Shown in pieces: positions 1 through 11,118 of a stretch of 11,118 nt of DNA. The notes below the pieces were generated by a model that saw only the letters and a program-made list of their open reading frames with translations, did no database searches and was not told the origin of the DNA. A program made the position numbers and the translations under genes. Where the stretch lies: IMG/VR virus record IMGVR_UViG_2675903255_000015, one strand, 5' to 3'. How positions within the stretch are numbered: the stretch's first letter is position 1; the number at the start of each line of letters is the position of its first letter. This stretch comes from a virus (taxonomy: Duplodnaviria > Heunggongvirae > Uroviricota > Caudoviricetes).

Positions 1-721
1 TGACCACCGTCTTTTCCTGTGGTGGGTTTTGCTGGTGGGCGTGAGGCAGCGGCGCAAGATTTTTTGTGCGCTGCTTCAGTATGATGGTGGCGGTCTGCTC
101 TCCCGGTACGATGTCGCTTTCACGGTACATTGAGCGGATTTTTTCCGCACGCAACCCCAGCGAACGACGTAATACCGCTTCCGGTAGCGCGTCCGCCACC
201 TGATTGCGGACCGCCCACCAGGATAATTCAGCCAGAGATAATTCACGCTCCTGCGTACCGCTTATTGCGTGACCGATGACGTCAATCATCCATGCTGACA
301 GGTTTTGATGAGCAAGTTGCTCGAGTGATTCGGATGTCTGGTCACGCAGCTGGTTGTCGCAGTGCCAGCACAACACCATTGCGCCGGTACCATAACGGTG
401 AATAACGGTTTCACTGTGATGATAGTCACCATGAGGCCACTGGCAGGATTTGACATGACGCAACAGCCAGTCAGACAGTGCACCAGCGCCACCAACAGCA
501 CGAATCACACGCTCATTGCTGAAAAACGGCAGTAATGATTTATCCTCCGCCAGCGGCTGGCGAACGGCAGGGACGATGCCGGACGGCAGACCGCGCATGC
601 TTTTCGGCTCCGGCTCCACAAGCACTCGAGGGTTATGGAATACCTGCATGGATTCACGGCCTGGTTTAAGGACCACCACCCCAAGTTCCGGTACCGGAAC
701 AGGTCGAAGTAATACCCGCAC
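1..721 (-). CDS. nin-region protein, YdfU/DUF968-like (tentative); N-terminal part only, continues past the window start
   Basis: Minus-strand frame open from GTG at 721 (GGAGG 4 nt upstream, 1 nt after the TAA of the upstream gene; alternative ATG at 649) down to position 1 with no stop. Absent from the ORF track because it leaves the window. Translation runs VRVLLRPVPVPELGVV...MQVFHNPRVLVEPEPKSMRGLPSG... and contains a Cys/His cluster (SCQWPHGDYHH...LCWHCDN). Family name rests on recalled Qin gene order (ydfU near hokD), not on a search. Confidence 0.55.
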   Translation of the reverse strand, partial: MRVLLRPVPVPELGVVVLKPGRESMQVFHNPRVLVEPEPKSMRGLPSGIVPAVRQPLAEDKSLLPFFSNERVIRAVGGAGALSDWLLRHVKSCQWPHGDYHHSETVIHRYGTGAMVLCWHCDNQLRDQTSESLEQLAHQNLSAWMIDVIGHAISGTQERELSLAELSWWAVRNQVADALPEAVLRRSLGLRAEKIRSMYRESDIVPGEQTATIILKQRTKNLAPLPHAHQQNPPQEKTVV

Positions 722-722
722 G

Positions 723-1001
723 TTACCTCCAGATGCGTTGCTGGAATGTGCGGGACGGACGCGGTGGGCGCTCGGAGTACGGCAGCCTGACGTAGATTAT
801 CCAGTGACGATAATCGAGGCTGAGGGCTTTCCTAAACTCATACCCACGTCTGCGGTAGTTCTGAATCAGCCATTCGGCCTGTTCTTCAGTGCATGGGGCG
901 TGCCGGAACCAGTCAGATTTGAATGCATGAGAACGCCGCCCGTGCCTGCTGGCAAAGACGGCTGAATTATCAGAATTGTGTAGTCTGGAATTTTGCGCCA
1001 T
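723..1001 (-). CDS. hypothetical basic protein, 92 aa
   Basis: ATG at 1001 with GGAGAAA 5-6 nt upstream. Its TAA stop lies 1 nt before the GTG of the downstream gene, suggesting translational coupling. Product is Arg/Trp/Tyr-rich (MAQNSRLHNSDNSAVFASRHGRR...). No family recognised. Confidence 0.5.
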   Translation of the reverse strand: MAQNSRLHNSDNSAVFASRHGRRSHAFKSDWFRHAPCTEEQAEWLIQNYRRRGYEFRKALSLDYRHWIIYVRLPYSERPPRPSRTFQQRIWR

Positions 1002-1070
1002 CGGCTTTCTCCGGTGGCACAGTGTTACTCAACAGGGGTTCAGCCCTGCGCTGAATTGTAGATGAATTCA

Positions 1071-1328
1071 CTAATCTTCAAAAGCAGAAAAACCAGCCTT
1101 AATCCCAGCTTCTTTCAGAGACGGCAACGATGTGACAAATTCATTTGCACGCAAAATAAAACCATCCGTCACAAGCCCATCCACAAAATGAATTAACGCA
1201 GCTCCACTCTTCCTTTGTTGAGACTGTAAACATTTAATACGGCAGTGGCTGACAATAGCGCCCTTCTCAACGCGCACAGTATAGAGGCCATCTTCACTAA
1301 AAATTTCACGTAATTCTTCGATTCTCAT
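1071..1328 (-). CDS. hypothetical protein, 85 aa (sits where rem lies in Qin, by gene order only)
   Basis: ATG at 1328 with GGAAGGA upstream; the track's first codon at 1331 is TTG. Product MRIEELREIFSEDGLYTVRVEKGAIVSHCRIKC... No family recognised. Confidence 0.5.
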   Translation of the reverse strand: MRIEELREIFSEDGLYTVRVEKGAIVSHCRIKCLQSQQRKSGAALIHFVDGLVTDGFILRANEFVTSLPSLKEAGIKAGFSAFED

Positions 1329-1448
1329 CAACAGAATCCTTCCAGATAAATAGCACTCCCCTGTTCGGGGTCCATCCCTCTTCTCCCTGCGCGCTACTTA
1401 AGTATTTTTGATTCTATTCCGGCGCCGTCCGGAACTTCAAACGCGTTG

Positions 1449-1480
1449 AAAATAAAAACAAAAACCCGCCGAAGCGGGTT
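1449..1480 (-). terminator. rho-independent terminator downstream of hok
   Basis: On the minus strand: AACCCGC-TTCG-GCGGGTT (7-bp stem, TTCG tetraloop) followed by TTTGTTTTTATTTT. The plus-strand reading has no T-tract after the hairpin, so it is unidirectional for the minus strand. Confidence 0.7.
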
Positions 1481-1548
1481 AAGTGCGGGTGCGTTGAGGA
1501 TGCCTGACACATCAGAGGTGGCGAGGGATTTCTCCCCCGCCTGGTCTC

Positions 1549-1704
1549 TTACTCCTCAGGTTCGTAAGCTGTGAAGACAGCGACCTCCGTCTGGCCGGTT
1601 CGGATTCGTACCTCGCAGAGGTCTTTCCTCGTTACCAGTGCCGTCACTATGACGATTAAACAGATGACGATCAGGGCGATTAACATCGCCTTTTGCTGCT
1701 TCAT
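1549..1704 (-). CDS. hokD: Hok-family type I toxin (HokD/RelF-like small membrane peptide, 51 aa)
   Basis: ATG at 1704 with AAGGAG 7 nt upstream. Product MKQQKAMLIALIVICLIVIVTALVTRKDLCEVRIRTGQTEVAVFTAYEPEE matches the Hok/Gef family as recalled, closest to HokD. The track ORF 1549..1761 is an in-frame upstream extension from ATG 1761 (GAGG SD), possibly a mok-like leader reading frame. Confidence 0.85.
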   Translation of the reverse strand: MKQQKAMLIALIVICLIVIVTALVTRKDLCEVRIRTGQTEVAVFTAYEPEE

Positions 1705-1744
1705 AGCCTGCTTCTCCTTGACCTTTCGGTCCGTAAGAGGCAAT

Positions 1745-1803
1745 CTATATGTGACGAGCATATAGGGGCCTCACTTCGATTTATAGTCGGGTGGGGCTTT
1801 TAT
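1745..1803 (+). ncRNA. candidate Sok-like antisense RNA to the hok leader (speculative)
   Basis: Plus-strand hairpin GCCTCAC(1768-1774)/GTGGGGC(1791-1797) followed by TTTTAT (1798-1803) is a plus-strand-specific intrinsic terminator antisense to the hok leader and mok-like start. A TTGACC -35-like hexamer sits at 1718-1723, but no convincing -10 was found, so the 5' end is not defined. Confidence 0.3.
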
Positions 1804-1896
1804 CTATCTGCCGTTGGTGTTCATGCCCGAGGCAGATAGCCTCAAGCACCCGCAGCAATCCTACTTAACTCTGCCGTTACAGCAAACCGTTTTCGC

Positions 1897-1920
1897 CCGA
1901 TATGGGAATTCCCATATCGG
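1897..1920. other. 24-bp perfect palindrome CCGATATGGGAATTCCCATATCGG
   Basis: Exact reverse-complement identity over 24 bp, centred on GAATTC. Lies between the ModA-like gene stop and the hok leader. No T-tract on either side, so not a canonical terminator; possibly an operator for a dimeric regulator or an RNA processing hairpin. Confidence 0.5.
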
Positions 1921-2039
1921 AATGAATTCAGTTCACCTGGCGAGGCTTAGCGTACAATTTTTTCCGTTTTGTGAGCTGCCCCTACATGCCGCTGGCGCGG
2001 CATCCGGAAAAAGAATCCACGTCCTGAAGGACGAGGATG

Positions 2040-2798
2040 TCAAGTGCCTTTCCTAGTCCAGCCATATTTTTTGAATGCAGGCGCCGCTTCATCGGTTTGT
2101 AGCCATTCTGCAAATCGACGGGTTTCATCATTTGCATCCTGACGTACTGTAATGTTCATATCACGCCATATCACGTAGTCTGGCGCTATTTCCACGACAT
2201 CACCAATTTCTGGATTACTGGCTGCCCAGTCAGCCCAGGTTATCCAGACATCTGCTCCAGGCTGATTCTCAAGAGCCTTACGTGCAGTTCCGCTATTGGG
2301 CGCATATAAAATAATATTTTTTCGGATTGCGGCGACAGTTTCTATATTCCCTTTACGTCCGGCAATATCTTCCCAGACGCCAGTGCCTGATGTATTACTG
2401 GTACCACCACCATCATTAACAATTACGCCAATCCCAGGTCTGGTCAGGTCGTCAATACTCCGGATATTTTTAGGATTACCTTTCTTTACCAGTAAAATAC
2501 TTTTTCGCAGATAAAGAGGCTGAATATCTTTTTCACTGAAGCTGTCTTTATGGTCCCGAATGATAGCCAGAGCAGATTGTTCTGATGCGCCAAACAAGAT
2601 ATCTGCATTTTTTTTGGCATCTTCATTCCATTTGTTCTGTGGGCCGTAATGAACGTTCACTATAATACCTGTTTTTTCGGCATAAAGTTTGGCTGCATCA
2701 AGCAAGGCTGTATGCGGGCCACCAGGACCATACAGATTGATATCAGCATAAGCAGCAGAAGACAGGAATATTAAAAAACCTGCCATTATGTTCCTCAT
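2040..2798 (-). CDS. secreted periplasmic solute-binding protein, ModA/AcfC-like (252 aa)
   Basis: ATG at 2798 with AAGGAG 6 nt upstream. N-terminal Sec signal peptide MRNIMAGFLIFLSSAAYA. Overall layout and the C-terminal ...FKKYGW resemble the molybdate/tungstate/sulfate-binding PBP family (recalled ModA ends ...FKRYGF). Markedly AT-rich relative to neighbours, flanked by an AT-rich upstream region, consistent with a moron. Confidence 0.8.
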   Translation of the reverse strand: MRNIMAGFLIFLSSAAYADINLYGPGGPHTALLDAAKLYAEKTGIIVNVHYGPQNKWNEDAKKNADILFGASEQSALAIIRDHKDSFSEKDIQPLYLRKSILLVKKGNPKNIRSIDDLTRPGIGVIVNDGGGTSNTSGTGVWEDIAGRKGNIETVAAIRKNIILYAPNSGTARKALENQPGADVWITWADWAASNPEIGDVVEIAPDYVIWRDMNITVRQDANDETRRFAEWLQTDEAAPAFKKYGWTRKGT

Positions 2799-2962
2799 AA
2801 AAAACTCCTTTTATTGGTTATCATGAAATAAAGTTATAAACACTACAAATAATATATATTACATCCAGATAAACTTATCCGACTTTACCTCGTGCATAGC
2901 TTGTTATTTAAAGTCAACAAAATAAGGAAAATTATACGCATATTGAAGAGTATAAACCTTAC

Positions 2963-2990
2963 ATGTTGATTACATTTTTGTAATCAACAT
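2963..2990. promoter_or_regulatory. 28-bp inverted repeat ATGTTGATTACA-tttt-TGTAATCAACAT upstream of the ModA-like gene
   Basis: Perfect 12-bp arms with a 4-bp spacer, about 165 bp upstream of the ModA-like start in an AT-rich region. No T-tract follows on either strand, so an operator is more likely than a terminator. Confidence 0.4.
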
Positions 2991-3049
2991 CCTGTTTGGA
3001 ATAGCCAGCCTTTAATGGATAACTATTTCTGACAATGCAATGAGTATAA

Positions 3050-3622
3050 TCAAGTCCATCTTCCACTGAGAATTAGAGGCGGCATGCTTTTTCCGGCTCT
3101 TGCCGGATATCCGTAATTGTCCATAATCTGCAGATTTATACCTTCTGCATGACCTGTCAGCGAAAATTTGTCCGGTGTTTCTACGGGAATGACATCAAAA
3201 GTTACACGCACTCGCGTTACCGTGTAGACCTACTTTCCTGCACTTGCAAGATCACAGTGGTGTAACCGTAACAGGAATTTATTCTCTGGACCGGCAGTAA
3301 ATCCCTGAGTGGCGTGGTTCCCATATCAATTTCCCGCCAGGCAGCCTCCATTGCCAGCGTACAGGCTGGAGCCATGACCTGCCCTTTAAATCTGGCCCGA
3401 CCATCCCACCGGACGTGTTCTTCTCCCCTGAACTTAGGTACAGTCATCTCCAGTGGCACAAAAGTGTCAGCGCCATAATTTTTGACCGTTATCGCGCTAC
3501 GGATATTTTGTTGACTGGTGAAAATCACCCCGCAGAATCAGGCTTATTCCCTTAACCTGGGCTTTCATCCTGACCGCCGCCTCACTACGACCAATCAGAC
3601 TGCCGATGCATTTTACCTTCAT
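3050..3622 (-). pseudogene. disrupted gene: three abutting ORF fragments in three different frames on the minus strand
   Basis: Fragments 3622..3497 (MKVKCIGSLIGRSEAAVRMKAQVKGISLILRGDFHQ...), 3537..3217 (...ITVKNYGADTFVPLEMTVPKFRGEEHVRWDGRARFKGQVMAPACTLAMEAAWREI...) and 3229..3050 (VTRVRVTFDVIPVETPDKFSLTGHAEGINLQIMDNYGYPARAGKSMPPLILSGRWT) each read as protein, overlap by 13-40 nt at their junctions, and none has a convincing RBS. Consistent with one ancestral gene of about 190 aa carrying two frameshifts. Family not recognised. Confidence 0.4.
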
Positions 3623-3657
3623 TGTTAGTATCATGATTTCAGGCCTGCACCATCCGC

Positions 3658-4239
3658 TCATTGCCCGGACTTCCGACAAATCCCGGCAACCATATCCCGG
3701 TGCTTGTTCAGCTCCCGCAGCGCGGCGCAGACTCGCTCCCACTTCTGGACATGATTCTTCGCCCTACGCAGTTCGCGATTTGCCATATGCAGCGATGGCA
3801 AAATCAAATCATCTTCTCGCGTTGCAGTAAACGATGGCAGCGACTGCACAATGTCCGCCACAGTTTCTGTTTTAATATCTTCCTGTGTTGCATCTTTCTG
3901 TACCGGTAACGCAACACCGGCTGGCTGAGGAAAGGCTTTACCATCGGTTTCCGCTACCGATTCAACTTTCGGCTCTGCTGGTAAATTATCACCTGGTATG
4001 CAGTAACGAATTTTACCGTTCTGGTTTACGCGAATCAGACGACCTTTGCTGATTGCCATTGCCAGCGTTGAAGCAACTTTGCGGGATGTTGTACCGAACA
4101 GCGTAGCCAGTTCATCCGCCGTTTGTGGTCCGCGTTGTTCAATCGTCGCGGTTAAATCGCACTCTGAGATTTTCGCTTCTGTTGCCGTGGTGGTTTCTTC
4201 TGGCGCTGGCTGTTCCTGCTGAACGTTGTTATCAGCCAC
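3658..4239 (-). CDS. winged-helix (MarR-like fold) DNA-binding protein, 193 aa as annotated from GTG 4239; the frame extends to ATG 4392 across an in-frame TAG
   Basis: Track ORF starts at GTG 4239 with no SD. The same frame upstream has ATG at 4392 with GGGAGG SD, giving [58 protein letters not shown]..., which reads as one protein. The TAG at 4339-4341 is therefore probably a nonsense mutation. The region [32 protein letters not shown] resembles a wHTH. Confidence 0.6.
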
Positions 4240-4425
4240 ACGCCAGGTGTATACGCTTTTATCAACGAAGCCAGCCTTTTTCAGTTCCCACAGCTCGTTC
4301 AGTACTTCTTCACGACTGATATCAAGTCGCGCAGCCAGCTATACCGACGTGGCTTTTCCCATCGCTTTCAGTGCGTCAAAAACAGTCTCCATAAATTTCC
4401 TCCCGGTAAAAAATCACTTCTCAAC

Positions 4426-5091
4426 TCAAACAAAACCAGCCGCTTTCCGGCGTTCATATTCCTGTTTCAGCAACTCAATTGGCGTTGGCCCCGACGGGCG
4501 TTTGGGGGCCGCCAGTTGTCGCCGGACTGGCGGAACGCTCAGGCCGTTACTAACATGCTTTGCCCATTTCGTCAGTTGCCGTTCTGCAAGCCGTTTTAAT
4601 TCCCCTTCGGTCATCTGGCGCTCAATCCCCTTTGAACGCATCTCGAGGCAAATGTGATACAGCACAGGCTGAGACCACGGGTACTTATCACTTCCGTCGT
4701 ATCGCCAGGACTCATTGCGCCAGCGGCGGTACTCCTCCATCACAGCATCCACCGTCAGACCGAATGGATTGGCTCCGCTTTTCGAAATCAGTGCCACAAA
4801 CTCAGCCAGGTCCGGAGGCCATGTTTCACCCGCCCGGCAGCGGTCCATGCACTGGCGGCAGACCTGCCGGATTTGCTGCTCAGTCATCGCGCCAATCTGT
4901 GCAATCCAGAGCTTCGAAGGTGCGGCCCCGTTCTTCTGGATCCAGCGGTTCGAATAAACCACCCCCATGAGTTCCCACAGCTTCCAGGCCGTTTCCGTCG
5001 CTGATAAATCCGTTTTCACGTTCCCACTGCTCACGTGCTGCCCGAATTTCCTGAACTGCCCGTGATGCGGTGCCACCTGGTGCTGCTGCAT
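4426..5091 (-). CDS. replication protein P-like (helicase loader, lambda P family)
   Basis: ATG at 5091 with AAGGGG upstream. C-terminal half ...YPWSQPVLYHICLEMRSKGIERQMTEGELKRLAERQLTKWAKHVSNGLSVPPVRRQLAAP follows recalled lambda P (...YPWKSNAHYWLVTNLYQNMRANALTDAELRRKAADELVHMTARINRGEAIPEPVKQLPV). An in-frame ATG at 4887 overlaps the O stop codon and is an alternative coupled start. Confidence 0.85.
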   Translation of the reverse strand: MQQHQVAPHHGQFRKFGQHVSSGNVKTDLSATETAWKLWELMGVVYSNRWIQKNGAAPSKLWIAQIGAMTEQQIRQVCRQCMDRCRAGETWPPDLAEFVALISKSGANPFGLTVDAVMEEYRRWRNESWRYDGSDKYPWSQPVLYHICLEMRSKGIERQMTEGELKRLAERQLTKWAKHVSNGLSVPPVRRQLAAPKRPSGPTPIELLKQEYERRKAAGFV

Positions 5092-5920
5092 GGTTTACCC
5101 CTTTGCTGACTGGTTTAACCTGCGCCCTGACGTGATTTACGTGACGGGCGAATTTCTGCTCCCACTGAATCTGCGTAAACACTTTCCCCTCCGCTGCCCA
5201 GTAGTCCCGGAAGGCGGCAAGTTCAGCAGGTGTAAATTCTGTCTCCGGCAAAGCCATCCCCCACAACGCAGCCCGTCGTCGAAAATCCCGTGACGGATAC
5301 CAGCTATCGCTCATCGGGAATTTTCCGATGGGTTCGCTCAGGCCATACAGGAATACAGGGGGGGCTGCCTGTAACGACAAAACTTCCTGCTCACTGGTCG
5401 GAGCACTCTCGCGTGCGTTATGTGTGGGGTTTAGATCTTTGGGTTCCTTTGGGTTCCGTGATCCGTTTTTGGGTGTCTTTGATGGAAAATTTGGGTGTCT
5501 TTGGTTATTTTCCATGCAGCTAAGAGTTCTGTTTTTGGGTCTGTTTTGTGCTGAAACATAACCATTTTCGGTACTGTTTTTATTAACAGCACCAATTTTA
5601 CCCACCTTTAAAGACTCCCGTTTTTGGGTGTATTCAGGCTCGGCAACACTTTCTTCTACACCGATAAGTCGGTACACCACAATTTGCTTTGTTCTGCCTT
5701 TTCTCTCACCGGTATCAACAATTAACCCAATCTCCATCAGGTGTCGTAAGCTGTCCTGCACAGTCTTTTTGTTCAGTTCCGTTACTTCTGCCAGTGCAGA
5801 TACAGACGGGTATGCACACAAATCGGCACCGCACATATCAGCAAGCCAGGTCAATACTGACTTACTGGATGAACTGCCGGTTTTCACCTTTTTAGCCCAT
5901 CGTAGTGCATCGATACTCAT
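4880..5920 (-). CDS. replication initiation protein O-like (lambda O family)
   Basis: Preferred start ATG at 5920 (AGGGGGG SD 4 nt upstream; [12 protein letters not shown]...); the track's 5995 start is TTG. C-terminal domain [58 protein letters not shown] matches recalled lambda O (...[53 protein letters not shown]). N-terminus is wHTH-like. The 3' 212 nt overlap the P ORF out of frame. Confidence 0.85.
   Translation of the reverse strand: [346 protein letters not shown]
5438..5635. repeat. ori-like iteron array plus AT-rich segment inside the O gene
   Basis: Six copies of TTTGGGT(G/T)(T/C)C-type repeats at 5438, 5448, 5468, 5490, 5534 and 5623 (two identical TTTGGGTGTCTTTG at 5468 and 5490), with an AT-richer stretch at about 5551-5620. 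In phage lambda the replication origin with its O-binding iterons lies inside O; here the array encodes the K/N/P-rich linker of O. Confidence 0.6.
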
Positions 5921-6443
5921 ACGCCCCCCTGGCAGACATTTGTTTATCTGCAAAGTAATATTGGTATTGCTGACGATACGCGTGCTTGAAAGCAATAGCT
6001 TTTTCTATAAGCTCGTCAGTCTCACGTTCCACAACAACTGGATCCGCAAAAAGCAGCCCGGACTCCACCACATCGCCATATTCTTTGTTTAACCCGGCGA
6101 TCATGTACGTAATGCTTTTTCCGTCAGTAATTTCACAATACAATCTGAAATCGCTGATCCGGATAGCCTCCATAATTGCCGGAATCAGCGCCGTGAATTT
6201 GTCACGCTTATCTCTGGTGTCGATAGCTTTCCAGCGTTCGAATATCTTCACCCGGTTAACGCCCAGCGCCCGTTGATCAACCTCGCCATCATTAAACGTG
6301 ACGCGTTGAACATCGATGTTCGGGCGTTCTTTCAGAGCCCAGAATGCTTCCGTGATTAATATCGTCGCCTGCTCCTGTGTCATTCCTGGTCGGCATACCC
6401 AGGTATCCAGAGCCTCACAAACCTGTTCAGTGGTGATTTTCAT
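5892..6443 (-). CDS. YdaT-like protein at the cII position (183 aa)
   Basis: ATG at 6443. Sits immediately downstream of the cro-like dicC and upstream of O. The segment KFTALIPAIMEAIRISDFRL resembles recalled Rac YdaT (...KLIPAILAILPRELRHRL). Overlaps dicC by 17 nt and the preferred O start by 29 nt. Confidence 0.6.
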   Translation of the reverse strand: MKITTEQVCEALDTWVCRPGMTQEQATILITEAFWALKERPNIDVQRVTFNDGEVDQRALGVNRVKIFERWKAIDTRDKRDKFTALIPAIMEAIRISDFRLYCEITDGKSITYMIAGLNKEYGDVVESGLLFADPVVVERETDELIEKAIAFKHAYRQQYQYYFADKQMSARGAYEYRCTTMG

Positions 6444-6654
6444 TGTTCAACCGCCCCGCCCGCTTTGCCTTACGATATTCGTCATAAACTTTGGGGTCGT
6501 ACTGAAGTTCCCCGCCGGATGCCTCTTGCAGGCGCATCGAGCGACCTTCAGGAACCAGTTCCCCCCATGCAGCAACGCTTGCCAGCCTAACTCCTGCGAC
6601 ATTGGCAAGCTTTGTTTTGCTGCCAAAAAACGCTATAGCATCAATTTTCAACAT
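6427..6654 (-). CDS. dicC: Cro-like regulator DicC (75 aa)
   Basis: ATG at 6654, divergent from dicA. Product MLKIDAIAFFGSKTKLANVAGVRLASVAAWGELVPEGRSMRLQEASGGELQYDPKVYDEYRKAKRAGRLNNENHH matches recalled K-12 DicC over most of its length. Confidence 0.8.
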   Translation of the reverse strand: MLKIDAIAFFGSKTKLANVAGVRLASVAAWGELVPEGRSMRLQEASGGELQYDPKVYDEYRKAKRAGRLNNENHH

Positions 6655-6730
6655 ATCGAAACCCTTAGATTTTCCTAAGGAAACTAGATCGTAGAGAAAC
6701 CTAAGTCAAGAAAAATTAGAATTACCTAAT
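6655..6730. promoter_or_regulatory. dicA/dicC divergent promoter-operator region
   Basis: 76-bp intergenic region. Inverted repeat CCTTAG-n6-CTAAGG at 6663-6680 and a further CCTAAG at 6700-6705. Minus-strand promoter candidate for dicC: -35 TTGACT (6709..6704), 17-bp spacer, -10 TAGTTT (6686..6681), with the inverted repeat just downstream of the -10. Confidence 0.5.
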
Positions 6731-7138
6731 ATGAAAAACGAAACCTTCGGTGCTCGCCTCTTATACAGGCGAAAAAAATTAAAACTGTCTCAGGCCGCAT
6801 TAGGTAAGCTGGTCAAAGTGGCTCACGTAACAATTTCTCAATGGGAAAGAGATGAAACACAGCCAGCGGGGAAGAGATTATTCGCACTGAGCCAGGCGCT
6901 TCAGTGCTCGCCGACTTGGCTTCTTTTTGGAGATGAAGATAAGCAACCAGGCGAACCGATCCCAGATAATCAGCCAGTCAATCTGACAGAAGATCAAAAA
7001 GAGTTGCTTCAACTGTTCGACGCACTGCCTGAGTCAGAGCAAAAGGCTCTGTTGTCAGAGATGCGTGCTCGAGTTGAGAATTTCAACAAACTTTTTGAAG
7101 AACTACTCAAAGCTCGCAAAAGAAGCGCAAATAAATAA
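6731..7138 (+). CDS. dicA: prophage repressor DicA (HTH XRE family, 135 aa)
   Basis: Product MKNETFGARLLYRRKKLKLSQAALGKLVKVAHVTISQWERDETQPAGKRLFALSQALQCSPTWLLFGDEDKQPGEP...MRARVENFNKLFEELLKARKRSANK matches recalled K-12 DicA in length and sequence, with the HTH at residues about 20-40. Confidence 0.85.
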   Translation: MKNETFGARLLYRRKKLKLSQAALGKLVKVAHVTISQWERDETQPAGKRLFALSQALQCSPTWLLFGDEDKQPGEPIPDNQPVNLTEDQKELLQLFDALPESEQKALLSEMRARVENFNKLFEELLKARKRSANK

Positions 7139-7236
7139 CCCCCCTTTTTTTCGCAACTCTCTGTAATAAAAAGCACAAACTTTCAAATACTTGTGTTTTT
7201 TACATCAAGAAGCTTAGGTTTTTCTACACAAAAAGC

Positions 7237-7266
7237 TTGACCATAACTCTTAGGCTATTCTAAATT
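7237..7266 (+). promoter_or_regulatory. candidate early-left (dicB operon) promoter with operator-like CTTAGG half-sites
   Basis: TTGACC at 7237-7242, then a 17-18 bp spacer containing CTTAGG (7248-7253), then CTAAAT/TAAATT at 7260-7266. A second CTTAGG lies at 7214-7219. A weak AT-rich hairpin with T-run at 7171-7200 could terminate dicA. In K-12 the DicA-repressed dicB promoter lies just downstream of dicA. Confidence 0.35.
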
Positions 7267-7401
7267 CTACTCATCAAGACACCGCACGGTGTTCTCAGCA
7301 AACAGTTCCGCTACCCGGCGTTAAGGGGAAGCAGAGGATTTCTCAGTGGGCGAGTCAAACATCAGAATGGAAGGCGTCCAGGGATCAGCAAAGAAACAGC
7401 G

Positions 7402-7701
7402 ATGGCGCTTTATATTGATATCAGCGCCATTGCCGGACAGGTAAGAGTTATCAGAGCGGTAACTAAGCGGTATGCGCCTTTACTTCAGAAAGTCTCTGGT
7501 GAGTGCACCGAAGATATTGTCAACGATTTCGTCATCGAACTGCGAGGACTCATCTTCAGTTACAAGGTGACCACAATTTTTGCAGATGGCTCCCGCGAAA
7601 CTGTCAGAGCCCTGCGGCTTAAAGGATGTGTCAAAGACTTAGCCACCACATTCTGGGCAAGAAAACTTGATTGTATTCATAACCAATTTCCTCTCGAGTA
7701 A
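7402..7701 (+). CDS. hypothetical protein, 99 aa, first gene of the leftward early operon
   Basis: ATG at 7402 with no clear SD. Product MALYIDISAIAGQVRVIRAVTKRYAPLLQKVSGECTEDIVNDF... No family recognised. Confidence 0.45.
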   Translation: MALYIDISAIAGQVRVIRAVTKRYAPLLQKVSGECTEDIVNDFVIELRGLIFSYKVTTIFADGSRETVRALRLKGCVKDLATTFWARKLDCIHNQFPLE

Positions 7702-7773
7702 CAGACCCCTCAGAGGATACCACCTCGCCTGACGTGGTTAAAAAGCAGGCAACGCTAACCACAAGGAGCCGAC

Positions 7774-7992
7774 ATGCAGAAACGAGACCCCGTCATCATC
7801 GCGCCAGACTATACCGATGATGAACTTTATGAGTGGATGCACCAGAAAATTAAGGCGGTGCAGGACCTGAAATGGGCCAATGAAGCCAGGGCTAAGCAGG
7901 CTGAAAATCTGTCCGCTCTGGAGCAGGATATCACCAATCTGGAAAAAGCAGCGGCATTAAGCATTGCCAGAATGATTACATACCCACGTTAA
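7774..7992 (+). CDS. hypothetical coiled-coil protein, 72 aa (positional counterpart of ydfC)
   Basis: ATG at 7774 with AAGGAG 7 nt upstream. Product MQKRDPVIIAPDYTDDELYEWMHQKIKAVQDLKWANEARAKQAENLSALEQDITNLEKAAALSIARMITYPR. Confidence 0.6.
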   Translation: MQKRDPVIIAPDYTDDELYEWMHQKIKAVQDLKWANEARAKQAENLSALEQDITNLEKAAALSIARMITYPR

Positions 7993-8014
7993 TAGCTAAC
8001 CAACGAGGCTAATA

Positions 8015-8422
8015 ATGGAATTTAAAGATTTACCAACGCCATTACAGGAAATGGCATCGAATATAGTTCGTTCACAACTGGCTACTCTTGACCTTAGTAC
8101 CGCAGAAAAAGAAACCATCGATAATATGGTTCGTAATGTGCGCAATGCTTTTTCTGGGCTATATGGTTCTGATAATCAAAAGCAGGAAAGCGATGTTAAT
8201 AAACGGGTAATTTCTGTTTGCGTGAATGGCCATGTTCTTTCATCAATCAAAACAGAAACGGCGACAGTCTTCGATTGCCTTTGCATTGTACAGAGCCTTG
8301 TTGATGCCCTGTTTCGTTCAGTGAATTTAGAAAATGATGCAAATCTGCGAGGGCGCATAATAGCACATCCATATGCACATACTTTAGGCTCTGTGGATAT
8401 CAAAGATCCCACAAATCTTTAA
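8015..8422 (+). CDS. hypothetical protein, 135 aa, AT-rich moron
   Basis: ATG at 8015 with GAGG 6 nt upstream. AT-rich relative to flanks. Product MEFKDLPTPLQEMASNIVRSQLATLDLSTAEKETIDNMVRNVRNAFSGLYGSDNQKQESDVNKRVISVCVNGHVLSSIKTETATVFDCLCIVQSLVDALFRSVNLENDANLRGRIIAHPYAHTLGSVDIKDPTNL. No motif recognised. Confidence 0.6.
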   Translation: MEFKDLPTPLQEMASNIVRSQLATLDLSTAEKETIDNMVRNVRNAFSGLYGSDNQKQESDVNKRVISVCVNGHVLSSIKTETATVFDCLCIVQSLVDALFRSVNLENDANLRGRIIAHPYAHTLGSVDIKDPTNL

Positions 8423-8633
8423 TGAAATAGTTAACGCGAATTGTACTTGCTCTTTCGGTTGCTTTCAGAATACGCGTTGAAACTGCTGGCGGTAATTTGG
8501 TATTCCATTTATTAAAATCATGCCCGGGAAAGTACTCTTCGAAAATACTTTTAACTGCAGACTCGCCTATTGAAATGCTGCTTACCATGCGATTTTGATA
8601 AAGGCATTTAGCAATAAGAGTTGATTTTAACAT
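8400..8633 (-). CDS. hypothetical protein, 77 aa, convergent with and antisense to the early-left operon
   Basis: ATG at 8633 with AGGAGG 4-5 nt upstream on the minus strand. AT-rich. Its 3' end overlaps the 3' end of the 135-aa gene by 23 nt. Product MLKSTLIAKCLYQNRMVSSISIGESAVKSIFEEYFPGHDFNKWNTKLPPAVSTRILKATERASTIRVNYFIKDLWDL. Confidence 0.5.
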   Translation of the reverse strand: MLKSTLIAKCLYQNRMVSSISIGESAVKSIFEEYFPGHDFNKWNTKLPPAVSTRILKATERASTIRVNYFIKDLWDL

Positions 8634-8966
8634 TCACCCTCCTGAGGGTTGGTAATTAAGGAGTTCTCCACGGGTGAAGTGGAGTGCGTGCGCCGGACAC
8701 GGGTGAACATCCGGCACTGACAGTTTACTGAAAGGATATTTCTCTGAAAAGTCAGAGCATAACGCGAAAGCGCACGGCGAGGTTGCTGGTTCATAGATAG
8801 CCTGTCGTTAAATTTTCGTCGACCGTGCGCTTCCGGTTGTGGCACTCCGCGAAATGGCGCAGCGGTAAGTATGGCGGGGTTATTCCTTCCCCGTTGAGGA
8901 CACCGGGTTGTCAGGTTGACCATACGCTTAAGTGACAACCCCGCTGCAACGCCCTCTGTTATCAAT

Positions 8967-9022
8967 TTTCTGGTGACGTTTGGCGGCATCTGTTTGCCCA
9001 TGAACTGATGTCCGCCCTTTTT
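8967..9022 (+). ncRNA. dicF: DicF-like small regulatory RNA
   Basis: TTTCTGGTGACGTTTGGCGG... matches the recalled 5' end of K-12 DicF. It ends in a GGCGG...CCGCC stem followed by CTTTTT, and sits about 170 nt upstream of dicB, as in Qin. Confidence 0.7.
8982..9022 (+). terminator. intrinsic terminator forming the DicF 3' end
   Basis: GGCGGCATC...GATGTCCGCC stem (8982-9016) followed by TTTTT (9018-9022). Confidence 0.65.
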
Positions 9023-9191
9023 AAAGTGAATTTTGTGATGCAGTGAATGCGGCTAAGCGCACGCGGAACAGTTAAAGCTAAAAACAGTGTTATGGGTGGA
9101 TTCTCTGTATCCGGCGTTAATTGTTAACTGGTTAACGTCACCTGGAGGCACCAGGCACCGCATCACAAAATTCATTGTTGAGGACGCGATA

Positions 9192-9380
9192 ATGGAAACG
9201 TTATTACCAAACGTTAATACGTCTGAAGGTTGTTTTGAAATTGGTGTCACTATCAGTAACCCTGTATTTACTGAAGATGCCATTAACAAGAGAAAACACG
9301 AACGGGAGTTATTAAATAAAATATGCATTCTTTCAATGCTGGCCCGTTTACGTCCGATACAAAAAGGATGCTGGCAATGA
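9192..9380 (+). CDS. dicB: cell-division inhibitor DicB (62 aa)
   Basis: ATG at 9192 with GAGGA upstream. Product METLLPNVNTSEGCFEIGVTISNPVFTEDAINKRKHERELLNKICILSMLARLRPIQKGCWQ is near-identical to recalled K-12 DicB. The track ORF from 9087 is an upstream in-frame extension. Confidence 0.85.
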   Translation: METLLPNVNTSEGCFEIGVTISNPVFTEDAINKRKHERELLNKICILSMLARLRPIQKGCWQ

Positions 9381-9568
9381 ATACAGCATTTGCACTTGTT
9401 CTGACAGTTTTTCTTGTTTCCGGAGAGCCAGTTGATATTGCAGTCAGTGTTCACAGGACAATGCAGGAGTGTGTGACTGCAGCAACCGAACAGAAAATTC
9501 CCGGTAACTGTTACCCTGTCGATAAAGTTATTCACCAGGATAATAACGAAATCCCGGCAGGTCTTTAA
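9377..9568 (+). CDS. ydfD: YdfD-like small lysis protein (63 aa)
   Basis: ATG at 9377 overlaps the dicB TGA stop (ATGA). Product MNTAFALVLTVFLVSGEPVDIAVSVHRTMQECVTAATEQKIPGNCYPVDKVIHQDNNEIPAGL matches recalled K-12 YdfD. Confidence 0.8.
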   Translation: MNTAFALVLTVFLVSGEPVDIAVSVHRTMQECVTAATEQKIPGNCYPVDKVIHQDNNEIPAGL

Positions 9569-9660
9569 AACAGTTCCGTAATAAACATCCGATTTCATTC
9601 TTATATGCCAGCAATGGCAGGGATTTGTTCACCCTTAAATCTGTAATGAGGTAAAACAAA

Positions 9661-11118
9661 ATGAGTAAAGTCTTTATTTGCGCCGCCATTCCGGACGAAC
9701 AGGCAATAAAGGAAGAAGGTGCAGTCGCTGTAGCCACTGCCATTGAAGCCGGTGATGAACGTCGCGCCCGCGCAAAATTTCACTGGCAATTCCTGGAGCA
9801 TTATCCGGCTGCTCAGGACTGCGCTTATAAATTTCTTGTTTGCGAGGATAAACCCGGTATACCCCGCCCTGCCCTCGATTCCTGGGATGCTGAATATATG
9901 CAGGAAAACCGCTGGGATGAGGGGGCTGCTTCCTTTGTCCCGGTTGAGACTGAATCCGATCCGATGAACGTCGCTTTTGACAAGCTGGCCCCTGAAGTAC
10001 AGAACGCTGTCATGGTTAAGTTCGACACATGTGAAAACATCACCGTTGATATGGTGATTAGCGCGCAGGAATTGTTGCAGGAAGACATGGCAACATTCGA
10101 CGGACATATCGTTGAAGCGTTGATGAAAATGCCAGAAGTTAACGCCATGTATCCGGAGCTTAAGCTGCATGCCATCGGGTGGGTTAAGCATAAATGTAAG
10201 CCTGGTGCCAAATGGCCCGAAATTCAGGCAGAAATGCGCATCTGGAAAAAACGTCGCGAAGGTGAACGCAAGGAAACCGGAAAATACACGTCTGTTGTTG
10301 ATCTCGCCCGCGCCAGAGTCCACCGACAGCACACTGAAAACTCAGCAGAAAAAATCCCCCCTGTCACTGCAGTCATTCGTCGCGAATATAAGCAGACATG
10401 GAAAACACTGGATGACGAACTGGCCTACGCTCTCTGGCCTGGTGATGTGGATGCCGGAAACATTGACGGCAGCATCCATCGCTGGGCAAAAAATGAAGTT
10501 ATCGACAACGACCGCGAAGACTGGAAGCGTATCTCGGCATCAATGCGCAAACAGCCTGATGCCCTTCGCTACGACCGCCAGACTATTTTTGGCCTTGTCC
10601 GTGAACGTCCGATCGACATTCACAAAGACCCTGTGGCACTGAACAAATACATTACTGAATACCTGACTACAAAGGGCGTGTTTGAAGATGAAGGAACAAA
10701 TCAGAGCGCAACTGACACTCTCTCGTCGCCAGTACCAGAAACTGATGCAGTGGAAACGGCAATTCCGGACAACGAAAAAACCGAATGCAAAGTGGAAGTC
10801 GAACCATCTGTAGAGCGTGAGGGGCCGTTCTACTTCCTCTTCACCGACAAGGATGGCGAAAAATACGGTCGCGCAAACAAACTTTCTGGTCTGGATAAGG
10901 CGCTGGCTGCCGGGGCTACTGAAATCACAAAAGAAGAATATTTTGCCCGAAAAAATGGCACATACACAGGCTTACCGCAAAATGCAAATACCGCACAAAA
11001 TTCTGAACAACCAGAACCGGTAAAAGTTACCGCTGACGAAGTAAAGAAAATTATGCAGGCAGCCAATATCAGCCAGCCTGACGCCAATCAGTTTGAACCG
11101 CCCCGGGTTTCCTGGAGA
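9661..11118 (+). CDS. YdfE-like large protein, N-terminal 486 codons; continues past the window end (possibly the N-terminal region of a RecE-type protein)
   Basis: ATG at 9661 with GAGG upstream. Frame is open to the last base of the window, hence absent from the ORF track. Starts MSKVFICAAIPDEQAIKEEGAVAVATAIEAGDERRARAKFHWQFLEHY..., as recalled for K-12 YdfE, which is truncated by IS2 in K-12. The RecE suggestion rests on position (recE slot of Rac) and weak similarity only. Confidence 0.7.
   Translation, partial: MSKVFICAAIPDEQAIKEEGAVAVATAIEAGDERRARAKFHWQFLEHYPAAQDCAYKFLVCEDKPGIPRPALDSWDAEYMQENRWDEGAASFVPVETESDPMNVAFDKLAPEVQNAVMVKFDTCENITVDMVISAQELLQEDMATFDGHIVEALMKMPEVNAMYPELKLHAIGWVKHKCKPGAKWPEIQAEMRIWKKRREGERKETGKYTSVVDLARARVHRQHTENSAEKIPPVTAVIRREYKQTWKTLDDELAYALWPGDVDAGNIDGSIHRWAKNEVIDNDREDWKRISASMRKQPDALRYDRQTIFGLVRERPIDIHKDPVALNKYITEYLTTKGVFEDEGTNQSATDTLSSPVPETDAVETAIPDNEKTECKVEVEPSVEREGPFYFLFTDKDGEKYGRANKLSGLDKALAAGATEITKEEYFARKNGTYTGLPQNANTAQNSEQPEPVKVTADEVKKIMQAANISQPDANQFEPPRVSWR

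Follow-up and report, generated by a model that had tools for sequence, protein, structure and literature searches.

Does the hok gene of this prophage belong to a complete type I toxin-antitoxin cassette, or is it a leaderless gene of the kind carried by the Qin prophage of Escherichia coli K-12 MG1655, where hokD follows relB-relE in the relBEF operon and relBE abuts the hok Shine-Dalgarno sequence? The question arose from a sequence-only reading of the window (the whole 11,118-nt stretch of viral DNA analysed here), which had found neither relE nor relB upstream of hok and had seen in the locus the arrangement of functional hok/sok systems. We consider it highly probable that positions 1449-1886, in a lambdoid prophage of E. 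coli O157:H7, carry a hok/mok/sok cassette that is complete and structurally intact and would work by a mechanism of the R1 or hokW type. Each feature named in the earlier reading is in the sequence, no more than a few bases from the position given there. All elements of the cassette are present at the coordinates given in Table 1, are conserved among relatives and are predicted to pair. The cassette is of a kind already known: type I toxin-antitoxin systems have hok/sok as their founding example, and the gene has been named and is annotated in RefSeq.

Results

Prophage setting of the hok locus

Positions 1400-1900 of the window are 100% identical to many E. coli O157:H7 chromosomes, in which RefSeq annotates the 156-nt coding sequence as 'hokD: type I toxin-antitoxin system toxin HokD', and the window itself is a lambdoid prophage (OI-57 type) of E. 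coli O157:H7. In the literature the hok gene goes by the name ckf (z2054), a named STEC marker in OI-57 (PMC8565820) that adjoins paa/adfO, with adfO and ckf reported always to occur together in OI-57. The window has paa/adfO (an AcfC-family adhesin gene) upstream of hok and, downstream of it, rem-like and ydfU-like genes, rusA, a late-regulator region, tRNAs and lysis genes, while replication genes, cI/cro-like genes, ydfC and dicB lie farther on in the prophage. The cassette is free of IS elements, frameshifts and stops. LC567826, the record of a phage of this prophage type (PPompW), annotates the 213-nt in-frame ORF as 'gef: phage maintenance protein'. A count made in 2006 put the hok genes of O157:H7 at thirteen (PMC1635323), and the enrichment of hok in prophages is already documented.

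Several features outside the cassette were recorded as well. The paa/adfO gene occupies 2040-2798 on the minus strand, directly upstream of the hok promoter; it encodes a periplasmic solute-binding-like protein (Pfam SBP_bac_11, 118 bits) and is followed by a terminator-like hairpin at 2033..2020. At about 5161-5163 the window is without the 1.3-kb IS1203 (IS3 family) that interrupts the prophage replication region in PV15-279 (NZ_AP018488.1), and, IS1203 aside, the two sequences are 99.9% identical. A DicF-like small RNA at 8968-9017 on the plus strand falls slightly short of its Rfam gathering score (43.5 bits against 48, E = 6e-7) and lies in a stretch that is 95% identical to the K-12 Qin dicF region; directly after it comes a sub-threshold STnc100-like match (9006-9211, plus strand, 32.5 bits).

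Table 1 Coordinates of the elements of the hok/mok/sok cassette in the window.
Feature	Position	Strand	Description
hok promoter (putative)	1858..1886	-	-35 TTTGCT (1886..1881), 17-nt spacer, -10 TAGGAT (1863..1858)
Full-length hok mRNA (predicted)	1458..1851	-	About 394 nt, from tac element to intrinsic terminator
tac element	1840..1851	-	GGGUGCUUGAGG; 5' end of the mRNA; invariant in alignment A3; pairs with fbi (full-length) or ucb (trimmed)
Leader stem-loop	1804..1839	-	CUAUCUGCC ... GGCAGAUAG; folds; helix 2, 99.8% paired, 2 pairs compensatory
ucb (anti-Shine-Dalgarno) box	1789..1797	-	GCCCCACCC; pairs with mok Shine-Dalgarno in the full-length fold, with tac after 3' trimming
mok Shine-Dalgarno	1769..1772	-	GAGG, 7 nt upstream of mok ATG; read from the sequence
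Sok-target hairpin	1744..1766	-	CCUAUAUG, loop CUCGUCA, CAUAUAGA; holds mok AUG; predicted in both folds
mok ORF	1549..1761	-	ATG 1761..1759; 70 codons, in frame with hok (Mok-Hok fusion frame)
dcb	1741..1737	-	GCCUC; pairs with mok Shine-Dalgarno in the 3'-trimmed fold
hok toxin CDS	1549..1704	-	51 aa, MKQQKAMLIALIVICLIVIVTALVTRKDLCEVRIRTGQTEVAVFTAYEPEE; RefSeq hokD WP_032287685.1
UACG at Hok codon Tyr47	1563..1566	-	Matches TadA A-to-I editing motif (Tyr to Cys); candidate editing site
fbi element	1487..1499	-	CCUCAACGCACCC; pairs with tac in MFE and centroid structures
hok mRNA intrinsic terminator	1449..1480	-	AACCCGCUUCGGCGGGUU then U-run; from terminator scan and fold
Sok promoter (putative)	1718..1746	+	-35 TTGACC (1718-1723), 17-nt spacer, -10 CAATCT (1741-1746); aligns with sokW promoter
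Sok antisense RNA (predicted)	1753..1801	+	About 49 nt (51 nt if the end is 1803); ends mapped from sokW and sokC

Relation to K-12 hokD and relBE

Remains of relBE were sought in the window by tblastn with K-12 RelB and RelE, where the best match had E = 1.5, and by blastn with relBE DNA, which returned 11-14-nt chance words only. Because RelB, RelE and relBE DNA are all without a match in the window, an overlooked relBE is excluded, in agreement with the earlier statement that no relE or relB frame precedes hok. A relBEF-linked hokD arrangement with relBE hidden from view was likewise rejected, there being no relBE similarity and a full leader in place.

Collinearity with Qin, at 86% identity, extends from position 3 of the window to position 1718, and the similarity ends exactly there. 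Between this point, which is the hok Shine-Dalgarno sequence, and the terminator, that is, through the coding sequence and fbi, the window and K-12 hokD are 98.9% identical over 279 nt; the two HokD proteins differ by one amino acid (I17 in the window for T17 in K-12), and both loci have the downstream neighbours rem, ydfU and Q. Upstream of the Shine-Dalgarno sequence the two are unrelated, the window carrying a full leader where K-12 carries relBE, and K-12 hokD is without the tac and ucb elements, the mok start, the Sok promoter and the Sok RNA, all of which the window has. The suggestion that the locus has the layout of functional hok/sok systems is upheld in that it possesses the full hok/mok/sok architecture and is not of the leaderless, relBE-linked K-12 type. 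To judge from this comparison, K-12 hokD is a truncated derivative that has lost tac, ucb, the mok start and sok, which agrees with a report that hokD was inactivated by genomic rearrangement (PMC12214031). The window would then represent the complete, ancestral form of K-12 hokD, with the relBE junction placed at 1718.

Reading frames of hok and mok

The toxin encoded in the window covers the full 42-position profile of Pfam PF01848 (HOK_GEF) with 77.2 bits (cut-off 22, E = 7e-22). The leader ATG at 1761 and its GAGG, which the sequence-only reading had taken for an in-frame start with a Shine-Dalgarno sequence, do open a 70-aa ORF in frame with hok, with GAGG at 1772..1769. Relatives for comparison were obtained by scanning viral contigs with this 70-aa ORF, which yielded 80 loci representing 57 distinct sequences, 81-100% identical and including the window and 933W (alignment A3). 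The mok ATG and GAGG are invariant among the 57. An in-frame mok leader is not unusual, because mokC/hokC of K-12 and mokW/hokW of 933W are annotated alike.

The position of the mok ATG is fixed in these 57 distinct prophage hokD-like loci (window 1742-1761; A3 columns 126-153), and small indels place it in all three frames relative to hok. There is an in-frame 70-aa mok-hok fusion in 21 of the loci, a 68-codon mok ORF that overlaps hok, as in R1, in 8, and in the other 28 a leader of 19 codons, the UGA of which shares bases with the AUG of hok (AUGA). The Mok peptide sequence is evidently not conserved across the alignment, and only translation through the region appears to be kept. The occurrence of three mok frames among near-identical prophage loci would imply selection on ribosome transit and not on the Mok peptide.

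Leader elements and predicted folding of the hok mRNA

The hok transcript would start at G1851, which fits the start of the match to Rfam model RF01794 ('sok') at the same position. This match spans the leader (1851..1702) and all 157 model positions with 103.9 bits (gathering score 59, E = 3e-23). RF01794 describes the hok-sense leader, ending in the hok AUG; because it is built on the hok-sense strand, the match certifies the hok leader and not, by itself, an antisense RNA. A Sok on the minus strand, as the strand of the Rfam match would have it, was rejected since the model is the hok-sense leader, which puts the antisense RNA on the plus strand.

Folding of the 396-nt RNA 1853..1458 gave -168.6 kcal/mol (z = -8.05), with none of 100 shuffled sequences as good. 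In the full-length fold tac (1851..1840) pairs with fbi (1499..1487) and the mok GAGG pairs with ucb. The tac and fbi elements, which the sequence-only reading had left to be sought in an alignment with known leaders, are both present, are predicted to pair and are identical to those of hokW. The Sok-target hairpin (helix 5) has 2 compensatory pairs among the 57 relatives, and its loop carries CUCG, a YUNR motif. In R1 hok/sok, a YUNR loop motif is the kind that is recognised by the Sok 5' tail. When the last 44 nt are taken off (1853..1502), the predicted fold has tac paired with ucb, GAGGC paired with dcb, and the target hairpin with the mok AUG in its stem. The predicted switch from a closed to an open form would reproduce the conformations of R1 hok mRNA (PMC9841398).

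A weak match of isrK, a small RNA of the Salmonella Gifsy-1 prophage, to the hok 3' UTR and terminator (1459-1540, minus strand; 24.9 bits, gathering score 50, E = 0.049) is probably explained by the terminator and was dropped.

Predicted antisense RNA opposite the mok start

On the plus strand, a hairpin with a U-tract terminator had been proposed at 1768-1803, and it is found with a stem core at about 1769-1796 followed by CUUUUAU at 1797-1803. The RNA 1753-1803 folds at -21.1 kcal/mol (z = -4.9), and none of 200 shuffled sequences folds as well. Its 5' end, G1753, lies six bases downstream of the Sok -10 and also follows from K-12 sokC, whose annotated start is 8 nt inside mokC. The predicted Sok has a single-stranded 5' tail (GACGAGCAUAUAG...) complementary to the mok start and the target loop, followed by the G+C-rich terminator hairpin and the U-tract. 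The short antisense RNA of the earlier reading is retained as a prediction over the mok start; its length of roughly 60 nt is replaced by about 49 nt on the homology with sokW and sokC. The window's Sok would be shorter than sokW (71 nt) because its terminator hairpin is 21 nt shorter.

Every hairpin of an mRNA is mirrored on the other strand, and the plus-strand hairpin could be nothing but the mirror of the ucb/mok Shine-Dalgarno hairpin, with no antisense RNA and with control by mRNA folding alone. It would be in keeping with this that the Rfam 'sok' model matches the hok-sense strand and that simple scans called no plus-strand promoter or terminator; the terminator scan did not list the Sok hairpin, probably because its stem is imperfect. 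We regard this explanation as very improbable. The AAAA run next to GCCCC (hok strand) is unpaired in the mRNA fold, yet it is conserved across the relatives, which fits a role as the U-tract of a Sok terminator. TTGACC stands at the right distance and is aligned with the promoter of sokW, and both sokW and sokC are annotated at the homologous position. In the study of Takada et al. (2021), which used growth assays among other tests to validate hokW-sokW, HokW was toxic and was neutralised by sokW transcribed from its own promoter, a -10 mutant of sokW ('pro-less') unmasked the toxicity, and sokW RNA was seen on northern blots and was gone after mitomycin C (PMC8621323). The mutagenic primers YO-421 and YO-422 of that study place the sokW -10 at TAACCT(A), and three more of its primers (YO-349, YO-350 and, in its homology arm, YO-351) are exact matches to the leader and 3' UTR of the window (PMC8621323).

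A literature search returned nothing on 'sokD' and no transcript data for this specific copy, and no RefSeq feature lies under 1716-1803 in the genomes that carry the window's Sok class.

Conservation and distribution

When the window structure was mapped on the 57 relatives, 97.4% of cells were standard pairs, compared with 37-42% when partners were slid by 1-3 columns, and 16 pairs were changed on both sides, compared with 8.2 ± 1.6 in shuffles (0 of 500 reached 16); most of the relatives are closely related, so these figures overstate independent support and partly reflect shared ancestry. The tac/fbi helix (helix 1) is 97.9% paired and nearly invariant, with little covariation, and so neither adds to the case nor detracts from it. 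In helix 4, which is the ucb/Shine-Dalgarno helix and also the stem of the Sok terminator, pairing is 100%, and covariation between loci with short and long Sok hairpins is seen at 3 pairs.

The Sok segment (window 1716-1803) falls into at least two hairpin classes, of about 49 nt and about 71 nt, with several 5' recognition tails. Among the 57 distinct sequences the short class has 17 members, including the window, and the long class 40, including sokW. Of 5426 complete E. coli genomes, 618 have the window's Sok class, mostly in one place each; at an identity of at least 99%, the Sok segment is shared by 591 complete genomes, among them O157:H7, O145, O111:H8, O103:H2 and other serotypes. Loci of hok overall occupy up to 10 places per genome, and the occurrence of this Sok class once per genome suggests insulation from co-resident paralogues.

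Promoter strength, possible toxin editing and the prospect of a silent cassette

The window shares the hok -10 hexamer TAGGAT with two near-identical relatives; most of the other relatives in A3 have TAGAAT. Given TAGGAT, hok transcription may be weaker in the O157 copy. The Sok -10 (CAATCT) has no T at -12, but A at -11 and T at -7 are there; the corresponding hexamer of K-12 sokC is CACTCT, so CAATCT is no sign of decay. A consensus promoter scan of both strands of 1700-1900 found neither the Sok nor the hok promoter, misses that we do not count against the promoters because the validated Sok promoters (sokW, sokC) also fail the thresholds.

The non-consensus hexamers and the empty scan would also be expected of a cassette that is complete but functionally silent, a chromosomal relic in decay, comparable to the hok loci of K-12, in which the promoters or Hok translation are too weak. 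Chromosomal hokA, hokB and hokC are described, in a preprint that summarises earlier work, as having failed post-segregational killing and rifampicin tests (bioRxiv 10.1101/2025.08.07.668861). The toxin of the window, moreover, has Tyr47 where Cys seems to be needed. The equivalent Tyr of K-12 hokC, hokD and hokE, a conserved position, is reported to be recoded to Cys by editing (6% in hokD; PMC12214031), so the toxicity of the window's Hok may depend on A-to-I editing of its RNA at a low level. A silent relic is nonetheless unlikely in our judgement, given that all RNA elements and both ORFs are intact, with pairing preserved by compensatory changes, and that the same Sok class is maintained nearly unchanged across several STEC serotypes. 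The annotated K-12 sokC -10 is, besides, equally non-consensus, and the paralogous hokW-sokW is functional with hexamers that are similarly weak. The sequence features suggest that this copy may be active.

Discussion

By homology to R1 hok/sok and to hokW-sokW of 933W, we infer how the cassette would be transcribed and processed, how its toxin would act and which role it may have. A weak promoter would give a stable hok mRNA of about 394 nt, which would be translationally silent at full length because tac at its 5' end pairs with fbi at its 3' end and ucb hides the mok Shine-Dalgarno sequence. Slow 3' trimming would remove fbi, whereupon tac would capture ucb, exposing the mok Shine-Dalgarno sequence and start codon and forming the Sok-target hairpin. 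For as long as the locus is transcribed, the unstable Sok RNA from the opposite strand (about 49 nt, 1753-1801) would pair with the mok start region, block translation of mok and the coupled production of Hok, and trigger cleavage by RNase III; the antitoxin activity of sokW partly needs RNase III and Hfq (PMC8621323). Should Sok synthesis stop, through loss of the element, a block of transcription or prophage induction, ribosomes starting at mok would read into hok, and the 51-aa membrane toxin, or its 70-aa in-frame form, would depolarise the inner membrane.

Plasmid stabilisation, one of the precedents named in the earlier reading, is not the most fitting one, because the setting is a prophage and prophage maintenance or the timing of lysis is more pertinent. 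Deletion of hokW-sokW halves phage release (PMC8621323), and in a prophage setting the precedent of hokW, with earlier lysis and a higher phage yield on induction, or a part in prophage maintenance would fit better. A more specific proposal combines three suggestions: that the window's Sok represents a distinct short-hairpin specificity class, with a divergent 5' recognition tail, that insulates the cassette from the numerous hok/sok paralogues beside it in STEC genomes, that mok is kept for ribosome transit only, and that the role is perhaps the timing of lysis on induction. We put this combination forward tentatively and doubt that all of it holds together.

The locus carries little weight as a discovery, belonging as it does to a textbook family, being a named STEC marker and having a close paralogue that has been characterised. 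It is of modest use for annotation: RefSeq annotates the hok coding sequence only and gives mok and Sok no feature in over 600 genomes. Where ckf is listed as a 'virulence factor', this is corrected too, the product being the self-directed toxin of a toxin-antitoxin module.

Comparison with characterised hok systems

The closest studied relative is hokW/mokW/sokW of the Stx2 phage 933W (Sakai Sp5, AF125520), itself in an O157 lambdoid prophage, which is homologous throughout the mRNA and matches 93% of a query of 412 nt at 85.7% identity. The leader stem-loop and the hok Shine-Dalgarno sequence are identical in the two, as are tac and fbi; mokW is likewise in frame with 70 codons; both Hok proteins have 51 aa, with 46 of 51 residues identical; and sokW occupies the same position as the window's Sok. 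The differences are concentrated in the Sok/target region. The 5' recognition tail of Sok reads GACGAGCAUAUAG... in the window and GUUCAGCAUGGAUU... in sokW, and the promoter TTGACC-17-CAATCT stands against TTGCCT-17-TAACCT. The place in the prophage differs as well, the window locus lying between paa/adfO and rem/ydfU/Q.

In K-12 hokC (gef)/mokC/sokC, too, mok is in frame with hok, and the Sok 5' end lies 8 nt from the mok ATG, as it does in the window. Its sokC is also short (59 nt as annotated), and the sokC -10 has a C at -12 like that of the window's Sok. An IS186 adjoining its 3' end disrupts the K-12 hokC copy, which has no matching fbi region; hokC further differs from the window in several Hok residues and in its chromosomal, non-prophage site.

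The founding member, hok/mok/sok (parB) of plasmid R1, has the same set of elements as the window, with Sok over the mok start, and the same predicted switch. Its mok lies in a different frame from hok. R1 Hok has limited identity to the subfamily of the window (HokW and R1 Hok are 44% identical), and the R1 system, which is borne on a plasmid, has been shown to mediate post-segregational killing.

Follow-up and report, generated by a model that had tools for sequence, protein, structure and literature searches.

A putative HprR/CusR-type operator upstream of the prophage-borne adherence gene paa/adfO of Escherichia coli O157:H7

We propose that paa/adfO, an adherence gene carried by a lambdoid prophage of Escherichia coli O157:H7, is activated by the response regulators HprR and/or CusR through a palindromic element upstream of it, a regulatory link that, judged from the DNA itself, we consider to have slightly better than even chances of being correct. 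The analysis was made on a stretch of 11,118 nucleotides of prophage DNA (hereafter the window), in which the gene lies on the minus strand. Here, the operator would consist of three half-sites of the HprR/CusR type (ATTACA-N4-TGTAAT, 5 nt, and TGTAAG). The palindrome would then have its centre near −52, and the third half-site would cover the −35 position of a promoter having a perfect TATAAT hexamer. Chromosomally encoded HprR, phosphorylated in response to HOCl or H2O2, and/or CusR, phosphorylated in response to copper or silver, would bind at this site and activate paa, and the gene would thereby join the periplasmic copper and oxidant response independently of prophage induction. Taken as a whole, the explanation that combines the identity of the gene, the route of its protein product, and regulation by HprR/CusR is in our estimation moderately probable. 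Our literature search turned up no paper that assigns an HprR/CusR operator to paa, and within the literature that could be searched the assignment is unreported.

The identity of the gene itself is practically beyond doubt. The open reading frame is paa/adfO (Z2053) of prophage CP-933O/OI-57 of E. coli O157:H7. In fact, window positions 1500–3600 share 100% DNA identity with O157:H7 chromosomes, and this whole segment is found in 574 of 5,426 complete E. coli genomes. The RefSeq/PGAP name on the identical gene is "paa: AcfC family adhesin Paa", and GenBank phage records annotate the gene as "Paa/adherence factor AdfO" within an ompW-integrated prophage (PPompW). Because the identity to an annotated paa is complete, this assignment can hardly be refuted. 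A first-pass annotation of the same DNA had described the open reading frame, its Shine-Dalgarno sequence, an AT-rich upstream region, and a repeat with 12-bp arms, all of which we found at the same positions, and it had regarded the encoded periplasmic protein as unexpected in a phage replication region. Since the gene is the annotated, virulence-associated paa/adfO, that finding was in fact already known, with both the gene and its prophage location being catalogued as a virulence-associated marker of OI-57. The same annotation had also stated that its reading would be refuted by a complete ABC transporter operon misassembled here. This is not a misassembly, given that the arrangement recurs in those 574 complete genomes.

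The protein family is equally well defined. Residues 20–247 match positions 1–226 of the 227-position Pfam profile SBP_bac_11 (E-value 5.5e-34; 118 bits, the cut-off being 25), and the PDB matches include PEB3 (PDB ID: 3FIR/3FJG; 1e-81) and AcfC (PDB ID: 4JB7; 3.5e-81), with residues 11/16–248 covered. In the family alignment, Paa, PEB3, and the enterobacterial homologues all carry the same loop, SNTSGTG(V/A)WED, and in the PEB3 structures a loop of this SNTSGTG type reportedly holds the ligand. With respect to export, the N-terminus MRNIMAGFLIFLSSAAYA, which is followed by DINLYGPGGPH, reads as a Sec signal peptide that satisfies the A-x-A rule. Moreover, the junction A–D(I/V)NLYGPGGPH is kept throughout the family alignment, and the solved mature chains of PEB3 begin at the residue aligned to Asp19. 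By analogy with these relatives and from the literature, Paa would be exported via the Sec route and cleaved after Ala18, and the periplasmic protein would bind a small anionic ligand through its conserved SNTSGTGVWED loop and, in line with published work, promote adherence and colonisation. AcfC, Paa, and PEB3 have been described as related proteins, and AcfC has been shown to be periplasmic (PMC5976639). The earlier reading, in which the gene codes for a periplasmic binding protein of the AcfC type that carries a predicted signal peptide, is upheld. Its "ModA-like" component had to be dropped, as the score against TIGR01256 is 18.3 bits where 62.5 are needed, and that against NF007958 is 11.7 bits (cut-off 253). 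An identity as a sulfate-binding protein was likewise rejected (22 bits against cut-offs of 155–288). Neither modBC nor other ABC transporter genes occur within the window or among its annotated neighbours, and no ABC transporter partners, as judged by eye, adjoin the homologues in eight other genera.

In the window, the minus strand carries, in order, a cro/dicC-like gene (6427–6654), a ydaT-like gene, an O-like gene (4880–5995), P (4426–5091), and a gene for a DUF1627 protein, after which come a small open reading frame, a fimbrial pseudogene, paa, and hokD/sok. Past the window end, the order continues with rem, ydfU, rusA, and Q, and a dicA-like repressor gene lies on the plus strand (6731–7138). 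From this gene order, paa therefore follows the replication genes, at a place used by lambdoid phages for accessory genes, and is a low-G+C insert (27–41% against about 50% in the flanks) in the early-right (nin-like) region of an ompW-integrated lambdoid prophage. A ckf/hokD homologue at 1549–1704 adjoins paa, as described for OI-57, in which adfO is z2053 and the neighbouring ckf is z2054 (O-island review, PMC8565820). In an Rfam scan only sok (1702–1851) reached threshold, with no match at the palindrome. The first-pass annotation had called the gene a moron, and this description is apt, for it is an extra gene of deviant composition between the replication/DUF1627 genes and hokD-rem-ydfU-rusA-Q. 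The module that contains it occurs outside phages too. A promoter and a terminator of its own are predicted for paa, and the Z2053 transcripts are regulated in uninduced EDL933. A search for an empty site, for which the flanks 1500–1893 and 3530–4000 were joined, found the two adjacent in none of the 5,426 E. coli genomes, which leaves the exact insertion site undefined. The features of the region are collected in Table 1.

Table 1. Features in and around the paa module (window coordinates)
Feature	Position	Strand	Basis and remarks
paa/adfO coding sequence	2040..2798	-	252 aa; AcfC/PEB3-family periplasmic solute-binding protein; SBP_bac_11, PDB, and RefSeq matches
Predicted Sec signal peptide codons (residues 1–18, cleavage between AYA and D)	2745..2798	-	Sequence reading; junction conserved in the family
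Shine-Dalgarno sequence AAGGAG	2805..2810	-	6 nt before the ATG; kept in the paa lineages
Predicted −10 hexamer TATAAT	2931..2936	-	Sequence reading; 32 nt after the box
Third half-site TGTAAG	2958..2963	-	5 nt downstream of the core palindrome, over the −35 position
16-nt core ATTACA-AAAA-TGTAAT (ATTACAAAAATGTAAT), candidate HprR/CusR box	2969..2984		Conservation and match to the published box
Perfect inverted repeat, 12+12 with 4-nt loop	2963..2990		Arms 2963–2974 and 2979–2990, 100% complementary; outer 6 nt of each arm lineage-specific
paa module, about 1.03 kb (operator, promoter, gene, terminator)	1973..2999	-	Common to prophage and plasmid copies
Fimbrial subunit pseudogene, truncated and frameshifted	3000..3528	-	Abuts the module; RefSeq "fimbrial protein" pseudogene, frameshifted
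Terminator-like hairpin CGTCCTTCAGGACG with T-rich tail	2010..2033	-	Just past the paa stop codon; terminator scan; kept in plasmid copies
GC-rich hairpin ATGCCGCTGGCGCGGCAT	1985..2002		Downstream module edge; kept in plasmid paralogues

The 200 nt upstream of paa have a G+C content of 27%, as against about 50% in the flanks, and the repeat found there is far from what chance would provide. Two perfect inverted repeats (arms ≥12 nt, loop ≤10 nt) are present in the window where 0.003 would be expected from block shuffles, and the pattern ATTACA-N4-TGTAAT occurs once against an expectation of 0.02. With the predicted −10 hexamer as a guide, transcription would probably start near 2924, and the 5′ UTR would then measure about 126 nt. 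A simple sigma-70 scan called no promoter in this region, there being no −35 match; this counts against the proposal, but such a miss is to be expected of an activator-dependent promoter.

More conspicuously, the core of the repeat is conserved well beyond its surroundings. The comparison took in ten distinct upstream lineages, namely that of the window, those of three plasmid types, and others from metagenomic and chromosomal relatives whose protein identity falls as low as 73%. Among these ten, ATTACAAAAATGTAAT (2984–2969, paa strand) is the best-conserved block 5′ of the gene, with a mean column conservation of 0.994 against 0.70–0.89 elsewhere, the Shine-Dalgarno and start-codon region included. 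In two lineages, the remaining upstream DNA is beyond detection by megablast and the core is still intact. The third half-site is kept as YGTAAG, with TGTCAG in one lineage. Because the outer six bases of the arms vary among the other lineages without compensating changes, what has been conserved is a 6+4+6 DNA palindrome and not a hairpin. The palindrome shows a strong phylogenetic footprint, consistent with the control element suggested in the first-pass annotation, though its unit needs to be redrawn, as the conserved part is the 16-nt core together with the third half-site rather than the 12-bp arms. Further afield, the core appears in degenerate or intact form upstream of homologues with 67–69% identity (Providencia alcalifaciens, CTTACAAAAATGTAAT; a metagenomic relative, ATTACAAAACTGTAAT). 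The homologues in E. albertii, Citrobacter, and Edwardsiella have no such box in front of them, which counts against the proposal. A scan of viral contigs with an 18-mer returned 62 matches, 42 of them in the same paa prophage and the other 20 in unrelated environmental contigs that lack paa, these being taken as chance or truncated matches.

A published HprR (YedW)/CusR box located between hprR and hiuH reads CATTACAAAATTGTAATG (PMC9302797; also bioRxiv 10.1101/2021.09.09.459708), and both the hiuH box and the cusC box (ATGACAATTTTGTCAT) were confirmed in K-12 DNA. When the paa core is set against the published box, the half-sites are identical and so is the spacer length, with the pattern AT(T/G)ACA-N4-TGT(A/C)AT being matched at window positions 2969–2984. 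The likeness extends downstream of the box. In the paa promoter, ATTACAAAAATGTAAT is followed by 5 nt (caaca), the third half-site TGTAAGGTT, and TATAAT at 32 nt after the box; in the hiuH promoter, ATTACAAAATTGTAAT is followed by gctgc, the same third half-site TGTAAGGTT, and TATCCT at 33 nt; and in the cusC promoter, ATGACAATTTTGTCAT is followed by ttttc, TGTCAC, and TAAAGT at 33 nt, the hiuH and cusC hexamers in this comparison being sequence readings and not mapped starts. This layout of box, third half-site, and TAnnnT at 32–33 nt is kept in all of the paa lineages. Moreover, the paa and hiuH regulatory regions give a 44-nt local alignment with a score of 24 (1000 shuffles gave 11.6 ± 1.9 and never more than 21), and in the 1.64 Mb of DNA examined, the composite motif was found only at paa-family genes, cusC, hiuH, and a DUF305/YncE-like gene pair. 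The last of these is seen on plasmids such as pE105-3, where the order is box, DUF305 gene, YncE-like (propeller) gene, box, and paa-like gene. DUF305 proteins include the copper-binding CopM. There is about an even chance that paa/adfO, its plasmid paralogues, and the adjacent plasmid DUF305 and YncE-like genes are horizontally spread members of an HprR/CusR regulon.

The resemblance could nonetheless be incidental, with the palindrome serving as an operator for some other regulator, such as CpxR or a different OmpR-family protein, a plasmid- or prophage-encoded one, or silencing of the H-NS/Ler type. Because no regulator gene was found to travel with the module, any core regulator might act here, and the 27% G+C of the region is typical of an H-NS target. 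In addition, the CpxR repeat is GTAAA-N5-GTAAA, which GTAAT-N6-GTAAG in the paa element resembles. Against this, the spacing of the CpxR repeat is off by one, H-NS gives no account of an invariant 16-nt palindrome amid diverging AT-rich DNA, and the HprR/CusR match holds for the two half-sites and the length of their spacer, for the third half-site, and for how far the −10 hexamer lies from the box, so that we regard another regulator as unlikely. Silencing of the AT-rich upstream region by H-NS is possible. The first-pass suggestion of a repressor or H-NS operator, however, does not fit an element that matches an activator site, namely the HprR/CusR box of OmpR-family response regulators. By comparison with consensus sequences, sites for FNR, CRP, Fur, LexA, TyrR, ArgR, PhoB, PhoP, OmpR, and EvgA were rejected on spacing or half-site orientation, and the site for CpxR, the nearest of all, on its 1-nt difference in spacing.

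The module that carries the putative operator is mobile. Plasmid paralogues of paa (86–89% DNA identity) align only to window positions 1972–2992, with a weak upstream similarity that extends to about 2999, and are located on IncF plasmids, some beside IS1 and the STa toxin gene. The paa module thus moves between prophage, plasmids, and other islands. On the upstream side, window positions 3000–3456 share 86% identity with the intact ECP_RS15175 from a fimbrial operon of E. coli 536, the copy here being truncated at both ends. The limits of the module and this fimbrial match therefore show that some 1.03 kb became joined, as a unit, to what remains of a fimbrial gene. The GC-rich hairpin at the downstream edge is one that we take to be REP-like. 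A second perfect palindrome, of 24 bp, is found on the other side of paa (1897–1920).

That the repeat is a structural or recombination mark at the module edge (a hairpin or breakpoint hot spot), or else an inert relic of a hiuH-like promoter, with no regulatory role at present, would agree with the end of prophage–plasmid homology 9–17 nt past the repeat, with the truncated fimbrial gene that starts at 3000, and with the 24-bp palindrome on the opposite side of the gene, and the 44-nt similarity to hiuH could stem from common descent. Yet a relic is expected to decay, whereas the core is more conserved than even the Shine-Dalgarno and start-codon region. In addition, hairpin stability is not the conserved feature, as the uncompensated variation of the outer arms indicates, and the distance from the box to the −10-like hexamer is fixed, all of which makes this alternative improbable. 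As for an intrinsic terminator or insulator hairpin against read-through from the phage early operon or the fimbrial remnant, the repeat does separate paa from upstream genes of the same strand, and in this lineage its RNA hairpin is stable (−14.3 kcal/mol, z = −5.1), but an AT-rich stem with no U-tract (GUAAGGUUUAU comes next), a negative terminator scan, and complementary arms that in most lineages are only 6 bp, AT-rich, and too weak render it very improbable.

Activation by HprR/CusR is also in circumstantial agreement with published RNA-seq data for EDL933, in which bovine digestive contents were compared with M9-glucose (values are log2 fold changes, in tables that list selected genes only). 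Z2053 was raised at 6 h in rumen (+2.43) and rectum (+3.17) contents, was not differential in small-intestine content at 6 h, and was higher in rectum than in small intestine at 6 h (+2.90). For cusC, the 6-h values were +3.49 in rumen and not differential in small intestine and rectum; for cusF, these were +4.03 in rumen, +2.22 in small intestine, and not differential in rectum, with neither gene being listed for rectum versus small intestine. The hiuH-operon gene yedZ (msrQ) was not differential in rumen and small intestine at 6 h, and was raised in rectum at 6 h (+2.68) and in rectum versus small intestine (+2.7). Z2053 is thus up where one or the other HprR/CusR target is up. The fit is imperfect, because cusF is raised in small-intestine content as well, where Z2053 is not, and because the tables are selective. 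Here, what the data do establish is a regulated expression of Z2053 from the uninduced lysogen. As for mutant phenotypes, the O-island review (PMC8565820, citing Ho 2008) describes an adfO mutant that is less adherent to HeLa cells and makes less Z1931 and Z3065, and a 2026 study (PMC13064566) describes an O157 hprR mutant as poorly adherent to HeLa cells and a poor coloniser. A lowered amount of ZinT/YodA has also been reported for the adfO mutant. The 2026 study reports 41 peaks by HprR ChIP-seq in O157, with paa/adfO going unmentioned in its main text, a point against the proposal.

Should the proposal be true, EHEC as well as porcine EPEC and ETEC would possess an adherence factor that is switched on by copper, a metal plentiful in the feed of pigs and cattle, or by oxidants of the neutrophil type such as HOCl, and core two-component systems that sense copper and hypochlorite would be tied to a mobile adherence factor. 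These genes would then be the first accessory-genome targets of regulators that in K-12 are counted as near single-target, with the regulon enlarged to match. Moreover, the rise of Z2053 in the rumen and rectum contents of cattle would be simply explained, and the poor adherence of the adfO mutant of O157 would be linked to that of the hprR mutant, with loss of paa activation possibly explaining part of the hprR defect. In that case, Paa itself may belong with CusF, HiuH, MsrP, and the DUF305 proteins among the periplasmic proteins of stress or homeostasis, instead of being a classical adhesin.

Among known promoters, the closest counterparts are those of hiuH-msrPQ and cusCFBA, with which the paa promoter shares the 6-bp arms, 4-bp spacer, third half-site after 5 nt, and TAnnnT at 32–33 nt. 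Likewise, the products of hiuH-msrPQ and cusCFBA are all periplasmic or envelope proteins, as Paa is predicted to be. In contrast, the K-12 boxes are found in divergent intergenic regions, beside the regulator genes, with the start codon about 87 nt away, whereas the candidate box of paa, in mobile DNA and with no linked regulator, is separated from the ATG by about 186 nt. As regards the protein, Paa (porcine attaching-effacing associated protein)/AdfO (Z2053) of O157:H7 OI-57 is the same gene with no difference. PEB3 from Campylobacter jejuni and AcfC from Vibrio cholerae (PDB ID: 2HXW, 3FJG, and 4JB7) align over the whole mature protein (E-value of about 1e-81), their solved structures already establishing its fold, and with Paa have in common the signal-peptide junction, the SNTSGTG(V/A)WED loop, and the status of orphan periplasmic binding proteins linked to colonisation. 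However, a lysine precedes the SNTSGTG loop in PEB3 (the position altered in the 3FIR variant), where Paa has a threonine. The ligands given for PEB3 are phosphometabolites, 3-phosphoglycerate among them, and those given for AcfC are sulfated (PMC5976639). While acfC is part of the ToxT-controlled acfB operon, paa stands alone. ModA, Sbp, and CysP resemble Paa in the superfamily fold (Pfam SBP_bac_11, type II periplasmic binding protein), but Paa scores far under the cut-offs of these families and, unlike them, has no permease or ATPase partner.

Immediately adjacent to the paa module shared by the prophage and plasmid copies lies the remnant of a fimbrial subunit gene, which shares 86% identity with an intact gene of E. 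coli 536. The intact gene belongs to a chaperone-usher operon that adjoins pgtABC in strain 536. Plasmid paralogues of paa are likewise located close to fimbrial operons (pEsST2350_SE_2). Together, the pseudogene and this plasmid neighborhood suggest that the prophage acquired paa from an adhesin island.

Coordinates of features in the window and in plasmid pE105-3
Feature	Coordinates	Description
hokD (ckf)/sok locus	1459-1851	type I toxin-antitoxin
Palindrome CCGATATGGGAA-TTCCCATATCGG	1897-1920	perfect, 24 bp, loop-free; central EcoRI site
GC-rich hairpin ATGCCGCTGGCGCGGCAT	1985-2002	preceded by CCTAC; downstream edge of shared paa module
Fimbrial subunit pseudogene	3000-3528	frameshifted, truncated at both ends
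Three-gene cluster	4030-6875 (pE105-3, L232)	predicted periplasmic proteins, single strand

At the other side of paa, the second palindrome sits inside an 80-nt junction between the hokD/sok module, whose homology stops at 1893, and the paa module, which begins at about 1973. As RNA, it has a folding energy of -18.3 kcal/mol. This palindrome was present only where paa is in its prophage form, in 576 genomes; the paa plasmids lack it. The GC-rich hairpin, which we take to be REP-like in appearance, is kept in the plasmid copies of the module. It may serve to stabilize the 3' end of the mRNA, or it may mark the edge of a recombination event. Within the neighboring toxin-antitoxin locus, the Rfam sok model scored 103.9 bits at 1702-1851, and an isrK-like match at 1459-1540 was weak and sub-threshold. 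Elsewhere in this prophage, the O-like replication gene is intact in the window (4880-5995), unlike in strain PV15-279, where it is split by an IS1203 insertion (L001 12381-14733).

As for candidate HprR/CusR operators (boxes), the plasmid cluster carries two, in the order box ATGACAAAAATGTAAT, DUF305 gene, YncE-like beta-propeller gene, box ATTACAAAAATGTAAT, and paa-like gene, with the first box being a hybrid of cusC-type and hiuH-type half-sites. The same arrangement is also found in L115 (409-3256), CP114129, and CP022280. In K-12 (L231 10857-11507), zinT/yodA (Z3065 in EDL933) is placed immediately 3' of the hiuH-msrPQ operon, itself under HprR/CusR control. An adfO mutant is reported to have a lower level of the zinT/yodA product (PMC8565820), an effect that links Paa to the zinT/hiuH-msrPQ locus.

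A distant paa homologue (44% identity) in Methylopila jiangsuensis (L033 1749-4723) is positioned directly 3' of a gene pair for an OmpR-family response regulator and a histidine kinase. This adjoining pair is a possible sign that two-component regulation is an old trait of the paa (AcfC/PEB3) family; the response regulator shares 34% identity with CusR and 34% with HprR.

Follow-up and report, generated by a model that had tools for sequence, protein, structure and literature searches.

A premature stop codon in a DUF1627/YdaW-family gene of an Escherichia coli O157:H7 prophage

For the DUF1627/YdaW-family gene in the 11,118-nt stretch of viral DNA analysed here (the window), a mechanical list of open reading frames gives only a 193-aa, GTG-initiated part, 3658..4239. 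An earlier note, written from the sequence alone, had pointed out that an ATG with its own Shine-Dalgarno sequence opens the same frame further upstream and is soon followed by an in-frame TAG, which it read as a recent nonsense mutation. The question raised by this locus is whether the TAG has silenced the gene, whether a shorter protein is made from a start downstream of it, or whether the stop is read through or is an error of sequencing.

The interrupted frame and its prophage setting

On the minus strand, ATG 4392-4390 is followed by 17 codons, by TAG 4341-4339, and then in the same frame by 226 sense codons ending at TGA 3660-3658. The anatomy described in the earlier note (GGGAGG, ATG 4392, TAG 4339-4341 and continuation into the 193-aa ORF) was exact. 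The parts of the frame are as follows.

4399..4404, minus strand: Shine-Dalgarno sequence GGGAGG, with a 6-nt spacer to the ATG; kept in intact orthologues
4342..4392, minus strand: true start ATG 4392-4390 and the 17 still translatable codons, METVFDALKAMGKATSV, equal to residues 1-17 of the intact 244-aa orthologues
4339..4341, minus strand: premature stop TAG at codon 18, derived from GAG (Glu18) by G-to-T at window position 4341 (minus-strand base)
3658..4338, minus strand: remaining 226 sense codons and TGA, now without a credible start; RefSeq/PGAP CDS from CTG 4338, WP_077744273.1
3658..4239, minus strand: 193-aa ORF from GTG 4239 in the same frame, without the whole first helix-turn-helix (HTH) module; a deposited gene model

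The read-through product matched phrog_630 over residues 1-242 (E 1e-122) and aligned end to end with homologues of 244-257 aa, which argues that the continuity of the frame across the TAG is not due to chance.

The whole 11.1-kb window gave a 100% match to many E. coli O157:H7 chromosomes. Judged from its sequence, the window comes from an E. coli O157:H7 lambdoid prophage that carries paa, and in its early region it is almost the same as the 'PPompW' prophages described previously (bioRxiv 10.1101/2020.11.04.367953). The early-right operon has the order cI-like, Cro, YdaT-like, DnaT-domain O-like, P and DUF1627, with a small ORF beyond it.

6731-7138, plus strand: cI-like repressor (Pfam, RefSeq annotation)
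6427-6654, minus strand: Cro (Pfam, RefSeq annotation)
5892-6443, minus strand: YdaT-like protein (Pfam, RefSeq annotation)
4880-5920, minus strand: DnaT-domain O-like protein (Pfam, RefSeq annotation)
4426-4887, minus strand: replication gene P, lambda P family (Pfam PF06992, E 1.3e-16; PGAP)
3497..3661, minus strand: 54-aa ORF (PGAP WP_001505071.1)

The match of the upstream gene to the lambda P family confirmed the earlier placement of the interrupted gene after P. The DUF1627 gene always lies directly after the replication module, with a P-type loader in the window and in the related loci L002 and L008, or with a DnaC-type loader in L003, L007 and L009. At its other end, the TGA overlaps the ATG of the 54-aa ORF (ATGA, 3661-3658), for which no Pfam match was found. 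Given this overlap alone, the 54-aa ORF may be translationally coupled to the DUF1627 gene, and such coupling, if any, would be lost through the TAG.

Several further features were observed around the operon. Beyond the early genes lies a moron block with a fimbrial-protein pseudogene (about 2959-3492, minus strand; annotated by PGAP as frameshifted and with an internal stop) and with paa, an intact AcfC-family adhesin gene (2040-2798, minus strand) whose product has an SBP_bac_11 fold and a signal peptide. A type I toxin-antitoxin locus at 1549-1851 (minus strand) comprises a hokD ORF and a full-length Rfam sok (RF01794, 103.9 bits, 1702-1851). In the same prophage of the atypical O157:H7 strain PV15-279 (L001 3021-4233), an IS1203 insertion that is not in the window splits the O-like replication gene and so adds another, independent lesion to the early operon. 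Directly behind the DUF1627 gene, the slot is occupied by a 2-kb gene for a 'P-loop ATPase, Sll1717 family' in a Rac-like relative (E. coli STS63-1-E, L003 4037-6106) and by DUF977, LygF or Ead/Ea22-like genes in other relatives; this downstream position is therefore a variable cargo site.

Family membership and predicted architecture

The 226-aa translation that follows the TAG matched Pfam PF07789 (DUF1627) with 308.9 bits (E 7.6e-93) over profile positions 1-153 of 155, against a curated gathering threshold of 28.1 bits, and the intact orthologue obtained the same DUF1627 score. AlphaFold2 was run on the intact orthologue. The modules reached a pLDDT of about 80, and the whole-model pTM was only 0.27 because two disordered linkers separate the modules. 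The predicted modules map onto the window as follows.

4246..4392, minus strand: module 1, codons 1-49, three-helix HTH/winged-helix-like (AlphaFold2 helices 4-11, 16-23 and 27-40; pLDDT about 80)
3988..4176, minus strand: module 2, codons 73-135, winged-helix-like, with three helices and a beta hairpin (H77-87, H92-99, H103-115, E120-124, E127-131; pLDDT about 82)
3664..3825, minus strand: module 3, codons 190-243, a single long C-terminal helix (AlphaFold2, H190-243) with a conserved motif beginning RELRRAK

The prediction departs from the earlier suggestion that the first 50 residues form one helical segment, since a three-helix HTH-type module is predicted there, and the TAG falls in the second helix of this module. 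The Pfam DUF1627 region begins in module 2 and covers residues 84-236. The module 3 helix may serve in oligomerisation.

The description of the locus as a winged-helix gene is a reasonable label but unproven. The predicted modules are three-helix HTH or winged-helix-like folds that may resemble those of MarR/ArsR-type regulators and the tandem winged helices of ScpB-like proteins, and a Foldseek search of the AlphaFold2 model against the PDB returned generic winged-helix matches of this kind (MarR/ArsR-type, 3cuo, ScpB). The best E value was 1.5e-3; no PDB match fell below E 1e-3, and no specific functional assignment was obtained. Scores to curated HTH families stayed below threshold, with 26.6 bits to Pfam HTH_20 for module 1 (cutoff 27) and only sub-threshold HTH matches in NCBIfam (ArsR/SmtB, 23.5 versus 55). 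DNA binding is putative.

The homologues are overwhelmingly full length. A large-database search returned 2724 of them, and 113 of the best 120 were 240-257 aa long and covered 96-100% of the 244-aa query; the short forms in the homologue cluster were labelled 'partial' or were the same O157 allele. Phage records with a match carried the full-length form in 24 of 24 cases, with at least 80% of the full length covered. The earlier note had named homologues that start at the equivalent of the GTG and lack the upstream codons as the finding that would speak against an interrupted gene, and the lengths observed point the other way. Residues 1-45 are almost invariant even in the homologues of Stx phage 75/02 and of an Actinobacillus phage, whose identity is only 50% and 70% overall. 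The 'PPompW' prophages of O145:H28 encode a protein with 99.2% identity to the one considered here. Full-length YdaW/phrog_630 members are continuous ORFs of about 244-257 aa that start METVFDALKAMGKATS(V/I)EL. The window DNA is colinear with these intact genes and 99.9% identical, but its codon 18 is TAG, which marks the window copy as a probable disrupted member of YdaW/phrog_630, that is, a pseudogene.

YdaW of the K-12 Rac prophage belongs to the same family. Its gene likewise lies after replication genes (there the DnaC-like ydaV) and, again in a resident prophage, has decayed. Where the two copies overlap, the DNA is about 89% identical, and the K-12 protein shows 93% identity to P0001, the intact representative of the cluster. 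K-12 ydaW keeps the N-terminal two modules and has lost its C-terminus by a deletion that joins it to a lysis gene, whereas the O157:H7 copy is full length in DNA and stopped at codon 18. In an overexpression screen, K-12 ydaW emerged as a hit that blocks the retron-Sen2 toxin RcaT (bioRxiv 10.1101/2020.06.22.160242), which is the only functional hint for the family. In addition, ydaW has been listed as a predicted transcription factor (PMC9308461). In the literature searched, 'DUF1627' appears only as a neighbourhood marker of the PasA/PasC sRNAs, and no mechanistic study of DUF1627 or ydaW was found.

The map position of the gene, first after P in the early-right operon, is that of lambda Ren, a protein of 96 aa compared with 244 aa for the DUF1627 gene. 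PHROG families named 'Ren-like exclusion protein' gave weak matches to residues 79-128 (E about 4e-3). Membership of the Ren family was rejected, with an hhalign probability of 0.4% and an E of 0.16 over 29 columns, and the likeness to Ren appears to be a positional analogy only.

Origin of the stop codon

The earlier note had proposed alignment to homologous prophage genes as a check. Relatives carry GAG or GAA at the orthologous codon, and position 18 was Glu in every homologue examined (117 of 117). The alignment thus upheld the reading of the TAG as a nonsense mutation, although the example offered at the time, CAG to TAG, has to be replaced by GAG to TAG on the evidence of the alignments and of a rebuilt allele.

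This GAG allele was rebuilt with G in place of the T (851 nt) and searched against 5,426 complete E. coli genomes. It was found at 100% identity over 851 nt in at least 55 records, and the carriers among the matches listed included six O55:H7 strains (CB9615, RM12579, DEC5A/D/E and USDA5905, each 100% over 851 nt), O157:H7 LSU61, and strains of O145:H28, O121:H19 and O103. The TAG is therefore the sole difference between the window and the O55:H7/LSU61 allele over this length. The annotations of CB9615 and LSU61 show an intact gene for the 244-aa protein WP_000450692.1 (PF07789/phrog_630), and the context is the same as in the window, with P, DUF1627, the 54-aa ORF, the fimbrial pseudogene and paa; the native start of the window, in contrast, can give rise to a 17-residue peptide only. 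A comparison of 3851 nt showed two differences between the window and LSU61 and three between the window and CB9615, the T at 4341 being one of them in both cases. Such close identity substantiates the earlier view that the mutation is recent.

Two other strains were compared individually. The 244-aa CDS of strain 2013C-4081 is intact and departs from the window at two bases, one of which is the T, and the copy of CFSAN027346 differs at the T and by a private 1-nt deletion that shifts the frame. Furthermore, the exact 61-mer around the TAG occurred in 293 complete genome records, and all of those listed with a stated serotype were O157:H7; the exact GAG 61-mer occurred in 311 records.

By these comparisons, the ancestral codon is GAG (Glu18), and a single G-to-T transversion made it TAG. 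LSU-61 has been described as an intermediate between the O55:H7 and O157 branches (PMC3309690). Because LSU61 has GAG and holds this published position, the TAG arose within the O157:H7 lineage, later than both the O55:H7 ancestor and the LSU61-like intermediate. The locus thus has a premature in-frame stop relative to intact orthologues, and the intact state, found in O55:H7, LSU61 and other serotypes, is the ancestral one, as expected of a gene inactivated by nonsense mutation.

The same comparisons shed light on two other sites of the prophage. The fimbrial gene is in the same pseudogene state in O55:H7 and LSU61, so its decay predates the TAG. Shortly before its ATG 5920, the ribosome-binding region of the O-like gene contains a run of G (window positions 5924-5925, minus strand) that grows stepwise from GGGGTT in O55:H7 CB9615 through GGGGGT in O157:H7 LSU61 to GGGGGG in the window; these bases also lie in the overlapping YdaT-like frame, where they change Ser to Ala in the C-terminus of the protein. 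This run and the TAG are the only differences among the window, LSU61 and CB9615 over the 3851 nt.

Consequences for expression and alternative readings

The predicted pairing with the anti-Shine-Dalgarno sequence was strongest at ATG 4392 among all in-frame candidate starts (-10.3 kcal/mol), compared with -3.0 kcal/mol at CTG 4338, -0.9 kcal/mol at GTG 4239 and -0.1 kcal/mol at the first downstream ATG, 4059. Before codon 95, every downstream NTG start had a pairing no better than about -3 kcal/mol. The doubt that the earlier note had cast on the GTG as a start is thereby justified. When 3000-5200 was scanned for promoters and terminators, the strand of the gene showed no internal promoter from which the downstream part could be transcribed separately, and nothing rose notably above shuffle expectation; the Rfam scan of the window returned sok only, with nothing at or near the TAG. 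With no usable ribosome-binding site at any in-frame start beyond the TAG, the DUF1627/YdaW-family gene in the window is most likely dead. Apart from the TAG, the frame is undecayed, which is expected for so young a mutation and may also be compatible with residual use.

We consider it highly probable that the locus is a young pseudogene, a DUF1627/YdaW-family gene stopped by one recent nonsense mutation in the O157:H7 lineage. The intact gene encodes a 244-aa protein in which disordered linkers join three predicted modules, namely an N-terminal HTH, a second winged helix and the long helix at the C-terminus. In the typical O157:H7 lineage, the G-to-T transversion turned codon 18 from GAG (Glu) into TAG, and ribosomes that enter at the strong native site would release a 17-residue peptide. 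The remaining 226 codons, left without a start and a ribosome-binding site, would give at most traces of protein by rare read-through or reinitiation, and any reinitiation product would be devoid of the most conserved part of the protein. We infer from this that the protein and its function have been lost and that the loss was neutral. Independent disruptions of the DUF1627 gene elsewhere, namely the CFSAN027346 frameshift and the C-terminal deletion of K-12 Rac ydaW, fit with dispensability in resident prophages.

A different outcome would be a functional, N-terminally truncated protein that restarts at the CTG by the TAG (226 aa) or at GTG 4239 (193 aa) and keeps the second winged helix and the C-terminal helix. 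PGAP annotates the 226-aa CDS with no pseudogene flag, the 226-aa and 193-aa models have each been deposited on about 1000 contigs, and phrog_11856 (160 positions) matches only the C-terminal part, which means that short gene models exist in phage annotations. Such a product would also retain the Pfam DUF1627 region (residues 84-236) in full, and the downstream frame is intact. However, CTG is a very poor initiator, neither it nor GTG 4239 is preceded by a Shine-Dalgarno sequence (-3.0 and -0.9 kcal/mol), and the missing residues, 1-18 or 1-51, sit in the most conserved module of a family whose best homologues are full length in 113 of 120 cases, the short forms being 'partial' or the same O157 allele. 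We regard a functional truncated protein as very unlikely. GTG 4239 as the true start was rejected on the evidence of the full-length homologues and of the intact GAG allele in the population. Low-level read-through of UAG exists in E. coli, and the TAG might be decoded by a near-cognate tRNA, or by a suppressor tRNA encoded elsewhere in the genome, giving low and possibly regulated amounts of the full-length protein. The undamaged remainder of the frame would agree with such decoding, but the stop results from one derived SNP restricted to a single clone, at a codon that specifies Glu in all relatives. In addition, no tRNA gene, and hence no local suppressor, was found in the tRNA scan of the window, and no conserved downstream structure or context pointing to programmed read-through was found. 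Background read-through is expected to give well under a few percent of the normal product, and expression by read-through appears extremely unlikely. Programmed recoding, for which a stop conserved in homologues would be expected, was rejected, as the TAG occurs in the O157:H7 allele only.

That the T is a sequencing or assembly error in an intact gene is virtually impossible, since the same TAG 61-mer stands in 293 independently sequenced complete genome records and the window as a whole is identical to many O157:H7 genomes. A further idea concerns the consequences of the mutation rather than its nature. Since the K-12 relative was scored as a retron-toxin blocker, the family may act as an anti-defence or regulatory factor among co-resident prophages, and loss of the YdaW-like protein might have been selected during the emergence of typical O157:H7. 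Alternatively, a trace reinitiation product, which may be without the first HTH and retain the C-terminal helix, might be dominant-negative on paralogous DUF1627 proteins; O157:H7 genomes hold 4-8 matching places for the DUF1627 gene. We hold this idea, in either form, to be highly unlikely.

The young pseudogene bears on how the locus is annotated. PGAP starts its 226-aa CDS on the CTG right after the TAG, whereas the CFSAN027346 copy with the 1-nt deletion is flagged as frameshifted instead. We regard the 226-aa (CTG) and 193-aa (GTG) gene models as annotation artefacts of the premature stop, and a pseudogene flag that refers to the 244-aa WP_000450692.1 would suit the locus better.

The case is ordinary, a nonsense pseudogene of very recent origin that belongs to a known prophage gene family, and its wider importance is small. 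The G-to-T SNP at window position 4341 separates the sampled typical O157:H7 from O55:H7 and LSU61 and is a candidate lineage marker within the stepwise evolution model. Moreover, the DUF1627/YdaW family is widespread in lambdoid prophages, has an extremely conserved N-terminal module and adjoins the replication module; the copy knocked out naturally in O157:H7 and its isogenic-like, intact counterpart in O55:H7 and LSU61 provide a ready-made pair for tests of its function.

Follow-up and report, generated by a model that had tools for sequence, protein, structure and literature searches.

Lambda RexAB and P22 SieB-Esc are exclusion functions that are expressed in the lysogen from beside the repressor and have a built-in escape for the prophage. 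In SieB, self-immunity comes from an internal translation product, with no separate convergent gene. Polymorphic toxin-immunity loci (CDI, Rhs and colicin-type) have a conserved N-terminus, a variable C-terminal domain and a small neighbor gene that co-varies with it, downstream and co-directional. In type II toxin-antitoxin systems the genes are co-directional as well and form one autoregulated operon. BstA/aba is another exclusion system expressed in the lysogen beside cI with a built-in prophage escape, and its self-immunity is a DNA element (PMC8585504). The HK022 Nun protein is small, prophage expressed and RNA binding, is encoded near the immunity region, and acts on the transcripts of superinfecting phages; it is largely unstructured, uses an N-terminal arginine-rich motif for boxB RNA and has no cognate partner gene (PMC4124055, PMC5386594). 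Tha/Ith of S. aureus phage 80alpha combines a prophage effector that is active in the lysogen with a small cognate inhibitor that is required once the prophage itself starts to replicate. Both come from antisense overlapping transcription units in the lysogeny/early region, the defense gene lying in the cI operon and the inhibitor antisense to it, and cognate variants exist (PMC11087260).

The genes described here belong to a known kind of system, the prophage accessory pair that is antisense and near the immunity region, and as a described module this pair is new. They lie in a stretch of 11,118 nucleotides (the window) that covers the immunity and early-left part of a lambdoid prophage of the Qin type. 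Its genes are, in order, hokD/sok, paa, replication genes, a ydaT-like gene, dicC, dicA and a 99-aa gene, followed by ydfC, ORF135, ORF77, DicF, dicB, ydfD and an exonuclease gene. The hokD toxin gene is accompanied by a full-length sok antisense RNA (1549-1851; RF01794, 103.9 bits). From 7700 to 9400 the window is 100% identical to O157:H7 and O121:H19 chromosomes. Its counterpart in O157:H7 Sakai is prophage Sp9, integrated at ompW, where ORF135 is ECs_1763 (WP_000394552.1) and ORF77 is ECs_1762 (WP_000920491.1), both identical in sequence to the window. At least 80% of the 7700-9400 query is present in 653 of 5,426 complete E. coli genomes (~12%).

Two overlapping genes outside the described families

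The pair and its parts are as follows.

8015-8422, plus strand: ORF135 (ECs1763, phrog_1363), 135 aa, ATG start, a two-domain early-operon protein
8015-8164, plus strand: N-terminal "MEFKDLP" domain of ORF135, about 50 aa, a predicted helical hairpin, found in at least seven alleles with unrelated C-termini
8186-8422, plus strand: C-terminal P-domain of ORF135, about 75 aa (residues ~58-135), with homology to stand-alone proteins of 75-90 aa
8400-8633, minus strand: ORF77 (ECs1762, phrog_10348), 77 aa, ATG start, a predicted all-helical, basic protein
8400-8422, both strands: tail-to-tail coding overlap of 23 nt

These coordinates and the 23-nt overlap confirm the convergent, overlapping pair of the preliminary description. 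The strong Shine-Dalgarno sequences it reported are also present: GAGG 7 nt ahead of the ORF135 ATG and AGGAGG 4 nt ahead of that of ORF77. The same holds for its remark that the pair is AT-rich against its flanks, with a GC content of 0.392 across 8013-8647 compared to 0.480 in the left flank and 0.467 in the right (39% against 47-48%). GC at third codon positions is 0.29 and 0.31 for the ORF135/ORF77 pair and 0.55 for ydfC. Both genes are under purifying selection, with a median dN/dS of 0.16 (ORF77) and 0.25 (C-terminal domain of ORF135). Given ORF77 homologs in about ten genera, the low dN/dS, a high-pLDDT model of ORF77 and RefSeq annotation of both, ORF135 and ORF77 are real genes and not chance open reading frames.

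In its AlphaFold2 model (pLDDT 74.6), ORF135 consists of a helical hairpin, a disordered linker (residues 49-59) and a beta-hairpin/alpha domain. PHROGs 6937, 2151, 9419 and 33007 match it solely at residues 1-55 to 1-72. The P-domain is 32-37% identical to its stand-alone relatives (phrog_23433), with profile E values down to 1e-37. A ROS/MucR match on ORF135 was weak (E 0.088), and we treated it as noise. ORF77 is modeled as a five-helix fold with a pLDDT of 96.7. Its homologs, 77 aa long and 55-72% identical, come from about ten enterobacterial genera, including Klebsiella, Raoultella, Dickeya, Xenorhabdus, Salmonella, Morganella, Yersinia and Serratia; an exhaustive HMM search gave 158 clusters at the 50% identity level, with Trp43 invariant. 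ORF77 is thus the better conserved of the two (55-72% identity, against 32-37% for the partner). Its C-terminus inside the overlap, FIKDLW, is nearly invariant, whereas the tail of the partner varies.

Neither protein belongs to a described family or solved fold. The preliminary description had recognized no family in either product, and our searches of Pfam, NCBIfam and PADLOC, which returned no family match, and of PDB by sequence and profile, which returned no match, agree. SieB (PF14163), RexA/RexB and KilA-N domains are absent from both proteins, with no Pfam or PADLOC match at E <= 1, and neither contains a known toxin or antitoxin superfamily (RelE/ParE, MazF, HicA, Phd, etc.). A HEPN domain was looked for in the candidate effector and is absent. 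A BFVD search returned only a member of the same family, Pfam searches of 68 distant ORF77 relatives gave nothing useful, and comparison of folds and domains found no known RNA-binding domain or fold in ORF77. Both proteins are full-length members of PHROG families (phrog_1363, E 4.8e-47; phrog_10348, E 1.1e-47). Since phrog_1363, phrog_23433 and phrog_10348 carry no functional annotation, this membership is uninformative on function. The name "dGTP triphosphohydrolase" given to ORF77 by one public source is implausible for 77 aa and is probably an annotation error.

A polymorphic slot in the early-left operon

The surroundings of the pair comprise the following features.

6427-6654, minus strand: dicC
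6731-7138, plus strand: dicA
7402-7701, plus strand: 99-aa gene, phrog_21318 (function not known), in place of ydfA and ydfB of K-12 Qin
7774-7992, plus strand: ydfC, upstream limit of the slot
8013-8647: cassette missing in K-12 Qin; left junction directly after ...GGCTAA, right junction directly before GGTTGGTAATTAAGGAG
8634-8647, minus strand: ORF77 ribosome-binding region, CCTCAGGAGGGTGA, common to most other slot alleles, where it stands before unrelated minus-strand genes
8648-8967: conserved non-coding spacer, on the plus strand the dicF precursor; the ORF77 promoter must be here or beyond
8968-9017, plus strand: DicF sRNA copy (RF00039, 43.5 bits against a gathering score of 48), downstream limit of the slot

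The pair sits between the DicA-controlled, promoter-proximal genes and dicF-dicB-ydfD, and so within the dicB (early-left) operon. This supports the location first proposed, upstream of DicF with the minus-strand gene opposing the operon. Aligned with K-12 Qin, exactly window positions ~8013-8647 are absent, a clean 635-bp difference from just 5' of the ORF135 ATG through the ORF77 ribosome-binding site. The distance from ydfC to dicF in K-12, put at about 165 nt in the preliminary description, measures 340 nt. As for the idea of an inserted cassette, K-12 Qin does lack the pair and the difference is clean, but an inserted moron is too simple a description: by sequence comparison, the slot is polymorphic and the pair one of its alleles. 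This view follows from what the alleles share, namely the N-terminal coding region of the plus-strand gene and, mostly, the 5' region of the minus-strand gene. We compared the window with loci L003, L176, L178, L181, L208 and L214. There are at least seven alleles. Every plus-strand gene starts with the same ~50-aa MEFKDLP N-terminus and then diverges completely, and each is typically opposed by a different small minus-strand gene.

Plus 135 aa, minus 77 aa, overlap 23 nt
Plus 201 aa, minus 63 aa, overlap 23 nt
Plus 106-109 aa, minus 91 aa, overlap 23 or 32 nt
Plus 124-126 aa, minus 73 aa, overlap 11 nt; many 124-aa copies have no minus-strand gene
Plus 133 aa, minus 76 aa, overlap 41 nt
Plus 208-212 aa, minus 69 aa, overlap 0 nt
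Plus 122 aa, minus ~100 aa, overlap 77 nt

In most alleles, a common minus-strand ribosome-binding region, CCTCAGGAGGGTGAA, and the non-coding spacer to dicF are kept. With the N-terminal coding region and the antisense 5' region as shared flanks, the exchanged unit is the C-terminal domain together with the antisense gene. Pfam searches of four plus-strand variants and six minus-strand proteins found no domain, be it toxin, secretion or delivery; PHROGs assigned five of the six minus-strand proteins to families whose function is not known and gave no match for the sixth. The E. coli slot is a polymorphic cassette site made wholly of uncharacterized protein families. The same cassette allele occurs with S24 CI, DicA-like and other repressors, with no link to immunity type.

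Several smaller observations were made at the slot and its borders. Overlap lengths of 11, 23, 26, 32, 41 and 77 nt among slot alleles are all 2 mod 3, with 0 and 15 as exceptions, and an overlap of exactly 23 nt recurs in three unrelated alleles. The DicF copy of the window keeps the 5' seed region and has a terminator hairpin loop unlike that of K-12; in locus L003, part of the DicF 5' region is missing. The spacer between DicF and dicB (9006-9211, plus strand) has a weak match to the STnc100 sRNA (32.5 bits; gathering score 47). In O121:H19, an IS600 (L268 650-1806, corresponding to window ~7993-8014) separates ydfC from ORF135 and probably disconnects ORF135 and the genes that follow it from the DicA-controlled promoter.

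A conserved module and its transcription

Outside this slot, the P-domain travels with ORF77. Among 91 loci with an ORF77 homolog, from several enterobacterial genera, a convergent P-domain ORF is present at 90, and the remaining locus is truncated at the end of its contig. Of these overlaps, 87 measure 23 nt and three 26 nt. A Leclercia pair overlaps by 23 nt; a much more divergent Citrobacter pair is still convergent, with an overlap of 51 nt. In Citrobacter (L264/L265 3501-3920) a ClpX-type C4 zinc finger (PF06689) takes the place of the MEFKDLP domain as fusion partner of the P-domain, and the fused gene opposes a divergent ORF77 relative of 78 aa. The P-domain without ORF77 was seen only in the 201-aa allele of E. 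coli, a recent recombinant with P-domain DNA nearly the same as that of the window. In L094, L096 and L152, ORF77 is disrupted and the partner is intact. In other genera both are found as a pair that opens the pL operon; the C-terminal ~75-aa domain of ORF135 plus ORF77, and not the whole of ORF135, is the functional unit. ORF77 and the P-domain make up a two-gene accessory module that is conserved in lambdoid prophages. It occurs in about 12% of complete E. coli genomes and in the prophages of numerous enterobacterial genera.

The position in the operon was read from other prophages. The module adjoins an S24-type cI gene in the prophages of Klebsiella, Serratia and Salmonella that we examined, and in Leclercia and Citrobacter the P-domain gene is a neighbor of cI. 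Operator-like repeats are common to the cI-cro gap and the gap between cI and the partner gene. In the loci from Klebsiella, Serratia and Salmonella, sigma-70-like promoters of the partner strand coincide in part with these operators; the Serratia and Salmonella loci also have terminator-like sites 3' of cI. Together, these shared operators, overlapping promoters and terminator-like sites place the P-domain gene first in the CI-repressed pL operon, with ORF77 antisense to this operon. Defense genes are found nearby. In a Salmonella prophage, sieB adjoins the ORF77 homolog and is co-oriented with it, and in Serratia (L010 4713-5636, minus strand) a 307-aa PADLOC candidate, PDC-S42 (E 1.2e-85), lies between cI and the module.

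A candidate promoter for the minus-strand gene was visible outside E. coli. The motif GTGGTATC(T/C)T is invariant ~35 nt 5' of the ATG in 9 of 13 non-E. coli ORF77 homologs compared; it resembles an extended -10 element, with TTCACC at -35. A conserved upstream element, GCCTGtCTTTTCACCACaTCAGGCtCGGTGGTATCTTGG...CACACAACCAAGAAG, located ~30-75 nt before the ORF77 homolog in L007, L010, L013, L014, L087, L092, L093, L173 and L266, is the candidate extended -10 promoter. An inverted repeat, GCCTG-N14-CAGGC, overlaps the candidate promoter and has a compensatory version, GCCGGG/CCCGGC, in Serratia; it may be an operator. We also considered a structured RNA for the upstream element, with 9 predicted pairs, one pair-keeping change on both sides and -6 kcal/mol, and a promoter is the better fit. 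In E. coli the region upstream of ORF77 lacks this element, and a simple promoter scan of the window found no convincing ORF77 promoter. The sole candidate in the spacer is weak (TTTTCA-17-TAAACT, ~8750-8722, minus strand).

We considered a 124-aa ORF antisense to DicF (8627-9001, minus strand) as an upstream cistron. Its stop overlaps the ORF77 start (GAATGTTAA), and its frame is open over more than 110 codons in K-12 and two other alleles. We judged it non-coding, since variable columns show no codon-position bias (37, 44 and 43) and indels break the frame; among 27 spacer variants, there are indels of 1, 2, 5, 10 and 16 nt within it. Separately, long inverted repeats occur in L007 (3780-3868; 28 nt, 82% complementarity) and L012 (3850-3931; 19 nt, 95%), ~70-220 nt upstream of the ORF77 homolog and within the early-left transcription unit. 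A cis-acting RNA element of the pL transcript is a possible reading of these repeats.

A candidate switch, its alternatives and known systems

Published data on the Sakai copies bear on function. ECs1763 was picked out in 2009 as an EHEC-specific hypothetical gene and later served as a PCR marker (PMC2713265, PMC4060028, PMC5702452). In a 2025 study of the EHEC RNA-binding proteome, TRAPP, which uses UV crosslinking, significantly enriched native ECs1762 from uninduced Sakai cultures grown in MEM-HEPES, and tagged ECs1762 gave PNK labeling above background, which confirms crosslinking to RNA; the authors report no detectable RNA-binding domain (PMC7618764). By its detection and crosslinking in uninduced cells, ECs1762, the product of the minus-strand gene, is shown to be made in the lysogen and to contact RNA. 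This answers the concern, voiced in the preliminary description, that the minus strand might not be expressed. DNA-binding proteins such as cI were enriched by TRAPP as well (PMC7618764), so RNA may not be the physiological ligand of ECs1762. Our literature search found no publication linking ECs1762 with ECs1763 or describing the slot. The EHEC marker and the RNA-associated protein are two halves of one conserved module.

We propose that the module could be a state switch, in which one gene is under the prophage repressor and the facing gene is expressed in the lysogen. In a lysogen, the early operon would be off, and ORF77 would be transcribed from its own promoter, with the transcript running antisense into the partner gene. 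Upon derepression or infection, strong early transcription would collide with that of ORF77 and silence it. The same transcription would also yield the P-domain protein, which would bind and neutralize ORF77 protein already present. Convergent transcription and sense/antisense pairing would make expression of the two genes mutually exclusive, and the pair would be inherited as a cognate unit. The weakest step is the role of ORF77, which would be that of a lysogen-expressed, RNA-directed effector harming superinfecting phages; the early partner would then provide cognate self-immunity, protecting the prophage's own lytic growth. We infer the protein-protein antagonism, the transcriptional interference and any anti-phage role. 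Superinfection exclusion, toxin and anti-defense functions, which the preliminary description named as typical of such sites, are hypotheses for this pair.

Our preferred reading, which we put forward tentatively, is that ORF77 may be an RNA-directed effector of the lysogen, most plausibly acting against superinfection, and the early P-domain protein its cognate antagonist. It draws support from the co-occurrence, the geometry, the early-operon position, the candidate ORF77 promoter, the RNA crosslinking and the polymorphism of the alleles. It also has precedents in the antisense operon of Tha/Ith and in BstA beside cI, and would follow the logic of Tha/Ith, BstA/aba and HK022 Nun with unrelated proteins. 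What favors ORF77 as the effector is that it is the more conserved member, that plus-strand genes occur without an antisense gene (as in many 124-aa alleles), which fits an orphan antidote, that sieB in Salmonella and the candidate PDC-S42 in Serratia are neighbors, and that the polymorphism is arms-race-like. Against the effector/antagonist reading are the lack of a match of either protein to a defense, toxin or antitoxin family or solved fold, the 201-aa allele that retains the P-domain without ORF77, the E. coli promoter scan, and the enrichment of DNA-binding proteins such as cI by TRAPP.

The polarity may be reversed. The early P-domain protein, and the other C-terminal domains, would then be host-directed effectors (shut-off or anti-defense) that do harm if expression is leaky, and ORF77 would be the antidote of the lysogen, its antisense RNA silencing the effector until induction. 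Architecture and co-occurrence fit this too, the conserved N-terminus, variable C-terminus and variable small neighbor recall polymorphic toxin/immunity loci, an immediate-early anti-host function would suit the first gene after pL, and ORF77 is made in the lysogen. However, a toxin would stand unprotected in the many 124-aa alleles without an antisense gene and in L094, L096 and L152, where ORF77 is broken and its partner intact. Furthermore, greater conservation is unusual for an antidote, an antidote that binds RNA requires an extra assumption, and no toxin-like domain was found in the Pfam and PADLOC searches. We consider the reversed polarity unlikely.

Another improbable alternative is that the module is regulatory. 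ORF77 would be a nucleic-acid-binding regulator, or its transcript a cis-antisense RNA, or both, tuning the early-left operon including DicF/DicB, for example, by blocking translation of leaky early transcripts or causing their decay or termination, with the early partner relieving this on induction. Crosslinking of ORF77 to RNA in the lysogen, the sense/antisense transcript pairing that a convergent overlap ensures, and the position at the very start of the pL operon all agree with such a role; the inverted repeat over the candidate promoter, with its pair-keeping change in Serratia, is compatible with autoregulation. Yet the module is dispensable, being absent from K-12 Qin and most lambdoid phages and replaced by unrelated cassettes, the cassette allele is independent of immunity type, and the element conserved upstream of ORF77 in other genera is missing in E. 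coli. Finally, we give very little credence to two independent accessory genes that are merely adjacent, with the overlap resulting from genome compaction: phage genomes are compact mosaics, and the 201-aa allele does split the P-domain from ORF77, but the pair co-occurs in 90 of 91 loci across genera, is always convergent and overlapping, and persists despite divergence of the partner to 32-37% identity and different N-terminal fusions.

The effector/antagonist reading has a broader form, to which we assign a low probability. The ydfC-dicF slot and the first position after pL would hold polymorphic cognate pairs, each a small, nucleic-acid-binding lysogen effector of new fold, ORF77 being one type, and a specific early neutralizer, the neutralizer being built on a common N-terminal handle for recombinational exchange of cassettes. 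If true, this would be a new class of RNA-level self/non-self discrimination among competing lambdoid phages, switched by convergent transcription. In any case, the module is a testable candidate for a new prophage switch and provides a context for the RNA targets of ECs1762.

How do these features compare to known systems? The pair differs from type II toxin-antitoxin operons in being convergent, with overlapping 3' ends at every locus examined. The slot resembles polymorphic toxin-immunity loci in its conserved N-terminal region and variable C-terminal domains, with at least seven variants. Unlike theirs, its proteins are small (106-212 aa) and cytoplasmic, without a secretion-associated or known toxin domain, and the partner is convergent. 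No sequence or domain similarity connects the window proteins with RexAB, SieB or BstA; what these systems have in common with the proposed roles is lysogen expression near the repressor combined with prophage escape. Nun shares with ORF77 its small size, prophage expression, RNA contact and location, and action on superinfecting phage transcripts is for ORF77 a proposal. ORF77 has a folded five-helix model and an N-terminus, MLKSTLIAKCLYQNR, without a Nun-type arginine-rich motif, and shows no similarity to Nun. The likeness to Tha/Ith of 80alpha extends to the proposed roles of lysogen effector and cognate inhibitor and to the antisense geometry of the genes. The proteins are unrelated, with a HEPN domain in neither window protein, and the arrangement is inverted, in that the antisense gene of the window is the one made in the lysogen. 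If ORF77 and its partner are indeed a defense with cognate self-immunity, they would be a new, protein-based and RNA-level addition to the short list formed by BstA/aba and Tha/Ith.

Follow-up and report, generated by a model that had tools for sequence, protein, structure and literature searches.

The untranslated RNA directly upstream of the small RNA (sRNA) DicF in a lambdoid prophage contains a conserved structured motif of 115 nt, a four-helix junction (a closing helix and three hairpins) with a pseudoknot, at positions 8836-8950 on the plus strand of the window (the whole stretch of 11,118 nt that was analysed, IMG/VR record IMGVR_UViG_2675903255_000015). The compact plus-strand fold, its position in the operon, and the terminator that adjoins it were established by computation. 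The motif is a structured cis RNA of phage early operons and lies outside the put, nut, DicF, tRNA/tmRNA, and Rfam 15 families. Our best guess is a putative cis element that controls read-through of the adjoining terminator/sRNA cassette or its processing. It would most likely (probability of about 0.4) be an RNA-only read-through element of the antitermination type, like put of phage HK022 in action but unrelated to it in sequence and fold.

Location and distribution of the block

The block under study (8634-8968) lies in the repressor-controlled early-left (dicBF) operon of a lambdoid prophage, where it forms the untranslated spacer between ydfC and dicF. Transcribed on the plus strand, it belongs both to the operon RNA and to the DicF precursor. 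The block as such had been recognized before, as the untranslated region upstream of dicF. The locus has the following features.

6427-6654, minus strand: DicC-like cro gene, in the immunity/early-left region of the lambdoid prophage
6731-7138: DicA-like repressor gene, in the same early-left region
7774-7992: ydfC, among small open reading frames (ORFs) 3′ of the DicA-like repressor gene
Between ydfC and the block: convergent moron pair, of 135 aa (plus strand) and 77 aa (minus strand)
8634-8646, minus strand: left end of the block, complementary to the ribosome-binding site of the 77-aa gene (start codon at 8631-8633)
8627-9001, minus strand: ORF of 124 aa that spans the whole block
8951-8967, plus strand: A/U-rich single-stranded linker of 17 nt from helix P-out to DicF, which holds the DicF 5′-end site
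8968-9020, plus strand: DicF sRNA, seed and intrinsic terminator, with a variant terminator hairpin
9027-9045/9156-9174, plus strand: long hairpin in the DicF-dicB interval (19-nt arms; inverted repeat 95% complementary)
9192-9377: dicB, followed by ydfD and an exonuclease gene

An earlier reading of the letters without database searches (the sequence-only reading) had placed the block directly 5′ of DicF on the plus strand, and correctly so; DicF begins at 8968. Positions 8968-9017 match the Rfam DicF family (RF00039) with 43.5 bits and an E value of 5e-8, below the gathering score of 48; the family has no match in 8634-8967.

The block is 100% identical to its counterpart in an O157:H7 prophage and, from 8647 onward, 96% identical to the ydfC-dicF spacer of the Escherichia coli K-12 prophage Qin, which is unannotated. 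The K-12 copy of the motif lies at about 1649251-1649365 of NC_000913.3, 17 nt before dicF. Some part of the block occurs in 4,083 of 5,426 complete E. coli genomes, in up to seven copies per genome. The partial matches reveal a mosaic: the left limit of homology shifts from about 8620 to about 8850 among phages, and the sequence from about 8760 onward is kept. Homology starts at 8647 for K-12 and at about 8620-8630 for the window-type and STEC1589-type versions, and the edge at 8634-8646 was found only in variants that have a moron at the left of the block.

Anatomy of the motif

The motif is composed of the following elements.

8836-8843/8943-8950, plus strand: P-out, the closing helix, supported by covariation
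8847-8851/8858-8862, plus strand: P0 hairpin
8863-8874, plus strand: junction CGGUAAGUAUGG
8875-8879/8889-8893, plus strand: P1 hairpin, with a pyrimidine-rich loop
8905-8915/8927-8941, plus strand: P2 hairpin, with the apical loop UUGACCAUACG at 8916-8926
8869-8874/8920-8925, plus strand: pseudoknot of 6 bp, GUAUGG with CCAUAC

P2 and P-out share one continuous 3′ strand, which gives the motif a cloverleaf-like topology. Stem sequences differ widely among homologues. P2 has at least six different stems (e.g., GGGUAACCA/UGGUUACCC, GAGCUACCA/UGGUAGCUC, and GGAUCACCA/UGGUGAUCC) and hairpin P1 more than 10, while P-out occurs as GUUGUGGY/RYRCAAC, as CGUUGCG..CUGU/ACAGCGCAACG, and, in the environmental member, as UGCAGGA/UCCUGCA. 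The 5′ strand of P-out is absent from four deletion variants (L018, L058, L141, and L427). The CGGGG...CCCCG hairpin at 8875-8893 (P1) had already been recognized from the letters; it is present and covaries. The strongest hairpin, GGGTTGTCA at 8905-8913 with TGACAACCC at 8933-8941, had been missed at that stage, together with the closing helix, the pseudoknot, and the 124-aa minus-strand ORF.

Covariation and strand

Homologues were gathered by exact-word scans of IMG/VR, a scan of one genome per species, and a metagenome scan. Exact matches in the junction or the P2 loop served as anchors, and the invariance of each was checked via the other anchor and by negated-base scans. Members of the motif were found in Escherichia, Shigella, Citrobacter, Trabulsiella, Erwinia, Izhakiella, P1-like phages, and an AT-rich environmental phage-like metagenomic contig. 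The covariance model R1 scores the window motif at 150 bits.

The helices were first found by eye and then counted in alignments in which many sequences are close relatives, paired cells not being independent events: in a MAFFT alignment of 39 representatives, 95.2% of the cells were paired, compared with 37 to 56% in slid controls, and 11 pairs had changed on both sides, compared with 3.3 after shuffling, with 0 of 500 shuffles as high. Model-fitted alignments lean toward the model, and the MAFFT alignment agrees with them: with 63 distinct sequences, 95.5% of the cells were paired (36 to 52% in slid controls) and 17 of 29 pairs had changed on both sides (4.5 ± 1.5 when shuffled); with P1-type members and the pseudoknot included, 95.5% were paired (32 to 52% in slid controls) and 18 of 35 pairs had changed on both sides (8.0 ± 1.3 when shuffled). 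One pseudoknot pair changes from U-A to C-G in nine sequences, which are the P1-type phages and the DicF-type locus L280. The comparison of folds across homologues that the sequence-only reading had proposed finds the paired positions kept and compensatory changes present.

G·U cells outnumber A·C cells by 133 to 36, and the same columns read as minus-strand RNA pair in 90 to 92% of cases. The excess of G·U over A·C and the poorer pairing on the minus strand indicate that selection acts on the RNA of the plus strand, which is the operon's sense strand. Module B alone folds no better than shuffled sequences (z = −0.75), so its support comes from covariation and not from energy.

Upstream hairpins and the P-L helix

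The earlier description of the block as noncoding and structured is borne out: on both strands its fold is better than those of dinucleotide-shuffled sequences (plus, z = −3.66; minus, z = −3.19), and its ORFs show no coding behavior. Four helices lie at or upstream of the left end of the motif.

8666-8684, plus strand: hairpin H1, CUCCAC-GGGUGAA-GUGGAG, which contains the first copy of CACGGGTGAA
8692-8715, plus strand: hairpin H2, GCCGGA-(12-nt loop)-UCCGGC, with the second copy of CACGGGTGAA in the loop
8742-8757, plus strand: hairpin H3, CUCUGA-AAAG-UCAGAG
8759-8780/8820-8841, plus strand: bulged helix P-L of about 20 bp, with a variable apex

The region 8647-8758 carries the three small hairpins, with little or mixed covariation. 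H1 keeps its pairs in 47 of 54 homologous rows and, according to the alignment, is replaced in other lineages by a different hairpin, ACCAACACG...CGUGUGGU. The H2 stem is near-invariant across 68 rows and so yields no covariation evidence; the hairpin exists as described from the letters, at 8692-8697/8710-8715, except that it ends at 8715 and not at 8716. In H3 the inner four pairs are kept, the outer pair 8743-8756 alternates between C-G and U-A, and both outer pairs are mismatched in the K-12 type. The direct repeat CACGGGTGAA at 8669-8678 and 8698-8707 is real, these being its only two matches within the window, and is not significant by itself (with ≤1 mismatch allowed, shuffled sequences contain 0.67 matches on average, and 28 of 200 contain at least two). 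The two copies were the sole basis for a suggested regulator binding array, against which it counts that both lie inside hairpins (H1 and H2) and vary with lineage (e.g., CACGGATAAG).

The long-range inverted repeat reported earlier at 8768-8777/8823-8832 is also real, extends to 13 nt (8765-8777/8823-8835), and forms the core of P-L. RNAfold predicted P-L in 20 of 20 divergent homologues despite very different sequences. Its arms covary: cognate pairs of arms gave −19.5 kcal/mol and noncognate pairs −13.2 kcal/mol, and cognates mostly ranked 1 to 3 of 12. With a predicted helix of about 20 bp in the transcript, P-L would be a candidate RNase III site.

GUUGUG (8836-8841) makes up one side of the outer 6 bp of P-L and serves in the motif as the 5′ strand of P-out as well. 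This hexamer can therefore pair either with the upstream CAYAAC (outer P-L) or with the downstream YRCAAC (P-out), and the competition is conserved. In the variant L180, which has GUUGCG, the compensating change is found in the downstream partner alone, which marks P-out as the selected pairing.

Coding potential and minus-strand roles

Contrary to the sequence-only reading, which saw no plus-strand ORF of more than about 10 codons, the plus strand has two longer ORFs, one of 36 aa (8825-8935) and one of 30 aa (8916-9008). A protein-coding gene was rejected for either strand, including the 124-aa minus-strand ORF and a 54-aa minus-strand ORF called by PGAP: frames are broken and there is no third-position bias. 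The 124-aa frame is open in 30 of 60 full-length homologues, 23 of the 60 have a 1-nt indel at 8888, and variable columns are spread over the three codon positions as 49/48/51 (P = 0.95; 60 homologues), with no codon periodicity. PGAP and other pipelines sometimes call minus-strand ORFs over it.

A DNA-level or minus-strand role, in which the block would be the promoter/operator of the leftward 77-aa gene or the 124-aa or 54-aa minus-strand ORF would be real, is highly improbable. These occasional pipeline calls are consistent with it, as are the good folding of the minus strand (z = −3.19) and the leftward moron genes that border the block on its left in three phage types. However, the block is conserved without the leftward gene in K-12 and most genomes, codon periodicity is absent, frameshifting indels are common, and G·U pairs become A·C mismatches on the minus strand, where pairing falls from 95.5% to 90 to 92%. 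A consensus scan of both strands found no sigma-70 promoter of its own for the block or the 77-aa gene and no promoter-like site in the block. The promoter of the 77-aa gene, once proposed as a main role, is further contradicted by the 96% conservation of the block from 8647 in K-12 and by its presence in thousands of genomes that lack this gene. A weak leftward promoter within 8634-8760 is conceivable, as leftward morons do occur at that edge.

Genomic contexts

Each of the two carrier phage genomes searched whole with R1, those of Ayreon and P1, has exactly one copy of the motif, and the search of the whole Ayreon genome found no second copy on the pR side. R1 found no match in HK022 or in an N-encoding Stx1c phage. 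In the latter, nothing but a mini-hairpin, GUUGU-GAAUA-ACAAC, occupies the corresponding slot, and another sRNA-like terminator comes after it. The pL leader carries the motif in Ayreon-type and Stx2c phages, about 300 to 360 nt past the cI gene. In phage P1 the promoters P1ban/P2ban are repressed by C1, and the motif (74 bits with R1) begins about 50 nt past their −10 elements; a strong terminator comes next, and then tRNA-Asn, tRNA-Thr, tciABC, tRNA-Ile, and ban. The "dicF-like region" annotated at 68791-68892 of the P1 record NC_005856.1 runs from P2 of the motif through the terminator.

An intrinsic terminator hairpin begins 0 to 34 nt (median, 21 nt) after P-out in 177 of 191 distinct contexts, and at least one of the 14 remaining contexts (L159) has a terminator by eye. 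The single-stranded stretch between motif and terminator differs by lineage, being the DicF seed, a AUUGCUGUGUGUAG-type, UGUUGAUUACCUUUUGG-type, or UGUUGAUUACC-type stretch, or the Ayreon type. Co-oriented ORFs predominate over the following 2.5 kb in all but five of 126 contexts (121), and the five exceptions are P1-like, with tRNAs first. Since the ORFs 3′ of the motif are co-oriented, the terminator is internal to the operon, and polymerase must pass it to express them.

An N-like gene was found at none of 197 motif loci with at least 3 kb of upstream sequence in a tblastn search that covered lambda-type and Stx/P22-type N only and has limited sensitivity to other N types. None was found in Ayreon, the window, or a Stx2c phage, or among neighboring genes by PHROGs and Pfam. 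No phage protein is conserved beside the motif across three contexts, which suggests a host partner.

Proposed function and alternatives

DicF is an early termination product whose 5′ end is made by RNase E, with RNase III making an alternative 3′ end, and full-length dicBF mRNA exists together with the terminated 53-nt DicF (PMC5069750, PMC9438474). The 72-nt DicF 3′ end has been attributed to RNase III, and its position is that of the 9027-9174 hairpin (PMC5069750, PMC9438474), over which a weak Rfam STnc100 match also lies (9006-9211). Global RNase III maps hold no data for the repressed dicBF operon.

We propose that the motif would act in cis, on its own transcript or on the elongation complex at the adjoining terminator, and would help to set the outcome there: either RNA polymerase stops and the sRNA is released, or it reads into dicB, ydfD, and the exonuclease gene. 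The competition of outer P-L and P-out for GUUGUG(G) might serve to switch folding or processing, for instance once RNase III has cut P-L.

Several lines of evidence favor a read-through element. The terminator lies inside a co-oriented operon, no N gene or protein partner was found, the loops are conserved across hosts, and full-length dicBF mRNA coexists with terminated DicF (PMC5069750, PMC9438474). Against this, put and nut sit on both early operons, whereas the motif has one copy per searched carrier phage; it has no likeness to put in sequence or architecture; the DicF-type motif is about 1.6 kb from the promoter-like site at 7237-7266, beyond several genes; the N-encoding Stx1c phage has the same sRNA slot with the mini-hairpin in place of the motif; and the four deletion variants lack the P-out 5′ strand. 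Moreover, a variable seed and terminator would suit sRNA maturation equally well. The motif could then be the conserved front of an exchangeable sRNA cassette which, together with P-L as an RNase III site, positions or licenses the cut at the 5′ end of the sRNA and which may also shield the upstream mRNA fragment from exonucleases by capping its 3′ end. Such a scaffold is consistent with the order of motif, short lineage-specific single-stranded segment, and GGCGG...CCGCC-U terminator, with the approximately 20 bp of P-L, with the continuous, cloverleaf-like 3′ strand of P2 and P-out, and with the RNase E cut that makes the DicF 5′ end 17 nt past P-out in an operon on which RNase III acts (PMC5069750, PMC9438474). 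This reading, which takes in the DicF precursor processing signals suggested from the letters, is one of our two leading ones, though less likely than read-through. Against it, a junction that is pseudoknotted, has near-invariant loops, and is conserved from P1 to an AT-rich environmental phage goes far beyond what RNase E cleavage is known to need, the Stx1c phage has an sRNA in this slot without the interior of the motif, and neither ARAGORN nor Rfam finds anything tRNA-like.

Two further readings are each improbable. In one, the junction and pseudoknot would bind a metabolite, an ion, or a host protein and so set the efficiency of the terminator, as in a riboswitch or a protein-sensing attenuator. 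The 115-nt size, four-way junction, pseudoknot, and near-invariant junction nucleotides do resemble riboswitch aptamers, the motif stands directly upstream of a terminator, and GUUGUG has two alternative partners; yet no terminator/antiterminator alternative proved to be conserved, the stretch that separates the motif from the terminator is variable both in sequence and in length (0 to 34 nt), and the gene context yields no candidate ligand. In the other, the terminated motif with its tail would itself be the product, a trans-acting early phage RNA that might be, for example, a decoy for a host protein or RNA after derepression. Loops conserved across distant hosts and the absence of a conserved protein neighbor would fit, and in the P1 and Ayreon types it would be the first RNA from the derepressed early promoter and would end at the terminator. 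However, the motif lies inside a co-oriented operon and is not a stand-alone gene, the DicF type has no promoter of its own, and no target can be named. Read-through in cis is the function that we favor.

Significance

DicF was among the earliest bacterial small RNAs to be described, and its locus is present in the standard laboratory strain. The approximately 340 nt before it have so far been treated as a plain "long untranslated region" but prove to hold a compact covarying fold, kept from P1 to lambdoid prophages of several enterobacterial genera and a distant environmental phage. The motif bears on how the toxic dicB operon is passed beyond the DicF terminator, on read-through of leader terminators in N-less lambdoid phages and in the P1 ban operon, and on how the 5′ end of an sRNA is set. 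It is also a new RNA family for annotation pipelines, several of which now call spurious minus-strand ORFs there. More tentatively, and with doubt prevailing, the motif might represent antitermination RNAs of a new, self-sufficient class that has no relation to put and is common to P1-like and N-less lambdoid phages. If so, it would let host RNA polymerase pass DicF-type and later terminators of the early operon, and every DicF locus, including that of K-12, would be a combined "antiterminator plus sRNA" unit.

Comparison with known systems

The suggestion that the block holds an unannotated RNA proved sound: the covarying motif at 8836-8950 is without annotation in any database, and no Rfam family matches 8634-8967. 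Rfam 15 returned nothing meaningful over the motif in the window, an Erwinia homologue, or a P1-type homologue, either at the gathering score or at a permissive E value of ≤10, where the matches were due to chance (miRNA, snoRNA, and hairpin ribozyme). Identity as a tRNA or tmRNA was rejected, since ARAGORN was negative at the motif in six loci; the likeness to a cloverleaf is topological only. The motif does have the conserved, covarying, ligand-domain-like fold that would be looked for in a riboswitch or attenuator. In the window, Ayreon, and P1 versions the 3′ arm of the terminator pairs locally, and a long-range competitor for this arm exists in the K-12 variant only. An anti-Shine-Dalgarno-like pairing of the P1-hairpin loop with the following GAGGA was discarded, as by eye it is not conserved across variants.

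Similarity around dicF was noticed earlier, by Faubladier and Bouche in 1994, in a paper whose title names "widespread prophage sequences." The "dicF-like region" of P1 belongs to the same sequence family as the motif, and its annotation records sequence similarity only. In the literature apart from Faubladier and Bouche 1994 and Lobocka 2004, nothing was found that describes how the motif folds, its pseudoknot, or what it does, and nothing was found on a P1 ban-leader RNA.

Like other sRNAs that arise from 3′ untranslated regions or inside operons, DicF has precursor sequence directly 5′ of it, which here is the block. We know of no sRNA precursor of this type with a conserved tertiary-structured domain upstream of the sRNA; the domain upstream of DicF is more widely conserved than the sRNA seed.

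The N leader of lambda, on the pL transcript, carries nutL (boxA and boxB) and an RNase III-sensitive hairpin. The block resembles it in being part of a pL transcript with a long helix suited to RNase III and in having a boxA-like string (UGCUCUUU/GUGCUCUC) and a boxB-like hairpin (CCCUGAAAAG...). In contrast to lambda nut, the boxB-like hairpin, H3, is upstream and not downstream of the boxA-like string, and no N gene was found. A nut reading of the string was rejected: it is base-paired as the 3′ arm of P-L, covaries with the opposite arm, and is therefore unlikely to be a single-stranded NusB/NusE site.

Among the closest known systems is put of HK022, an RNA of about 70 nt with two stem-loops that occurs in the pL and pR operons and mediates protein-independent processive antitermination (PMC9378689). 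Membership of the put family was rejected, as there is no shared sequence (blastn with a word size of 7 gave only chance matches of 8 to 11 nt to putL/putR), the fold is different, and R1 has no match in HK022. Nevertheless, put and the motif share several traits: each is a cis RNA from the early operon, under repressor control, of a lambdoid phage without N, each precedes terminators that have to be passed, and neither has a phage protein partner. Unlike put, the motif measures 115 nt, combines a four-helix junction with a pseudoknot, and is present in one copy per searched carrier genome.

Left Edge of the Spacer

Three small, mutually unrelated genes that run leftward in different phages each begin exactly at the left edge of the untranslated ydfC-dicF spacer (window 8634-8968).

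Leftward genes starting at the left edge of the spacer
Window 8400-8633, minus strand, gene of 77 aa
phiSTEC1589-Stx1c (L008), about 2287-2496, minus strand, gene of ~69 aa
L009, 2242-2442, minus strand, gene of 66 aa

The shared start of three unrelated genes suggests either an insertion hotspot, i.e., a favored point of moron insertion, or a common leftward promoter within 8634-8760.

Variants of the Motif and Its Flanking Helices

The bulged helix ahead of the motif (P-L) carries a ~100-nt insert at its apex in Erwinia tracheiphila (L150, 4430-4530) and Izhakiella australiensis (L152, about 2270-2370). The insert contains two T-loop-like hairpins, GGCGGGUUCAAUUCCUGCC and GGUCCGUUCAAUUCGGAC, and ARAGORN called no tRNA within it. 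In four other loci (L018, L058, L141, and L427), the equivalent of window 8771-8847, comprising the 3' arm of P-L and the 5' strand of the motif's closing helix, P-out, is deleted. The deletion originated on at least two sequence backgrounds, apparently via recombination of the similar words CGCGAAAG (8763) and CGCGAAAU (8848).

The most divergent member of the motif (47.7 bits), on metagenome contig Ga0066602_10004510 (L354, 1418-1549, minus strand), is without hairpin P0 and is flanked by co-oriented genes on an AT-rich, phage-like contig; a string resembling a tRNA 3' end (GGUUCGAUUCC) is located ~100 nt 3' of it. A second, weak match to the covariance model of the motif, R1 (11.6 bits, E = 0.77), is found in L248 (1104-1221, plus strand), ~190 nt 5' of the true motif, and may be a degenerated tandem copy or a chance match.

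The DicF Slot and Other RNA Loci

The DicF copy of the window (8968-9017) has an intact seed and scores 43.5 bits, below the Rfam gathering score of 48, because its terminator hairpin is unlike that of K-12 (GGCGGCAUCUG...CUGAUGUCCGCC). The long hairpin separating DicF from dicB is spanned by a weak Rfam STnc100 match (9006-9211, plus strand; E = 4e-5; 32.5 bits, below the gathering score of 47). Elsewhere in the window, a hok/sok-type toxin-antitoxin locus comprises an Rfam sok match (1702-1851, minus strand; 103.9 bits) and a Hok-like ORF (1549-1761, minus strand; MKQQKAMLIALIVICLIVIVTALVTRKDLCEVRIRTGQTEVAVFTAYEPEE).

In phiSTEC1589-Stx1c, the DicF slot is occupied by an sRNA-like unit other than DicF, composed of AAUAACAACAUUGCUGUGUGUAGUCAUUGGCGGAUAUCAG... 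and a terminator (L008, 2700-2800). Izhakiella, Trabulsiella, and L173 carry similar seeds, AUUGCUGUGUGUAG, 3' of the motif. The CA-rich seed of the phiSTEC1589-Stx1c unit may resemble the anti-GcvB sRNA AgvB.

In phage P1, a short frame (GCA AAC GAU GAU CUG AUG AUG GUA GCG GCC UAA) is located ~60 nt 3' of the leader terminator of the ban operon (L334 2839-2871; NC_005856.1 68944-68976) and is unchanged in 60 of 65 P1-like loci. The site gives a weak match to Rfam tmRNA_permuted (24 bits, E = 0.008), and ARAGORN called no tmRNA there. The encoded peptide, ANDDLMMVAA, is similar to the SsrA degradation tag.
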